Shown: piece by piece, positions 1-64,000 of the stretch
Layout: each line of letters opens with the position of its first letter
Position numbering within the stretch: position 1 is the first letter of the stretch
Source: a virus
Strand: one strand, 5' to 3'
Length of the DNA: 64,000 nucleotides
Virus record (IMG/VR): IMGVR_UViG_3300030099_006533
Position numbers and translations under genes: made by a program
Notes under the pieces: generated by a model
Database searches by the model: none
Told to the model about the DNA's origin: nothing
The model's input: only the letters and a program-made list of their open reading frames with translations

Positions 1-170
1 AAGAAAACAGTACTGCGGACATTGACACAGCCCAAGATGCTGCAGCTAACTTAGCTGATGATCTTTTGAAAGATATAGCTGATATTGCCACGGACACACA
101 ACTACAGCCCGACACTGTTTTAGACTTGGTAAAGAAGAACTTAAACGACAAATCTGAAGCCGCCGGATAA
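1..170 (+). CDS. 3' end of an acidic hypothetical protein (truncated by window start)
   Basis: Open frame from position 3 (ENSTADIDTAQDAAANLADDLLK...SEAAG) ending TAA at 168-170. Confidence 0.6.
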   Translation, partial: ENSTADIDTAQDAAANLADDLLKDIADIATDTQLQPDTVLDLVKKNLNDKSEAAG

Positions 171-194
171 GATTTGCCATTAACCAAAAATTGC

Positions 195-202
195 ACTATT
201 TA
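195..202 (+). promoter_or_regulatory. Putative phage late promoter motif ACTATTTA
   Basis: Exact motif in the intergenic gap about 20 nt before the ATG at 222; recurs before many structural genes. Confidence 0.6.
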
Positions 203-221
203 ATAGAAGGAAACAAACACA

Positions 222-752
222 ATGGCTACAACACTAGAAATTATTCAAGGAATCCAGCAGGCAGCAGCTAATGCCTATGATGGTGCCCTCGATGAAAATG
301 GCGAGCCCGTTAAGGCCGGCCTTAAGCGCGAAGAAGGGAATCCTCTTATTGACAAGCGCGTCATGGACGGGTTCAACGTGTCTTTCTACGGCAACAGACT
401 ATGCCTATCTTACCACTCAGAGATTCGACTTAAAGAAGTTTACGGTGGTAACTTTGAGGCAGACACTGAGCAGATGATTGAAGACATTGCTAGCTTCCTT
501 AAGAAAGAATACAAAAAGGTAACAGGCAACAGTTTGTCACTCAAGGCTGTGGGCGAAGTCGATGTACTAGTGCAGAACACGTCAAAAGTCCGCACATGGG
601 TCCAAGCCAAGAAGCATTATGAAATTGGTTCTCTTAACGAAGTTGAGAACGTACAAATGGAAGATGAGCCCGAGCGCAAGATCGATCCTGATTTTGAAAA
701 GTTTGTTGCTCTTGGTGGCCTCGGCAAAAAAGCAAAAAACGATAAGCGATAG
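222..752 (+). CDS. Hypothetical phage protein upstream of terminase
   Basis: 176-aa ORF with GAAGGA SD, preceded by late motif. Confidence 0.8.
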   Translation: MATTLEIIQGIQQAAANAYDGALDENGEPVKAGLKREEGNPLIDKRVMDGFNVSFYGNRLCLSYHSEIRLKEVYGGNFEADTEQMIEDIASFLKKEYKKVTGNSLSLKAVGEVDVLVQNTSKVRTWVQAKKHYEIGSLNEVENVQMEDEPERKIDPDFEKFVALGGLGKKAKNDKR

Positions 753-766
753 CCTAATGGCGCAGT

Positions 767-2350
767 ATGGCTACTCTGTCTAAACAACAGCAAATTAAAG
801 AAATTGTAAAATGCGGTAAAGATCCTAGCTATTTTCTTAAGAACTACGCTAAGATCTCTCATCCCCTACATGGACTAATTCCTTTTAAGACTTATGAATT
901 CCAAGACAATCTTCTGGATGATTTTAACGATTATCGTTTTAATGTTATTCTAAAAGCTCGACAGCTGGGTATTTCTACAATTACAGCCGGGTACGTTGTG
1001 TGGCTGATGATGTTTCACCGAGACAAAAATGTCTTGGTCATGGCCACAAAGTTTGGTACAGCAGCAAACTTGGTAAAGAAGGTCAAAGCAATTGTAGAAC
1101 ACCTTCCGCCATGGATCAAGATCGCAGACATTAAAATTGATAACCGTACATCTTTTGAACTTAACAACGGATCGCAAATCAAGGCCTCTTCGACCTCCTT
1201 TGATGCTGGTCGTTCAGAGGCCTTGTCTCTTTTGGTGATTGACGAGGCCGCACACGTCGAGGGCCTAGAAGAGTTATGGACCGGTCTATATCCTACTCTA
1301 TCAACTGGTGGTCGCTGTATTGCCCTATCAACTCCTAATGGTGTTGGTAACTGGTTTCATCAGACATACATTGATGCAGATGAGCAAAGAAACGATTTTA
1401 ACCCTGTATGCTTGCCGTGGGATGTGCACCCTGATCGTGATCAGCAGTGGTTTGAAAAAGAGACAAGAAACATGTCTCGGCGCCAGATTGCTCAGGAGCT
1501 TGAATGTAACTTCAATACTTCAGGAGATAGTGTAGTCCACCCAGATGACCTCACACGAATGGTACAACAGACATGCGAGCCCAAATACACAACAGGTTTT
1601 GACAGGAACTACTGGATTTGGCAAGACTATGATCCTTCTGCTTCTTACTTACTTGTTGCGGATGTTGCCCGCGGCGACGGAGCCGATAGCTCTGCTTTTC
1701 ACGTTATTAAGCTAGAGACCATGGAAGTCATCGCAGAATATAAAGGAAAACCTACAATTGATGCGTATTCTAAGATATTATATGATGTCGGCATGGAATA
1801 TGGAGAGTGCTTGTTGGTTGTCGAAAACGCGTCAGTCGGATGGTCAGTTTTAGAAAAACTTAATGAACTTGGTTACCCAAACTTATATCATTCTATTAAG
1901 TCTACACACGAATTCGTAGAACAATATCAGGCAGAAGTAATGAGTAATGCCGTAGCTGGTTTTACCACTTCTTCAAAAACTAGACCATTAGTTATTGCAA
2001 AATTAGAAGAGTTCATCAGAAACAAACTAATTACTGTATATTCCAGTCGCACTGTGGAGGAACTAAAAACTTTTATTTGGTATAATGGCCGGCCCCAAGC
2101 CATGCGCGGATACGCAGATGACTTGGTTATGTCTTTGGCAATTGCATGTTGGGTAAGAGATACTGCCTTAACAGTGAACCAAAGAGAGATTCAGTATCAA
2201 AAAGCAATGATGTCAGCAATCACAACATCAAATCGCAAGATGAATACAGCAATCGCTGGCATGCAGGGTTATGAACAAACAAAAGGAAATGCAGTTTCAG
2301 AAGAGCAGAAAAAACAAATAAAAGAATTTTTGTGGGTATATAAAGGTTAA
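767..2350 (+). CDS. terL: Terminase large subunit (T4 gp17-like)
   Basis: Walker A region ILKARQLGIST, Walker B LLVIDEAAHV, motif III STPNG, nuclease residues DVARGDGAD and DDLVMSLAI. Confidence 0.96.
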   Translation: MATLSKQQQIKEIVKCGKDPSYFLKNYAKISHPLHGLIPFKTYEFQDNLLDDFNDYRFNVILKARQLGISTITAGYVVWLMMFHRDKNVLVMATKFGTAANLVKKVKAIVEHLPPWIKIADIKIDNRTSFELNNGSQIKASSTSFDAGRSEALSLLVIDEAAHVEGLEELWTGLYPTLSTGGRCIALSTPNGVGNWFHQTYIDADEQRNDFNPVCLPWDVHPDRDQQWFEKETRNMSRRQIAQELECNFNTSGDSVVHPDDLTRMVQQTCEPKYTTGFDRNYWIWQDYDPSASYLLVADVARGDGADSSAFHVIKLETMEVIAEYKGKPTIDAYSKILYDVGMEYGECLLVVENASVGWSVLEKLNELGYPNLYHSIKSTHEFVEQYQAEVMSNAVAGFTTSSKTRPLVIAKLEEFIRNKLITVYSSRTVEELKTFIWYNGRPQAMRGYADDLVMSLAIACWVRDTALTVNQREIQYQKAMMSAITTSNRKMNTAIAGMQGYEQTKGNAVSEEQKKQIKEFLWVYKG

Positions 2351-2352
2351 TT

Positions 2353-4344
2353 ATGGCAGATAATACAAAGAATCCAAGAAACAGCCAGTCAACGCTGTTC
2401 CAACGTCTAACCAGATTATTTTCTGGTCCAATCGTAAATTACAGATCACAGTCAGGCCGCCGAATCAGGCGCCAGCATCTTGATAAATACGCTACAAGGT
2501 TTAAGTCAGCTAGTGGTCAACAGTTCAAGAAGAGTACTTATAATCCTCTTGAAAGAATTTCACATGAAGCAATTGCTAACCAACGCAGAGCAGAAAGGTA
2601 TGTCGACTTTGATCAAATGGAGTACATGCCCGAATTGGCTTCTGCACTAGACATTTACGCAGATGAGATGACGACATCATCAGACTTATCGCCTATGATT
2701 CGTATCAACTGCCCTAACGAGGAAATCAAGGCATCGCTAACCACGCTATACACAAATATTCTGAATCTTGACGCCAACCTGTTCGGCTGGTGTCGCACAA
2801 TGTGCAAGTATGGTGACTTCTTTTTATACATTGATTTGGACGAGACTATTGGTATTCGTACCGTCATGCCTTTGCCTCCACAAGAAGTGGATAGGCTAGA
2901 AGGCGAAGACGCCACGAACCCCAACTACCTGCAGTTCCAGTGGAACTCTGCTGGCATGACTTTCGAAAATTGGCAGATTGCCCACTTTCGTGTTTTGGGA
3001 CACGACAAATATGCACCATATGGCACCTCAATCCTTGAGCCAGCCCGCCGCATTTGGCGCCAGCTGACTCTTATTGAAGATGCGATGATGGCCTATCGAG
3101 TTATCCGCTCCCCTGAACGCCGTGTTTTTTATATTGATGTTGGACAGGTTTCTCCACCAGATGTTGAACAGTACATGCAGAAAATCATCACACAGATGAA
3201 GAGGCATCAGGTGCTTGACAGCAGTACAGGCCGTGTAGACCTTCGCTACAACCCGATGTCAGTAGAGGAGGACTACTACATTCCAGTCCGCGGCGGCACC
3301 AGCAGCACAAGAATCGAAAACCTCCAAGGCGGCCAACACGCAACCGCAATCGATGACGTTAAGTATTTACGAGATAAGCTCTTTTCCGCGCTAAAAATTC
3401 CTCAATCATATCTTACAATGGGTGACGGGGCAGAAGAAGACAAAACAACGCTCGCCCAGAAAGATATTCGCTTTGCAAGAACCATTCAGCGTTTACAGAG
3501 AGTTGTTATTGCGGAGTTAGAAAAGCTTGGAATTGTGCACCTATACACCCTTGGGTTCCGCGGAGACGATTTGCTTAGCTTCAAACTTGTGCTCAACAAC
3601 CCTTCTCGTATTGCAGAATTACAAGAGCTTGAGCATTGGAGAACTAAGTTTGACGTTGCCGGCGCAGCAACCGAAGGGTTTTTCTCACGCCGTTGGGTAG
3701 CACAAAACCTATTCTCAATGTCAGAAGAGGAATTCTTAAGAAATCAGCGCGAAATCTTCTACGACCGCAAATACGATGCAAGCCTGCAGGCTGTGGCAGA
3801 ATCTGCAGCCCAAGAAGCTGCTGGCCTAGGAGGCGGTGCTCCTCCACTAGGGGGAGATGTTAAGCCTCCTGGCGGTGATGATCCTGCCGGCCTTGACACA
3901 CCCGAGAAGGAGATGCCACCTGATGCATCGGCTGAGCCAGGAACTTCACCCCCTGCTGGAGATGCCCCTGCAGCGCCGCCAGAGCCAGCCCCTGGGGACT
4001 TACTTGCAGCACCTCCCGGCAGCCGCCCTACGCCACGCCTGACCCCTGGAGCTAAAGGTAAGAAGTATTACCCCGTTCAGTCAGACAAACGAGACATGGG
4101 TGCTAGACAAAGATCATATAATAGGATTGCAACACCCGAGATTGGAACAGATAGGCGTACCAATATGGGCCTTGCACCACTTCGTTCTTTATCAAAGGGC
4201 GTATTTACTGAAGATGCCCCTAATTATAGTAGCCAAGAAATTCTACAAGAAAACAGAATTTTTGAAATTAACAACGAAGTAAGGGTTTTGCTAGCAAATT
4301 TAGAAAAGACTGCGGAGACTAATAATGAAGATGAAACACAATAA
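2353..4344 (+). CDS. Portal protein (T4 gp20-like) with Pro/Gly/Asp-rich C-terminal extension
   Basis: EDAMMAYRVIRSPERRVFYIDVG, EEDYYIP, IDDVKYLRDKLFSALKIP; directly after terL. Confidence 0.95.
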   Translation: MADNTKNPRNSQSTLFQRLTRLFSGPIVNYRSQSGRRIRRQHLDKYATRFKSASGQQFKKSTYNPLERISHEAIANQRRAERYVDFDQMEYMPELASALDIYADEMTTSSDLSPMIRINCPNEEIKASLTTLYTNILNLDANLFGWCRTMCKYGDFFLYIDLDETIGIRTVMPLPPQEVDRLEGEDATNPNYLQFQWNSAGMTFENWQIAHFRVLGHDKYAPYGTSILEPARRIWRQLTLIEDAMMAYRVIRSPERRVFYIDVGQVSPPDVEQYMQKIITQMKRHQVLDSSTGRVDLRYNPMSVEEDYYIPVRGGTSSTRIENLQGGQHATAIDDVKYLRDKLFSALKIPQSYLTMGDGAEEDKTTLAQKDIRFARTIQRLQRVVIAELEKLGIVHLYTLGFRGDDLLSFKLVLNNPSRIAELQELEHWRTKFDVAGAATEGFFSRRWVAQNLFSMSEEEFLRNQREIFYDRKYDASLQAVAESAAQEAAGLGGGAPPLGGDVKPPGGDDPAGLDTPEKEMPPDASAEPGTSPPAGDAPAAPPEPAPGDLLAAPPGSRPTPRLTPGAKGKKYYPVQSDKRDMGARQRSYNRIATPEIGTDRRTNMGLAPLRSLSKGVFTEDAPNYSSQEILQENRIFEINNEVRVLLANLEKTAETNNEDETQ

Positions 4345-5146
4345 AAAGCGCAATACAGCGATTTTGTTTGAAATCCTAACACAGCAATACACAAAAGCTG
4401 TTGTCGAAAACGATGCACAAAAAAAGGCCGCAGTAGTTAAAGCTTTGCGACAAAATTTTGCAACAGACAAAGTACTAGGTCAAGAGCTAGAGCTTTACAA
4501 GGCCCTATACGAAACCCGCGGCTTAACGAAAGAACTATCAGAACGATTGCTTCAGGAGGTAACAAGAGCATATTCTACCCTTAATCATGAAGAGGTGTAC
4601 GATGCTCAAACTGAAGTAATTAAGCAGATCAACAAAGAGATTGGTCAAGATAGTTTTAAGACTTTTATTCCAAACTATAAAAGCTTGGCGTCAATTGCGC
4701 AGCTTTTTGATCCAAATGTTAAACTAAAAAGTAAAGTTCTGCTCGAACAGAAAATTGTTGATTATATGTCTTCCGAGGAAGAGAAGTCTGCGGAAGATCT
4801 TCAGCCTATTGACAACTTGGTATACAAAAAGTTTGTAGAAAGGTTCAATGAAAAGTATTCAGAACATCTATTAGAAGAGCAGAAGCAGCTTATAAGCTTT
4901 TACATCTCGTCATTCGCGGATAATGGCGTTCAACTTAAGGTTTATTTAAATGAAGAGATCGAGCGTCTCAAAGTTGGCATGAATTCTGCTTTGTCCGCCC
5001 CTGAGTTGCAAGAAGACTCTAGCATGATGGAAAAAGCCAAAAAGGTGTGTAGCCTCTTGGAAAACACAAGCAAGACCGCGGTCGACAAAGACTTCATCCA
5101 GAACATCGCAAAGATTCAAGGCCTCGTTAAGGAGCTTAGCGACTAA
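4325..5146 (+). CDS. Hypothetical protein (head module)
   Basis: 273-aa helical ORF overlapping the portal stop. Confidence 0.8.
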   Translation: MKMKHNKKRNTAILFEILTQQYTKAVVENDAQKKAAVVKALRQNFATDKVLGQELELYKALYETRGLTKELSERLLQEVTRAYSTLNHEEVYDAQTEVIKQINKEIGQDSFKTFIPNYKSLASIAQLFDPNVKLKSKVLLEQKIVDYMSSEEEKSAEDLQPIDNLVYKKFVERFNEKYSEHLLEEQKQLISFYISSFADNGVQLKVYLNEEIERLKVGMNSALSAPELQEDSSMMEKAKKVCSLLENTSKTAVDKDFIQNIAKIQGLVKELSD

Positions 5147-5709
5147 TGGGCATCAAGATCAAGATTGGAAAAGCCGCTAGGGAGGCCGACAACCAGCCAG
5201 AATCCAAATCTATTGAGCGAACTTTTGAGTTAAAAATTCGAAAGTCGCTTGATGGCAATTTGATGATCTTTGATCATGCCGATATTGATATCATCATTAT
5301 GCCCAAGCAAAACAAAGTTTTAACTTTGCCTAAAGAAACGATCACAGATGCCGCTTACGGTGCTCAAAACAGATTGTTTGCACACTTAAAAAGAAAAGGC
5401 GTAATTGATTTTGCAACGGTCCAGGGTGGAAACGTATATGGCTCACTTGAAGCTATCATGGCAGAGTCAGTAGATGGCCTAAACCCAGTCAAGATGGTTC
5501 TTCTAAACGTTGATGGGTTCATTGCAGAAGAAAGGCCTTATTTCGACTTTGTTAGGAGTTATACAGATCAGACAGGGGATATGTTTACAGATCCCGATGA
5601 TTTAAACTCAACAGATCTTGGTGATGTCCCACACCATGATACAAAGGGTTCGATTCGCCCAGGGTATGTACGAGACCCATATGGATTATCGCAGTTGTAC
5701 AAGATTTAG
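5146..5709 (+). CDS. Hypothetical protein (head module)
   Basis: 187-aa ORF coupled by TAATG overlap. Confidence 0.8.
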   Translation: MGIKIKIGKAAREADNQPESKSIERTFELKIRKSLDGNLMIFDHADIDIIIMPKQNKVLTLPKETITDAAYGAQNRLFAHLKRKGVIDFATVQGGNVYGSLEAIMAESVDGLNPVKMVLLNVDGFIAEERPYFDFVRSYTDQTGDMFTDPDDLNSTDLGDVPHHDTKGSIRPGYVRDPYGLSQLYKI

Positions 5710-5720
5710 GAATCATCAGC

Positions 5721-6776
5721 ATGAACAATGATTTAAAAATAATTTTAGAAAACTGGAACTCTTTCGTAGATTTAGTAGAAAACGAGACTGACGACAGGGT
5801 TTATCTTTTTGAAAACGGCGCACCCTCCCCATCAGAAAGCATGTCTTTTAGTAGATTGCATGAAAGGATGCTGGCTGGAAAGCTAACTGAGCAAAAACTG
5901 TATGAAACGTGGGAAGCTTCGCTAGAGTATGAAATAAGACTACTAGAGGAAGCAGGAATTTTAAGAAGAGCGGCCGGCGCCATTAAAAAGGGCGCCCAAA
6001 AGGTGACCCAAGCAGGAAAAAACGTTTTAAAAAGATTAGCTACGTTCCTGTACAGTAAATTAATTCAACCTTTAATGAGAATGATCATGGGGGCCACCTC
6101 GGTAGCAGCTATTCAGAGGGCCCTAAATTGGATCAAGGGCACTATGGGCTCAGGTGCCGTCAATGAAAATATGATTTCTAAATTTATGGCTCACCCATTC
6201 ATGAAAAAATACGGAAAGTACATTATTGCTGGCATGGTCCTGATTGCCACAGCCGCAGCGGTTTACATGGGCTGCGCAGAGATGGTCGATCTTATATCAT
6301 CGCAAAATGTAGATCAAATTGCAGACAAGACATCTGAGATTAGACATGTGATTGAATCAGCGGTTCAGATATCTACTGATGCTGGTTGTGATACATGTGT
6401 GGATGCTGGAAGCAGACTTTTGTCACAACTGACAGAAAACTCTAGCATGTCAGATATGATAGAAGCTGCCTCAGACATGTCCGCGACGGGCGTAAATCAA
6501 ATGACCGCCTCACTAGAACAGGCAGTTCAAATGCTAGGTGATGCTGAACAAGCTGGTGGCAAGGGAAGTGAAGAGTTCGCTCAATGGAAACAGTCGGTTC
6601 TCGATGGAAAGGATGCTCTTGCAAAGTATTCCTCAGACAAGGCAAGTTACGTTAGTAAACAGGCTAACGCACAAACCTTATCGCAACCGCTCAGCCAATT
6701 CGTCCAGCACACCGCCGATACTGCTCAGCAAGCTGGCCAGACAGTCGTTAAACGTGCAGCAAATACAGATTTTTAG
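5721..6776 (+). CDS. Hypothetical protein with a hydrophobic segment; possible internal head or ejection protein
   Basis: 351 aa, TAGGAA SD, N-terminal LKIILENW, hydrophobic YIIAGMVLIATAAAVYMG. Confidence 0.75.
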   Translation: MNNDLKIILENWNSFVDLVENETDDRVYLFENGAPSPSESMSFSRLHERMLAGKLTEQKLYETWEASLEYEIRLLEEAGILRRAAGAIKKGAQKVTQAGKNVLKRLATFLYSKLIQPLMRMIMGATSVAAIQRALNWIKGTMGSGAVNENMISKFMAHPFMKKYGKYIIAGMVLIATAAAVYMGCAEMVDLISSQNVDQIADKTSEIRHVIESAVQISTDAGCDTCVDAGSRLLSQLTENSSMSDMIEAASDMSATGVNQMTASLEQAVQMLGDAEQAGGKGSEEFAQWKQSVLDGKDALAKYSSDKASYVSKQANAQTLSQPLSQFVQHTADTAQQAGQTVVKRAANTDF

Positions 6777-6785
6777 AGGTGATAA

Positions 6786-7127
6786 TTGAGTAGTCTATAT
6801 GTAGTAAACATGATGTGGTTCATACTCTGTGCATACGGTTTAACACAGATTCTAGTTTACGGCTCAATCTTCAACAAAATTAGGCCAGCAAAGACATGGC
6901 TAAGAGGTTTCGGAGAGCTTTTTCATTGCCCTATGTGTATGGGGTTTTGGGTTGGTGCTTTTTTGTTATGCATTTCTCCGTACACTGAACTATTTACATT
7001 TGAACAAACTATAGCAAATTTGTTTATTTGTGGTTGGGTCTCCTCGGGCACTTCATACATAATGAATGTTTTATTTTGCGATAATGGTTTACAAATAGGA
7101 GCAAACAATGGGAAACACATGGATTAG
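6786..7127 (+). CDS. Small membrane protein, DUF1360-like
   Basis: TTG start with GAGGT SD; hydrophobic helices and LFHCPMCMGFWVG (CxxC-G-x-W). Confidence 0.65.
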   Translation: MSSLYVVNMMWFILCAYGLTQILVYGSIFNKIRPAKTWLRGFGELFHCPMCMGFWVGAFLLCISPYTELFTFEQTIANLFICGWVSSGTSYIMNVLFCDNGLQIGANNGKHMD

Positions 7128-7197
7128 CAAGTGGGCCCTTCAGCCGGTTCGACGTTGCTGTAAGGGTTCCATAATCGCGCGGGTAGCGCCCGCATAG
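7108..7197 (+). CDS. Unannotated 29-aa peptide MGNTWISKWALQPVRRCCKGSIIARVAPA
   Basis: TAGGAG SD just upstream of ATG 7108; TAG at 7195-7197; fills the gap before the protease gene. Confidence 0.55.
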   Translation: MGNTWISKWALQPVRRCCKGSIIARVAPA

Positions 7198-7207
7198 GTA
7201 ATAAATT

Positions 7208-7819
7208 ATGAAAAAAGTACTTTTAAGAGAATATTACGAACTTTGCGAGGGCGGAGTTTGTCAGGACTTGTTAACCGAGGAAGAGAAAAGATATGTTGCT
7301 AACGGCGGCATGATTCTTTCTGGTAAACTGCAAGAGGCTGATGTTCAAAACGGCAACGGCCGTATTTATCCACACAGAGTTCTTATGAGAGAGATGGAGA
7401 ACTACTCCAAGCTCGTAAACGAGCGCCGCGCCCTAGGAGAGCTAGATCACCCAGACGATTCAGTAATTAATCTAAAGAACGCCTCGCACATGATTACAGA
7501 GGTGTGGTGGGATGACAAAAACGTAATGGGTAAAGTAAAGGTGCTTAACACGCCTTCCGGCAAGATCCTACAGGCCCTCGTCAACGACGGCGCCAGCCTA
7601 GGTATCTCTTCACGAGGTCTTGGTTCTGTGCACGAATCAACAAACGGAACAATCGTAGAGGACGACTTCCAACTTATTTGCTTTGATTTTGTTTCTGAGC
7701 CTTCTACCCCTGGCGCTTATATGTCAATTAGTGAAGGCAAGAACTACGAAGAACCTAACGTATTTACCAAAGCAGACAAGATTAACCGTATGCTTAATGA
7801 TATTTTGAGTGATAAATGA
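7208..7819 (+). CDS. Prohead core maturation protease (T4 gp21-like)
   Basis: NGRIYP, ALGELDHP (catalytic His), LGISSRGLGS (catalytic Ser), DFVSEPSTPGAY. Confidence 0.93.
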   Translation: MKKVLLREYYELCEGGVCQDLLTEEEKRYVANGGMILSGKLQEADVQNGNGRIYPHRVLMREMENYSKLVNERRALGELDHPDDSVINLKNASHMITEVWWDDKNVMGKVKVLNTPSGKILQALVNDGASLGISSRGLGSVHESTNGTIVEDDFQLICFDFVSEPSTPGAYMSISEGKNYEEPNVFTKADKINRMLNDILSDK

Positions 7820-8232
7820 ACAAAAACCAATTAAAGAAAGTCTTGAAGCCATTAATCAAAGAGTGCATCAAGGAGGTGATTTTTGAAGAAGGCGTGCTTT
7901 CCTCTGTAATCAAAGAGGTAGTAAAAGGCACGACCGCACAAGTGGTAACCGAGACTCCCGAGCCTAGGACAGCACAAGTTGCCGAAGCCCGGGTTAACTT
8001 ACAGAGGGCCGCATTGGCCGAAAGAAAGAAAAAGCTGCTTGACTCTATCGGGTCAGAGGCTTTTAACGGTGTTAACATTTTTGAAGACACAACACCAACC
8101 CGCGCCCCCGCGCAACCAAAAGCCGGATCTGTAGATCTGGGAGACCCAGGCGATGCCGGTGTTGATATTGGCGACTTATTTGCCTCATCCGGCGGCGCTT
8201 GGAACGCATTATCAAAAGGAATGAAGAAGTAA
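7816..8232 (+). CDS. Hypothetical protein with N-terminal LKKxLKPLIKE motif
   Basis: 138 aa, ATGA overlap with the protease gene. Confidence 0.75.
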   Translation: MNKNQLKKVLKPLIKECIKEVIFEEGVLSSVIKEVVKGTTAQVVTETPEPRTAQVAEARVNLQRAALAERKKKLLDSIGSEAFNGVNIFEDTTPTRAPAQPKAGSVDLGDPGDAGVDIGDLFASSGGAWNALSKGMKK

Positions 8233-8233
8233 G

Positions 8234-8473
8234 ATGGCTGCAGTTAACGTGTCAGTACGCGCAAGAAGAAACGAATCATCCGAGCGCTTAATTCGAAGAT
8301 TTATTAGAAAATGTAAAAAAGACGGAATTGTAGAAAGATACAGAGAACGTTGTACCGCATATATAAAACCTTCTGAAAAGAAAAGAATTAAACGCCAAAA
8401 GGCAGAACGGCTCAGACAGCGCGAAGAGCTTAAAGCACAAAAATATAAAAAGCGTGCTAAATACGATAGGTAA
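8234..8473 (+). CDS. rpsU: Phage-encoded ribosomal protein bS21
   Basis: VSVRARRNESSERLIRRFIRKCKKDGIVERYRE...YIKPSEKKR matches the S21 pattern (V...Es.e.alrrFkr...k.G......R..y.KPS.kr). Confidence 0.85.
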   Translation: MAAVNVSVRARRNESSERLIRRFIRKCKKDGIVERYRERCTAYIKPSEKKRIKRQKAERLRQREELKAQKYKKRAKYDR

Positions 8474-8497
8474 TAATGGTTTAGTTCTAAAAGCTGA

Positions 8498-8505
8498 ACT
8501 ATTTA
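8498..8505 (+). promoter_or_regulatory. Putative late promoter motif ACTATTTA
   Basis: Exact intergenic motif upstream of 8539. Confidence 0.6.
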
Positions 8506-8538
8506 CAAAAAGCGCAATTGTAATTTAGGAGAGAAACA

Positions 8539-8916
8539 ATGTCATTTAAACAACCGTACAGCACCAGTATCCGACATGTTGGTGCATATCAGGTCTCAGG
8601 CCGTCCATGGGTCAAGGGCGCAATCAACGGAAACACCCTTCAAAAAATTGAGTTCCCGTTTGTCACAAGATGGATTGTCGTTACCAACACGCATGCCAGT
8701 GCTGCAATTCAAGTTGCTTTTCACGCTGATGGTGTAGGCGATAACTGTTATATCGACGTTCCCTTTGGGACATCATCACCTAGACTAGAACTTAAATGTA
8801 ACGCAATTTGGGTCAAAGGGCCCGATGCCGCATGTATCAGTGTAGCTGCTGGCCTTACAAACATTCCTAGAGATCAAATGTATGACTTGAGCGGCGACGG
8901 TATCGAAGTACCATAG
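8539..8916 (+). CDS. Putative virion structural protein (beta-rich)
   Basis: 125 aa, TAGGAG SD, first gene of the fibre cluster. Confidence 0.7.
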   Translation: MSFKQPYSTSIRHVGAYQVSGRPWVKGAINGNTLQKIEFPFVTRWIVVTNTHASAAIQVAFHADGVGDNCYIDVPFGTSSPRLELKCNAIWVKGPDAACISVAAGLTNIPRDQMYDLSGDGIEVP

Positions 8917-8927
8917 GAGTTTAACTA

Positions 8928-9692
8928 ATGAGTTTTGGGTGGGCCTACGTCGGCTGTGACGACATTGCAATTAGTTCCATGGCAGGACCTTCGGGTTCTG
9001 TACTGGTGCGTAATGGTTCGTTCACGATCTCAGGCTCAGAAAACTTTACACTACTTGATGATGGGGGCCAAGTTCATTCTCTCCTTCTGACTGGCTCACT
9101 CAAGTTATCAGGTTCTAGTACGTTTAGCGGCGATGTTACGGTTGAAGGCAACCTAACAGCCAACAGCTACAACGTCATTAACACATCAATTACTGAAATT
9201 GATGCATCTGGATCGACTTCTTTTGGTAATGATTTTGCAGATTTGCATACAATTACAGGTACACTAGCTTTGGCTGGTGTTAATACGCAACAGCCTGCTC
9301 TAGTGGTCACAGGAGCAGCGGCAGTAGCCAGCAACAGAGTTGGCGTTCTGACAAATGCCCCAACCTCTCACTTCTCAGTCAGTGGTTCTATTGCGTTTAG
9401 CTATACACAAGTTTCGTCTTCACCTTACACATTGAATACAACACATACTATCGTCGGCGTTACTCGAAACGGTGCGACGACTATTAACCTTCCCTCCGCT
9501 AATAACACACCCGGGCGAGTTGTCTTTATCAAAGACGAAGGAACAACTCAGCCGAGAACCAGCGGCAATAAGATTACGATAGCAGCAGATGGCAGTGAGA
9601 CAATCGACGGCCAAGCCGAATATTTTGTTATGGGCTCCCGCGCTGCTATTTCTTTGTACAGTAATGGTTCAGATGGATGGTTTGTGTTCTAA
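8928..9692 (+). CDS. Putative fibre/decoration protein with shared C-terminal IKDE...TIDG module
   Basis: Ser/Gly/Thr-rich beta repeats; C-terminus INLPSA...IKDEG...ETIDG...LYSNGSDGWFVF. Confidence 0.7.
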   Translation: MSFGWAYVGCDDIAISSMAGPSGSVLVRNGSFTISGSENFTLLDDGGQVHSLLLTGSLKLSGSSTFSGDVTVEGNLTANSYNVINTSITEIDASGSTSFGNDFADLHTITGTLALAGVNTQQPALVVTGAAAVASNRVGVLTNAPTSHFSVSGSIAFSYTQVSSSPYTLNTTHTIVGVTRNGATTINLPSANNTPGRVVFIKDEGTTQPRTSGNKITIAADGSETIDGQAEYFVMGSRAAISLYSNGSDGWFVF

Positions 9693-9715
9693 TTAATAAG
9701 CGGAGGGCGACATAA

Positions 9716-12700
9716 GTGGGACACAATTATCTCTCCGGTTCTGTTACACTGGGCGAAACCGGATCCATTCAGATCACAGGTTCGTTCTATGGAGCCTTTG
9801 CCGGCGATGGAACCGGCATTACGACGATACCGTTTAGTTCAGTATATTCTATTCTGAATCCTGGCACAGATCGTGTTTTAACAACTAGAGATTCAAGTGG
9901 CAATAGTTTTGAGGGCCACCCAGGGTTTACCTATTCTGAATCAAGTAAACAATTAACCATTTCGGCATCTAGTCACCCCTTAATACTTCAAGGTTTGCAG
10001 TCTGCTACGCTGCCAAACACTTCAAGTTATTTGGCCTTAGATCCATCGACCAACCGCGTAGTCCTTACAAGCTCCGCACAAGGCGGAGGAGGGTCCGGGG
10101 GAACAATTGGTGCTGCTGAAGATGGCGATTATACTGATGGCCTGTATACCGACTTCACAACATCTACACCAGTTGGCACGCCAATTGACAGGTTTAATGA
10201 AGTTTTAAAAATTTTAGCGCCATCACCCGCACCAGTTGTCCGCTCTATTGATGAAGACGTTACAGACGGGGTTGCAGCTAAGCTTTCATTTGGAGCTAGC
10301 AATGCAATTCCAGGGTTCACAGCGGTCTCTACTGCAGCCGGCTTCGGAGCAAAAACAAGAAACCAGTCTTATCAAGCTGAAACATCCGGCTCCAACATTC
10401 GTTTAGGTGTCTATGAGAATACACAAACAATTACCGGTGACGTAAACAATAATGTTGCTCGCAATGAAACCAATGGCTTTTTAGCTTATGCTTCTGGCTC
10501 GTTTACGAACGCAGACGAGGGAACGCTAAAACTAGAAGTCAACGGCAGCGTAATCCACTCAGTTGACTTATCATCGTTTACAGGAGCAGGCAACCCCGCA
10601 ACAGGTTCCGCTAGTTCGCTTACAGGCAACTCCGGGTTTGTAAACGTTTCGACTGCTGCATCAAGTTTCGACGGGAACGGCGCAGAGTGGTACATCTTTA
10701 AACACAGAACCGCCAAATATCAAATCCATCCAGACGACATGAGGAATGGCTGGAACTACGCTAGAGTTCTGCACACTGTCGGTGGAATTGATCGTGAGAC
10801 AAACTATATTGAGTGGGTAAACGATCCATCTGGTTCTTCTAACAACTTGGCCGCTGCAAATGAAAGAATTGAAGACATTACTCTTGCTGGCTCAAAGTAT
10901 CTTTCTGGTGTACGCTACAACACAGGGGCTACGGCAAACTACAAAGTCGATGTTTCAAACATGTACCAGAACGTGTTCCCGGCTTCAGGCACTCCGGTCG
11001 GCTTTACAGTAGGCAACTCTTCTACACCATCGGCCCAAGCGGTATCAGATTTATCATCCGGCCAAAATCAAGATCAGGTTTTGCGTCTTACAGCTAGTTT
11101 GTCAGTAAATGTTGATAACTTGCTAGATGGAGCGGTTACGGCAAATGTCACAGCCACTCACCCTCTCAAGAGTACACTATCAAATGCCGGCTCGGCAACT
11201 ACTGGTGACGGCTTCTTGATTGATAACAGAACTCTTGCTAGTTCCAACTTGGTTGAACGGTTCCACGACGAATCTTACAGAAAACAGTCAGGCAGTTATG
11301 ATACGCAAGCGAACGCTTCTGGAAATGGTACGGACTGGACGTCCAGCAACCATATGTTGGCTACGGGCTCTGCTGGGCACACAGATGGCCTTATCATGTT
11401 CGATCAGAACTTGTACAGCCCTGCAGCTTCCAGCTTGCCAAACAGCGGCGACTTCAGCGCCATGTCTAATGTAGAAGCCGGCCAGCCTGACTACTCAGGC
11501 GTTACTGGCCTTAGAACGTTCTATCGCAAGATTCAAAACACTAGTGGTGCTGCAATCCGCGATATGAAGATTACGTCCGACAAGGGTAGTGCACAGATTG
11601 TTAGTGATGCTACGTCCTTGTCAGGACAAACAAATAAGATTAAAGTATATGCAAAGATTCCGGCCACAACTGGGTGGATGGATATTTCACAAGACTTTGC
11701 GTATGGAAGCATTGCCGACGCCGCCGGCGCTCTTATTAACGGAGCCAGCGACAACGCAAATGTCAATCACACAGATGACAGTGTTCACTGTATTACATTC
11801 GGCTCAGCCTCAGTAGCAGATAACGATTATGTGATGTTAAAGGTGCTTGCTGGCGCTGATTGGGAAGGTCAAATTGGGCAACTAAACTTCCAACTTGGCG
11901 CATCAGATGTGTCGGCCCCCACAGAAGCTCCTCAATTAGACGATATTGAAACAGATTCAGCAGGAGTATCCGACGCAAATCTTTCATTCGGTTCTTCTAA
12001 CTCAATTACAGGATATACGCCCGCAACAGGCTCCGCTCTTAGTTTGACAGATTACGACTCAAACGATAACTACAATTCAAGTGGTGATCGCCTAGGGGTC
12101 TTCTCATCAAAAGGTAACATTGTCGGAGATCTGAATGATGACGTCACTGCCAGCGGCCAGAACTACCCAGCAAATTCTTTTAAAGACGCATATGATGGAA
12201 GACTACAATTGTATGTAAACGGAAGAGTGGTGCATCAACTTGATCTTACCTCAACCGTAAACGCGATAACAAACGATTTTAACGCGAATAGTTCAGGGTT
12301 TAGTGTATCTGCCCTCAATTGGAGCAAAACATCAGATCTAATCCCAGACTATACAAAACCATACAGAACTGGCACATTCCAAATTGGTGCCGACGATCAA
12401 GATTTAGGCTTCAACACAGCACGAGTGGTTCACACGACCGATGGTGGCAGCACTACCACAAACTATATCGAGTGGGTTGTTGATACAGATGCCAATGCAC
12501 TATCTTCTGCAAATGTCGCGTTAACAAACTTCGACCATTCAGACATCTACTACCAGTCAGGTGTAAGATACTTCGCTTCTCAGCCAAGCGCTTCCTACAC
12601 ATACGACGCATCTAATGTATACAGAAACGTTTTCCAAGATGGAACAGCTGTATCGTTCCCAACAACTACAAATTGCTCAATCAGCAACATTAGAATTGTC

Positions 12701-13690
12701 GGTTCTGGTGTCGCCACTCTAAACACAGCAGCAGCTTCAGTAAGCCTGCCGAACCTCAACAATACTGCTAACTGCGAAGCAGCAAACATCGAGGTGACCG
12801 GTACGGTGTTGTTTGACAATACAACCTCCATTTCAGGCGGCTTAGGCTTGTTCACTGATGTGGATGCAACCGTTACTTCTAGAATCCTGCACCCACTAAA
12901 AACAAACCTATCAACGGCCTCACAGTCTAAAACATCATTCATGTATCATTCAGGCACGATTGGGAGCACCACACTAGGTGCACAAGAGTACTTTGGGCTG
13001 GAAACATATCGAGTGCAGTCTGGTAGTTACGCGAACCAAGCAGCAGTAACAGATGCAGCACAAGCATGGGATTCTGAAATCTCTGTTAACGATACTGTTT
13101 CGTATGCTGCATATGCTGATGGTTTAGTGACAGCAAATGGTTATCTAATCTCTCCACTACAGATTGGTAATGCTGGTGATACAAGAAACGCGGCCGATGG
13201 TGGTTCGCTACAAGCCCCTGCAGGAAGCCCGAACTACTCAACGCTCACTAACTCAACCAGAACATACTACAGATACTTTAGAAACACAACGGGTGTGGCA
13301 AAAGCGACGTTTACAATTACATTATACGGTGATGCAAACTTGTGTGCCAAGTCGGGTGCGTTCTACACAGGCACCCCTGGAGCAAACAAAAACATCAATG
13401 TGGAGCTAAAGGTTCCGTTTGATCCTGCGTTTACTGGCGGCGATGACACCTCTACAGCATGGGGTGATTGCATCAAGCCGTACTCAGCAGGAACCCAGCC
13501 AGACACTGATGGCGTCGGTATCTTTAACGGCGGAGGCTCTGACTTGACTACAACAGTGCCCGGTAGCGGCCGCGCTGTAGCCATTCAGTTGCAGCAAAAG
13601 CAAGTCAGAAACAACCAATACTTTGTTGTCAAGATTACGGCACACGAAGATTGGACTGGATACCTATCTAGGATTGGGATAACTTACTAA
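9716..13690 (+). CDS. Large virion structural protein (1324 aa) with an internal tandem duplication
   Basis: GTG start with GGAGGG SD; two homologous units of about 570 aa. Confidence 0.75.
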   Translation: MGHNYLSGSVTLGETGSIQITGSFYGAFAGDGTGITTIPFSSVYSILNPGTDRVLTTRDSSGNSFEGHPGFTYSESSKQLTISASSHPLILQGLQSATLPNTSSYLALDPSTNRVVLTSSAQGGGGSGGTIGAAEDGDYTDGLYTDFTTSTPVGTPIDRFNEVLKILAPSPAPVVRSIDEDVTDGVAAKLSFGASNAIPGFTAVSTAAGFGAKTRNQSYQAETSGSNIRLGVYENTQTITGDVNNNVARNETNGFLAYASGSFTNADEGTLKLEVNGSVIHSVDLSSFTGAGNPATGSASSLTGNSGFVNVSTAASSFDGNGAEWYIFKHRTAKYQIHPDDMRNGWNYARVLHTVGGIDRETNYIEWVNDPSGSSNNLAAANERIEDITLAGSKYLSGVRYNTGATANYKVDVSNMYQNVFPASGTPVGFTVGNSSTPSAQAVSDLSSGQNQDQVLRLTASLSVNVDNLLDGAVTANVTATHPLKSTLSNAGSATTGDGFLIDNRTLASSNLVERFHDESYRKQSGSYDTQANASGNGTDWTSSNHMLATGSAGHTDGLIMFDQNLYSPAASSLPNSGDFSAMSNVEAGQPDYSGVTGLRTFYRKIQNTSGAAIRDMKITSDKGSAQIVSDATSLSGQTNKIKVYAKIPATTGWMDISQDFAYGSIADAAGALINGASDNANVNHTDDSVHCITFGSASVADNDYVMLKVLAGADWEGQIGQLNFQLGASDVSAPTEAPQLDDIETDSAGVSDANLSFGSSNSITGYTPATGSALSLTDYDSNDNYNSSGDRLGVFSSKGNIVGDLNDDVTASGQNYPANSFKDAYDGRLQLYVNGRVVHQLDLTSTVNAITNDFNANSSGFSVSALNWSKTSDLIPDYTKPYRTGTFQIGADDQDLGFNTARVVHTTDGGSTTTNYIEWVVDTDANALSSANVALTNFDHSDIYYQSGVRYFASQPSASYTYDASNVYRNVFQDGTAVSFPTTTNCSISNIRIVGSGVATLNTAAASVSLPNLNNTANCEAANIEVTGTVLFDNTTSISGGLGLFTDVDATVTSRILHPLKTNLSTASQSKTSFMYHSGTIGSTTLGAQEYFGLETYRVQSGSYANQAAVTDAAQAWDSEISVNDTVSYAAYADGLVTANGYLISPLQIGNAGDTRNAADGGSLQAPAGSPNYSTLTNSTRTYYRYFRNTTGVAKATFTITLYGDANLCAKSGAFYTGTPGANKNINVELKVPFDPAFTGGDDTSTAWGDCIKPYSAGTQPDTDGVGIFNGGGSDLTTTVPGSGRAVAIQLQQKQVRNNQYFVVKITAHEDWTGYLSRIGITY

Positions 13691-14787
13691 TGAGTACAGG
13701 AAAGACCAATACAACATCGACTCAGTTTGCGGCCAAGAAGCTTCTTGGTAAGGCGCACACCTCTAACTTAAAGTCCGATGTTAACGAGTCAGTTCCTTCA
13801 AACGTATCTTTACCTTCTGAAACGATCTTTGGCGAAGCTATTCCCAATGATCCGGGCACCGCTTTTTACACAATGTACAGCGCCTCTGCTGGTGGCCCTG
13901 CTACTGTAGAGCAGGTGTATTTTGATATTGTCTCAATCTCAGACACGATTTACGATGCTGATGATACTGGCGGAGGAGGAGACGAATCCTCTGCTTCAGG
14001 CCCACACGGCTACTACCTAAAGCTTCCAGCCGCATACCAGACGACTTCGTCAAATCCCGCCAAAGGTACCGGCGCTTTCACAAACGGCAAAAGGGTTTAT
14101 GACTCTCGCGGTGCTCTGCAGCTTGTGCCTCCGCTTATCTCAAATGCTAGTCCAAATAGATACTTTCTAAAGTTATACAAGGGTGACCCCGCCGACCCTG
14201 CGAATGAGATTACATCAGGAGACAGTATTGACTGGCAGGTGGATTACTATTCTGGAATCGTCTTCATTCAGGATTATAACGCCTCACAGGTTCCAGTCAC
14301 TGCCTCTGCATATCTGTATGTTGGAGAATATCTAGATGAAAAATTGGCATCAATTTCCGCCTCGGCCGGCGGGGGAACAGTTGATGGCTCTGGTGCAAAT
14401 ACCAGATTAGCTTTTTGGTCTGATGCGGATACACTCACTGCAGACGCGAATTTAACATTTGCCAACAGCACTCTTAGTGTAGACGGTGGCCTTAAATTAA
14501 AAAGAAGAACAGTGACTGCTCACGTCACCGCCTCAGCATCAGATTACTTTATTGGAGTAAACTCATCAGGGGGCTCATTTGATGTTCGTCTTTTAAATGC
14601 TTCTTCGCTTGAAGACGGGCAAACGATTGTTATTAAAGATGAGGGTGGTGCCACAAATACAAACCCCGTAAACATTAGAGCACATCCTGGCCAAACAATT
14701 GATGGCCAACAATCAATTATTTTGGAGTCTCCATTCGCTGCAGTTTCACTGTATAGCAATGGATCGAACGCCTACTTCATTTACTAG
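13690..14787 (+). CDS. Putative fibre/decoration protein with shared C-terminal module
   Basis: C-terminus IKDEGG...QTIDG...LESPFAAVSLYSNGSNAYFIY. Confidence 0.7.
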   Translation: MSTGKTNTTSTQFAAKKLLGKAHTSNLKSDVNESVPSNVSLPSETIFGEAIPNDPGTAFYTMYSASAGGPATVEQVYFDIVSISDTIYDADDTGGGGDESSASGPHGYYLKLPAAYQTTSSNPAKGTGAFTNGKRVYDSRGALQLVPPLISNASPNRYFLKLYKGDPADPANEITSGDSIDWQVDYYSGIVFIQDYNASQVPVTASAYLYVGEYLDEKLASISASAGGGTVDGSGANTRLAFWSDADTLTADANLTFANSTLSVDGGLKLKRRTVTAHVTASASDYFIGVNSSGGSFDVRLLNASSLEDGQTIVIKDEGGATNTNPVNIRAHPGQTIDGQQSIILESPFAAVSLYSNGSNAYFIY

Positions 14788-14981
14788 TTTTTGAATATAT
14801 AATGGGTACTTTTAGTAGAACCAAGCTAATTTAGTAATTTACCGTTAATATCACAGCCGTAAACGTTTTCGGCACTATGTAATGGTGTCCTCGACCGTAA
14901 CATCAAAACATATATGGATTGGTGTATAAACTCCCAATCGGGAAAAGCAATATTAAAATCAAATTTTGGAGGGATTTTTAA

Positions 14982-17438
14982 ATGGCTTATAAATTTCAAT
15001 TAGGCGCCTTTACAGCTTCTGGATCTATTAAGGTCGAGGACAGTTTGGACGCCGGAGCCGGACTTCAGATTTCCGGTTCTGCAGTTCGCACTACAGTCGC
15101 CGAACTGCACACAATCAACCAAGTCGCAGCCGGTTCCGCCGGGGCAGGCAAGGCATTGGTTTTGAATGCAGCAAAAGATATCGGAGGCATCAACGACCTT
15201 TCTGCTTCTGCTTTTGCTACAAGCGAAGGTTACTTCGGTACAGACAACTACAATATCGGTAACGCATCAGTTCCCGACTTCATTACAATGAAGCCCGCAG
15301 TTGTCGAGTTTAAGGATGGTGCTCTTGATGTGGACATTGCTTCACATGATGGCTCCAACGGACTTAAGCTTGGTGGCGCCCTTGTCACTTCAACTGCTGC
15401 TGAGCTTAACAAGCTTGACGGCGCCGGCGCAGATGTTACTGCTGCTAAGTTGACAACTCTTTCTGCTCTTACTGATGCAGAAATTGGCTTCGTCGACGGT
15501 GCGTCCGCTGCCAACTCTGTTGCTAGCAAGGTTGCTGTTCTTGATGGCTCCCGTAAGCTTGTCGGAATTGCCGAACTGTCCGCGTCTGCCGATATTATCG
15601 GTCACCACGGTAAGGTACGTCAGCTTTCACTTGCATACGACGGCGCCGGCGGATCTGAAGGTCACATCAAGCTCGGTGCTGGTGGCGACATGCAGATGGC
15701 CGTGTTCTCTGATGACGCTTACGTCATCAACAACACAGCTGACAAGGACATTGTGTTCCAAGTCAAGAAGGCCGGCGGCTCTAACGTTCAGCCTCTAAGG
15801 GTTGACGGTTCTGAGCACTCAGTTGTGATTAACAAGCTTAGCCTCTCAGGCACACTTGTTACTGCAACTGGCGCAGAGCTTAACATCATGGATGGTGGCA
15901 CATCCGCGTCCTCAGTGACTGTTGCAGATGCTGACCGTCTTGTGCTTAACGATAATGGTACAATGAAGCAGGTTGCAATGACCGATTTCGAGACATACTT
16001 CGAAAGCGCGCTTGACACCTTGAGCAATGTTACCACAGTTGGTGCTCTTAACGCTGGTTCTATTACTTCTGGTTTCGGATCTATCGATAACGGAACAAGC
16101 AAGATTCAGACCGGTGGTGAACTTAAGCTCGACGTTGACATCGCAGCTGCCCCTGCCGTCAACCAGACCGTCTCTGGTCAGGCTGGTGCTATCACCTTTG
16201 GTGCTGGTGCTGACGCTGGTATCGGTGTTTATGATGACAACCTTTACATCGAGTCTAACGTTGATCAAAAGGGTATTGTCTTCAAGGCTCACGACGGCGC
16301 GCAACAGGCTGAGATTGTTTCAATCGACGGCGCTGGTATGGCTATCGAAGATGACAAGGGTATTGTCTTTGGTTCAGATGACGACGTTTCTATCAAGTAC
16401 GACGAAGCGACTTCTGATTCTCTTATGATCCAACAAAACGTTGAAGGCGCCGCTCTTGCCATTGGTTATGCTGCAGATCAGCATGACGACGCAGGTGATC
16501 TATGGGCAATGACCATTGCTGCCGATGGCGGTAAAAAGACATGGGCAAACGACATTGCTTCAAAGGGCTCACCGGTCGAGATGTTCTCGATTACACCACA
16601 CGCAACCGCAACTGAATCAACAGCGGCCTTCGCTGGTCACGTTACAGTTGGTCACGACTTGACTGTTGCTGGCGACCTCACAGTCTCCGGCGATTTCGTC
16701 CAGATGGATGTTACCAAGTTGACTGTTGAAGACCCGCTTATCGAGTTGGCAAGAGGACAGGCTAACAACGTCGACGCTCTTGACATCGGTTTCTTTGGTA
16801 AGTACGGTGATGGTGGTACACATAAGTACGCTGGTCTTTTCCGCGATGCGAATGACTCTGGCAAGTTCCACCTCTTCAAGGATACCGAGGAAGATCTCAC
16901 AGCTGTTACGGCTATCGACAGAAGCGCTTCTGGCTATGCTAAGGCAACTCTTGTTGTAGACGAACTTGACGGTGTTGCCACCAAGGCTAAGGTTACTGAT
17001 AGCTCTGCTAACACTAACTTCGATCTGGTTTTCCACGATGCCTCTAACGGCCTCTTGGAAGATGATGGTGCTTTGACCTACAACCCATCGACTGCCAAGC
17101 TTACAGCTGGAACTTTTGTTGGTAACCTAGAGGGAAGTATTTCCGAGGCTTTAGCTGATACAATCACCAGCGACGATACTCTAAACCCAGCAGATGGCAC
17201 ACTCATTAGAGTTGACGCTTCAAGTGGTGACGTTGTGGTCACGCTTCCGGCGGCTAACGCTGCAGCGGTTGCAGGCCTAGTGCTTAAGATCAAGAGAATT
17301 GACTCTAGTGCTAACAAGGTAACCATCCATCGTGCAGGTAGCGACACCATCGATGGCGGTCACTCAATCGTTCTTGAGTCTGCACTTGCCGGTGTTATGC
17401 TCTTCAGCGATGGTAGCTCTGAATACTACGTCATGTAA
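14982..17438 (+). CDS. Long fibre-like virion protein (818 aa) with shared C-terminal module
   Basis: AELNxxDG repeats (TAAELNKLDG, TGAELNIMDG), DIGFFGKY...YAGLFRDA segment, C-terminus LPAA...IKR...DTIDG...LFSDGS. Confidence 0.75.
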   Translation: MAYKFQLGAFTASGSIKVEDSLDAGAGLQISGSAVRTTVAELHTINQVAAGSAGAGKALVLNAAKDIGGINDLSASAFATSEGYFGTDNYNIGNASVPDFITMKPAVVEFKDGALDVDIASHDGSNGLKLGGALVTSTAAELNKLDGAGADVTAAKLTTLSALTDAEIGFVDGASAANSVASKVAVLDGSRKLVGIAELSASADIIGHHGKVRQLSLAYDGAGGSEGHIKLGAGGDMQMAVFSDDAYVINNTADKDIVFQVKKAGGSNVQPLRVDGSEHSVVINKLSLSGTLVTATGAELNIMDGGTSASSVTVADADRLVLNDNGTMKQVAMTDFETYFESALDTLSNVTTVGALNAGSITSGFGSIDNGTSKIQTGGELKLDVDIAAAPAVNQTVSGQAGAITFGAGADAGIGVYDDNLYIESNVDQKGIVFKAHDGAQQAEIVSIDGAGMAIEDDKGIVFGSDDDVSIKYDEATSDSLMIQQNVEGAALAIGYAADQHDDAGDLWAMTIAADGGKKTWANDIASKGSPVEMFSITPHATATESTAAFAGHVTVGHDLTVAGDLTVSGDFVQMDVTKLTVEDPLIELARGQANNVDALDIGFFGKYGDGGTHKYAGLFRDANDSGKFHLFKDTEEDLTAVTAIDRSASGYAKATLVVDELDGVATKAKVTDSSANTNFDLVFHDASNGLLEDDGALTYNPSTAKLTAGTFVGNLEGSISEALADTITSDDTLNPADGTLIRVDASSGDVVVTLPAANAAAVAGLVLKIKRIDSSANKVTIHRAGSDTIDGGHSIVLESALAGVMLFSDGSSEYYVM

Positions 17439-17453
17439 TATAGCAAAAGTAAG

Positions 17454-17469
17454 TTAATCTTCGGATTAA
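17454..17469 (+). other. C(UUCG)G tetraloop hairpin in the 3' UTR
   Basis: TTAATC-TTCG-GATTAA, a 6-bp stem. Confidence 0.6.
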
Positions 17470-17488
17470 TAAACTGCCAAATAAACTT

Positions 17489-17520
17489 AGGGGCCCCTCT
17501 TTATGGGGGGTCCCTTTTTA
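17489..17520 (+). terminator. Rho-independent terminator
   Basis: AGGGGCCCCTC-TTTAT-GGGGGGTCCCT followed by a T tract. Confidence 0.8.
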
Positions 17521-17545
17521 TTTGTGTTCTATTTAATGAGACTCT

Positions 17546-17553
17546 ACTATTTA
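17546..17553 (+). promoter_or_regulatory. Putative late promoter motif ACTATTTA
   Basis: Directly after the terminator, upstream of 17588. Confidence 0.62.
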
Positions 17554-17587
17554 TAAAAGAGCCACTTCTGGACTTGGAAGGATATAA

Positions 17588-19021
17588 ATGTCATACAACC
17601 TTTTGTCTGGTTCCATTGAGTTTATTGGATCAGAACTTGGCGAAATTGAAGATATTGTAAACACCCATGGTGCTCAAACAGTATCCGGCGCCAAAACATT
17701 CACAAACATTACAGCATCAGGCGGTGCAATTGTTACAGGCGGAGCTTTACAAATTGCTACGGCCCTGCGCCATTATGGTGATGCAAACACAGAAGTCAGT
17801 TTCACACCAGATGTGGTTACAGTCAATGCCGCAGGCTCAGCATTAATTCAGGCCGATGGTGTACAAAATAAAGTAACAATCAATAATGACGAAGATGACA
17901 TAAACTTTGTAGTCAACACAGGTGTTGGTTCGCACGGCCTACTTGTTAACGGACAATATTCAACAGTTAAGATCGGTAGTCACGATCCTGCCTCAGAAAA
18001 CAAAAACATACTTCTTCATATCAGTAGCTCAAACTTCCCCCACTCAGCTTCATTGCTTTCAGTAGGCAGAAAGAACAACCCAGTACTTGCTGTTTCAGGC
18101 GGAGCCAACGCAGCAGATTGGAGAGTGGTTGTATCTGGTACGCTGTACACAAATAGTAATATTGAAGCAGCCGGCCAGATTACTGGTTCGCTTGGACTGA
18201 AGGGCGAAATTAAAAACTTGGGCAACGGCCTCACGCATGTTTCAGATGGTGCTGACTTAAACCTTACAGTAAATGCAAACAGCACAGACAATAATAGATT
18301 AGGCATCGCAGTTGCAGCAAACGGTGTTGGTCTAAATGTTGCAGGGTTGACAGAAGAAGGTTCACTAAACACAGACGCCGTTCAGCCAGATTGGGTTATT
18401 GTTGCTGATAATGATGGTGCTGGTGGATATACAAATAAAAAACAAAAAGTATCCGTACTATTGGGTGATACCTTATCGACTGTAGCGAATGTGGGAACAG
18501 GTGCTGGTATCTACAATACAGTGGTTAGCAGACAAGTAAGGCTTCGCAGTATCAAAGGCGATACAAAGCTTGTACAAGCATCAATAGATAGCAATAGTGT
18601 ACAGATTGCGCAAGTAGATAATCCGCGAATCCTGGCCCTTACCTCTTCGAATACAGTATTCAGTGGCTCACACCGAAGCGAACATGTAGTTACGAACATC
18701 ACTTCACACGGACAAAATGTAAACTTGACATTTCCGCAAGCAAGATATCAAGTTTTTAATGCGCAGGGAAATGCATATGACGCCACTGCGTCACTACCAC
18801 AAATTACAGCAGACAATGTTGGCATGATTTTCAACATCAAGTTTTTAAGCACGGAGGATTGCTTAATTACTGGCTCTGCAGGTGCTGACGACCTAATTGA
18901 TGGCGCCGAAAATGTATCAATGGGTTCGGGAAACCCCGGAGCAGCAAAGTTCAAAGAACTGCTTGCTGTAGATATCACAGGGGGCGGTTCATACGAATGG
19001 CTCATCATTGGTGAGAACTAA
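17588..19021 (+). CDS. Putative fibre/decoration protein with a divergent copy of the C-terminal module
   Basis: Beta-rich 477 aa; C-terminus ASLPQI...IFNIK...DLIDG. Confidence 0.7.
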   Translation: MSYNLLSGSIEFIGSELGEIEDIVNTHGAQTVSGAKTFTNITASGGAIVTGGALQIATALRHYGDANTEVSFTPDVVTVNAAGSALIQADGVQNKVTINNDEDDINFVVNTGVGSHGLLVNGQYSTVKIGSHDPASENKNILLHISSSNFPHSASLLSVGRKNNPVLAVSGGANAADWRVVVSGTLYTNSNIEAAGQITGSLGLKGEIKNLGNGLTHVSDGADLNLTVNANSTDNNRLGIAVAANGVGLNVAGLTEEGSLNTDAVQPDWVIVADNDGAGGYTNKKQKVSVLLGDTLSTVANVGTGAGIYNTVVSRQVRLRSIKGDTKLVQASIDSNSVQIAQVDNPRILALTSSNTVFSGSHRSEHVVTNITSHGQNVNLTFPQARYQVFNAQGNAYDATASLPQITADNVGMIFNIKFLSTEDCLITGSAGADDLIDGAENVSMGSGNPGAAKFKELLAVDITGGGSYEWLIIGEN

Positions 19022-19056
19022 AAGGTATTGTAAAATGTCATTTTGGGTTTTTGTGA

Positions 19057-19064
19057 ACTATTTA
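19057..19064 (+). promoter_or_regulatory. Putative late promoter motif ACTATTTA
   Basis: Upstream of the scaffold-MCP operon. Confidence 0.62.
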
Positions 19065-19098
19065 AAAACTGAGAAATTCTATTTTTAGGAGAGTTTGA

Positions 19099-20262
19099 AT
19101 GTCTTCATTATTAGAGCAAGCAATTGTTGATGCCACAGCACTAAAGGAAGCTGCGTTAAAAAATGCAGAAGCCGCAGTATTAGAAAAGTATGCGCCTGAA
19201 ATTAAACAGGCAGTTGAAGCTCTGTTAGAGCAAGATTTAGATGATCCCATGGCTGCCCTTGAGGCCGATCCTGCCATGGCCGGTGAGCCTGCTGAGCCTA
19301 TCGACGCCGATGTCGACGCTCAACTTGCTGCTACCGAAGGAGAAGATATGTGTCCCTGTCCTGATGAAGATGAGCCGGACAAGATTGTGGTTGATTTCGA
19401 TGAGCTTAGCAACATGGCCGGCCCTGAAGATCCTGCCATGGACGATGCCTCACCCGCCCTCGACGCGTCGTTGCAGGAAGATTCCGAGATTGAGCTTTCT
19501 GATGATTTACTTGAAGCAATTATTAGCGAACTTTCTTCTGATGAAGACGAACCTGTTCAAGTCATGAAAGAAGAGGACGACGAAGAGGGCGACGACGATG
19601 ATGACGACGTTGCTGCACGCACTCCCCCTAGAGACAAGGAGAATAAGGCCGATTTTCTTCCCAAGGATGTCCGAGATAAAATTAATGCTGACGCCAAGAA
19701 CGAAGAACTTGATCTGGACGAAGACGCTCTTACCGCTGTGGTCGAAAAGCTTGTCGTTGACATGGCCCAGCGTAAGACTGGCCACCTTGGCGTTTCAGAA
19801 GACACTGCCAAGTATGAGCTTGAGCTAGAACTCGCTCACCAGCAAAGCACAGATTTTAAAGAAGAGAATGAAGCTCTAAAGAAAGCTGTAGAAGAACTAC
19901 AGGAAAAGCTCTCCAATTACGATTTTACAATTAACGAAATGAAGCGCAAGCTTAATGAAACAAATTTAACAAACGCAAGATTACTATACGCGAACCGCAT
20001 TTTGAATAGCACCTCCTTGAATGAGCGACAAAAGAATAAACTTGTCGAAGCTATCTCATCCGCCGGTTCAGTAAAAGAAGCAAAGGTCATTTACGAGACA
20101 CTTAAAAACACAGTGGGTTCTGCGCCGGATCGCCGCGGACCACAGTCACTGCGTGAAGCTGTCACTAGATCTTCTTCTATAATGTCTGTTCGTGAGAACC
20201 GACGCAATACTGCTGATCCAGCTGCCGAGAGGATGCAAATCCTTGCAGGCATTAAGAAATAA
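19099..20262 (+). CDS. Prohead scaffold/core protein
   Basis: Very acidic, coiled-coil C-terminal half (LNETNLTNARLLYANRIL), immediately before the MCP. Confidence 0.8.
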   Translation: MSSLLEQAIVDATALKEAALKNAEAAVLEKYAPEIKQAVEALLEQDLDDPMAALEADPAMAGEPAEPIDADVDAQLAATEGEDMCPCPDEDEPDKIVVDFDELSNMAGPEDPAMDDASPALDASLQEDSEIELSDDLLEAIISELSSDEDEPVQVMKEEDDEEGDDDDDDVAARTPPRDKENKADFLPKDVRDKINADAKNEELDLDEDALTAVVEKLVVDMAQRKTGHLGVSEDTAKYELELELAHQQSTDFKEENEALKKAVEELQEKLSNYDFTINEMKRKLNETNLTNARLLYANRILNSTSLNERQKNKLVEAISSAGSVKEAKVIYETLKNTVGSAPDRRGPQSLREAVTRSSSIMSVRENRRNTADPAAERMQILAGIKK

Positions 20263-20288
20263 AACATTATTCAAGGAGAAAAATAACA

Positions 20289-22130
20289 ATGTCTATTCTA
20301 AACAAACTAACTGAAGGCATCGTTGAGCGTGACCTCTCTAAGGAGTCACACGCCCTACTTACCAAGTGGGAGCGCACAGGTCTTCTTGAAGGTTTGACCA
20401 ACGACCGCGACCGTAACTCCATGGCCCGTCTCTTAGAGAATCAAGCCAAGGAACTACTTCGTGAGTCTTCCGCAATGTCCGCTGGTGACGTTGAGGGTTT
20501 TGCTGCTGTAGCATTCCCCATCGTCCGTCGCGTCTTTGCTGGCCTTGTTGCTAACGAGCTTGTCTCTGTTCAGCCCATGAGCCTTCCCTCTGGTCTAATC
20601 TTCTTCCTAGACTTCACGTTCAGCGCTGATATCGCCGGCCTCGACCGCTCCAGCGATACCCGTACTGACGGCCTTTTCGGTCAAGGTAACAACGCTTCCA
20701 TCTACGGTACCGACCGTGTTGGTAGCCAGATCACAGGTGGTGTCAACCTCGTTGATTCCTCCGGTGGAGACCTCTCAGGTCCTCGCACAACCGTTGGTTA
20801 CGCTTATGGCGCTGCCTCTGGTTCTTCGACCCTTGATGAGGCCACCGCCGCGACTATGCACGTTCGTGACTCTTTCGCACTAGATAACATCAACGAAGCG
20901 CAGAAGAAGCTCATCATGTATGATCCCGATATCCTGGCTCTGTCCGGGTCCGGTACATCAATTGGTGTTGCTGTTCTTTCAGTTGTCAAGTCTATCTTTA
21001 CCAGTTCCAATGGTTCAGAGGCTGACTTCGACAACCTCGGTGCATTCAGCATTGATGATCTTAGCCAAATGACTGGTCTTGGATCACAAGCTGTACTCGT
21101 TCGTCGCCTGACGCGTGATCAGCCCGCTGATGAGACAACTTCAGAACGCATTCTGTTCACCGTCGTTGGCCCTTCAGGCTCTGCTGGTGTTCTTGTCAAC
21201 GGCTCCCCGGCCGCTGGTGTAGAGGTTGCGGGTTCAGGTTCCGCAACCGGTGGTGACGAACTTATCGTTCGCTTCCCAATCCGTGATAACCTCACTGCTT
21301 CCGATGCTCTCGGTTCAGTTGTTGGTACCACTGACTGGGGACTTGAAAACGAGTCTGCGATCCCTGAGATCGACATTCAGGTTGACAGCATCGCTGTTAC
21401 CGCACAGACCAAGAAGCTCAAGGCCAAGTGGACGCCAGAGTTGGGACAGGATCTTAACGCCTATCACAACCTTGACGCCGAGGTCGAGCTTACCAGCATT
21501 CTCTCCGAGCAGATTGCTCTTGAGATTGATCGCGAGATCCTTGCTGACTTGGTTCGCGGTGCCACCGCTGCAACATACTACTGGGCCCGTTCCCCCGGTA
21601 TGTTCCTCAACCGTGAGACTGGCCTAGAGGTTGGTGCTAATACAGCTGCCCCTGACTTCACCGGTACAGTGTCCGAGTGGTACGAGACTCTTGTCGAGAC
21701 CATTAACGACGTTTCTGCTCAGATTCACCGCAAGACGCTTCGCGGTGGTGCAAACTTCATCGTTTGCTCCCCTGAAGTTGCGAACATTCTTGAGTTCACC
21801 GCTGGCTTCCGTGCTTCCGTCACTGCTGACGACGAGCGTGGTACCGTTGGTGCTGTCAAGGTTGGAGCCCTGAGCAAGAAGTTTGATGTCCACGTTGACC
21901 CTTACTTCCCACGTCAGGTGATCCTTGTTGGCCGTAGAGGCGGTTCATTCCTCGAAAGTGGATATGTATACGCTCCTTACGTCCCGCTGCAGGTCACTCC
22001 CACCATCTTTGGACCCGAGGACTTCGTGCCTCGTAAGGGCGTGATGACTCGTTACGCCAAGAAGATGGTGCGTCCTGATATGTACGGACTCGTCATCTGC
22101 CGCGGCATGGTTGGAGAATCTGGAGCGTAA
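20289..22130 (+). CDS. Major capsid protein (T4 gp23-like)
   Basis: KWERTGLLEG, LVSVQPMSLPSGLIFFLDF, KLKAKWTPELGQDLNAYH, LSEQIALEIDREIL, YAPYVPL, GVMTRY. Confidence 0.96.
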   Translation: MSILNKLTEGIVERDLSKESHALLTKWERTGLLEGLTNDRDRNSMARLLENQAKELLRESSAMSAGDVEGFAAVAFPIVRRVFAGLVANELVSVQPMSLPSGLIFFLDFTFSADIAGLDRSSDTRTDGLFGQGNNASIYGTDRVGSQITGGVNLVDSSGGDLSGPRTTVGYAYGAASGSSTLDEATAATMHVRDSFALDNINEAQKKLIMYDPDILALSGSGTSIGVAVLSVVKSIFTSSNGSEADFDNLGAFSIDDLSQMTGLGSQAVLVRRLTRDQPADETTSERILFTVVGPSGSAGVLVNGSPAAGVEVAGSGSATGGDELIVRFPIRDNLTASDALGSVVGTTDWGLENESAIPEIDIQVDSIAVTAQTKKLKAKWTPELGQDLNAYHNLDAEVELTSILSEQIALEIDREILADLVRGATAATYYWARSPGMFLNRETGLEVGANTAAPDFTGTVSEWYETLVETINDVSAQIHRKTLRGGANFIVCSPEVANILEFTAGFRASVTADDERGTVGAVKVGALSKKFDVHVDPYFPRQVILVGRRGGSFLESGYVYAPYVPLQVTPTIFGPEDFVPRKGVMTRYAKKMVRPDMYGLVICRGMVGESGA

Positions 22131-22159
22131 GCCTAGAACAACCTAACGGGTAAAAAGTT

Positions 22160-22197
22160 AAGCCCCCTCTTCCAAGTGGAGAGGGGGTTTTCTTTTT
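22160..22197 (+). terminator. Rho-independent terminator after the MCP
   Basis: AAGCCCCCTCTTCC-AAGT-GGAGAGGGGGTTT followed by TCTTTTT. Confidence 0.85.
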
Positions 22198-22259
22198 GAG
22201 GTAGGCCAAAAAATACCGCCAGCAAATTTTTGAGATTTTTCGTTTTTTAAAAAAAGGTT

Positions 22260-22267
22260 ACTATTTA
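22260..22267 (+). promoter_or_regulatory. Putative late promoter motif ACTATTTA
   Basis: After the MCP terminator, upstream of 22297. Confidence 0.62.
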
Positions 22268-22296
22268 TAAAAAGACCCACTTTAGGAGAACATACC

Positions 22297-22578
22297 ATGG
22301 GAAAGAAACGTAGAGCAATCGCTCATCCAAATAAATTCAAAGCAAGAGCCAGAAATCTCGGCCGAACCCGAGCCCCTGCTGCCGCGCCTTCCAACAGCGA
22401 GGCAATTGAGGAATTGGCAACAAAGGTTGAGGTTGCCCCTGCCCCTGAGCCCGTTGTCGCCACTCCCGCTGTAGCTGAAGAAGAGCCCGCTCCTGTTAAA
22501 CGCGCAAACTCAGCGAAAAAGAAGACCAGCAAAACTCGTAGAACAACAACTAAGAAGGTCGATTCTTCTGAAGCATAG
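22297..22578 (+). CDS. Small protein with basic termini and an Ala/Pro/Glu-rich centre
   Basis: TAGGAG SD; MGKKRRAIAHPNKFKAR...AKKKTSKTRRTTTKK. Confidence 0.7.
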   Translation: MGKKRRAIAHPNKFKARARNLGRTRAPAAAPSNSEAIEELATKVEVAPAPEPVVATPAVAEEEPAPVKRANSAKKKTSKTRRTTTKKVDSSEA

Positions 22579-22632
22579 TAAAACGGGCCTGTTTCCTGTT
22601 TCTCGTACTACTTATGCTTAGGAGGATCCGTG

Positions 22633-23886
22633 ATGGCCCAGCCCACTTTAACGCCGTCAAGCAACACGAGCGTTTCCAAACTACCAGTTACAGGCACAGC
22701 AGGCGATGTAGCTTCCGCTTTGCCTTTTGGCATTTATTCTAGCAATACTGACTTTCTGTCCGGCGCCGCAGAGCAGGTTGCGTATACCTATAAGAAGCTG
22801 GGCGGTGACGTTTTAGACATTGAGCTGAAAGCTTCAAACGTTTACGCAAACTATGAAGAGGCTGTATTAGAGTATTCATACCTAATCAACACTCACCAAG
22901 CTAAAAATGTTCTTTCCGATGTCTTGGGTGCTACAACCGGCACATTTGATCATGACGGCAGCCTAAAAACGGGCCCAGAAGGAATTAACTTAAAGTTTCC
23001 TCGATTTGAATTCGCCTATGCACGACGAGTTGCAGATGCCATCTCTACGGAAGCCGGCTCAACAGGCGGCACACTTACAGAATACTCTGCTAGCTTTTCT
23101 TTGGAAAACGGGGTGCAAGATTATGACTTACAAACAATCATTTCCGCTTCTGCAGATGAGAGCGCCAGTGATTTTTACAATCTTGTAGGAAACAACAAAG
23201 TCCAGATTCGACGTGTTTACTATATCTCTCCTCGTGCAATGTGGAGATTTTATGGATATTATGGCGGAGTAAGCGTCGTTGGCAATATGAACACCTATGG
23301 CCAGTTCGCGGATGACTCTACATTTGAGATTATCCCAACTTGGCAGAATAAGATGCAGGCTATGACATATGAGGACTCAATTTACACAAGAACGTCCCAT
23401 TATTCATATGAGATTATTAACAATAAGCTGCGATTATACCCTGTCCCACAAGCAGATCTGACGCACAGAACAATGTGGGTGTCCTTTACAGTGCAGAAAG
23501 ACCCATTTGAAGAGTATGATGACAGAAAGAGTGGCATTGAGGGCGTGAACAACATGAACACCATTCCGTTTGACAATGTTCCTTACGAAAACATTAATGC
23601 AATCGGAAAACAGTGGATCCGTCGCTTTGCTTTGGCCTTATCTAAAGAGACTTTGGGCCAAATTCGAGGTAAATTTGCAACTTTGCCGATTCCTGGCGAT
23701 AACGTGACTCTAAACCACTCAGAATTGTTGTCACAAGCCAAAGAGGAGCAAGAAAAGCTTAGAACAGAATTGAAAGAAGTGCTTGATCAGCTTACTTACA
23801 CTGCAATCATGGAAGACGATGCCAAGATTGCCGATGCAGCTAGCAAGATTAATACTTCAATTCCAATGAAGATCTATGTGGGGTAG
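22633..23886 (+). CDS. Neck/head-tail adaptor protein (T4 gp13-like)
   Basis: LGGDVLDIEL...EEAVLEYS...QWIRRFALALSKETLGQIRGKF; AGGAGG SD favours ATG 22633; ACTACTTA variant motif at 22607. Confidence 0.8.
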   Translation: MAQPTLTPSSNTSVSKLPVTGTAGDVASALPFGIYSSNTDFLSGAAEQVAYTYKKLGGDVLDIELKASNVYANYEEAVLEYSYLINTHQAKNVLSDVLGATTGTFDHDGSLKTGPEGINLKFPRFEFAYARRVADAISTEAGSTGGTLTEYSASFSLENGVQDYDLQTIISASADESASDFYNLVGNNKVQIRRVYYISPRAMWRFYGYYGGVSVVGNMNTYGQFADDSTFEIIPTWQNKMQAMTYEDSIYTRTSHYSYEIINNKLRLYPVPQADLTHRTMWVSFTVQKDPFEEYDDRKSGIEGVNNMNTIPFDNVPYENINAIGKQWIRRFALALSKETLGQIRGKFATLPIPGDNVTLNHSELLSQAKEEQEKLRTELKEVLDQLTYTAIMEDDAKIADAASKINTSIPMKIYVG

Positions 23887-23890
23887 ATAA

Positions 23891-24388
23891 ATGTCCGATG
23901 AAAACAATAAATGGTCACAACCCGACGCTCCGCCCCCACCCTTGTTCACCGGACAGCCTGAGCGAGATCTAGTAAAGCAGGTAAACGATGAGCTTATTGA
24001 AAGGGTCATCGGCCAGACCATTGTTTACTATCCTATTGATATTGAACATACCGACTTTCATGATCTGTATGGCGAAGCCATGAGAAAAACCTTTTTGCCG
24101 CCAGTTAGGGTGCATGCTTTAGTAGAGTTTGAGGGAATTAAGACCAAATATACATCTGGTGTTGGCCTGGACAAGGAAGCGGGGATTGTTGTACACTTTC
24201 ACAAGCGAAGATTGACAGAAGATCAAGATCTTTATGTAAGAGAAGGCGATTTCGTTTTATATGGCAACCTGCATTATGAAATCGTGGCCTTGGAAGAACC
24301 CCAGCAGCTATTTGGTCAGATTGAGCACAGATTTGAGATCGTTGCCAAGTGTATTAAGGCAAGAAAGGGGGTATTCGATGGCAGTTAA
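23891..24388 (+). CDS. Neck/head closure protein (T4 gp14-like)
   Basis: ELIERVIGQTIVYYP...DLYGEA...EGDFVLYG; synteny. Confidence 0.75.
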   Translation: MSDENNKWSQPDAPPPPLFTGQPERDLVKQVNDELIERVIGQTIVYYPIDIEHTDFHDLYGEAMRKTFLPPVRVHALVEFEGIKTKYTSGVGLDKEAGIVVHFHKRRLTEDQDLYVREGDFVLYGNLHYEIVALEEPQQLFGQIEHRFEIVAKCIKARKGVFDGS

Positions 24389-25310
24389 GATTGTTAGGCC
24401 AACTCGCGCCAAACCTGTTAGAAATAACACTAAAAACGAACAAGAAACAATTGACTTGTTTATGACCCCCTCTACACTAGAAACGGTCGACCGTGCATTA
24501 TTCGAATTTATCGATGAGGTGCTAAATATTCACTTTACCAAGGCCGATCAGGAGGCAGCAAAGGTGCCGGTGATCTGGAACTCTGCAGAGAGGACATTTC
24601 AGATCAAAAATGACAAAGATTTGAGAGATTCTGAGGGACACATCAAAATGCCGATTATCACAGTCGAAAAGACTTCGGTTACAAAGGATCCTCGCCAGCA
24701 TGGAACAATTGTAGCAACTCTTGCCCCTCTTGACGGCGTGAATGGTGGGGAGTGGGTCGTGGCAAGAAAGATAAAGCAAGACAGGACATCTTTATTCGCC
24801 GCGTCGAATAACGCCCGCCAGTGGGACTCTAAAAATGGTGTGATCGGGGCCCAGACGGGCATTGGTGAGCCGTACCATCCTGCTGAAAATAAAGAGATTG
24901 TGTATGAAACGTATACTACACCAATTCCCGTGTATGTGAATGTGACTTACTCAATTGTACTGCGTGCACAGTATCAACAGCACCTAAATGATCTATTGAC
25001 CCCGTTCCTTACACGGACAGGTCACTGGAACATCATGGAAATTAATCATGATGGGCACTTTTATGAGGCCTTCTTGCCAACTGAATATTCTACAAACAAT
25101 AACGTCTCCGATATGTCAGAAGAGGAGAGAACTTACGAAACCAAATTTGATATTCGTGTATTAGCATATTTAGTGGGACAAGGGCACAACCAGCAGGGCC
25201 CCCTCATTGCGAAAAAAGAAAACCTTGTCAAAGTACGATTGCCCCGCGAGCGAGTTATTGTTGAGGAAGAACATCCCGATAAAAACAACGGGCAATTTTA
25301 TAAAGAGTAA
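24378..25310 (+). CDS. Tail terminator/completion protein (T4 gp15-like)
   Basis: VPVIWNSAER, PVYVNVTYSIVLRAQYQQHLNDLL; start moved to ATG 24378 (GGGG SD, overlap with gp14 stop). Confidence 0.7.
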   Translation: MAVKIVRPTRAKPVRNNTKNEQETIDLFMTPSTLETVDRALFEFIDEVLNIHFTKADQEAAKVPVIWNSAERTFQIKNDKDLRDSEGHIKMPIITVEKTSVTKDPRQHGTIVATLAPLDGVNGGEWVVARKIKQDRTSLFAASNNARQWDSKNGVIGAQTGIGEPYHPAENKEIVYETYTTPIPVYVNVTYSIVLRAQYQQHLNDLLTPFLTRTGHWNIMEINHDGHFYEAFLPTEYSTNNNVSDMSEEERTYETKFDIRVLAYLVGQGHNQQGPLIAKKENLVKVRLPRERVIVEEEHPDKNNGQFYKE

Positions 25311-25333
25311 AATGGAGATTGGGTCAAACCGTT

Positions 25334-25341
25334 ACTATTTA
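25334..25341 (+). promoter_or_regulatory. Putative late promoter motif ACTATTTA
   Basis: Upstream of the tail sheath gene. Confidence 0.62.
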
Positions 25342-25413
25342 CTATACGATAAGGCTCAACATATGCAAAAGAGCATTTGCAAAATTTAAAAGTTTTTAAG
25401 GAGTTTAAAAAAT

Positions 25414-28338
25414 ATGTCAGTCAAGAAGTTCAAATTCGTCTCCCCCGGCATCTTTATTAAGGAGGTCGATAGATCCTTCAGAGAGCCAGCCGCACCTTTG
25501 GTAGGCCCCGTAATTATTGGTCGTGCCCCCTTCGGTCCGGCAATGCGCCCCATCAGGGTAGAATCTTTTGGAGATTTTGTCCGCACGTTCGGAAACCCCG
25601 TTAGCGGTTATAAGGGCGGAGATCTTTGGCGCCACGGAAACTTGGGTGGCCCTACTTACGGTGCATATGCTGCACAAGCATACCTCGCCGCCAACGTAGG
25701 TCCCGTTAACTATGTTCGACTCCTAGGCACGCACAATGCCAACAAGACCGCAGACGCCGGCGCTACTGCAGGCTGGACAACATCAAAAAACCAGACCGAG
25801 TCCCACGAGACCAATGGTGGAGCCTATGGCCTTGTCTTGTTTGATTCTGCATCGGTCTCCCAAACTGTCACCGGATTCGTTAGTGGAACACTCGCCGCAG
25901 TCTGGTATCTAGAAGAGGGCAGCATCGTTCTCAAGGGTACCCGCCGAAATGGCGTTGGTGGCACCGCAGTTACTTCTTCTGCTGCTCTCATGAGAACGAC
26001 CAATGCCGCTACTCATGAGTGCCGTGCAATTATTAGAGATGCTAGCAACGCTGTAGTAAAAGAAACCTCCTTCAACTTTGATAGAGACTCGGATATTTAT
26101 ATTCGCAAGGTCTTTAATACAAATCCGCAGAAAATCAACAGCAGATTTACGAAAGCAGACGATATAGAAAAGTATTGGCTTGGTCAGACCTACGATCAAA
26201 TGGTTGAGACAACAATCACTGGTTCTGGTGTGGATCACACCCTCGCCGCAATCGTTGGCCTTAAGAAGGGGTCAGTTGGATTCCACGATCAGGAACTGGC
26301 ATACCAGAACGGTAAAACAGGTTGGTTTATCGGTCAAGATATGGGTGTTAACACGGCTTTCCGTGCAACCAGCGCACAAAAGCTATTTAGGCTTGTTGGT
26401 CTAGAGGGTGGTGCCTCCACGCAGAGACGCTTCAAGGTCTCCATCGAAGACATTAAGGCCCCCAGCAACCCAGATATTTACCCTTACGGCTCATTCTCAG
26501 TCGTGCTGCGGTCCCTCTCAGATACGGACAACAAAGTGCTGGTAGTTGAAAGATTCACAGGATGTAATATTGACCCTGACTCTCCTGATTACATCGCCAA
26601 GAAGATTGGTGATATGTATCTGGAATGGAGTGATTCTGAAGCCCGCTTTAGAGAGTACGGAGATCATCCAAATAACTCTACGCACATTCGGGTTGAAATG
26701 GATGATGCCACACACAATGGTTCCGTGGAGCCTTCGCTGATTCCCTTCGGAGTTCTCGGACCCCCGGCGCCCAAGCCGATTAAGTTTATCCCGGGCCACG
26801 GCCCTGCCGTAGCCGGCGGAGATTCTGCAGGCTCAACCGCACTAGACGACGACGCCACCACCAACGCCGTTGGACCCGCTCATGTTGGCGCGTACTTCAT
26901 TGGAGCAAACGCGATTCCACAAGCAAAGCATGTCGCCCTCGGAAACGTGCTGGGAGTAGACGGAGCATTCTCTGGCTCACTGCGATTCCCTGCCCTTCTC
27001 ATGGTTTCCTCGTCTCTTGACGCTGGTCTTTCCGACCAGACTGACGCATACTTCGGTGTTAACACGAATCGAAGCAGAACGTCTAGTAGACATGATGAGA
27101 GTGTAGTAGATTACTTGCTTCCAATTGATGAGTCAACAAGTGCGAACTCTTGGGATCCAAAGCCTGGATTCGAGCACTCATACATGTTCTCCATGGATGA
27201 TCTAGCATATGATACAGCACTTGGCTGCATGAACTATGTGTCAGGATCCCGCATTTCTGGAGATTCATACTCAGCACTCAACTCATTCAGTGCAACCCTT
27301 GACTTGGGCTATGACCGCTTCACTACTGTCTTCCACGGTGGCCACGATGGTGTCAACATTACCGAGATGGAGCCTTTCAACAACGAGATTGTGAAGGTAG
27401 CAGGAGCATCACAGTACAACAACTATGCTTACAACAGTCTTCACAGAGCAATCACTTCTGTCGCAGATCCTGAGTTCATTGAGATGAACCTTCTGTCAGT
27501 GCCCGGCCTCCGCGCCGCAGGCCTAACAAACTATGCTATGGAAGTCTGCGAAGAGCGCGGTGATGCCTTGGCAATTATCGATGTAGCTGACGGCGACTAC
27601 ACTCCTCGTACGGAGTCCAGAGACAGCGCCCAGAACAGAAGAGGTTCAGTATCTACAGCAGTAGCAAATATGAAGAGCCGCAGGCTTAACACGAGTTACG
27701 GTGCAACATACTACCCCTGGGTTCAGATTTTGGACGAAGCCCGAAGCACCAACGTGTGGGTTCCGCCTTCTGTCGTTGCCCTCGGCACGTTGGCTTCCTC
27801 TGAAGCCGCGAGCGCAGTCTGGTTCGCCCCTGCAGGATTCAACCGCGGCGGTCTAACAGACGGTGCAGCAGGAATTCCTGTTATTTCCGCCCGTCAGAGA
27901 CTGTCCCGTAAGGATCGTGACTCACTCTATGAGAACAATGTCAACCCAATTGCTAAGTTCCCTAATGAGGGGCTAGTAATCTTCGGACAAAAGACGCTTC
28001 AGGCCCAGCCCAGCGCCCTTGACCGAGTTAACGTACGTCGCCTGATGATTTACCTCAAGAAGGAAGTCTCTAGAGCTTCTACCCAAGTCCTGTTTGACCA
28101 GAACGTCGAATCTACTTGGAACCGCTTCAAGAGCCTTGTGGATCCCATCTTGGCTGGCGTAAAAGCACAGTTTGGACTCACTGAATATCGACTAATTCTT
28201 GATGAAACCACCACTACGCCAGACTTGATTGATCAGAACATTCTATATGCGAAGATCATGCTTAAGCCTGCCAGAGCGATTGAGTACATTGCGATTGATT
28301 TCAATATCATGCCAACAGGTGCTTCTTTCGATGATTAA
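25414..28338 (+). CDS. Tail sheath protein
   Basis: FVSPGIFIKEVDRS, YGATYYPWV, WFAPAGFNRGGL, IFGQKTLQ...RVNVRRL, PARAIEYIAIDF. Confidence 0.96.
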   Translation: MSVKKFKFVSPGIFIKEVDRSFREPAAPLVGPVIIGRAPFGPAMRPIRVESFGDFVRTFGNPVSGYKGGDLWRHGNLGGPTYGAYAAQAYLAANVGPVNYVRLLGTHNANKTADAGATAGWTTSKNQTESHETNGGAYGLVLFDSASVSQTVTGFVSGTLAAVWYLEEGSIVLKGTRRNGVGGTAVTSSAALMRTTNAATHECRAIIRDASNAVVKETSFNFDRDSDIYIRKVFNTNPQKINSRFTKADDIEKYWLGQTYDQMVETTITGSGVDHTLAAIVGLKKGSVGFHDQELAYQNGKTGWFIGQDMGVNTAFRATSAQKLFRLVGLEGGASTQRRFKVSIEDIKAPSNPDIYPYGSFSVVLRSLSDTDNKVLVVERFTGCNIDPDSPDYIAKKIGDMYLEWSDSEARFREYGDHPNNSTHIRVEMDDATHNGSVEPSLIPFGVLGPPAPKPIKFIPGHGPAVAGGDSAGSTALDDDATTNAVGPAHVGAYFIGANAIPQAKHVALGNVLGVDGAFSGSLRFPALLMVSSSLDAGLSDQTDAYFGVNTNRSRTSSRHDESVVDYLLPIDESTSANSWDPKPGFEHSYMFSMDDLAYDTALGCMNYVSGSRISGDSYSALNSFSATLDLGYDRFTTVFHGGHDGVNITEMEPFNNEIVKVAGASQYNNYAYNSLHRAITSVADPEFIEMNLLSVPGLRAAGLTNYAMEVCEERGDALAIIDVADGDYTPRTESRDSAQNRRGSVSTAVANMKSRRLNTSYGATYYPWVQILDEARSTNVWVPPSVVALGTLASSEAASAVWFAPAGFNRGGLTDGAAGIPVISARQRLSRKDRDSLYENNVNPIAKFPNEGLVIFGQKTLQAQPSALDRVNVRRLMIYLKKEVSRASTQVLFDQNVESTWNRFKSLVDPILAGVKAQFGLTEYRLILDETTTTPDLIDQNILYAKIMLKPARAIEYIAIDFNIMPTGASFDD

Positions 28339-28400
28339 AGTTGGAAGAAAAAATACAAATTTGATTATAAAACTATATAATAACAAGGAGAACAAGTAAA

Positions 28401-29012
28401 ATGCCATTTTGGACAACACCCACAGAAGGAACTGGTCGCGACCCTAAAAGAGGTTTTAGGTTTCGAGTTCAAATCGGAAACATTACCGGACTCGGCTCTT
28501 CCGGGTACATGTGGTATGCAAAGTCTGTAGACAAGCCCAGCTTCGAAATCAGTACACAGGAGCATGATTATTTGAATCATAAGTTTAAGTTCCCGGGTAA
28601 GACAACTTGGTCTCCTGTTAGCATGAAGATGGTTGATCCAACGAATCCAGATATGGCAGCCACTTTGTCTGATATCGTCACATACGCAGGATATCACCCT
28701 CCATCAACCGCCGATGATCATACCTCGATGTCAAAGTCCTCGGCTGTTAAGACCTTGGGTGATGTGTATATTGAGCAGATCGATGCCAACGGCACTATGA
28801 TTGAAAAATGGACGCTTAAAAATGCTTGGATTTCCAAGGTAACATATGGTAACCTAGATTATAGTTCAGAAGAGCTAACAGAGGTAGAAATGGAATTTCA
28901 ATATGACTGGGCCACGTTAGAAACGAAGACAGGAAGCGCCCGCACCGGCGCCGATCCAGGCAACACCGAGTGGTGGGGCGCCAATGATCCATATCCTACC
29001 AACACGCCCTAA
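28401..29012 (+). CDS. Tail tube protein
   Basis: DPKRGFRFRV, KFPGKTTW, EKWTLKNAWISKVTYGNLDYSSEE...QYDWA; follows the sheath; ACTATATA variant motif at 28372. Confidence 0.9.
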   Translation: MPFWTTPTEGTGRDPKRGFRFRVQIGNITGLGSSGYMWYAKSVDKPSFEISTQEHDYLNHKFKFPGKTTWSPVSMKMVDPTNPDMAATLSDIVTYAGYHPPSTADDHTSMSKSSAVKTLGDVYIEQIDANGTMIEKWTLKNAWISKVTYGNLDYSSEELTEVEMEFQYDWATLETKTGSARTGADPGNTEWWGANDPYPTNTP

Positions 29013-29062
29013 TTAATACAATTGACAACAACTTAATGCTATAATGAAAAGAGAGGTGATTT

Positions 29063-29950
29063 TTGTCAAGAAATAATGATGATCGATTGACGCCAACAAC
29101 CGGCGCAACACAAGATGCATCCACCGAAACTCCTACAGCAGCAACACATACTAATGAGACGGCTAACACTGCTTCGCCGTTTCAGTTTGTTGCGCCTACT
29201 GAGTTCGTGGAACTGCCCTCACGAGGTGAGTTTTACCCCGAAGGGCATGTACTAAGCGGAGTCGAAACAATTGAAATTCGACAAATGACGGCAAAAGATG
29301 AGGACATTCTAACGTCTAGAGCTTTACTAAAGAACGGTACTGCTCTCAACAGAATGATCAATAATCTAATTGTCGATAAACGAATTAACGCAAACAACAT
29401 GTTAGTTGGCGATAAGAACGCTATTATTGTTGCAGCACGGGCTTCAGGCTACGGCCCAGAGTACCTTACAAAAGTAACTTGTCCAAACTGTGCTGAAACG
29501 TCAACATGTGAGTTTGATTTGGGTGAAGTTACGAATACGGATCCTAACGCATATACTGAGTACGATGCGGTTACTAGAGAAGGTGCTCACTTTAATATTA
29601 CGCTTCCTGCGACCAACGCAACAGTCACTGTAAGAATGCTTACTGGAGCAGATGAGGAGCGAACTGCAAAGAATAACCGCATTCACAAGAAAGCGGGAGT
29701 CCAAGCTGGCACAACGCTAACAGGCCAGCTTCGAAGCTTTATTGTCGCTGTTAATGGCGATACAACACAAAAAAACATCGCGTATTTCGTAGATCACATG
29801 CCAGCAAGGGATTCTAGGTTTTTACGCACTATTTATAGGGTCATTACGCCAAATGTAGACATGGTTCAGCAGTTCATCTGCTCACACTGTGACTACGCTA
29901 CAGAAATGGAGGTGCCGTTTACTGCGGACTTTTTTTGGCCTGACCGATAA
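29063..29950 (+). CDS. Tail assembly chaperone / baseplate hub assembly protein (gp26-like)
   Basis: TTG start with GAGGTG SD; ELPSRG.FYP, MTAKDEDILTS, two CxxC pairs, terminal FFWP. Confidence 0.8.
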   Translation: MSRNNDDRLTPTTGATQDASTETPTAATHTNETANTASPFQFVAPTEFVELPSRGEFYPEGHVLSGVETIEIRQMTAKDEDILTSRALLKNGTALNRMINNLIVDKRINANNMLVGDKNAIIVAARASGYGPEYLTKVTCPNCAETSTCEFDLGEVTNTDPNAYTEYDAVTREGAHFNITLPATNATVTVRMLTGADEERTAKNNRIHKKAGVQAGTTLTGQLRSFIVAVNGDTTQKNIAYFVDHMPARDSRFLRTIYRVITPNVDMVQQFICSHCDYATEMEVPFTADFFWPDR

Positions 29951-29954
29951 TTAT

Positions 29955-30122
29955 ATGGAGCAAGTGTATGAGCAATTCTTCTTCCTGAAGTATAAGGGAG
30001 GGTGGAGTTTGACAGAAGCATACAGTTTACCCATCGGGCTCAGAACATGGTTTGTTGAAAGATTGGTAAAGCAAATAGAGGCCGAAGCAAAAGCTATTCA
30101 AGAAGCTGGTAAAGCAAGATGA
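29955..30122 (+). CDS. Short gp51-like chaperone extension (may be reached by frameshift from 29063)
   Basis: YEQFFFLKYKGGWSLTEAYSLPIGLRTWF; no SD before ATG 29955; frame open across the T7 run. Confidence 0.7.
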   Translation: MEQVYEQFFFLKYKGGWSLTEAYSLPIGLRTWFVERLVKQIEAEAKAIQEAGKAR

Positions 30123-30177
30123 ACGGTCTCTCCCCTCACACCTACCCTCACAGCTTTATCAAACATCAGCAAGCTTA

Positions 30178-30210
30178 AAAAGCCGGGAGTTCGCTCCCGG
30201 CTTTATTTTT
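30178..30210 (+). terminator. Rho-independent terminator
   Basis: AAAGCCGGGAG-TTCG-CTCCCGGCTTT followed by ATTTTT. Confidence 0.88.
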
Positions 30211-30217
30211 ATAAAAC

Positions 30218-30225
30218 ACTATTTA
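30218..30225 (+). promoter_or_regulatory. Putative late promoter motif ACTATTTA
   Basis: Directly after the terminator, upstream of the tape measure operon. Confidence 0.62.
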
Positions 30226-30251
30226 TTTTAGCAACAAGGTTATTACGCGCT

Positions 30252-30593
30252 ATGCAAGACTTAAATGAAGACAAATTAGAAGAGTTTGAAATCAATTTCG
30301 ATCACTTGAGAGACCCAGAACTACGAGAAAGCTTTTTGGCTTCTTTTGGTTACATGGTCAAGTCCTTATTGAAAGGGATGTTTGGCAATAGAGTGCCACA
30401 AACAAGAGTAATCGGAACAAAATCAGAAGTAGAGGCGTTTGCAAAAGCACTTGGCTCAGAGCGTAATTACTTGGCAACCTTACAGAACTATGGGCTAGAC
30501 AATCCCAGGGCAGTAAAGAACAAAGCGGTACTCAGAAAGAATGTATCTAGCTTTGAAAGGAAAACGGGTCTAAAATGGCCGTTTAAGGTATAG
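30252..30593 (+). CDS. Hypothetical protein preceding the tape measure
   Basis: 113-aa ORF after the late motif. Confidence 0.75.
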   Translation: MQDLNEDKLEEFEINFDHLRDPELRESFLASFGYMVKSLLKGMFGNRVPQTRVIGTKSEVEAFAKALGSERNYLATLQNYGLDNPRAVKNKAVLRKNVSSFERKTGLKWPFKV

Positions 30594-30599
30594 TGAGTT

Positions 30600-33074
30600 A
30601 TGGCAGATAAGTTTACCGAAAGAGATGTAGCTATCGTAAAAGAGCTTGAGTCTGTCGTGGAAAGCTTAAAGGAGGCTAGTGCCACCCTTGCAGAGAACTT
30701 TAAAAAAACCGCCGCATCAGCCTCAAAATTATCATCAGAAGAGCAAAAGCGATACGATATAAGCCAAAAAAACACCGATACGCTACAAACTGAGGCAGCC
30801 TTATATGAGTCAATTGGCCAAAAAGCTTCAGACATGCAGATCCGAGCGGATTACATGTACGATGCCGCTGAGCGCCGCTTGGAACTTCATCAAAGATTGT
30901 TGGCCGCCGACCGAGAGCGTCTGGAACTTCGATTAAAAAATGGCGAGATCATGGAGGAGATGTATGAACAGAAACTCCTGACGTTAAAAGCAAGCGAAGA
31001 TGTGCAGCTTCAAGAGCAGAAAAGGCTAACTCAATTAAAGGGCGCTAAGTCTGTTAACAAGGATATAGCTGATGGCATTATGAAAATGGCCGGCCTCTCA
31101 GATGAGTTATCTTTAGAAGGTAAGCTCCTGGCGGCCTTTGCTAACGGAGCAAGCCTTAAAGACATCCTAGGCGGCGTATACGGAAATTTGAAAAAAGCAG
31201 AATTTGGCACATTTGCTTTAGATGCTGCAAGCAAAAAATTGACTGGAGGCATCATTGCCCTTGCTACAGCCGCCTTCCACCAAGCATTAGCTTTGGATTC
31301 TGCTCAGTCAGACCTCGACAAACTTACAGGCGGTATGGGACGCTATAACCAAGTTGTGGAAGACGCATACCAGAACAATAAAGCTTACGGTGTCACTGTT
31401 GAGAATGCATCATCTGCTACAGCAAACTTATTCCGAAATACTAGTCAGTTTTCACTCATGAATCAAAAGACACAAGGCGAACTAATTGATACTGGCGCTT
31501 TGTTAGAACAAGCCGGAGTTAGCGCTGACGCTTTTTCGATGGGTCTAGAAGTATCTATGAAAGCCCTTGGGAACACGGCAGAACAAGCACGAGATACCCA
31601 GACTGACTTACTTAGATTCGCTCAAGAACTAGGAATGTCGCCACAAATGATGGCTGAAAGCTTTGCCGACGCCGGCCCAGTCCTCGCTAAATTCTCATAC
31701 AACGCAGAGCGCAATTTTAAAGACGTCGCGAAGGCTGCTAAGGCTACTGGTATGGAAATTAGTAGAATCTTAGATTATACACAGCAATTCGACACATTTG
31801 AAGGCGCCGCAGACAAAGTTGGCTCTCTTAATGCTATGCTTGGTGGCGACTTTGTAAATGCTATGGATCTTATGGCAGCCGAAAACCCAGCCGAGCGTAT
31901 GAGAATGATTACAGATGCTGTTAATGAGGCCGGTAAGAGCTTTGAAGATATGTCGTATTATGAAAAGATGGCCATTGCAGAAGCCGGCGGCTTTGCCGAT
32001 GTGCAAGAGCTTTCAAAAGCGCTTTCAGGAGACCTAGATACACTCAATGTTTCTACAGAACAGCAAGCTTTGGAGCAAGAGCGACTGGCAGAAATTGCCA
32101 GAACTAACCAAGATGTACAATCTCAGCTTGCTGCAGCTTTTGCAGCCATGGCTCCCGATCTTAAGTTTATTATTGATAAGGTTAGTAACGGACTCAATAA
32201 AGTGTTGCCAATATTAGCCAGACATGGTGGAAAAATAATCGTCATGCTTGGCGCCCTAAAAGTTGTTGCCATGGCCGCCCAGTTCGCCATGGCGCTAAAA
32301 ACGCTGGGATTAATATCAAATACAGCCGCACTAGGAGCAAACAGATTAGCAGGCCTTAAGAATATTGCTATGTTCGTCGCTGAGAAGGTCGCAATCGGTC
32401 TTTCGACTGCTGGTTATATATTGTATGCTGGTGCTCTAGGTACTGTAACGTTGGCCAAATTCGCCCTCGCCGGCGCAGCAAAGCTTTTGGGCATGGTCAT
32501 GGCTGCCAACCCGATTGGCTTAGCTATTGTCGGAATCCTTGCCGTTGGTGCTGCGATTTACGCGCTTGTTAACGGGTGGGAAAAAACAGTAGATATGATG
32601 AAGACCATTGGAATAAGGCTCTTTCAAGTAATTACTTTTCCTATGAGGGCTGCTGTTGCATCCGTCATCGGCGGCTTCAACCTCATTATTAGAGGTATGA
32701 ACAAGATCCCCGGGGTCAATATTCCGATTATTCCCAACCTTAGCGGTGCCATGGCAGCAGGAATTCCCATGTTATCAAATGGAGCAAACGGACTGCCCCA
32801 GGACATGATGACGATCACAGGCGACGGCCCAGGCGGTAAAGGTGAAGTTACTACACTACCACAAGGGGCATCAGTGGCTCCCGCTAATACGAATTCTCCC
32901 GCAGTCGAGATGACCCGGGTTATTACAGCCGCTCATCAGATGGGACGTACCGAGAAAGGCATGGGAGGCGGCCAGCCTGTTCAAATCACGTCTGTCTTAC
33001 AGCTAGACAAGAGGGTCTTGGCAACAGCCACTGAGGAAACTGTGATTGGGCTATTGGATCCCGCGCAGGGATAG
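30600..33074 (+). CDS. Tape measure protein
   Basis: 824 aa, Ala-rich helical, C-terminal hydrophobic stretch with MAANPIGLAIVGILAVGAAIYAL; position after tube and chaperone. Confidence 0.85.
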   Translation: MADKFTERDVAIVKELESVVESLKEASATLAENFKKTAASASKLSSEEQKRYDISQKNTDTLQTEAALYESIGQKASDMQIRADYMYDAAERRLELHQRLLAADRERLELRLKNGEIMEEMYEQKLLTLKASEDVQLQEQKRLTQLKGAKSVNKDIADGIMKMAGLSDELSLEGKLLAAFANGASLKDILGGVYGNLKKAEFGTFALDAASKKLTGGIIALATAAFHQALALDSAQSDLDKLTGGMGRYNQVVEDAYQNNKAYGVTVENASSATANLFRNTSQFSLMNQKTQGELIDTGALLEQAGVSADAFSMGLEVSMKALGNTAEQARDTQTDLLRFAQELGMSPQMMAESFADAGPVLAKFSYNAERNFKDVAKAAKATGMEISRILDYTQQFDTFEGAADKVGSLNAMLGGDFVNAMDLMAAENPAERMRMITDAVNEAGKSFEDMSYYEKMAIAEAGGFADVQELSKALSGDLDTLNVSTEQQALEQERLAEIARTNQDVQSQLAAAFAAMAPDLKFIIDKVSNGLNKVLPILARHGGKIIVMLGALKVVAMAAQFAMALKTLGLISNTAALGANRLAGLKNIAMFVAEKVAIGLSTAGYILYAGALGTVTLAKFALAGAAKLLGMVMAANPIGLAIVGILAVGAAIYALVNGWEKTVDMMKTIGIRLFQVITFPMRAAVASVIGGFNLIIRGMNKIPGVNIPIIPNLSGAMAAGIPMLSNGANGLPQDMMTITGDGPGGKGEVTTLPQGASVAPANTNSPAVEMTRVITAAHQMGRTEKGMGGGQPVQITSVLQLDKRVLATATEETVIGLLDPAQG

Positions 33075-33085
33075 GAGGGTAGAAG

Positions 33086-33925
33086 ATGGGCTTTATAGAC
33101 AAATTAAACGATCAGCTAAGGGGACGAGACAGCCTATTTGATGAAAATGAAGGTAAGTTTGACGATAGAACCGAAATTTATGCTAATGGTAATAAACTAT
33201 TTTTAGAATTTTATCACCTACCCTCCGATAAATCTGTTGCATTTAAAGGCTATATTACCTCGTGGTCAGATAAATTCGAATCTAGATACAATGCTGAAAC
33301 GGTATACGGCCGAAACGACGATATTCACACTTTTGAAGGCACTACAAGAAGCATATCACTTAGTTGGGATGTGGTTGCTGGTAGTTACGAAGAAGCAAGA
33401 AATAATCTTGCGCGCGTCTCGATGCTGGCCCAGTTTTTGTACCCCGCTTACAAAATGAAGACTTTCAATTTTTCAAACTCTACCGGAGCCCCACAAGACC
33501 TCAAGGTTGGAACGATGACAAAAGCGCCGCTAATCAAAGTCAGATTTGCAAACTTGGTCATGGATGCTAGAGGTTCAGTAAATAGTGTGGATGCGAAAGA
33601 TACTGGCTTATTGGCTGCTTTGGATGGCCTCACAGTTGAGGCAGATTTAGAAGCTGGCGTGTTCGACAGCGCCGGCCTTGCGACCCCAAAGGTGTTCAAG
33701 TTATCTGCCAACTTGTCAGTATTGCACGAGCACACTCTTGGGTGGGACAACGATTCCAAGGTGTGGCTAGGAACAAGCGAGAACGCCGGCGCTTACCCAT
33801 ATAATGCTTTTGGTCCCCAGAGCTATGAAGGTGGCTCTAGCACAGCCGCCCCGACTGCAGGTGGCAGTTCCACTCCCGCCCCGACCCCTTCGGGAGCTAC
33901 CCCGCCAACATCCAGCACACCATAG
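33086..33925 (+). CDS. Baseplate tube-initiator-like protein (gp48/gp54-like)
   Basis: VAFKGYITSWSD...YGRND.I.TFEGTTRSISLSW; follows the TMP. Confidence 0.65.
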   Translation: MGFIDKLNDQLRGRDSLFDENEGKFDDRTEIYANGNKLFLEFYHLPSDKSVAFKGYITSWSDKFESRYNAETVYGRNDDIHTFEGTTRSISLSWDVVAGSYEEARNNLARVSMLAQFLYPAYKMKTFNFSNSTGAPQDLKVGTMTKAPLIKVRFANLVMDARGSVNSVDAKDTGLLAALDGLTVEADLEAGVFDSAGLATPKVFKLSANLSVLHEHTLGWDNDSKVWLGTSENAGAYPYNAFGPQSYEGGSSTAAPTAGGSSTPAPTPSGATPPTSSTP

Positions 33926-33934
33926 GTATAAATT

Positions 33935-34279
33935 ATGAGCAGCAGATATCACGGAAAAAATAAAAAGACTACTGATTTGACGACTCATAAGGAGTTGTTA
34001 GAGCGCCGCGCCACCACAAAAATTAACCACTTTGAAACGCCGAAACTGAACCACCCAACTCCCGAGCAAAGAGAGCAGATGACGCAATCTGTACATGTGT
34101 GGAAAGAGGGTGACCGATTTTTCAAATTAGCCCACCATCACTACGGTGATTCAAAATATTGGTGGGTAATTGCATGGTGGAACTTGAGGCCTACAGAAGC
34201 CCACGTTAAAATCGGAGAAGTGCTTCGAATCCCGGGCCCCCTTGGTCAAGTGATGAGTATTCTGAAGAGGAAGATTTAA
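33935..34279 (+). CDS. LysM-like baseplate wedge protein (gp53/tail X-like)
   Basis: HVWKEGDRFFKLAHHHYGDSKYWWVIAWWN...IGEVLRIP. Confidence 0.75.
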   Translation: MSSRYHGKNKKTTDLTTHKELLERRATTKINHFETPKLNHPTPEQREQMTQSVHVWKEGDRFFKLAHHHYGDSKYWWVIAWWNLRPTEAHVKIGEVLRIPGPLGQVMSILKRKI

Positions 34280-34280
34280 A

Positions 34281-37200
34281 ATGGCATTACCTCCAAAGCC
34301 AACGCCAATAAGGTGGACTCCATCGCAGGAGATCGTAGATGCTGTTAATAAAATAACCTTATATGTACCAAATGCTGAAGGTGAGATAGTTCCAGTTGAA
34401 GGAGATATCTCTCCTCCGTACACAGCTGAACAAATCGGAGAAATCTCAGCTCAGGCTTTGATAACTGCCCTTGGTTTTGATGAAGAATTTGGTGAAGCCA
34501 GCAAAGACTTTGATGCGGATCCTGGGCCTGCAATTACCCCCTGGGAGTACAAGAGTGTTAACGATGAACTCCGTGACGGCAACGATCTATCATCAGATCT
34601 ATACAGGTGGCTAGCCTCCGGCGCCTCAAGCGGGCAGGTTACCCACCAGAACGGCGATGGCAGCAAAGAAGTTACTTTAGACAACCAAGACTGGCTTGAC
34701 GAAGATAATGGAACCAGGGGCATACTTGGCGCCCCCGACACTTTTCAAATTCCTCGCAGTGTGCAAAACGAGTATATGATCAATGATGGGCGCACTATGG
34801 GATATACAAATCGTTGGCTCGATGACTATAGGGCCGATTCAGAAGGTAACCTCATGTCCCTTGCTACTCACGGTGCATTTAGTATGGTCAAGGCAGGAAC
34901 TCAATCTTCCGGCATGGATAAAATAGACGTATCAAGCATACCTGCATATGTGCCATATTTCGTGTCTAACGGCGGCCGCGCTACCTACCTAGCTGGCACT
35001 GGACCCACTTATACTCTGGCTGAGTATTACCACCAAACACAGGTTGACAGCGCCTTTCTTCAACTGCGAGCTACTAAGATCTTTACTGCAATTAGGGCAG
35101 TTAGGGCGGCCTACCAAGAGGATGCCGAGGGTGCCCAAGAGATCAGCAACCAGCGCGCTGAACTAGAGGCCTTACGACAACGACAAAACTCAACCGATCC
35201 TGAAGATGCTTTATCTGCCGAAGAACAGGCGCGCCTAAGAGCCCTGGAGGCCGGCCTTGGAGACCTGTCCGATGTGGCTGCGCAAAATAACTTTATTGCA
35301 GATCAGGCACGCGGCGGCGAAGACTATGCAAGCGAATTTCGCTCAAAAGAGCAGTGCTTTTTATTGACAAAGATCATTTCTCTAGCACAAGCCAACATGT
35401 CGAGAAGGGCAGTGTATGATACGGAGTCCGAAGGCCCCAAAGCTTATGCTGTGCAAGGCACCCCCGGTCAGATTGTGAGTCAGCTAACTTATGATCCGAG
35501 TTATTCGGCATTTTACATGATTCCACCGTCCAGGCTATCTTATCTGGTACCAGCCGTAAAGTTTTATCAGGTTTTGCACCAATATTACGGCCGGCCAAAC
35601 GCTGCCGGTGAAAGGGAAACGGTTGACTTAGCTAAGCCAGTAGATTTTGAAGTTCCCTTCTTTCAACACATTACAAATCATTCAGTTGAACAGATTATGT
35701 CGGGAATGTACGGTGGTAAAGGCGGCGGAGTTGGCTTAAAATCATTTGAGTGGACCTATCAGGGCTCGAATCCCGCTTCGTCAAGAAGAGATATTAAGGC
35801 AAAACTAGTTTTACATGCTCAGTCTTTCACAGATCTCCTAGAGGAACATAGAACCTCTCTGACAGACTCTGAGGGTGAAGCATTTCAGCATGCTTTTAAC
35901 TATACAGATTTGGCCATTAGAAGAAATCGCGACCACTTACAGGCACCAGACGTTCTATATCAGCAATTGAAAGTTGTTGTAGGTTGGTCTTTACCTGAAG
36001 CTACGACAGAAAGCTTACAGTTTACTCCTGATGAAGTCGCCGCAATTAGAAACTCGCGTGTGACCATGTATCTGACAATTATCGATCATTCATTTGATAT
36101 TGCCGACAATGGAACTGTTGATTTTACGATTGAATATCGAGCATGGGTTGAAGGGGCCTTTACGTCACCAGAATCAAACATTTTAATTAATGAAAACTTG
36201 ATGAGAAGAAATGCCGAGCGAGAAGAGGCTATGCGGTTAATGAGAGAAGACCTTTCTGCTGGCTCTGATGCTACATGTACAGATGAAGACATGGCTGAGC
36301 TTCGAAGAAGAATAACAAATTCGATTCAGCTTGACAAAGCAGACGCACACGTTTCTTTGATTGAGGGCCTGGAGAGTAACAAGCCACACTCCCGCGTATT
36401 TAGATATAGGGTGCCTGTTGCAGAGGTGGTTAGCTATATTAGAAGTCCAAATTTCGCAATGTCCCCCACGCCATACCAGTCAAATGTGCCCGATGCAGAT
36501 TTGACGTCTACTACCGGAGTGGCCGCGGACTTGAAATCACAAATTAATTTCCCAACTAGCGTGGACTTTAACAATTCAGAGAACAACCCAACAGTTGAGA
36601 AGATTATGGAAAATGTTTACACAAGAGCCGCCGGCGGCGATCTAAACATACCATATTTCTTCCTTGGAGATATTGTTAATGTTGCTCTAGAAAACATTAA
36701 CAAAGTAGACCTACAATCTAGTGGTGGCGTAGATGCTCTTCGTAGATTTAATAAAATGAGAGTTTTGTTAGGCCCCGTGGAAATTAGAGATCCAGAAGGG
36801 CAACAAAGCACCCCAATGCAAATCAACATGGCAGATATTCCTATTTCTGTAAATTACTTTATGGAGTGGTTTATGGGCAAGATTATTTCTAAACAGAAGG
36901 TGTCATGGTTCTTATTAGAATTTATTAAAGATTTAACAAAAGATCTTGTGCTAAGAACACTGACTTCAGAGGACTGCTTCGGCGGCGCCCATCGTCAAAG
37001 AGCTAAATTCACCAACTTGTATCTTGTGGGCTCTGAAAATAGTGGCCAAGATCCGATTGGCGCCTTAATCGCATCGAAGGCCGGAAATAGCAATTCACCA
37101 ACGGGTCAATCTAAGCGCTTTTTTATTGATGAGTTTTCGGGAGTTGGCTCTAACATGCCAATTTTGGCTCAAGACGCAGAAGATGAGGAAAAGCCCACAG

Positions 37201-37829
37201 AAGGAATGTACCACTATGTGTTATGCTACGCCTCAGATCCAGTGCCTCGCCAGTTAAATGGTGATTTCACAAAAGACGTTAAAAAGGGAGTTTTTCACTT
37301 TCACATTGGTACCAACAAGGGTATTGTAAAACGAATTCGATTTTCAAAAACAGATCAGCCTTATTTACGAGAGGCTAGATATTTTGGCCAAGGGTATTCT
37401 GGTATCTCGCAGCTAAGAGAGCCGTATAAGGTAAGTATTGAGATGTATGGCAACTCTAAGGTATTCCCAGGACAAACTATTTTTGTGGATCCTGCTGGAT
37501 TGGGATACGCACTGGGTAGACCAAATGAAGAAGGCTCATATGCTCATTTATTGGGTTTAGGCGGCTATCACATGGTAATCAACGTAAAGAACGTCATCGA
37601 AAAGGGCAAGTACGACACAACAGCAGAGTGTGTATGGGTCTACCGAGGCTCCCCAGCCGGAGAGATCACTACCGGTCCCGATCCGACCACTCCGGTTAGA
37701 GCCTCGACCGAGTGTCAGGTCTGGAGTCAGGTCGGAGATGAACTTCAGGTTCACAGCGGCTATACGCCCCCGCCTGCAGGCGAAGCGCCCGTACCAACAG
37801 CAACAGATACATCGGGGGATGATACATAA
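34281..37829 (+). CDS. Large baseplate hub protein (gp27/gpD-like C-terminus)
   Basis: 1182 aa; C-terminal EPYKVSIEMYGNSKVFPGQTIFVDP...GGYHMVINV...KYDTTAEC. Confidence 0.6.
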   Translation: MALPPKPTPIRWTPSQEIVDAVNKITLYVPNAEGEIVPVEGDISPPYTAEQIGEISAQALITALGFDEEFGEASKDFDADPGPAITPWEYKSVNDELRDGNDLSSDLYRWLASGASSGQVTHQNGDGSKEVTLDNQDWLDEDNGTRGILGAPDTFQIPRSVQNEYMINDGRTMGYTNRWLDDYRADSEGNLMSLATHGAFSMVKAGTQSSGMDKIDVSSIPAYVPYFVSNGGRATYLAGTGPTYTLAEYYHQTQVDSAFLQLRATKIFTAIRAVRAAYQEDAEGAQEISNQRAELEALRQRQNSTDPEDALSAEEQARLRALEAGLGDLSDVAAQNNFIADQARGGEDYASEFRSKEQCFLLTKIISLAQANMSRRAVYDTESEGPKAYAVQGTPGQIVSQLTYDPSYSAFYMIPPSRLSYLVPAVKFYQVLHQYYGRPNAAGERETVDLAKPVDFEVPFFQHITNHSVEQIMSGMYGGKGGGVGLKSFEWTYQGSNPASSRRDIKAKLVLHAQSFTDLLEEHRTSLTDSEGEAFQHAFNYTDLAIRRNRDHLQAPDVLYQQLKVVVGWSLPEATTESLQFTPDEVAAIRNSRVTMYLTIIDHSFDIADNGTVDFTIEYRAWVEGAFTSPESNILINENLMRRNAEREEAMRLMREDLSAGSDATCTDEDMAELRRRITNSIQLDKADAHVSLIEGLESNKPHSRVFRYRVPVAEVVSYIRSPNFAMSPTPYQSNVPDADLTSTTGVAADLKSQINFPTSVDFNNSENNPTVEKIMENVYTRAAGGDLNIPYFFLGDIVNVALENINKVDLQSSGGVDALRRFNKMRVLLGPVEIRDPEGQQSTPMQINMADIPISVNYFMEWFMGKIISKQKVSWFLLEFIKDLTKDLVLRTLTSEDCFGGAHRQRAKFTNLYLVGSENSGQDPIGALIASKAGNSNSPTGQSKRFFIDEFSGVGSNMPILAQDAEDEEKPTEGMYHYVLCYASDPVPRQLNGDFTKDVKKGVFHFHIGTNKGIVKRIRFSKTDQPYLREARYFGQGYSGISQLREPYKVSIEMYGNSKVFPGQTIFVDPAGLGYALGRPNEEGSYAHLLGLGGYHMVINVKNVIEKGKYDTTAECVWVYRGSPAGEITTGPDPTTPVRASTECQVWSQVGDELQVHSGYTPPPAGEAPVPTATDTSGDDT

Positions 37830-39112
37830 TGGAAGTTCGTGGAATAGACCCAACAACTAGAGAGTATAAGGGCAAAAACAAGCTGTCCACTCTGGCCTTA
37901 TTTTATTATCGCACACTTTATTCTGCCACTTTTACAACTGGCGGACTCCGCGACATCAAAAAAAGTGTTCGTAATTTTGATTATGGAGAGAGAATTTTTT
38001 ATGGTCGTGTAAACCATGAAATGGCCCCAATTATGCCAAAAGAAGAGTTTTTGGTAATGGCCACATCTTTGCGCGCAGACAAGGTTGTTAAAGTTATGAA
38101 TTTCGTAGCCAAAGCCTTTGAAGACTTCCAAAACGCGTTCTTCGTCGCTACTGAAAAAAAGCAAATTAGTTTAGACGAAGGTTTTATGTCCCGCCCAGCC
38201 CCGCTGAAGGGCTTCGAATCCGCGGTCGCCAGCTATGGCGAGTATCGCCGGGCGCTGTACGAATTATTTGTAGAGAAGTTAAAGAAAGACAAGCAAAAAG
38301 AGATTTATATCAGAGACTTTGACTCATTTGTTCCGTATCTTGACAGTTTTATCGAAGATATCGCATCAGTGGCACCATTCACATTCAGCGCCTATATGCG
38401 AAGCAAATATGCTTCACCGCATACAACAGGGCTGGTCATTGATTTAGCTGAATTTAATGCCTCCAAGGATGAAAAGAAGGTCGCCCGAGTTTACAACAAT
38501 CAGAATTATCCATTTTATGAAAACATGGCAATGCAGTTCGGATTCAGCATTGACAAGAACGTGCCATATAGATTGGTCGCAGATTTGAACTCGCCTGCCA
38601 TGATCAGATATATGAAACAGTTTGGATTCAACGATCATATAGATGTGTTTAGAACTTGCTATCAGTTGACATGTATCAAAGATTATAATGTTTTTAAGTC
38701 TTTATATACAACATATTACAATTCTTATGTGTCTTTCAACCGTTCTGTGTCTGTCCCGAGGATGAGGAAAGATGGAAAGTACACTCCAAAAAATATTTTT
38801 AGAGAACCTAAAGATCTTGTTTCGATTAATGTAGAATATGGAGAAAAGTGGTTTTTGGAAAAATACATGAAAATTCGAAATGCGGAAGAGGGCGGAAAGT
38901 ACACACCAGAAAGAATGAAGCAATTAGCAGATCGTGCCAATCGTATCAGTAAGGTGCGTACGAAAGAGCATGCTTTGGTTTTGGTAGATCAACAGTTTAG
39001 AGATGTGTCACATATGCCAGGGTCGGTAAACCACATACAGAAAAACTTTGAAAAAAGAAAACAAAGAAATGGCCAGCCATCCATGACAGCCTCTCACGAG
39101 ACAAAATATTAA
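37829..39112 (+). CDS. Hypothetical protein ending the tail module
   Basis: 427-aa ORF coupled by TAATG overlap. Confidence 0.75.
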   Translation: MEVRGIDPTTREYKGKNKLSTLALFYYRTLYSATFTTGGLRDIKKSVRNFDYGERIFYGRVNHEMAPIMPKEEFLVMATSLRADKVVKVMNFVAKAFEDFQNAFFVATEKKQISLDEGFMSRPAPLKGFESAVASYGEYRRALYELFVEKLKKDKQKEIYIRDFDSFVPYLDSFIEDIASVAPFTFSAYMRSKYASPHTTGLVIDLAEFNASKDEKKVARVYNNQNYPFYENMAMQFGFSIDKNVPYRLVADLNSPAMIRYMKQFGFNDHIDVFRTCYQLTCIKDYNVFKSLYTTYYNSYVSFNRSVSVPRMRKDGKYTPKNIFREPKDLVSINVEYGEKWFLEKYMKIRNAEEGGKYTPERMKQLADRANRISKVRTKEHALVLVDQQFRDVSHMPGSVNHIQKNFEKRKQRNGQPSMTASHETKY

Positions 39113-39119
39113 AAAAAGC

Positions 39120-39148
39120 TTGACAACTTTGTTGCTTCCGGTTATTCT
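39120..39148 (+). promoter_or_regulatory. Sigma70-type early promoter
   Basis: TTGACA-17 nt-TATTCT upstream of the polymerase-like gene. Confidence 0.7.
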
Positions 39149-39163
39149 CTAAATCAAAGGTAG

Positions 39164-40363
39164 GTGTGCGTGCTTTTTCAAGCCCTCGATAATAAGCAAG
39201 AGTGTGTCGGCATTTATGTCGATAGCAAACTTGTGTATGAAGACTTTCCACAAAATTTAACACGAACTTGGTCGTATTCTCCGTCAATTGACGACGAGCA
39301 GGTTGAGTACGCTAGCCTGTATTGTGTCGGAAGCGAGTTAGGGGACGTATGCCCAGAAGAGCATAAGGAAGAATGGGATAGGGTCTCTTCACGCATGCGA
39401 GCTTATTTAAAGGCCTTTGTGTCTTCCGGTGTTTCGCTGGATGAAAACTGCTACTTCGATTTGGTGCCCGAAAGGTATCTTATGGAGTTTTGCGAGATCA
39501 AGAACAAAATTACGGAACATGTTTTCGCTGAGTACCCTCGTCCTGAAAACTATGAGCAGACCCTAGCAACGACAAGACTAGTCAGCCAAATCTCCGCTCA
39601 GAAGCTAAATATAAATCCTAACAACATCAAGCAGTTTCGTGCTAACAAGCAGTGCCGAAACCTACTAAAAAAGATTAATAAAACGGCCCCATATTGCAAG
39701 TACATTGTAGATGGTACAAAAACTGGTCGTTTAACCACTAGTCCAACCAGCTTTCCGATACTCACTTTGAAAAAAGAGCACCGTACCATTCTAGAGCCAA
39801 ACAATGACTGGTTTGTGGAGCTAGATTTTAATGCCGCAGAATTGAGAGTCTTGTTATCACTGATTGGAAAAGAACAGCCAGAACAAGATATCCATAATTG
39901 GAACATTGATAATGTTTTTCGCGGCAATGGAACCAGAGAGGAGGCCAAAAAGCGCGCATTTGCGTGGTTGTATAACCCAGAGTCTGAAGATCACTTGATG
40001 AATCGGTTCTATGACCGCGACAGCGTTTTGGGTCAATATTGGGATGGCAACAACGTCAAAACCGTGTATAATCGTCAGATTCCCGCAGACCGCTTTCACG
40101 CACTCAATTATATTATTCAGAGCACATGCGCAGACATGGTATTAGAACAGGCATGCAAGATCCGCTCGCTATTGGCTAATAAGCGCTCTACAATTGCGTT
40201 CGTGATTCATGATAGCGTGGTGCTTGATTTCGCAGATGAGGACCGTCAGGAGCTAATGTCGCTTGTGAATGAATTTTCTTCTACAAGGCTCGGCAAATTT
40301 ATGGTAAACATTAGTGCAGGCAAGAATTTTGGTAAGCTTAGGGAGTTGAGAGTAAATGGATAA
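39164..40363 (+). CDS. Minimal family-A DNA polymerase-like protein
   Basis: TKTGRLTT, motif A ELDFNAAELR, motif B REEAKKRAFAWLY, ALNYIIQSTCAD, motif C IHDSVVLD; only 399 aa. Confidence 0.8.
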   Translation: MCVLFQALDNKQECVGIYVDSKLVYEDFPQNLTRTWSYSPSIDDEQVEYASLYCVGSELGDVCPEEHKEEWDRVSSRMRAYLKAFVSSGVSLDENCYFDLVPERYLMEFCEIKNKITEHVFAEYPRPENYEQTLATTRLVSQISAQKLNINPNNIKQFRANKQCRNLLKKINKTAPYCKYIVDGTKTGRLTTSPTSFPILTLKKEHRTILEPNNDWFVELDFNAAELRVLLSLIGKEQPEQDIHNWNIDNVFRGNGTREEAKKRAFAWLYNPESEDHLMNRFYDRDSVLGQYWDGNNVKTVYNRQIPADRFHALNYIIQSTCADMVLEQACKIRSLLANKRSTIAFVIHDSVVLDFADEDRQELMSLVNEFSSTRLGKFMVNISAGKNFGKLRELRVNG

Positions 40364-41201
40364 AGTAATTGGTTTGGGCTCAGCTGGCGTAAACATTTTA
40401 GCTCAGCTTATGAATTATCCACAGTATACGGGATACTTCATTGATACTGATGTTACAGGTCTCAAAAAGAACGGTTTTTACAGGCTTGACGAGCAAAACT
40501 CCCCGGAAGACTACGAGGCTAACTGCCCTTCGTTTAAGAGCTTCCTCCGCTCAGCAGGACCAGAGGTTTCGGTAATCTTGCCATCTTCTGGCCGTATTTC
40601 AGGCGTCAGTTTGGCTCTGCTGGAACAGATCAAGGATCGTATGATCAACGTTATTTTGGTGAGAGGGAATGAGCGTCAGATCGGTGCTCATACGTCTGCC
40701 ATTGATCGCGCCACTACCGGTGTTCTGCAAGAATATGCAAGATCAGGCCTATTCAATGAAATCTGTATTATCAACAACAAGCAGGTTGAAGAGGTGCTTG
40801 GTGAGGTGCCCATGATTGGATATCATGATGCCATCAACAGCATGGTATCAAACACCATTCATATGATGAACGTTTTCGACCATCAAAAGCCTGTGATTTC
40901 CGATATCGCACCAATTCCAGATATTTACAAGATCTCAACGTTGGGCTTTTGGGAGTTCGATGAGAAAAATGAAGAAAAGTTGTTTTTTCCTCTTGACACT
41001 CCCCGCATGATGAGATATTATATAGCTATCAATCAGCAACAGCTTGAGACCGATGGAACACTAAATAAAAAAATCAACGACTTTTTAGAAAAAACAAAAG
41101 AAAGAGAAATCGACATTTCATATGGCGTTTACTCTACAAAATACGATAAAAACTTTGTATACTGTAAAGCGTACACTAACATAATTCAGGAGATCAAATG
41201 A
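40356..41201 (+). CDS. Divergent FtsZ/tubulin-family (PhuZ-like) protein
   Basis: N-terminal VIGLGSAGVNI, FIDTD; degenerate signature loop SSGRISG; two-domain size of 281 aa. Confidence 0.6.
   Translation: MDKVIGLGSAGVNILAQLMNYPQYTGYFIDTDVTGLKKNGFYRLDEQNSPEDYEANCPSFKSFLRSAGPEVSVILPSSGRISGVSLALLEQIKDRMINVILVRGNERQIGAHTSAIDRATTGVLQEYARSGLFNEICIINNKQVEEVLGEVPMIGYHDAINSMVSNTIHMMNVFDHQKPVISDIAPIPDIYKISTLGFWEFDEKNEEKLFFPLDTPRMMRYYIAINQQQLETDGTLNKKINDFLEKTKEREIDISYGVYSTKYDKNFVYCKAYTNIIQEIK
40993..41021 (+). promoter_or_regulatory. Sigma70-type promoter inside the tubulin-like CDS
   Basis: TTGACA-17 nt-TATTAT. Confidence 0.55.
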
Positions 41202-41482
41202 TTGTATATACTGGAACTTTTACCAAGGCAGATGGCTCAGCCCGAACCATGCATTTTGCAAGGCTCACAGACCTGCCAGATTCGTTTCTGGCGGCTCGTG
41301 TGAAGGGCGGAGAGGTTACGGAGGCCCGCGCCGAAGCAAAGGCCAAGATGCTCGCTGAGGGCAAGGAAACAGTATGGGATCTGGAGGCCAACAACTTCCG
41401 GGTATTTAATTGGAACACAACCGTGGATGATGTATGTGAAGAGGAAGTAGAAGAATTAAACTTTTTTCAAAATAATGCTTGA
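41198..41482 (+). CDS. SH3-barrel (DUF2693/WYL_2-like) protein
   Basis: FTKADGSARTM...TVWDLEANNFRVFNW. Confidence 0.65.
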   Translation: MIVYTGTFTKADGSARTMHFARLTDLPDSFLAARVKGGEVTEARAEAKAKMLAEGKETVWDLEANNFRVFNWNTTVDDVCEEEVEELNFFQNNA

Positions 41483-41507
41483 CTTCTGTGAAGAAGGGTG
41501 TTATATT
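41479..41507 (+). promoter_or_regulatory. Sigma70-type early promoter with extended -10
   Basis: TTGACT-17 nt-TATATT with TG at -15/-14. Confidence 0.75.
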
Positions 41508-41516
41508 GATAAACAG

Positions 41517-41554
41517 AGGTTCGGGACATTTGCCGGGCCTACTATAGCCAAGTG
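41517..41554 (+). promoter_or_regulatory. Putative H-type RNA pseudoknot in the SSB mRNA leader
   Basis: Stem 1 AGGTTCGG (41517-24) with CCGGGCCT (41533-40); stem 2 CATTTG (41527-32) with CAAGTG (41549-54). Confidence 0.6.
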
Positions 41555-41571
41555 CAAAAGGAGAAAATGTA

Positions 41572-42318
41572 ATGGCAATTGACATGAAGGCAATGCGCGC
41601 CAAGCTAAGCGCACTCAAGAATGGTGGAGGCAACCGAAACGTCTTTTGGCGTCCGCAGGACGGCGATCAGGACATTCGAATTGTTTCACCGGAAGATGGA
41701 GATCCTTTCAAGGATTTCTATTTCCACTATAACGTAGGAAACAACAGTGGTTTCTTATGTCCCAAGAAGAACTTTGGAGACGACTGTGCTGTATGCAGCT
41801 TCGTTCGATCCCTTTATGATGAGGGAACCGAGGAGTCAATCAAGATGGCCAAGTCGCTCACCGCACGCCAGCGCTTCTTTTCCCCGGTCGTTGTCCGCGG
41901 CGAAGAGCGTGAGGGCGTTCGAATTTGGGGCTACGGTAAGACTGCTTATGAGACCCTACTCAACCTTGTACTGAACCCCGACTACGGTGATATCACCGAT
42001 CTTGAGGAAGGTACAGACCTCACACTTAATTACGGAAAGCCTGCAGGTGCCGCATACCCGCAGACCAAGATCCAACCTCGCCGTCGTACCAGTGCGCTAG
42101 TTGACTCTCCTGAGCAAGTAGCTGAGCTGATCGATAATATCCCAGAGTTTCAGTCGCTCTTTGACAAGAAGACTCCGGCAGAAGTCGAGACGCTCCTAGA
42201 CGCATTTCTTTCGGATGACGAAGATGCCGAGTCGCGCTCTAGTGAGTCCCATCGCTACGGAACCTCCGAGAAGGAAACTAGCACTGTAGATGAAGCTTTT
42301 GACCAGCTTCTAGCATAA
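41572..42318 (+). CDS. Single-stranded DNA-binding protein (T4 gp32-like)
   Basis: FWRP, His/Cys Zn ligands FHYN...LCP...DCAVC, RIWGYGK, YGDITD.EEGTD, acidic C-terminal tail. Confidence 0.85.
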   Translation: MAIDMKAMRAKLSALKNGGGNRNVFWRPQDGDQDIRIVSPEDGDPFKDFYFHYNVGNNSGFLCPKKNFGDDCAVCSFVRSLYDEGTEESIKMAKSLTARQRFFSPVVVRGEEREGVRIWGYGKTAYETLLNLVLNPDYGDITDLEEGTDLTLNYGKPAGAAYPQTKIQPRRRTSALVDSPEQVAELIDNIPEFQSLFDKKTPAEVETLLDAFLSDDEDAESRSSESHRYGTSEKETSTVDEAFDQLLA

Positions 42319-42401
42319 CGGCGCGCCCACAGGGAGGCATAGGGTTATCAGGTGCCTCACTCTTTACATAGTATGAACTTTGCCAGTTTTAGGAGATATT
42401 G

Positions 42402-43523
42402 ATGGCAAGAAGGAAAAAGTCTGCTGGTGCGGGTAAGATGTCTATTGCTGACATGCGCGCCATCATTAACAAGAAAGCTGGTATGGAAGTTGCCCACGAC
42501 CTGTCTGGCGAGAACCCCACAGCGGTAAAGGATTGGATTCCTACCGGCTCTCGGTGGTTAGATTCGATTATCTGCAAGGGTTCCCGAGCAGGCATTCCAG
42601 TGGGCAAGGTCACAGAGATTGCGGGCCTGGAAGCGTCTGGTAAGTCGTTTCTTGCGGCCCAAGTTGCAGCAAATGCACAGCAGATGGGTATCGACGTCAT
42701 TTACTTCGATTCTGAGTCTGCTATTGACCCGGCATTTCTTGAACGCGCTGGCTGTGATGTGGACACACTACTATATGTACAGGCGACGTCAGTTGAGTTT
42801 GTGTTGGAGACCATCGAAGATCTTCTCTCAAACAATGAGAATCGGATGCTGTTTATCTGGGACTCGCTGGCTCTTACGCCCTCTATATCAGATGTAGAAG
42901 GTGACTTCAACCCACAGTCATCTATGGCCGTGAAGGCTCGTATCCTTGCAAAGGGAATGAGTAAACTTACGGTCCCAATCGCCAATTCGCAGAGCACCTT
43001 TCTGGTACTGAATCAGCTTAAGTCAAATATCACCCGCTCCCCGTCAGAGGCACTTGTAACGCCCTATATGACTCCGGGCGGCAAGGCAATGATCTATGCC
43101 TATTCGCTGCGAATCTGGCTTACAGGCCGCAAGGCGAAGGCTAGCTACATTACCGATGAGAAGGGCTTCCGCATCGGCTCTGAGGTAAAGGTAAAGTTGG
43201 AGAAGTCGCGCTTTGGAACCCAGGGCCGACAGTGCAACTTTAAGATTCTATGGGGCACACATGCAGTTGGAGTGCAGGACCGAGAATCATGGTTTGAGGC
43301 TATTAAGGGCTCGGACCACATCAAGCAAGCTGGCGCATGGTTTACTCTCGTATATGCCGATGGCACAGAAGAGCGATTCCAAGCATCAAAGTGGATTTCT
43401 AAGCTAGAGAACGAGAAGTTCCTCGCCCGAGTCGAAGAAATCATGGACATTGAAGTTGTCCAAAAATTCAACAACCGAGAAGGTTCAGCCGAAGATTTTT
43501 ATGGAGAAAAGGATGAACAATAA
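42402..43523 (+). CDS. recA: RecA/UvsX recombinase
   Basis: WIPTGS, Walker A GLEASGKS, YFDSE, IWDSLA, TPGGKA; AGGAG SD favours ATG 42402. Confidence 0.93.
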   Translation: MARRKKSAGAGKMSIADMRAIINKKAGMEVAHDLSGENPTAVKDWIPTGSRWLDSIICKGSRAGIPVGKVTEIAGLEASGKSFLAAQVAANAQQMGIDVIYFDSESAIDPAFLERAGCDVDTLLYVQATSVEFVLETIEDLLSNNENRMLFIWDSLALTPSISDVEGDFNPQSSMAVKARILAKGMSKLTVPIANSQSTFLVLNQLKSNITRSPSEALVTPYMTPGGKAMIYAYSLRIWLTGRKAKASYITDEKGFRIGSEVKVKLEKSRFGTQGRQCNFKILWGTHAVGVQDRESWFEAIKGSDHIKQAGAWFTLVYADGTEERFQASKWISKLENEKFLARVEEIMDIEVVQKFNNREGSAEDFYGEKDEQ

Positions 43524-44733
43524 CATTCAAGCAAAAATGACCCAATGGGGCCCCGCAACAGTAAGCGACAATATTATTCAACGTTGCATGGAAAGCGCGT
43601 CAGCATCAGCGGACGAGTATATTAAGGCCGCTGATTACCTAAACCGCCAGGGCCTAGAAGTTGTCCATGTTCCTAATTTTGACTATGCTGCTCACACCTC
43701 GTGGGCTCCAAAGGATAGTCCACTACTTAAGGAAGCACAGACCCGGGCTGGAGGTCTTAACGCAATTAAGGCTAATCGATACAAGGACCGCTTTGATGAC
43801 GGTGAGACTCTTAAGCGCCCACCCATTGAGTTCTGGACAGGAGAGGAGACCATCCCAGGGATCGGCCACACTCGTACCGATGCCAAGCGTCGCTCTACAA
43901 ACTCTGTTGGTCCGGCCTTTTTCGTTGACCTATCAGCTAAGTCAAAGTTGGCTCAACGTGCCATCATTTTGGAGATCGCAAGTTATGGCAACAAGGAGTC
44001 CAAGGACGACCGTGACCTTGACTCAATGAGCGATGCCGCAAAGCAGTCGGTAGCTTACTGGAATATCGTCATGGAGATGGATCCCGATGCCGACGCCTCT
44101 GAGTTGGCCCTAAAAGAACAGCTTAAGCTACGAACTGAATATGACAAGCTCTCAACAGACGAGGAAAAGGAGGAGTTTCGACTCAACTGGCACGCTAGTT
44201 GGATGGATGCGAGATACCAGTATCAGTTCCGCAACCAAGGCGAGCGAACCAAGATTTACAAGGTTGCATTTACGGAGGCTCGTTTCTCACCACTAAAGGA
44301 AGAGGAGTGGACCGCCGAGGGCTTGGCAGACGTATATACTAGGTTCTGGCCCAACAACGAGTGGAACCCCACGGAGTGGTCCATCAAGGAAAAGCCAGAA
44401 ACTTCAGTACACCAGTTTATTACCGGGTTCGCAACACACAGTCGCAACTATCGACGCACTGTATCGGATTTGGGCTGGAACTATGATGGCACATACACTG
44501 TAGAGACTATGATTTATGGCAACCCAAAGGTAACAAACCCAGACACTCGCGCTGCAAATATTGAGTCTCACCTTAAGGTATTGACCGAGTACAATAACAA
44601 TGCACGCCGTACAAAGTGGGGCCTACCAGAGTACAAGAAGGTAATCTTTTTGCAGGGCTTGATCACTGAAGATGATGACAGTTACGCATACGAGTGGAAC
44701 ACCCAGCACAGGCGTTTTGATCAAGTAAAATAA
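43513..44733 (+). CDS. Hypothetical protein, possible ParB/Srx-like N-terminal domain
   Basis: Start moved to ATG 43513 (GGAG SD); GETLKRPPIEF...PGIGHTRTDAK resembles the ParB PI..GhxR motif (weak). Confidence 0.5.
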   Translation: MNNNIQAKMTQWGPATVSDNIIQRCMESASASADEYIKAADYLNRQGLEVVHVPNFDYAAHTSWAPKDSPLLKEAQTRAGGLNAIKANRYKDRFDDGETLKRPPIEFWTGEETIPGIGHTRTDAKRRSTNSVGPAFFVDLSAKSKLAQRAIILEIASYGNKESKDDRDLDSMSDAAKQSVAYWNIVMEMDPDADASELALKEQLKLRTEYDKLSTDEEKEEFRLNWHASWMDARYQYQFRNQGERTKIYKVAFTEARFSPLKEEEWTAEGLADVYTRFWPNNEWNPTEWSIKEKPETSVHQFITGFATHSRNYRRTVSDLGWNYDGTYTVETMIYGNPKVTNPDTRAANIESHLKVLTEYNNNARRTKWGLPEYKKVIFLQGLITEDDDSYAYEWNTQHRRFDQVK

Positions 44734-44759
44734 AAGATCACTTCTTTTTAAAAAAGTGC

Positions 44760-44788
44760 TTGACTATATATCTAATGGATGTTATATT
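44760..44788 (+). promoter_or_regulatory. Sigma70-type early promoter with extended -10
   Basis: TTGACT-17 nt-TATATT, TGn present. Confidence 0.75.
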
Positions 44789-44810
44789 AATAACATAAGG
44801 AGAAAACATT

Positions 44811-45263
44811 ATGAAATCAAGCATCTTGCTAGCCTTTGTCGCCCTTATGAGTACGGGCTGTTTTTCAGCCCATGCTCATTATACGCCGCCAATCGTATAT
44901 GCACCCCCCGCTCAACCAGCAGTGGTGATTACGCCCAGTTCCGTGGCTATCCAGTGGCACTATGTGTATATTAACACGACTTGGGTCCGCCGTGCCGGTC
45001 CACCTCCACGCGGCTCGGTTTACCATGCACACCCTTCGCATCGCCACTCGGTGATTGTACACCGCTCCTCCAGTGGCCATCGCGCACCAGCATATCGCTC
45101 TAGTAGCCGGTCAACCAATCACAGGCATGTGGTTAGGCCTAGCAACTCTCAGCGCCGCTCCTCGGTTCGGACTAGCCAAAGTCGCAGTTCAACTAGGAAC
45201 TCACACAGCCGGGGCACAAACCAGACCAACAACAAGAACGGCCGTTCAACTCGTCGTCGCTAG
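44811..45263 (+). CDS. Putative lipoprotein with Pro-rich region and Arg/Ser/His-rich tail
   Basis: Signal peptide MKSSILLAFVALMSTG-C (lipobox-like); AAGGAG SD. Confidence 0.65.
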   Translation: MKSSILLAFVALMSTGCFSAHAHYTPPIVYAPPAQPAVVITPSSVAIQWHYVYINTTWVRRAGPPPRGSVYHAHPSHRHSVIVHRSSSGHRAPAYRSSSRSTNHRHVVRPSNSQRRSSVRTSQSRSSTRNSHSRGTNQTNNKNGRSTRRR

Positions 45264-45272
45264 GAGGCTACA

Positions 45273-45785
45273 ATGTTTAAGAAGCTAATCTCTATCCTGC
45301 TTTTGGCAGCCACAGGCTGTGTCCCTGCAACCCCTGGTACCTTGTCTGGTGGTGTCAGTTACCAACACGACGGCTACGGTCCAACCGTGCACGATCAACA
45401 CCATAGCGGCTACGGTCCAATTATTGTTGACGCATACGCGGAGTGTTGGGAGTACTACCACGACTGGGGTGGCTGGGGCTGGTACTTTGACGCAGTTGTT
45501 GATCACCCATACGGCCCATCTGAGATTGAGTCTGTGTGGGTAGACATCTACGGCCCCTACAGCAGCGCACACTACGCACTATACGATGGAATCACGCTTC
45601 AATACCCAGTCGAAGCCCCAGGTGCAGAAATGTATGGTTTTTCTACTGTGCCAAATGATGGTCTTTGGATGTACTCTACAAAAGAGTCGCCACCACTTAA
45701 TTGTTACTCTGGCACCGCTTACGAGATTCATACCACGGCGTACGATTGGGACGGAAACTATCAGACTGTCATTCAATATCTTTAA
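45273..45785 (+). CDS. Putative lipoprotein, Tyr/Trp/Asp-rich
   Basis: MFKKLISILLLAATG-C lipobox; AGGAGG SD. Confidence 0.7.
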   Translation: MFKKLISILLLAATGCVPATPGTLSGGVSYQHDGYGPTVHDQHHSGYGPIIVDAYAECWEYYHDWGGWGWYFDAVVDHPYGPSEIESVWVDIYGPYSSAHYALYDGITLQYPVEAPGAEMYGFSTVPNDGLWMYSTKESPPLNCYSGTAYEIHTTAYDWDGNYQTVIQYL

Positions 45786-45794
45786 AATTTCCTC

Positions 45795-45823
45795 TTGACT
45801 TGAGCCTCCTTATCTGTTATATT
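45795..45823 (+). promoter_or_regulatory. Sigma70-type early promoter with extended -10
   Basis: TTGACT-17 nt-TATATT, TGn present. Confidence 0.75.
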
Positions 45824-45844
45824 ATTAATAGTTAAGGAGGCTCA
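45801..45844. repeat. Perfect 12-bp inverted repeat enclosing the -10 box and pairing with the SD
   Basis: TGAGCCTCCTTA (45801-12) and TAAGGAGGCTCA (45833-44), 20-nt spacer. Confidence 0.85.
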
Positions 45845-45845
45845 A

Positions 45846-46268
45846 ATGTATTCAACTGACGACGGCACCATACATGAACTGCGCGGCCGACACAAGAGGT
45901 TTATCGAGGCCTCAGCACGCACAGCAGAAGACTCGGAATTTCCCAACTACCGACACGGTGCCCTTCTTGTTCGCGGTGGATCAATTATAAGTTCCGCTTT
46001 CAACAAGAGTAACCATATCAACTGGGCGAATAAGTTCCGCAACAAAGATTGTGGCCATGCAACCCACCACGCAGAAGTGGGAGCTGTCCTCGGAATGGCC
46101 CGCGAAAAAACGACAGGTGCAACGATGTATGTTGCCAGGATCGGTAAAACAGGAGAGCTTAAAATGTCAAAACCTTGCGAAATGTGCCAACAAGTGCTTG
46201 CACATGTGGGTGTAAAAAAGGTATACTATAGCATCGATGACGAACACATTGGTTGTATCAAACTGTAA
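45846..46268 (+). CDS. Zn-dependent cytidine/deoxycytidylate deaminase family protein
   Basis: HHAEVGA and SKPCEMC motifs. Confidence 0.85.
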   Translation: MYSTDDGTIHELRGRHKRFIEASARTAEDSEFPNYRHGALLVRGGSIISSAFNKSNHINWANKFRNKDCGHATHHAEVGAVLGMAREKTTGATMYVARIGKTGELKMSKPCEMCQQVLAHVGVKKVYYSIDDEHIGCIKL

Positions 46269-46279
46269 CTAACGGAGAA

Positions 46280-47221
46280 ATGATGAAGAATTTTGGTTAT
46301 GCCTGTATCAATATGGGCTTTTCTACACGTCCTAAGTCCAAGCGGATTACTACTAATCGTACAATGATCAAGCGCACGTTCCTTGAGAAGGGTATTGAGT
46401 ATGCTTCCGAGCTTGCGCTGCAAAACCTACGCGATCTGCGCACTATTCTAGAGTGGAACCTAGAGAACGATATTTACTTCTACCGCCTGTCTTCAGACAT
46501 CATCCCTTGGGCCAGCGAGTACGAACTTACAGATATGCCAAACTATGGTGCTATTCATGCTGCAGCACTATCTGCCGGCAACTTCGCTCGCGAGCACGGG
46601 ATGCGCCTCACTTCACACCCTGGCCCGTTCAACAAGCTTGCATCCCCCAAGGAACGCGTCTATCAGCTTACAGCCAAAGACCTGACCGTGCATGCTGACC
46701 TGTTTGATCTCATTGGTCTGCCTCGCACACCCTATGCCAAGCTCAATATTCATGTCGGTGCAGCCTATGGCGATAAGCCCTTTGCACTTGACAACTTCTG
46801 TCGCAACTTCGAACGCCTACCGGAGTCCGTGCGATCCCGCCTGACTGTCGAGAATGATGACAAGCCGTCACTGTATTCTACCAAGGAGTTGTATGACGGT
46901 GTGTACAAACGCATTGGTATTCCTATTGTATTCGACTATCACCACCACATGCTCCACCCCGGAGGTCAGACTGAGCAGGAAGCACTAGAGCTAGCCCTGT
47001 CTACATGGGGCGATATCAAGCCTGTGGTCCACTATGCCGAGTCCCGGTCGCTAGAGCACAACAACCCCAAGATCAAGCCGCAAGCGCACTCTGATCGCGT
47101 TGTGCGCCCGTTTGACGACTACGGCCACGACCTCGACGTTATGATCGAAGCAAAGCACAAAGAGCTTGCACTTCTTGAGTATCGTGATATAATGAATGGA
47201 CAGATTAGGGAGGCATCATGA
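46280..47221 (+). CDS. uvdE: UV damage endonuclease
   Basis: GYACIN, FYRLSSD, SHPGPF, NIHVG, VENDD, FDYHHH, AHSD, MIEAKHKE; start moved to follow the GGAG SD. Confidence 0.92.
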   Translation: MMKNFGYACINMGFSTRPKSKRITTNRTMIKRTFLEKGIEYASELALQNLRDLRTILEWNLENDIYFYRLSSDIIPWASEYELTDMPNYGAIHAAALSAGNFAREHGMRLTSHPGPFNKLASPKERVYQLTAKDLTVHADLFDLIGLPRTPYAKLNIHVGAAYGDKPFALDNFCRNFERLPESVRSRLTVENDDKPSLYSTKELYDGVYKRIGIPIVFDYHHHMLHPGGQTEQEALELALSTWGDIKPVVHYAESRSLEHNNPKIKPQAHSDRVVRPFDDYGHDLDVMIEAKHKELALLEYRDIMNGQIREAS

Positions 47222-47943
47222 GTGACGCTTATGCAAAAAGTGTAGAACTATACTCTGACGGAATTGGAAGAGTAGACTATGTAAACCACATGGGTGACGA
47301 CCTTACCGTCGTAAACAGCGCGCGCGTTTCATTCGGCGTGCAGAAGGATACACTAGATGAGAGAGACAAGAAGCTCATCAACTACCTTATTAGGCATCAG
47401 CACACTTCGACTTTGGAGCACAATCTCATTACTTTCAGGTTCTGTGTTCCTCTGTTCGTTCGGTCTCAGCACCATCGTCATCGAACATGGTCTTATAATG
47501 AGATTTCTCGACGCTATACCGATGTAAACATCCAGTTTTATGAACCGGATTCATTTAGGACACAGCACAAGAGCAATCGACAGGCAAGCAATGCTGAAGA
47601 GTTGATTAATCCGCTTACTTCCTATCCTAATAAGGAGCAATATTCGGCCATGCCCGCAGCATCAGCCGTGAGGCTTCACAACCAAAATAGCCTGCTTCTT
47701 TTTGAGAGGCTTGTTGAATCTGGGGTGTGTAGGGAGCAGGCCCGAGGCGTCTTGTCTCAGAATATGTATACAGAATATTATGGAACTGTTAATCTATCTA
47801 ACTTGCTCAAGTTCATTCAGCTACGAACTCATGTGGGAGCACAGTGGGAAATCCAAAAAGTCGCAGAAGCGTGCTTGGAAATTGCCACGGATCTTTTCCC
47901 AGAAACAGTAGGGGCCTATCGCAACATCAGGAGTGCAGCATGA
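47218..47943 (+). CDS. thyX: FAD-dependent thymidylate synthase
   Basis: HTSTLEH, RSQHHRHRTWSYNEISRRY, EQARGVL. Confidence 0.95.
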   Translation: MSDAYAKSVELYSDGIGRVDYVNHMGDDLTVVNSARVSFGVQKDTLDERDKKLINYLIRHQHTSTLEHNLITFRFCVPLFVRSQHHRHRTWSYNEISRRYTDVNIQFYEPDSFRTQHKSNRQASNAEELINPLTSYPNKEQYSAMPAASAVRLHNQNSLLLFERLVESGVCREQARGVLSQNMYTEYYGTVNLSNLLKFIQLRTHVGAQWEIQKVAEACLEIATDLFPETVGAYRNIRSAA

Positions 47944-48914
47944 AACGAGTGCTTATTGTTGACGCACTAAACATGTTCTTCAGGGCTTACATTGTAGACC
48001 CCAGTCTTTCAACCAATGGGCAGCCTATTGGCGGCCTCAAGGGTTTTCTCAAGATTCTGCAGAAGCAGATCCGCGAGACCAAGCCTGATCAGGTGGTTAT
48101 TGCGTGGGATGGCTTTGGCGGATCCCGCAAGCGCAAGTCTGTAAATAAGAACTACAAGGAAGGTCGCAAGCCTATCCGTCTAAATCGCTCTATCCGAAAC
48201 ATGACAGAGAATGAGGAGATGGAAAACAAGGTATGGCAGCAGACCCGCGTGTTTGACTACCTTAACGAGATGCCAATTGCACAGATCATGCTTCCCGAGG
48301 TGGAGGCCGATGATGTCATTGCAGCAGTGACCAATCTGGATTACTATAAGGGTTGGCAAAAGGTAATCGTATCCAGCGATAAGGACTTTTTACAGTTGTG
48401 CGATCACGAGACCGTACTGTACCGACCAATCCAGAAGGTGGTAATGAACCGAAATAAGGTCATTGAAGAGTACGGTATTCACCCGGTCAACATGGCCCTT
48501 GCTCGTGCAATTGTGGGCGACAAGTCGGACAACCTTGACGGCATCCCCGGCATCGGCCTAAAGACTGTTGCCAAGCGCTTTCCGTTTATGGAGAATGAGG
48601 AATATTGCACAATTGATAACCTTGTGGAGCACTGTCAATCACACGAGGACTCCAAGCTCAAGGTGTACCAGTCAATTGTAGAGAATCGTGAACTAATTGA
48701 AGAAAACTACGGACTTATGCAGTTGTACGTCCCCTCGCTTTCGGTGCAGGGAAAGCAAAAAATTAAGTATACTGTAGAAAATGCAGAAAAATTCTTCAAT
48801 CAAACTGAAATCAATGTTATGATGCTTGAGGATGGAATGGGAGTGTGGGACTGGTCAACCCTGTTCACAACCATGAAGCGAATTGTATCAGACAACAAGA
48901 ACCGAGAAGAGTAA
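47940..48914 (+). CDS. 5'-3' exonuclease / flap nuclease (PolI N-terminal domain or T4 RNase H-like)
   Basis: IVDALN, YKEGR, EADDVIA, SSDKDFLQL, GDKSDNLDGIPGIG; start at the ATGA overlap. Confidence 0.92.
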   Translation: MKRVLIVDALNMFFRAYIVDPSLSTNGQPIGGLKGFLKILQKQIRETKPDQVVIAWDGFGGSRKRKSVNKNYKEGRKPIRLNRSIRNMTENEEMENKVWQQTRVFDYLNEMPIAQIMLPEVEADDVIAAVTNLDYYKGWQKVIVSSDKDFLQLCDHETVLYRPIQKVVMNRNKVIEEYGIHPVNMALARAIVGDKSDNLDGIPGIGLKTVAKRFPFMENEEYCTIDNLVEHCQSHEDSKLKVYQSIVENRELIEENYGLMQLYVPSLSVQGKQKIKYTVENAEKFFNQTEINVMMLEDGMGVWDWSTLFTTMKRIVSDNKNREE

Positions 48915-50273
48915 ATGGAAGAAAAGGCATCTTTTAGCCGCTACGGGAAAAACTTCCAAGAGGGCCTATGTCAGCTTATCTTGGAAGATCGCCCCTTTGC
49001 TGATCGTATAACGGAAGTGCTCGACTTGAACTTTCTTGAGCTGTCTTATCTACAGACATTTGCCAAGAAGATCATCAATTACCGTGAAAAGTATGGTGTA
49101 CATCCAACGTATAACACCATGCTCACGATCTTTCGCACGGAGCTAGAGGAAGAGCCAGAGATCGTCCAGACTCAGGTACGCAAGTATTTCGCTCGCATTC
49201 ACAAGAGCGACGTCGAAGGCCCAGACTATATTAAGGAAGTTTCTTTGGATTTCTGCCGCAAGCAGAAACTGAAAGAGGCAATGCTCCAATCAGTAAAGTT
49301 GCTCAAGACTTCCTCGTATGATGAAATCTCACAAACCATCAATGATGCCCTAAAGCTTGGTTCAGACAACAATTTTGGATACGACTATGTGGTTGATTTT
49401 GAGGAGCGATTTAAGTTCAAGGCCCGCGACCCGGTAACTACTGGTTGGGACGAAATTGACGACATCTGCAAACAAGGCCTTGGAAAAGGTGAGTTGGGGG
49501 TTGTCATCGCACCCACAGGCGCCGGCAAGTCCATGGTTTTGGTCCATCTGGGCTCAACGGCTGTTCAGGCCGGCAAGACCGTTGTACACTATACATTAGA
49601 GTTGCGAGATACCACTATTGCCTGTCGATATGACAGCTGTCTCACGGGTATCCCCCTTGGTGAGTTGACAAATTTTAAGGATGACATTTTTGAGGCAGTG
49701 CAAGAGGTAGAAGGTCAGCTGATCGTCAAGGAGTATCCTACTAAATCAGCCAGTATTAAAACCATCAAAACGCACTTAGAGACTCTAAAAAAGAGGGATA
49801 TTCATCCCGATATGATCATCGTTGATTATGCAGATCTGTTGCGATCAATTAGCAATCATCGAGAGAAAAGAATGGAACTTGAATCTATTTATGAAGGACT
49901 ACGAGGTCTAGCACAGGAGTTCGACTGCGGAATTTGGACAGCTTCACAAACGAATCGTTCTGGCCTTAATGCTGAGGTTATTACGATGGAGTCAATTTCC
50001 GAAGCGTTTAACAAGTGCTTCGTCGCGGACTTCATCTTCTCAGTCTCCAGAACAGTTCAGGACAAGACGACCAACAGCGGCAGAATCTTCGTTGCAAAGA
50101 ATCGAAATGGTCCAGACGGGATTATCTATCCTATCTATATGGACACAAGTCGGGTAAAGATCAAAGTCTTCGCCAGTCAAAATGAAACAATTGAAAGTGT
50201 GGCCGCTGTATCAGCCAAAGAGCAACAAAAGTCACTAAAAGAAAAGTACAAGAAATTTAAGGAGAACAATTAG
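48915..50273 (+). CDS. dnaB: Replicative DnaB-like helicase
   Basis: Walker A APTGAGKS, HYTLE, IVDYADL, ASQTNR, KNRNG. Confidence 0.92.
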   Translation: MEEKASFSRYGKNFQEGLCQLILEDRPFADRITEVLDLNFLELSYLQTFAKKIINYREKYGVHPTYNTMLTIFRTELEEEPEIVQTQVRKYFARIHKSDVEGPDYIKEVSLDFCRKQKLKEAMLQSVKLLKTSSYDEISQTINDALKLGSDNNFGYDYVVDFEERFKFKARDPVTTGWDEIDDICKQGLGKGELGVVIAPTGAGKSMVLVHLGSTAVQAGKTVVHYTLELRDTTIACRYDSCLTGIPLGELTNFKDDIFEAVQEVEGQLIVKEYPTKSASIKTIKTHLETLKKRDIHPDMIIVDYADLLRSISNHREKRMELESIYEGLRGLAQEFDCGIWTASQTNRSGLNAEVITMESISEAFNKCFVADFIFSVSRTVQDKTTNSGRIFVAKNRNGPDGIIYPIYMDTSRVKIKVFASQNETIESVAAVSAKEQQKSLKEKYKKFKENN

Positions 50274-50275
50274 TA

Positions 50276-52243
50276 ATGAAAGAGACAACCGTGAGAAAGT
50301 TCCGACTATCGGACACATTTATTGAGCCCTATACAACTGCCGAGGTGCCCTGGGGCCCCCTAGGGTATGTTACGTTTAAACGCACATATGCTCGTAGGCT
50401 GAGCGAGTTTGAGGCAGCTGCTGAAGGCACAGAAGAGTGGTATCAGACCTGCCGACGCGTTATTGAAGGCATGTTTACAATTCAGAAACGACATGTATTC
50501 ATGCTAGGCCTTGAATGGAACGACGCCAAAGCCCAGCGCACAGCTAAGGATGCTTATGATCGCCTATTCAATCTCAAGTGGACGCCCCCGGGCCGCGGCC
50601 TTTGGATGATGGGTACCGAGTTTGTAGAAACACGCACCGGCGCCGGCCTTTTCAACTGTGCTTTCCGCTCTACACGCGATCTATCAGCAAAGGGTGGCTA
50701 TTTGTTCGCATGGATTATGGATGCCCTCATGGTTGGCATCGGCGTGGGTTTTGATACTCTCGGAGCAGGCACAGTCACTATCAAGGAGCCTAGTTGGACT
50801 GATGAGGTCTATGCAATCGAGGATTCACGAGAGGGCTGGGTTAACAGTGTTCGTCTACTGATTGACGGGTATATGTTCGGCTCCCAGGTACCGCAGTTTG
50901 ATTATTCCAATATTCGTCCTCACGGCGCCCCCATCCGCGGCTTCGGTGGCACGTCCTCCGGCCCGGATCCTCTTATTGAGTTACACGACAATCTAAAGAA
51001 TCTTTACTCTGGAAAGATCGGAGAACAGATTACTTCTGTTGACATTGTTGACACTGAAAATCTCATCGGCCGTTGTGTTGTTGCGGGTAACGTCCGCCGC
51101 TCTGCAGCGCTGGCTCTTGGCTCCCATGATGATATGGAATACTTGCAGATGAAGAACGATCAGGAGGCACTGTACCACCATCGCTGGGGCTCCAACAACT
51201 CGTTTCACGCAAAGGTGGGCATGGACTACACTTGGCATGCCAACCAGTCGCAGAACAATGGTGAGCCTGGGTATATCTGGCTTGATAACGCTCGCTCAAG
51301 GGGCCGCTTCAAAGATCCCGAGCGCTATGATGACCGCAACATTATGGGCTTTAATCCATGTGTTGAGCAACAGCTTGAAGATGCTGAGTTGTGCTGCCTA
51401 GTAGAGACGTTCCCGGCTAAGCACGAGACTTACGAAGATTACCTGAAGACTCTCAAGATTGCTTATCTATATGGCAAAACAGTAACCTTGGTGAACACCC
51501 ACTGGCCCGAGACTAATGCAATCATGCTTAAGAATCGCCGGATCGGCCTCTCACAGTCAGGTGTCGTTCAGGCGTTCAACAAGCACGGCCGACGCACAAT
51601 GCTAAACTGGTGTGATCGTGCTTATGATCATGTGCAGGATCTTGACGAACAGTATTCTAATTGGCTGTGTATTCCGCGCTCTATCAGAATGACATCTATC
51701 AAGCCTTCTGGCACCGTGTCATTGTTGAACGGCTCAACACCCGGCATCCACTTCCCAGAGGACGAGTACTACATTCGTCGCATTCGTTTCTCAACAACTT
51801 CAGAATTGCTTGAAAAACTAAAGGAAAACGGGTATACTATTGAAAAGGATGCTTATTCTCCCAACACGATGGTTGTTGAGTTCCCGGTTAGGGAGCCGTA
51901 CTTCCAGAAGGGTAAGAGGGATGCAAGTATGTGGGAGCAGCTTGAGATCGCAGCGCAGTATCAGCACTATTGGGCAGACAATTCAGTTTCTGTAACCGTA
52001 TCATTCAAGCCCGAAGAAGGCGACCAGCTTCGCGAAGCTTTGGAGATGTATGAAACCAGACTAAAAGCTGTGTCTTTCCTCAAGTACGAAGAGACTGGAT
52101 ATGAGCAGGCCCCATATGAGCCCATTACAGAGGAAAAGTATGAAGAAATGGTAAGCAGGATCACCCCGTTCCAGCGCGCCAACGTGACCACCGGTGGAGC
52201 CGGCACTAAATTTTGTGATGGAGACACCTGTGTCATAAACTAG
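50276..52243 (+). CDS. nrdJ: Class II (B12-dependent) monomeric ribonucleotide reductase
   Basis: PPGRGLW, FNCAF, GNVRRSA, FNPCVEQ, ELCCLVE, IKPSGTVS. Confidence 0.92.
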   Translation: MKETTVRKFRLSDTFIEPYTTAEVPWGPLGYVTFKRTYARRLSEFEAAAEGTEEWYQTCRRVIEGMFTIQKRHVFMLGLEWNDAKAQRTAKDAYDRLFNLKWTPPGRGLWMMGTEFVETRTGAGLFNCAFRSTRDLSAKGGYLFAWIMDALMVGIGVGFDTLGAGTVTIKEPSWTDEVYAIEDSREGWVNSVRLLIDGYMFGSQVPQFDYSNIRPHGAPIRGFGGTSSGPDPLIELHDNLKNLYSGKIGEQITSVDIVDTENLIGRCVVAGNVRRSAALALGSHDDMEYLQMKNDQEALYHHRWGSNNSFHAKVGMDYTWHANQSQNNGEPGYIWLDNARSRGRFKDPERYDDRNIMGFNPCVEQQLEDAELCCLVETFPAKHETYEDYLKTLKIAYLYGKTVTLVNTHWPETNAIMLKNRRIGLSQSGVVQAFNKHGRRTMLNWCDRAYDHVQDLDEQYSNWLCIPRSIRMTSIKPSGTVSLLNGSTPGIHFPEDEYYIRRIRFSTTSELLEKLKENGYTIEKDAYSPNTMVVEFPVREPYFQKGKRDASMWEQLEIAAQYQHYWADNSVSVTVSFKPEEGDQLREALEMYETRLKAVSFLKYEETGYEQAPYEPITEEKYEEMVSRITPFQRANVTTGGAGTKFCDGDTCVIN

Positions 52244-52255
52244 GAGTTTAGTAAA

Positions 52256-52501
52256 GTGCGATATACCAAACTAAATCATTTGCTGGAAGCTCGATTAGCT
52301 AAAGGCACTTGTGCTGGCACTAACAGACTTCACCACTGGGTCGCTAGTGGTGAAGTCAGGGCAACTCAGGGACAAAATGTGTTTGTTAGCTTGAGGTGTC
52401 AGCGATGTAATATGAGAGAAACAGCATTATTAAATGCTAGCCAATATGAACTACAAAAACGAGTTATTAATAACTCACTTAACGAGCAGGAGAAGCTATG
52501 A
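52256..52501 (+). CDS. Small hypothetical protein with possible Zn ligands
   Basis: GTG start, AGGAG SD; C...HHW...CQRC. Confidence 0.6.
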   Translation: MRYTKLNHLLEARLAKGTCAGTNRLHHWVASGEVRATQGQNVFVSLRCQRCNMRETALLNASQYELQKRVINNSLNEQEKL

Positions 52502-52779
52502 GCACATTCGTGCCTTTTAACCGACACATTTTGGTTCAACGCCAACCAAGAAAGCAGCAGGAAACTGACATCCTACTGCCAGAAGAATATACTAGTAGTC
52601 AGAAGACTCACGAGGTAGTAACTGTCCTTGGTGCATCACCAAATTGTGCGTTTATCGACAGAGTACCACCAGACACTCAGATTGTTGTTTTGTCTAATTT
52701 CCTTGAGGAAATCAAGGTGGGGTCTGAGACTCACACTGTTATTCTTGAGAACTACGTCCTAGGCGCCGTTTCTTCTTGA
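52498..52779 (+). CDS. groES: GroES-like co-chaperonin
   Basis: FVPFNRHILV...ILLP...VLG...VILENYVLG. Confidence 0.7.
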   Translation: MSTFVPFNRHILVQRQPRKQQETDILLPEEYTSSQKTHEVVTVLGASPNCAFIDRVPPDTQIVVLSNFLEEIKVGSETHTVILENYVLGAVSS

Positions 52780-52792
52780 GCCCGGACAGGCA

Positions 52793-53626
52793 GTGAAAGG
52801 GCATACGCACAGATATGAAAAAATAATCATTGGTGACTCACTAGAGGCCCTGCTGATGGGCTATAAGGAGGGCCGACCAGTGATCACTTTGAATCCTATA
52901 GAGCCTTTCTTTTTTGAGACCTATAATTCCGCAGTTGACTTATCTTTCCTAGGTATAGAAAACAAAGAGCGAATTATAAAAACGCCAGATGATGAGATCA
53001 AGGTAGGAATCAAAAAGCAAGAGGTATATCGAAAAGTAGCCATGGTTATGGCACTTGCTGGTTTATTACCTTTTGCGGGCAAAGCCATCTCAATGAGGCA
53101 AGTGGAAGATAAAAAAGTGCGTGTGGTTTTGGACCATGCTAGATCGGCATTCTTCACGTTTGACAGTTCGGTAACCGTAGGCAACAATATACTAGATCCA
53201 GAAATCCCTCCAAAATATTTGGTTTTAGATTGGATGGATGTCCGTTCTGGCATGGTCCACCCCTTTGACCGGATAGAAAAGTATACAGACTTTGTTAAGT
53301 GTATACATTTTTATCCATCTGACCGACTCGACGGCGCACACGATAAAAAAGACCTTGTATGTGTATCACAGCTTACAAGAGAACAGATGAACAACTATGA
53401 ATATTCAGACACTTACGCTAGGTTTGAAGTATTAGACTCGATGAAAAGAGCGGGCATTCGCGGCGCCCGCAACGGCCGTGATCCGAATCGGCCTGGAAAA
53501 TATAAGCACTATGCTGTAAAATTAGAAACAAACAGAAGAGAGGCTTACCCGATATATTCAAAGATTGAGTACAAGCCACAGCCCACAGCACATCGTAATT
53601 TAAAACTTTTGACGGACGTTTTTTGA
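52793..53626 (+). CDS. Hypothetical protein with a Rossmann-like N-terminus
   Basis: YEKIIIGDSLEAL resembles a degenerate beta1-GxG-alpha dinucleotide-binding start. Confidence 0.65.
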   Translation: MKGHTHRYEKIIIGDSLEALLMGYKEGRPVITLNPIEPFFFETYNSAVDLSFLGIENKERIIKTPDDEIKVGIKKQEVYRKVAMVMALAGLLPFAGKAISMRQVEDKKVRVVLDHARSAFFTFDSSVTVGNNILDPEIPPKYLVLDWMDVRSGMVHPFDRIEKYTDFVKCIHFYPSDRLDGAHDKKDLVCVSQLTREQMNNYEYSDTYARFEVLDSMKRAGIRGARNGRDPNRPGKYKHYAVKLETNRREAYPIYSKIEYKPQPTAHRNLKLLTDVF

Positions 53627-54504
53627 GACTAAGAAGGAGACACATTGCTGGCGTAATTCCAGTTGCAGGCCATGAAGACACCATCGATGTACCATGGTCA
53701 GATTGTATGATGCCGGTAGCACACAACATGCTTGCAATTGAGCGAGCAGTGCTGGAGTGTGCGTATGCTGGGTGTAAAACAATTTGGATTGTTTGCAATG
53801 ATGACATGGCGCCGTTGATAAAAGAAAGGACCGGAGAATACGTTTTCGACCCAGTGTACCACTATCGCAAGGAGAGGTGGTCACATGAGATGAGAAGGGT
53901 GATCCCGATTTTCTATGTTCCGATTCATGCAAAAGATTTGAATAAAAGAGATTGTTTGGCTTGGTCCATCTTATACGGCTCTGTGACGGCCTTCAAGATT
54001 GGCAAAACGCTGAGCGGCTGGGTCACACCATACAGATACTATGTATCCTTCCCACAAGGCGTGTACGACCCATCCCTTGTCAGAGAGCACAGGAATCTTA
54101 TAAAGAAGCAGGAAGTGTTCGCGCTGTCTCACAACGATGAGACTTTCAAAAACAATCACTATTTAGGATTTACTTTTGGAAAAGATGAATGGCTTGCAAT
54201 GCGCCGCGTGATTCGCTCTGGTACAGGAGCGTTCACGTCGGATGATCTAAAAGATGGGCAATATCCAAGGACGTTGCTGCCCTTAGAAGAAAGATACTCA
54301 GCACGCTATTTTACGCTTGACAAAGTAGCAGAACCTGTTAATATAGAACATGTACAGGAGATTGACGACTATTATTCGATTCAAGACTGGGAATCGTATG
54401 TAAAATATATGTCATCAGGAAAAGTTTTAGATTGCGATGTTTCTTACTTGACAAGAGGTAAGAAATTGAATAAAATGTGTATAGACAGTGAGGATATTAC
54501 ATGA
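53623..54504 (+). CDS. Divergent sugar-nucleotidyltransferase (NTP_transferase) fold protein
   Basis: IAGVIPVAG...MMPV...AIERAVLECAYAGCKTIWIV; lacks the canonical GTR/PK residues. Confidence 0.65.
   Translation: MRLRRRHIAGVIPVAGHEDTIDVPWSDCMMPVAHNMLAIERAVLECAYAGCKTIWIVCNDDMAPLIKERTGEYVFDPVYHYRKERWSHEMRRVIPIFYVPIHAKDLNKRDCLAWSILYGSVTAFKIGKTLSGWVTPYRYYVSFPQGVYDPSLVREHRNLIKKQEVFALSHNDETFKNNHYLGFTFGKDEWLAMRRVIRSGTGAFTSDDLKDGQYPRTLLPLEERYSARYFTLDKVAEPVNIEHVQEIDDYYSIQDWESYVKYMSSGKVLDCDVSYLTRGKKLNKMCIDSEDIT
54448..54476 (+). promoter_or_regulatory. Sigma70-type promoter for dnaE embedded in the upstream CDS
   Basis: TTGACA-17 nt-TAAAAT; a second candidate TTGACA-16 nt-TGnTAATAT at 54317-54344. Confidence 0.55.
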
Positions 54505-57500
54505 CAGGCCCCAAAATTAAATTCGTTAACCTTCATGCCCACAGCGTGGCAGGTTCTATCTTTGATGCTATCGGCTATCCGTCCGATCATATGGACTTCG
54601 CACACGCTAATGGTCTAGACGCCCTTGCGCTCACCGACCATGGCAACATGAATGGGTTGGCATATCAGGTTCTCCACGGCCGCAAGATGGCCGAAGAGGG
54701 CAAGAACTTCAAGCCTATCTATGGGGTCGAGGCCTATTTCATTCCTTCGCTCGATGAGTGGCGTGACGAGTATGAGCAGGTCATGCAGGACAAGAAGAAG
54801 GCACGCGAGCACGCTAAGGGCAAGCAGTCCGGGGCCACAGTTGAAGATTCCGCAGAGTCCAAGCGTGCCACAAACAATATCCTCAAGCGCCGCTCTCACC
54901 TGATCCTGCTGGCTCAGAACCAGACTGGTCTGAACAATATCTTCAAGCTGGTGTCTGAGAGCTATAAGCCAGAAAACTACTATCGATACCCGCGTATCGA
55001 CTTTGAAATGTTGGAGAAGCATAATGAAGGTATCGTTGCTGCTAGTGCATGCCTTGGTGGTGTGTATGCTTCTGACTTCTGGCGTTCAAGCACTTATGAC
55101 GATGAGGGCAACCGCACCGGCTTCGACCGAGATGCTGCCCTTGAGTCCATGCGAAAGACAACCAGTCGTATGGTTGACATTTTCGGTGATCGCTGGTATG
55201 CCGAGTTGCAGTGGAACAACATTCCAGAGCAGCACCACCTTAACCAGCTTGTTGTACAGGTAGCAGACGAGCATAATGTAAAGTTGATCTCAACCGCCGA
55301 CAGCCACTACCCTAATCCTGATGCCTGGAAGGACCGGGAGCTTTACAATCGCCTCGGTTGGCTTGGTAAGGGCCGGCCCTCATGGGCAGAGGAAGATTCA
55401 GATCTGCCTGTCGATGTTGACGAGGTTGGCTATGAGCTATATCCTAAGAATGGCGACCAGATGTGGGAGTCATACAAGAAGTATTCTGCAATGTGCAATG
55501 AAGAGTACGACGATGACCTTATTCTAGAGTCCATCACGAATACTTACTCTATTGCTCACGACAGAATCGAGAACTTCTTCCCAGACAACACGGTTCGTCT
55601 GCCAGACTTTGTTGTACCCGCAGGTATGTCAGCCACCGATGCGCTGATCAAGCTGTCTATGGACGGCCTGAACGAAATGGGCTTCGCGGACAATCAGGAG
55701 TACATTGACCGCCTCCGCCATGAGCTTAAGGTTATCGATGACCGAGGATTCTCCAAGTACTTCCTGACAATGAAGGCAATCTCCGACCGCGCCACAGAAT
55801 CAATGCTCACCGGCCCGGGCCGCGGCTCTGCCGCTGGCTCGCTGGTTGCTTATGTGCTGCGCATCACACAGGTTGACCCAATCAAGTATGGTCTTCTGTT
55901 CTCTCGCTTCCTGCGCTCTGACGCCACAGACTATCCTGATATCGATTACGATGTGGCTGACCCAATGGTACTCAAGGAGCAGTTGATCGAGGAGTGGGGC
56001 GAGGATACTGTTGCTCCAATCTCCAACTGGAACACGCTACAGCTTCGCTCGCTCATCAAGGACATCTCAAAGTTCTATGGTGTCGAGTATACCGAGGTCA
56101 ACAAAGTAACCTCTGTCATGATGTCAGAAGCCACTCCGCTGGCAAAGCAAAAGCATGGTATCAAGGCTGGTATTTATGCCCCAACTTGGCAGGAGGTTGT
56201 CGAGTTTAGTCCGACGCTTCGTACCTTCCTTGAGACCTATCCAGATATCAAGACTCACGTTGAGACTTTGGTTGGTCAGGTTCGTAGCTGTAGCCGCCAT
56301 GCTGGTGGCGTTGTGGTGGCAGAGAATCTAGACCATCACATGCCGCTGATCAACTCGGGTGGAGTCCGTCAGACTCCGTGGTCAGAGGGTCAGAACGTTC
56401 GTCATCTAGAGCCCATGGGCTTTATTAAGTTCGACTTGCTTGGTCTGGCTTCTCTTCGTATGATTGACGGTGCAGTTCGGCATATTCTCACTCGCCACCA
56501 CGGTATTGAGAACCCGACATTTGCAGACGTCAAGAGGTATTACGATGAAAACCTGCATCCAGACGTCATCAACCTTGATGATCAGGATGTATACGAAAAC
56601 GTATTCCATCAAGGTAAGTGGGCTGGTGTCTTCCAGTTTACTGAGTCTGGCGCACAGAACTTCTGTGTTCGTGCAAAGCCGCAGAGCATTGTTGACATCT
56701 CAGCCATTACGTCTATCTTCCGTCCAGGCCCATTGTCTGCTGGCGTCGATGACCAGTATGTTGAGGCCAAGGAAAGCCCTCAGTATATCAAGTATGTACA
56801 TCCGCTTGTGCAGGAAGTAACTGAGGAGACGTTCGGTTTCCTTATCTTCCAAGAGCAGATTGCTCTTCTGGCTCACAAGCTAGGCAAGGATGTCAGCCTT
56901 GACGAGGGTAACAAGCTGCGAAAGCTGCTTACTAAGAAGGGTACTGGCAAGGGCGCCCGCGAGAAGAACAAGATTCATAAGAAGTTTATCGAAGGCTGTG
57001 TTGAAAAGGGATTGCAGAAGTCCACAGGCCAGCGCCTTTGGGAAACCTTTGAATACTTCTCGGGCTACGGCTTCAACAAGTCCCACGCGGTTTCGTACAG
57101 TATCCTGTCGTTCCAGTGTGCTTGGCTTCTCAACTACTACCCGGCTGAGTGGATCGCAGCATTCCTTGATAAGGAACCTGAGTCTCGCAAGGAGAAGGCC
57201 ATCAGTGTGGCCAAGAACTTTGGTTTCGATATCAAGGCTCTAAATGTAAACACCTCTGGCCGTGTGTGGGAGATTAATGAAGATGGCTCGACACTGATCC
57301 AACCCTTCAGTTCTATCAAGGGGCTGGGTGATGCTGCTATCGATCAGATTCTCGCCAATCGACCGTTTGAAGACATTGAAGACTTCCTGTTCAATGACGG
57401 CATTTCATACTCTAAGCTGAATAAGAAGGCTCTGGATGTGCTCATCCGCAGCGAATCGCTTGACAGCCTGATGGACGAGAGGTTTACTGGCACCAAGCAC

Positions 57501-57962
57501 TTCTGGTCTGCAGTTGCTGTTGACCGGCCAAAGAACAAGAAGAAGTTCCTAGAGAACGTCGAACTATACCGACCCGAAGGGGAGTTCACAGAGGAAGAGA
57601 AGATCCAATCTATTGTTGACCTGACTGGTGTGTTCCCGATGTCTCGCGTTATTGATGATGATATTATGCAGAGGCTTGAGGAGAAGTTCATCCCGCCCAT
57701 TGCCGAATTCGATCCAGACCTGCAGGTGACTTGGTTCATTCCACGCAAGATTGTTCCGAAGAAGACTAAGAATGGTAAGCTTTATTGGATTCTGGAAGTT
57801 ATTGACTCTACCAATGCGTTGACTAAGATTCGTTGTTGGGGTGTGCAGCCTGATAAGGATCGGATTCTTTTGAACCGCCCATATCTAGCAAAGCTAGACT
57901 TCAACACGCAGTGGGGATTCAGCACACGCTCGATTCGCTACAATTTCCGATTGCTCGGATAG
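54501..57962 (+). CDS. dnaE: DNA polymerase III alpha subunit (family C)
   Basis: PHP domain FVNLHAHS, LTDHGNMNG, TADSHY; GPGRGSAAGSLVAY; catalytic DYPDIDYD; HAGGVV; KFDLLGL; YGFNKSHAVSY. Confidence 0.97.
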   Translation: MTGPKIKFVNLHAHSVAGSIFDAIGYPSDHMDFAHANGLDALALTDHGNMNGLAYQVLHGRKMAEEGKNFKPIYGVEAYFIPSLDEWRDEYEQVMQDKKKAREHAKGKQSGATVEDSAESKRATNNILKRRSHLILLAQNQTGLNNIFKLVSESYKPENYYRYPRIDFEMLEKHNEGIVAASACLGGVYASDFWRSSTYDDEGNRTGFDRDAALESMRKTTSRMVDIFGDRWYAELQWNNIPEQHHLNQLVVQVADEHNVKLISTADSHYPNPDAWKDRELYNRLGWLGKGRPSWAEEDSDLPVDVDEVGYELYPKNGDQMWESYKKYSAMCNEEYDDDLILESITNTYSIAHDRIENFFPDNTVRLPDFVVPAGMSATDALIKLSMDGLNEMGFADNQEYIDRLRHELKVIDDRGFSKYFLTMKAISDRATESMLTGPGRGSAAGSLVAYVLRITQVDPIKYGLLFSRFLRSDATDYPDIDYDVADPMVLKEQLIEEWGEDTVAPISNWNTLQLRSLIKDISKFYGVEYTEVNKVTSVMMSEATPLAKQKHGIKAGIYAPTWQEVVEFSPTLRTFLETYPDIKTHVETLVGQVRSCSRHAGGVVVAENLDHHMPLINSGGVRQTPWSEGQNVRHLEPMGFIKFDLLGLASLRMIDGAVRHILTRHHGIENPTFADVKRYYDENLHPDVINLDDQDVYENVFHQGKWAGVFQFTESGAQNFCVRAKPQSIVDISAITSIFRPGPLSAGVDDQYVEAKESPQYIKYVHPLVQEVTEETFGFLIFQEQIALLAHKLGKDVSLDEGNKLRKLLTKKGTGKGAREKNKIHKKFIEGCVEKGLQKSTGQRLWETFEYFSGYGFNKSHAVSYSILSFQCAWLLNYYPAEWIAAFLDKEPESRKEKAISVAKNFGFDIKALNVNTSGRVWEINEDGSTLIQPFSSIKGLGDAAIDQILANRPFEDIEDFLFNDGISYSKLNKKALDVLIRSESLDSLMDERFTGTKHFWSAVAVDRPKNKKKFLENVELYRPEGEFTEEEKIQSIVDLTGVFPMSRVIDDDIMQRLEEKFIPPIAEFDPDLQVTWFIPRKIVPKKTKNGKLYWILEVIDSTNALTKIRCWGVQPDKDRILLNRPYLAKLDFNTQWGFSTRSIRYNFRLLG

Positions 57963-57968
57963 TTAGTA

Positions 57969-58442
57969 TTGATGGTCAAGTGGTTTACCGGTTCTGGACG
58001 AGAGATAGATTTTGCCGAGATTGTAGAGTACATCAAGGCCCACGCAGCCTCAAAAGGTAAAGTTTATCTAGGAACAGACTCCTTCCTGAATAAAGACAAA
58101 TGCACGTTTTCAACGGCGCTTGTTTTACATGGCGCCGAAAGTCAACGAGGCGGCCGCTATTTTGTAACAAGGATGAATGTAGAGAAAGGCAAGTATGATG
58201 TTTTGGTGGCTAGGATAACAGAAGAGACAAATCGCTCGGTCCAGCTGGGTTTGCGTCTCATGCAGATGTGTCCCAATTTGAAAATAGAAATTCACCTAGA
58301 TGTAAGCGCATCAGACAAGAAAGAAGGCACCAGCCAGTTTTCAGATATGCTTATTGGATTCGCAAAAGGGGCCGGCTTTGAAGCTAAAATTAAACCAGAA
58401 GCATTTGCAGCTGCGTCCATCGCTGATAAGCATTCTAAATAA
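57969..58442 (+). CDS. RNase H-like YkuK family protein
   Basis: VYLGTDS, RITEE..RS, EIHLDV, AASIAD. Confidence 0.75.
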   Translation: MMVKWFTGSGREIDFAEIVEYIKAHAASKGKVYLGTDSFLNKDKCTFSTALVLHGAESQRGGRYFVTRMNVEKGKYDVLVARITEETNRSVQLGLRLMQMCPNLKIEIHLDVSASDKKEGTSQFSDMLIGFAKGAGFEAKIKPEAFAAASIADKHSK

Positions 58443-58464
58443 AGTTACGATTACTATATGAGTT

Positions 58465-58472
58465 ACTATTTA
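58465..58472 (+). promoter_or_regulatory. Putative late promoter motif ACTATTTA opening a late-gene island
   Basis: Exact intergenic motif upstream of 58502. Confidence 0.62.
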
Positions 58473-58501
58473 TAAATGTTCGTTTATAAGGAGCCAATAC
58501 C

Positions 58502-58927
58502 GTGTTTTTAACTGATAAGATGTTGCGGCAGATGATTGCCGAAATTAAGGATGAGTATTTGACCCAACTACCCGGGAACTACGAAGATCCTCGTTGCGGC
58601 ACAGAAAATGCCATGGAAAACTTCTCATGTGAGTTGGATGAAATCGAAATAGACTCCAGCGAGGGCGTAAACTTTATGGGCAACAGCATGTCATATGAGG
58701 AGCTTATTTCGATTGTGGGCAACTATGTTGCTAGCCATGAGCAACGACACTCCGGCGGCGCCCCAATGAAGCAGCTTCGCGACGGTATCAAAGGCGCCAT
58801 CCGTGATGCATTGTCTGATGTTCCGCAAATGATTGCCGATGCACTGGCCGAAGAACTGGAACCTTATATTGAAGACGACGATGATCACATGATGCAATAT
58901 GATCAAGACGACATGGGAGAGTTTTAA
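58502..58927 (+). CDS. Acidic hypothetical protein, putative internal head protein
   Basis: GTG start, AAGGAG SD; N-terminus LRQMIAE. Confidence 0.7.
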   Translation: MFLTDKMLRQMIAEIKDEYLTQLPGNYEDPRCGTENAMENFSCELDEIEIDSSEGVNFMGNSMSYEELISIVGNYVASHEQRHSGGAPMKQLRDGIKGAIRDALSDVPQMIADALAEELEPYIEDDDDHMMQYDQDDMGEF

Positions 58928-59343
58928 TGCAGTTTAAAGTTGAAGACATCAAGCAGATGATCAAAGAAGAGCTTGAGGTTATCCTAACAAACGAAGAGGC
59001 CGGCGACTTATTCGGTATCGAAGTGCAGCGTCAGCTTGAGGAAGGTCATGGCGGCGAAGGCTCAATGGCTGTTGGTCAGCTAAATAGAATGGCCGAGATG
59101 GTTGACGAAGTTCGCGGCATGATTGACGAGCAGGACGACCTAGAAGAGTGGGTTGAGTCAAAGATTACAAAGGCTCATGATTATATCAATACGGTTCTGA
59201 ACTATCTCTCAGGAGCAGACGACGACCTCGACTCCACCGAACCCGGACTAGAACTTCCCCAGATTGATAGGGATACGTTTGATCGCATGAAGAACATCGG
59301 TCGTCAACGTGCGAACCCTAGACTAAAATACAAGGATTTATAA
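58927..59343 (+). CDS. Acidic hypothetical protein, putative internal head protein
   Basis: N-terminus IKQMIKEEL; EGSMAVGQL...LEEWVESKITKAHDYI. Confidence 0.72.
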   Translation: MQFKVEDIKQMIKEELEVILTNEEAGDLFGIEVQRQLEEGHGGEGSMAVGQLNRMAEMVDEVRGMIDEQDDLEEWVESKITKAHDYINTVLNYLSGADDDLDSTEPGLELPQIDRDTFDRMKNIGRQRANPRLKYKDL

Positions 59344-59347
59344 CAAA

Positions 59348-60139
59348 ATGAAAATCACCACAAAAAGACTCAAAGAGATTATCATGGAAGAGGTCAAGGC
59401 CCTTTCGGAGAATGCTCCTGCAGAAGAAATCGAAGAGGCTCGCGACGACCGAGACGATGCACAGGTCATGCGCGACATTGAACACATGCTTGAGACCCTT
59501 AAACTCTCAGACGAGGTAAGAAATGAACTTGAACGTATTCTAAACGAACTCTTTAAAGGTCGATACGGCCGCGATGATAAGCCATCACCGGTCGAGCCGA
59601 ATCCGCTAGCATCTCTCAGCATGGACCACTATGGCATGTCAACTCCGAGTTTCGAAGAGGGTCTGACCAAAAAGGATCTCGCAAGAATCATCCACGAGGA
59701 AACTGTCAAGGCCATCAAGGAAGGCGGCCAAGTCATCAACAAAGACGGCGAAATGATCTTCACCGACACAGATGGTGATGCATCCGACAAGGCTCGGATG
59801 GCGGCAAGACGAAACGACTACGAAAAGGTTTTGGAGAAGATTGCCAACATGATCAAGAGTGGCAAACCACAACTAGCATACGACGAAGCTCTCAAGATGC
59901 TCTCCGCTAGCAGCGAAAAAGGCAGGGAGCGTGCTAATGCTATCGAGCCCGAAGACGCGCTTGGAGAAGAGAATGAGGTGGAACTAGAAGAGAAGTTCTA
60001 CGGTGGAGCATATGACAAGTCGCGCTATACCAAAGGCCCGGATGGTAAGGAACGCGGCGAGCAGTCTGCCAACACAGGCTCAAGGCAAAAAGACAGCTCC
60101 ACTTCTCGCGATCGCAACAGGCATCCCAGCGGCCGATAA
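59348..60139 (+). CDS. Charged hypothetical protein, putative internal head protein
   Basis: MKITTKRLKEIIMEEV, with an internal second copy LTKKDLARIIHEET. Confidence 0.72.
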   Translation: MKITTKRLKEIIMEEVKALSENAPAEEIEEARDDRDDAQVMRDIEHMLETLKLSDEVRNELERILNELFKGRYGRDDKPSPVEPNPLASLSMDHYGMSTPSFEEGLTKKDLARIIHEETVKAIKEGGQVINKDGEMIFTDTDGDASDKARMAARRNDYEKVLEKIANMIKSGKPQLAYDEALKMLSASSEKGRERANAIEPEDALGEENEVELEEKFYGGAYDKSRYTKGPDGKERGEQSANTGSRQKDSSTSRDRNRHPSGR

Positions 60140-60155
60140 TAATCCACAATAACAC

Positions 60156-60184
60156 TTGACACAAAGCTAACAACCTGTTATATT
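60156..60184 (+). promoter_or_regulatory. Sigma70-type early promoter with extended -10
   Basis: TTGACA-17 nt-TATATT, TGn present. Confidence 0.75.
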
Positions 60185-60190
60185 ATATGA

Positions 60191-60466
60191 ATGGAATATA
60201 AGACAGGCGACATCGTCCTAGTAAAGAGCTTCGCAGGCCCAAACGTCCGCGTTCGCTTGGATGAGCGCCACGCCAACTTTGGTGATGGATGGGGTGCTGA
60301 AGGCTGGGACGCCACAATAATTTATAAAAAAGATATTGACAAACTACGCCAAAATGGTGTACCATATAAAAAGAGTGGAAAGCCGAATGTGTGGGTTTTC
60401 GACTTTGAAATAATCAAACTAATAAGGAGCAGCAGTGCTAAACCTAGACGACGACAAGAGAGCTAA
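60191..60466 (+). CDS. Small hypothetical protein (probably leaderless mRNA)
   Basis: 91 aa, SH3-like start YKTGDIVLVK; ATG at the predicted +1. Confidence 0.7.
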   Translation: MEYKTGDIVLVKSFAGPNVRVRLDERHANFGDGWGAEGWDATIIYKKDIDKLRQNGVPYKKSGKPNVWVFDFEIIKLIRSSSAKPRRRQES

Positions 60467-60713
60467 GATCGTTGAATATATCCGTTCCCTCAAGACCATT
60501 GAGGATGCAATGGAGCCATACAAGGAGCAGAAGCGCGAGCTTCGCAAGGACTTTAAGGATCAGGGTTGGCTAAACCAGACAGAGCAGCGTCTGGCTACCA
60601 AGGCTTACCGGCTTATGAAAAGCGAGATTGATCTTGATGAGCTGTATGATGTGTACGAGGCCCTAGTAAAGCCTTCGACAGCAACTGCAACCTACGATAA
60701 CACCGGAGATTAA
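60435..60713 (+). CDS. Small helical DNA-binding protein (GapR/T4 DsbA-like, tentative)
   Basis: AAGGAG SD with GTG start; IVEYIRSLKTIEDAMEPYKEQKRELRKDFKDQG. Confidence 0.55.
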   Translation: MLNLDDDKRAKIVEYIRSLKTIEDAMEPYKEQKRELRKDFKDQGWLNQTEQRLATKAYRLMKSEIDLDELYDVYEALVKPSTATATYDNTGD

Positions 60714-60714
60714 G

Positions 60715-61176
60715 GTGATTCTAGAGTTTTATAAGACCCGAAAGGACGTATTGACGCCCACCCGGGCCAACCCCTCTGACGCAGGGTTGGATGTATATTT
60801 TTGTCCAGAAGACTCAAGTCTATCTGGCAAGTGGCTTGAGCCCGGAGAGTCTGGCCTATTCCAGACTGGTCTCAAGTTCGGAGTGCCCCACGGGTACATG
60901 TTGGAAGTAAAGAACCGTTCAGGGAATGCAGCGAAGCGACATCTGTTAGTGGGCGCGTGTGTAGTTGATTCTGGTTATGATGGCGAGGTATTCGTAAACC
61001 TGCACAATGTAGGTAATGAACGGCAACTTATTGAAAAGAACATGAAGATCGCCCAACTTGTAATGACGCCCGTGGTGCACTTCCGTCCACTTGAACGCTC
61101 AGATGACAGCTTATACAATCAGCCTATGACAATCAGTAATCGTGGCGACGGTGCCCTTGGAAGCACCGATGTATAA
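60715..61176 (+). CDS. dut: Trimeric dUTPase
   Basis: DAGLDV, NRSG, VVDSGYDGEV, KIAQLV, RGDGALGSTD. Confidence 0.94.
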   Translation: MILEFYKTRKDVLTPTRANPSDAGLDVYFCPEDSSLSGKWLEPGESGLFQTGLKFGVPHGYMLEVKNRSGNAAKRHLLVGACVVDSGYDGEVFVNLHNVGNERQLIEKNMKIAQLVMTPVVHFRPLERSDDSLYNQPMTISNRGDGALGSTDV

Positions 61177-61681
61177 TCAAGCACAAAAATTTAGTACCGT
61201 TAGTTCAACCGACATATACTCTCAAGGCGGGATGGCTAATCACACAGGCTCAATGAACGAGGCCCATGTGAATGATCAACTACGCAACATCGGACTTCAA
61301 CCAGAGAAAAGAAGATACGAATCGTCATGGAGCTTACGGTCAGAGGTAGATTGCGATTTAGAAAAGTGTGATAAACTTGGAATCTGTGCTGAATACAAAG
61401 TTCAAAATGTCTCTGGTACCGCGGATCAGAAAGGCGGAACTGAACTTTACAATGCAGGCAAGAAAATTGTTTGTGATGATTATGTATTAGTTTTTTCTGG
61501 CTCACATTGGGAACATGGACGCGGCCAAAAGCTTTTTGAAATGTATAAAGAAATGGCATCCGACTTTAATGCGGCACCTGATAGATTTTGTGTAGCTGCT
61601 AAAAAACTTCATGTGATGAAACAATGTGAGTTTATCGAATTCGTAGAACAAAGACAAAAGGAGAGACTACAAAATGGATGA
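61169..61681 (+). CDS. PD-(D/E)xK-type nuclease, restriction-endonuclease-like (start could be 61232)
   Basis: EVDCDL...AEYKVQNVSGTADQK; overlaps the methyltransferase start. Confidence 0.55.
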   Translation: MYNQAQKFSTVSSTDIYSQGGMANHTGSMNEAHVNDQLRNIGLQPEKRRYESSWSLRSEVDCDLEKCDKLGICAEYKVQNVSGTADQKGGTELYNAGKKIVCDDYVLVFSGSHWEHGRGQKLFEMYKEMASDFNAAPDRFCVAAKKLHVMKQCEFIEFVEQRQKERLQNG

Positions 61682-62150
61682 AAATACAAAAAAAGTAATG
61701 TTCAGTTCCAAGACTGGTGACTGGGCTACCCCACAAGATTTCTTTGACAAACTTAACTGGCGCTATGGACCGTTTGATTTGGATCCCTGCGCCAGCACAC
61801 ACAATACGAAGTGTGCCAATTTCTTTACCGAGGCTGAAGATGGTCTCTCAAAGGACTGGACCGGTCACACCGTCTTTGTCAACCCTCCGTATGGTCGAGG
61901 TATTGACAAGTGGATTGCAAAGGGGTATAATACAGCTAAGGATGAGAACTCTAAGGTTGTCATGCTTATCCCAGCAAGGACGGATACTCGATATTGGCAC
62001 GATTATGTTATGAAGGCAGCAGAGGTACACTTTGTAAAGGGTCGCCTCAAGTTTGGAGACTCGCAAAACTCTGCTCCATTCCCATCTGCAGTTATCGTAT
62101 TCGACGGCAGCTATGCAGGACCACAAATTTTCGGTGCAATGAACCGATAA
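61674..62150 (+). CDS. dam: Phage DNA N6-adenine methyltransferase (phage Dam family)
   Basis: DWATPQ, FDLDPCA, VFVNPPYG, LIPARTDT, GRLKF. Confidence 0.88.
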   Translation: MDENTKKVMFSSKTGDWATPQDFFDKLNWRYGPFDLDPCASTHNTKCANFFTEAEDGLSKDWTGHTVFVNPPYGRGIDKWIAKGYNTAKDENSKVVMLIPARTDTRYWHDYVMKAAEVHFVKGRLKFGDSQNSAPFPSAVIVFDGSYAGPQIFGAMNR

Positions 62151-62159
62151 GGAGAACAC

Positions 62160-62525
62160 ATGTTAGATGAAACAGTACAGTCAGCTATTCTACAGCTGCA
62201 AGCACAACTAACTGGCATTATTGGCCAGATGAAAGATATGGCCCGCCGGCGCACTGAGCCCGCTGATCCGCAGGTTCTAGGCAACCTTGCCCTTCAGGCC
62301 GCTCAGATTCAGGGAGCAATCCAGGCGGTCACCCAGCTTCGTCAGGATCTGGTTGAAACCGGCCGCGATGCTCTGCGTCTCTCTGAAGAGCCAGCCAGTA
62401 CAACCGTGGAAGTACAGGAAGAAGACGATGAGGAGTTACCTAGTGTCATTACACAAGAGGTTCTAGATTCCCGCCGTGTTAAGCCACGCGACGCCGGTAC
62501 TGAGGAAGAGTCGAGTGAATCGTAA
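62160..62525 (+). CDS. Hypothetical protein (helical N-terminus, acidic C-terminus)
   Basis: AAGGAG SD; 121 aa. Confidence 0.7.
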   Translation: MLDETVQSAILQLQAQLTGIIGQMKDMARRRTEPADPQVLGNLALQAAQIQGAIQAVTQLRQDLVETGRDALRLSEEPASTTVEVQEEDDEELPSVITQEVLDSRRVKPRDAGTEEESSES

Positions 62526-62838
62526 GCAGCGACGTGCCATGGCTAGCCAGCAAAAGAAGGCCATCAAGAATTCTAAGGGCGCCCAAGATGATGTCGGCGC
62601 CAAGATGGCCTTGTTCGGGCACCTGCCAGATGCGTGCACAGCATGCAACAAGCCCTTTGATAAGAAGGACCAGTCTATGGTTATGTCATGGCACGTCACT
62701 GTTCGTGAGAAAGAAGAGAAAGTAAACTTATACTGCCCTCCTTGTTGGTCGAAAGCCATGGAGGTTGTAAAGCAGCTTCAAGAAGATATGGAAAAGGAAG
62801 AGTTCAGTCATGAGCATCAAAAGCACGCTAACGTATGA
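62515..62838 (+). CDS. Zn-finger-like hypothetical protein
   Basis: Likely GTG start at 62515 (VNRKQRR); CTAC and CPPC pairs. Confidence 0.65.
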   Translation: MNRKQRRAMASQQKKAIKNSKGAQDDVGAKMALFGHLPDACTACNKPFDKKDQSMVMSWHVTVREKEEKVNLYCPPCWSKAMEVVKQLQEDMEKEEFSHEHQKHANV

Positions 62839-63844
62839 TGATGTATTGTTGGTGCCCAAGTATAGCGACATTAGAAGCCGAAGCGAGATTGATATCTCAA
62901 GCAAACTAGATAGCAACATTACGCTAAGGCTACCAGTCATCGCCAGCCCAATGGATACAGTTAGCGGCTTTGAGATGGCTAGCTATCTTTCGAAGGTCGG
63001 TGGACTAGCCGTCTTGCATCGCTATATGAAGATCACCCAACAGGTAGAAGCAGTATCAAACCTCAAGAAGGAAACTGGTGCGATTGTCGCCGCGGCCATT
63101 GGCACAGGCAAGGAGCATCAAACCCGCGCTCTCTGTCTCGCCTCGGTAGGTGTTGATGTATTGTGCATCGACGTTGCTCATGGCCACCATATTGCTGTTA
63201 AAGAGATCATTGATTGGCTAAGGTCAGACCCGGCCTTTGATCATATTCACATCATGGCCGGCAATGTTGCAACACCGGAAGCCGTAGCAGAACTTGCAAC
63301 CTGGGGAGCCCAGTCTATTCGCATCGGCATCGGCGGCGGTTCCATTTGCTCAACCCGAATCCAGACCGGCCACGGAGTGCCTACCTTACAGTCTGTGATG
63401 GACTGCGCAGCGGTGGCAGACGAATACAACGTTAAACTAATTGCTGACGGTGGGATTAGAAACTCGGGAGACATTGTAAAGTCTTACGCAGCCGGCGCAG
63501 ACTTTGTTATGCTAGGATCTATTCTGGGCGGTACCCACGAGGCCCCCGGCCGAATCATTACAATGGGAGATAGAAAGTACAAAGAATACAGGGGTATGGC
63601 TTCCGCTGCAGCACAGATGGACTGGCGCGGCCGCACAGCCTCTTTGGAGGGCGTATCGAGTATGATTCCCTACAAGGGTCCTGTCGCCCCTATCCTAAGT
63701 CAGCTTGAGAACGGTATCAGAAGCGGGTTCTCATACTCAGGCGCTAGGAACTTCAACGAGTTTCAGCGAGCCGCAAGTATTATTCAGCAGTCCCCCGCCG
63801 GTCAGCTAGAAAGCTCAACTCATATTAAGGTAAGGTATGGCTGA
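62810..63844 (+). CDS. guaB: IMP dehydrogenase / GMP reductase family protein (no CBS domains)
   Basis: LTYDDVLLVP, ASPMDTV, IDVAHGH, GNVAT, GIGGGSICSTR, IADGGI, YRGMAS, EGVS. Confidence 0.88.
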   Translation: MSIKSTLTYDDVLLVPKYSDIRSRSEIDISSKLDSNITLRLPVIASPMDTVSGFEMASYLSKVGGLAVLHRYMKITQQVEAVSNLKKETGAIVAAAIGTGKEHQTRALCLASVGVDVLCIDVAHGHHIAVKEIIDWLRSDPAFDHIHIMAGNVATPEAVAELATWGAQSIRIGIGGGSICSTRIQTGHGVPTLQSVMDCAAVADEYNVKLIADGGIRNSGDIVKSYAAGADFVMLGSILGGTHEAPGRIITMGDRKYKEYRGMASAAAQMDWRGRTASLEGVSSMIPYKGPVAPILSQLENGIRSGFSYSGARNFNEFQRAASIIQQSPAGQLESSTHIKVRYG

Positions 63845-64000
63845 GAATGACGATTACGGTGTCAACGATAAGAAGATAATGTTCTATGACACCGACAAGC
63901 GGCATGCCGATTTAAAAATCAGGCTGCACCATGATGGATTAACGCAATCGGGTTTTTTCCGCATGCTCATCACAGGATACCTAGAGCAAGATTCTGAGCT
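63837..64000 (+). CDS. 5' part of a hypothetical protein (truncated by window end)
   Basis: ATG overlapping the guaB end; MAENDDYGVNDKKIMFYDTDKRHADLKIRLHHDGLTQSGFFR stays open to the end. Confidence 0.6.
   Translation, partial: MAENDDYGVNDKKIMFYDTDKRHADLKIRLHHDGLTQSGFFRMLITGYLEQDSE

Follow-up and report, generated by a model that had tools for sequence, protein, structure and literature searches.

The window – the whole stretch of DNA analysed here, 64,000 nucleotides of the IMG/VR virus record IMGVR_UViG_3300030099_006533 – carries on its + strand a gene for a gp32-like ssDNA-binding protein (SSB; the gene is called ssb below), preceded by a promoter and a short leader with a conserved hairpin. 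From 5′ to 3′, the features of the locus are as follows:

41479–41507, + strand: sigma-70-type promoter, with TTGACT at 41479–84, a 17-nt spacer containing TG (extended −10) and TATATT at 41502–07
41514–41516, + strand: predicted transcript start (C41514 or A41515) and the 5′ AG (41515–16), which pairs with C41542–U41543
41517–41540, + strand: hairpin HP1, identified by covariation, with an 8-bp stem (41517–24 with 41533–40) and the 8-nt loop GACAUUUG (41525–32)
41527–41532, + strand: CAUUUG, within the HP1 loop, the 5′ arm of a second stem (stem 2) in the original prediction for this locus; its pairing to 41549–54 is unsupported
41541–41548, + strand: 3′ flank of the hairpin, ACUAUAGC, consisting of the bulged A41541, C41542–U41543 paired to the AG, and a single-stranded NUA-GC
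41547–41555, + strand: GC-CAAGU-GC, a 2-bp remnant aligning with HP2, a second small hairpin of relatives, and containing the proposed 3′ arm of stem 2 (41549–54)
41556–41574, + strand: A-rich spacer, SD AAGGAG (41558–63), an upstream AUG-UAA and the ssb start codon AUG (41572–74)
41572–42318, + strand: gene for the gp32-like SSB (248 aa), identified with Pfam PF08804, PHROG 1192 and Foldseek

Profile and structural matches identify the product of the gene at 41572 as a gp32-like SSB, which bears out its annotation in the original prediction. Pfam PF08804 is matched with an E value of 2.3e-12 (47.8 bits, against a cut-off of 26.8) over profile positions 2–204 of 208, and PHROG 1192 with an E value of 1e-25. 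In a Foldseek search with an AlphaFold model of the protein – a model of low confidence (pLDDT 56), with TM scores of 0.3–0.4 to the gp32 structures – the best six matches are T4 and RB69 gp32, at probabilities of 0.97–1.00; searched with the same SSB by sequence and by profile, the PDB yielded no gp32. The N-terminus of the protein is basic and its C-terminus acidic, and the gene is flanked by a UvsX/RecA-like gene downstream and by pieces of a family-A polymerase upstream. The SSB of the window also has a gp32-style zinc-site pattern (H52, C63, C72 and C75; residues 52–75), as do those of loci L015, L017 and L020. In the SSBs of most relatives, the three Cys residues are replaced by Ser, Asp and Asp (FLSPKKNFGEDDPLD) and the His is retained; from these sequences, the zinc site appears to be absent from much of this SSB family.

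Relatives of the SSB number 527 in IMG/VR and 493 in a metagenome collection, and the nearest SSB in the cultured-phage collection, that of Microcystis phage Mel-JY01, is 33% identical. For the comparison of leaders, 80 loci were kept from each of IMG/VR and the metagenome collection, with SSB identities of 59–94%; nearly all of these 80 + 80 loci are marine. A search seeded by a divergent member of the SSB family supplied 80 further loci.

The leader reads ACAG, AGGUUCGG (41517–24), the loop GACAUUUG, CCGGGCCU (41533–40) and then ACUAUAGCCAAGUGC. The two arms are those that the original prediction had paired as stem 1, and they do form eight base pairs, two of them U-G. Covariation across ssb leaders, proposed there as a check, is found for all eight. 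Stem 1 is strongly supported, far beyond chance: in 56 distinct relatives, pairing is kept at 99.1%, with compensatory changes in 8 of the 8 pairs (140 cells), no shuffle out of 500 matches this value and no slid register comes close. An independent set gives the same picture at 97.1%, bringing the total to more than 110 distinct relatives, and when mutual information is computed over 125 distinct elements, ranks 1–8 are occupied by the eight stem-1 pairs and by nothing else. The 36-nt element folds at −13.3 kcal/mol (z = −2.8).

Across the family, the element has a common anatomy: (C/U)AG, a stem of 8 bp with hardly any constraint on its sequence, a loop of 8 nt of the form RANAUUNR, and then ACUNUA(GC). 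Among the 125 distinct elements, the stem sequence varies, A2, A4, U5 and U6 of the loop are nearly invariant, the 5′ AG is present in 124, and A, C, U, U and A of the 3′ flank stand at their positions in 113–125. RNAfold and RNAalifold agree on extending the helix by the pairs A41515–U41543 and G41516–C41542, with A41541 bulged. One sub-clade, in which the loop sequence is replaced, keeps the flanks AG...ACUAUACC. In L111 and L112 (355–386), the flanks are AC-[stem]-GCUUAUA in place of AG-[stem]-ACUNUA, a change that creates a C-G pair beside the stem; this is the sole compensatory-looking case seen in the closing helix.

The strand on which the structure forms can be read from the stem itself. 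On the + strand, G-U and U-G together fill about 10% of the stem cells and A-C is practically missing, which means that the folded strand is the + strand, that is, the sense of the ssb mRNA. The same asymmetry rules out a palindrome or cruciform acting at the level of DNA. An intrinsic terminator of the upstream gene is likewise ruled out, as the stem is not followed by a U-tract.

The position of the promoter suggests where this RNA begins. The original prediction had put +1 near 41514, in agreement with the start predicted here at C41514 or A41515, 7 nt past the −10 hexamer. In 75 of the 94 distinct leaders, the element is preceded by an equivalent promoter (9 or more of 12 matches), and in 59 of these 75 the distance from the end of the −10 hexamer to the A of the AG is 6–7 nt. 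Because this spacing puts the start at the A of the AG, the hairpin would constitute the very 5′ end of the message: the ssb mRNA would begin at the AG or one base before it, with its 5′ end fully paired. The remaining 19 of the 94 leaders have no recognisable promoter at the right distance and still keep the element. Contigs from four marine metatranscriptome runs span 41765–41931 and 42076–42361 only, i.e. they fall outside the leader. Three further promoters in the window share the hexamers and the TG (TTGAC(T/A)-17-TATATT), at 44760–44812, 45795–45848 and 60156–60193. Their leaders, with an SD no more than about 10 nt from the predicted start or, at 60191, an AUG nearly at the start, are very short, unstructured and without a hairpin; the hairpin is therefore no general property of transcripts from this phage.

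The original prediction had gone beyond the hairpin and proposed an H-type pseudoknot, in which the loop of stem 1 pairs with the downstream leader. Its letters are all there: CAUUUG (41527–32) and CAAGUG (41549–54) can form 6 bp with one U-G, and both the first loop, GA, and the 8-nt third loop are present in the sequence. The pairing itself is another matter. A lack of covariation in stem 2 had been named beforehand as grounds for rejecting the structure, and no covariation was found: in the window's own clade (12 distinct leaders), stem 2 is 79% paired with zero compensatory changes, and the pair A28–U53 is broken in 7 of the 12. Single uncompensated changes break the stem-2 core in L001, L005, L008 and L088, and L011 and L091 have an insertion. 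Nor is there a signal in the family as a whole. In a permutation test over 94 distinct leaders, the best native helix between loop and downstream region comes to 4.04 bp, against 4.10 ± 0.07 bp when the loops are swapped, and it is no better than with shuffled spacers either. When the downstream region is shuffled, a helix of at least 6 bp with this loop turns up by chance in 9–14% of trials, a rate explained by the U-rich loop and the A/G-rich spacer. The stem-2 complementarity is chance pairing.

Some observations do speak for stem 2: the complementarity itself, its unchanged presence in the closest pair of relatives, L087 and L002, and an energy that is not prohibitive. Its stacking amounts to −7.1 kcal/mol, compared with −13.3 kcal/mol for the hairpin, and a rough estimate from stacking and a standard textbook penalty places the pseudoknot close to, and no better than, the hairpin alone. 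On the other side, besides the uncompensated breaks, the lack of a family-wide signal and the chance level, stem 2 would compete both with the AG/CU closure, which is conserved, and with what remains of HP2, in whose loop its 3′ arm falls in the alignment, and in one sub-clade the loop sequence is wholly replaced while the flanks are retained. The permutation test, the breaks within the clade, the chance level and the mutual information together lead us to reject a pseudoknot or kissing-loop arrangement; that stems 1 and 2 nonetheless form an H-type pseudoknot in this phage and its nearest relatives, as a nucleation site for SSB, we regard as highly improbable.

Downstream of the hairpin, the leaders differ in length, with an A-rich stretch of 8–35 nt before the SD; their 3′ parts are 49% A. 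In 25 long leaders, a second small hairpin, HP2, has 3 bp with compensatory changes among GC, AU and CG. Its variants (GGG..CCC, GGC..GCC, GAC..GUC and AGC..GCU) are located 3 nt past ACUNUA, in loci including L019, L026, L031, L043 and L054 (alignment A4, columns 35–48), and the long leaders also have a conserved (A/C)UUAAC between HP2 and the SD. Judged by its position, the GC-CAAGU-GC of the window is probably homologous to HP2; the loop of this remnant takes in all of the variable positions of the window's clade, together with a 1-nt insertion.

The A-rich, unstructured stretch around the SD, another element of the original prediction, is recovered here, AAGGAG at 41558–63 being predicted as largely unpaired. 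As the SD region is essentially unpaired in the minimum-energy fold, with one isolated pair, sequestration of the SD was ruled out. At 41567–41574, the sequence AUGUAAUG places an upstream AUG, only 3 nt past the SD, and an immediate UAA (41567–72), the final A of which also opens the ssb start codon. The same overlapping AUG-UAA arrangement is seen in L002, L087 and L088; L001 has a non-overlapping AUG-UAA just before the start, and L005 and L010 have out-of-frame upstream AUGs.

How closely is the element tied to ssb? A covariance model of it (R1), used for searches of genomes and loci, gives one hit of 46.6 bits in the 64-kb window; the next, at 46190–46232, scores 12 bits inside the coding region of the 45846–46268 ORF and was judged to be a chance match. 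R1 has a single hit per record in four large relatives, including a complete genome of 203,859 bp with terminal repeats, and one weak partial hit (E 0.4) in a fifth record. It occurs once in 79 of the 80 metagenome loci, the 80th having no upstream DNA, and once in 72 of the 80 further loci, the other eight comprising six with a changed loop and the same flanks and two without upstream DNA; in both sets, the hits always lie 15–70 nt upstream of ssb. A pattern scan of IMG/VR, blind to the downstream gene, returned 39 matches, of which 33 are directly before an SSB homologue; of the rest, one has an ORF between the element and ssb and five are unable to form the stem. In the window and in the complete relative, the element is found in the leader of the gp32-family SSB gene and nowhere else. 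The hairpin is thus a conserved, single-copy leader, tied to ssb in hundreds of relatives.

In one locus, L195 (3542–4004), an inserted 128-aa ORF with no significant Pfam hit separates the hairpin and its SD from ssb, which has a new SD of its own, and the element heads a two-gene transcript. The arrangement recalls the insertion of segG next to T4 gene 32. The ssb leader of Mel-JY01, the closest cultured relative, does not have the element; some 35 nt ahead of the start codon, it has a different inverted repeat, rich in A/T, AATGAATT ... AATTCATT (L206, 1422–1476).

With Rfam 15, the whole window gave no match at gathering thresholds; freshwater-2 alone overlapped the element, with 14.9 bits (E 8.9) where its threshold is 49.9. 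The element appears to be a new and well-delimited RNA motif, absent from Rfam, and a candidate regulator of ssb. It may nonetheless have been glimpsed before: a survey published in 2023 lists, from IMG/VR, 12 candidate structured RNAs, all uncharacterised, that directly precede GP32 genes (PMC10690425). Like the element described here, those motifs come from marine Caudovirales of IMG/VR, are located no more than about 25 nt ahead of gp32 genes and have been assigned the same proposed role. The survey describes neither their anatomy nor any test of specificity or of a pseudoknot, and none of the 12 is in Rfam; our element may be one of them.

The closest known precedent for such a leader is found in T4 and RB69, where gp32 represses its own mRNA by nucleating on a 5′ structure and spreading over the unstructured region of the ribosome-binding site (PMC535899). 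In T4, the operator of gene 32 consists of a pseudoknot of about 28 nt and a lattice of more than 40 nt that has UUAAA/UAAA repeats and includes the ribosome-binding site (PMC535899; PMC3014915). The element described here shares with the T4/RB69 operator a structured 5′ leader element, a less structured A-rich stretch around the ribosome-binding site and its occurrence once per genome. In place of the T4 pseudoknot, however, it has a plain hairpin of 8 bp (10 bp with the closure) and invariant flanks, without sequence similarity, and only 31 nt separate the stem from the AUG in the window. UUAAA/UAAA does not occur in the window leader and is not enriched across the family; UUAAC is enriched across the family (24 of 94 leaders) and is not found in the window. 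In where it lies and in how it plausibly works, the element resembles the operator of T4 gene 32, without being a member of that operator family.

In form, the element is closer to two other leaders, those of T4 gene 43 and of T7 gene 10. The DNA polymerase of T4 binds a hairpin with an 8-nt loop in the leader of its own gene, 43, and represses translation. That hairpin, with a stem of 5 bp, lies directly against the SD or overlaps it; protein and sequence are both different from those considered here. The example of gene 43 shows that a simple hairpin operator suffices for autogenous repression. The phi10 leader of T7 (NC_001604), which serves a very highly expressed gene, has a matching layout: an 8-bp 5′-terminal hairpin, an A/U-rich spacer with UUAACUUUAA, AAGGAG and the AUG. 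It differs in that its loop is of 5 nt, that no specific protein partner is known for it and that its transcript is made by T7 RNA polymerase, whereas in the present element loop and flanks are conserved and the promoter is of the sigma-70 type.

What might the hairpin do? It is probably a gene-specific leader that serves as an SSB operator, as a 5′ stabiliser, or as both. The best reading – a tentative one – is that it lies at, or within 1–2 nt of, the 5′ end of the ssb mRNA and is a candidate translational operator for SSB. The hairpin, with its invariant base and 3′ flank, would be the specific recognition site of this operator. Not engaged with ssDNA, the phage's own cooperative, gp32-like SSB would nucleate on it and extend in the 3′ direction along the short A-rich spacer until both the SD and the AUG were covered. 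Full pairing of the 5′ terminus would at the same time shield a heavily used mRNA from 5′-end-dependent decay, so that a stabilising role is likely as an additional function. The case for a specific partner comes from the pattern of conservation, since the helix base and the 3′ flank are nearly invariant and the stem varies freely. As the site occurs once per genome, before the gene of a cooperative nucleic-acid-binding protein, the partner would most economically be the SSB itself, and the gp32-like nature of this protein, with its basic N-terminus and acidic C-terminus, makes it a plausible binder. Several points weigh against an SSB operator: the hallmarks of T4 are missing (the pseudoknot, the lattice of more than 40 nt and the UUAAA/UAAA repeats), the spacer of some relatives, at only 8 nt, is too short to need cooperative spreading, one sub-clade has lost the loop motif, and the promoter at the right distance is wanting in the 19 leaders mentioned above. 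In its broader form – an entire, abundant lineage of marine myovirus-like phages, with a T4-like virion and a DnaE replisome, controlling its SSB through a compact hairpin that is read sequence-specifically at the AG/ACUNUA base – we consider the proposal possible, with the doubts somewhat outweighing the support.

The nearly invariant flanks can also be turned against the SSB operator. Because an SSB is not expected to read specific bases, they could serve another trans-acting factor, either an endoribonuclease of host or phage that makes the mature 5′ end of ssb mRNA or a phage RNA-binding regulator, whose contacts would be with the invariant AG...ACUNUA at the helix base. Sites of specific RNA-binding proteins or nucleases typically combine invariant unpaired bases with an adjoining helix that is free to vary in sequence, and the element is retained in leaders reached only by read-through from an upstream ORF. 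In many members, the loop also fits the published preference of RNase E, R-A-U-U-W / RN-WUU. We nevertheless consider such a factor rather improbable, as a regulator with a single target in a 200-kb genome is less economical than autoregulation and no candidate partner gene was identified; a search for the RegA family (PF01818) in the records of two relatives detected none, a weak test, given that the control genomes gave no match either. The leader might, alternatively, simply support high expression without any feedback, the hairpin being only a 5′ stabiliser against RNases that depend on the 5′ end and ACUNUA plus the A-rich stretch a translational enhancer in front of a strong SD, as in T7 gene 10, with no binding of SSB. 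The leader of T4 gene 32 is a known mRNA stabiliser, the promoter spacing here would start the transcript at the A of the AG and leave its 5′ end fully base-paired, and the layout of phi10 is matched, with UUAACUUUAA-like spacers in some relatives and UUAAC in the 24 leaders noted above. A pure stabiliser, however, needs neither a conserved loop nor a conserved 3′ flank, and both are nearly invariant across SSBs that are 59–94% identical; moreover, the element is kept where a promoter at the right distance is missing, and it is unused by other genes in the window or in the complete relative. Expression without feedback therefore seems to us unlikely, though less so than the separate trans-acting factor.

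During phage replication, the level of SSB must track the amount of ssDNA. The textbook example of a protein sensing ssDNA by way of its own mRNA comes from gene 32 of T4; to our knowledge, this feedback between SSB and its mRNA has been tested only in T-even phages. An element of 36 nt that has clean covariation and occurs once per genome, before ssb, in uncultured marine phages by the hundred offers a well-defined and easily synthesised test of the feedback outside the T-even group. The record is also corrected as to where to look: the informative features are the hairpin, its invariant base and the 3′ flank, not a pseudoknot. If the candidate operator is real, autoregulation of SSB would be either ancient or repeatedly evolved in phages, with the pseudoknot and the UUAAA lattice dispensable, and the element would amount to a minimal 36-nt RNA tag for an ssDNA-binding protein.

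One locus stands out for its surroundings. L207 (CP070664.1, 2249675–2251236), whose SSB is 61% identical and whose hairpin scores 34.5 bits, lies within the 2.8-Mb chromosome of a metagenome-assembled genome (MAG) labelled 'candidate division WOR-3', where it may represent a prophage, a mis-binned phage contig or a clue to the host.
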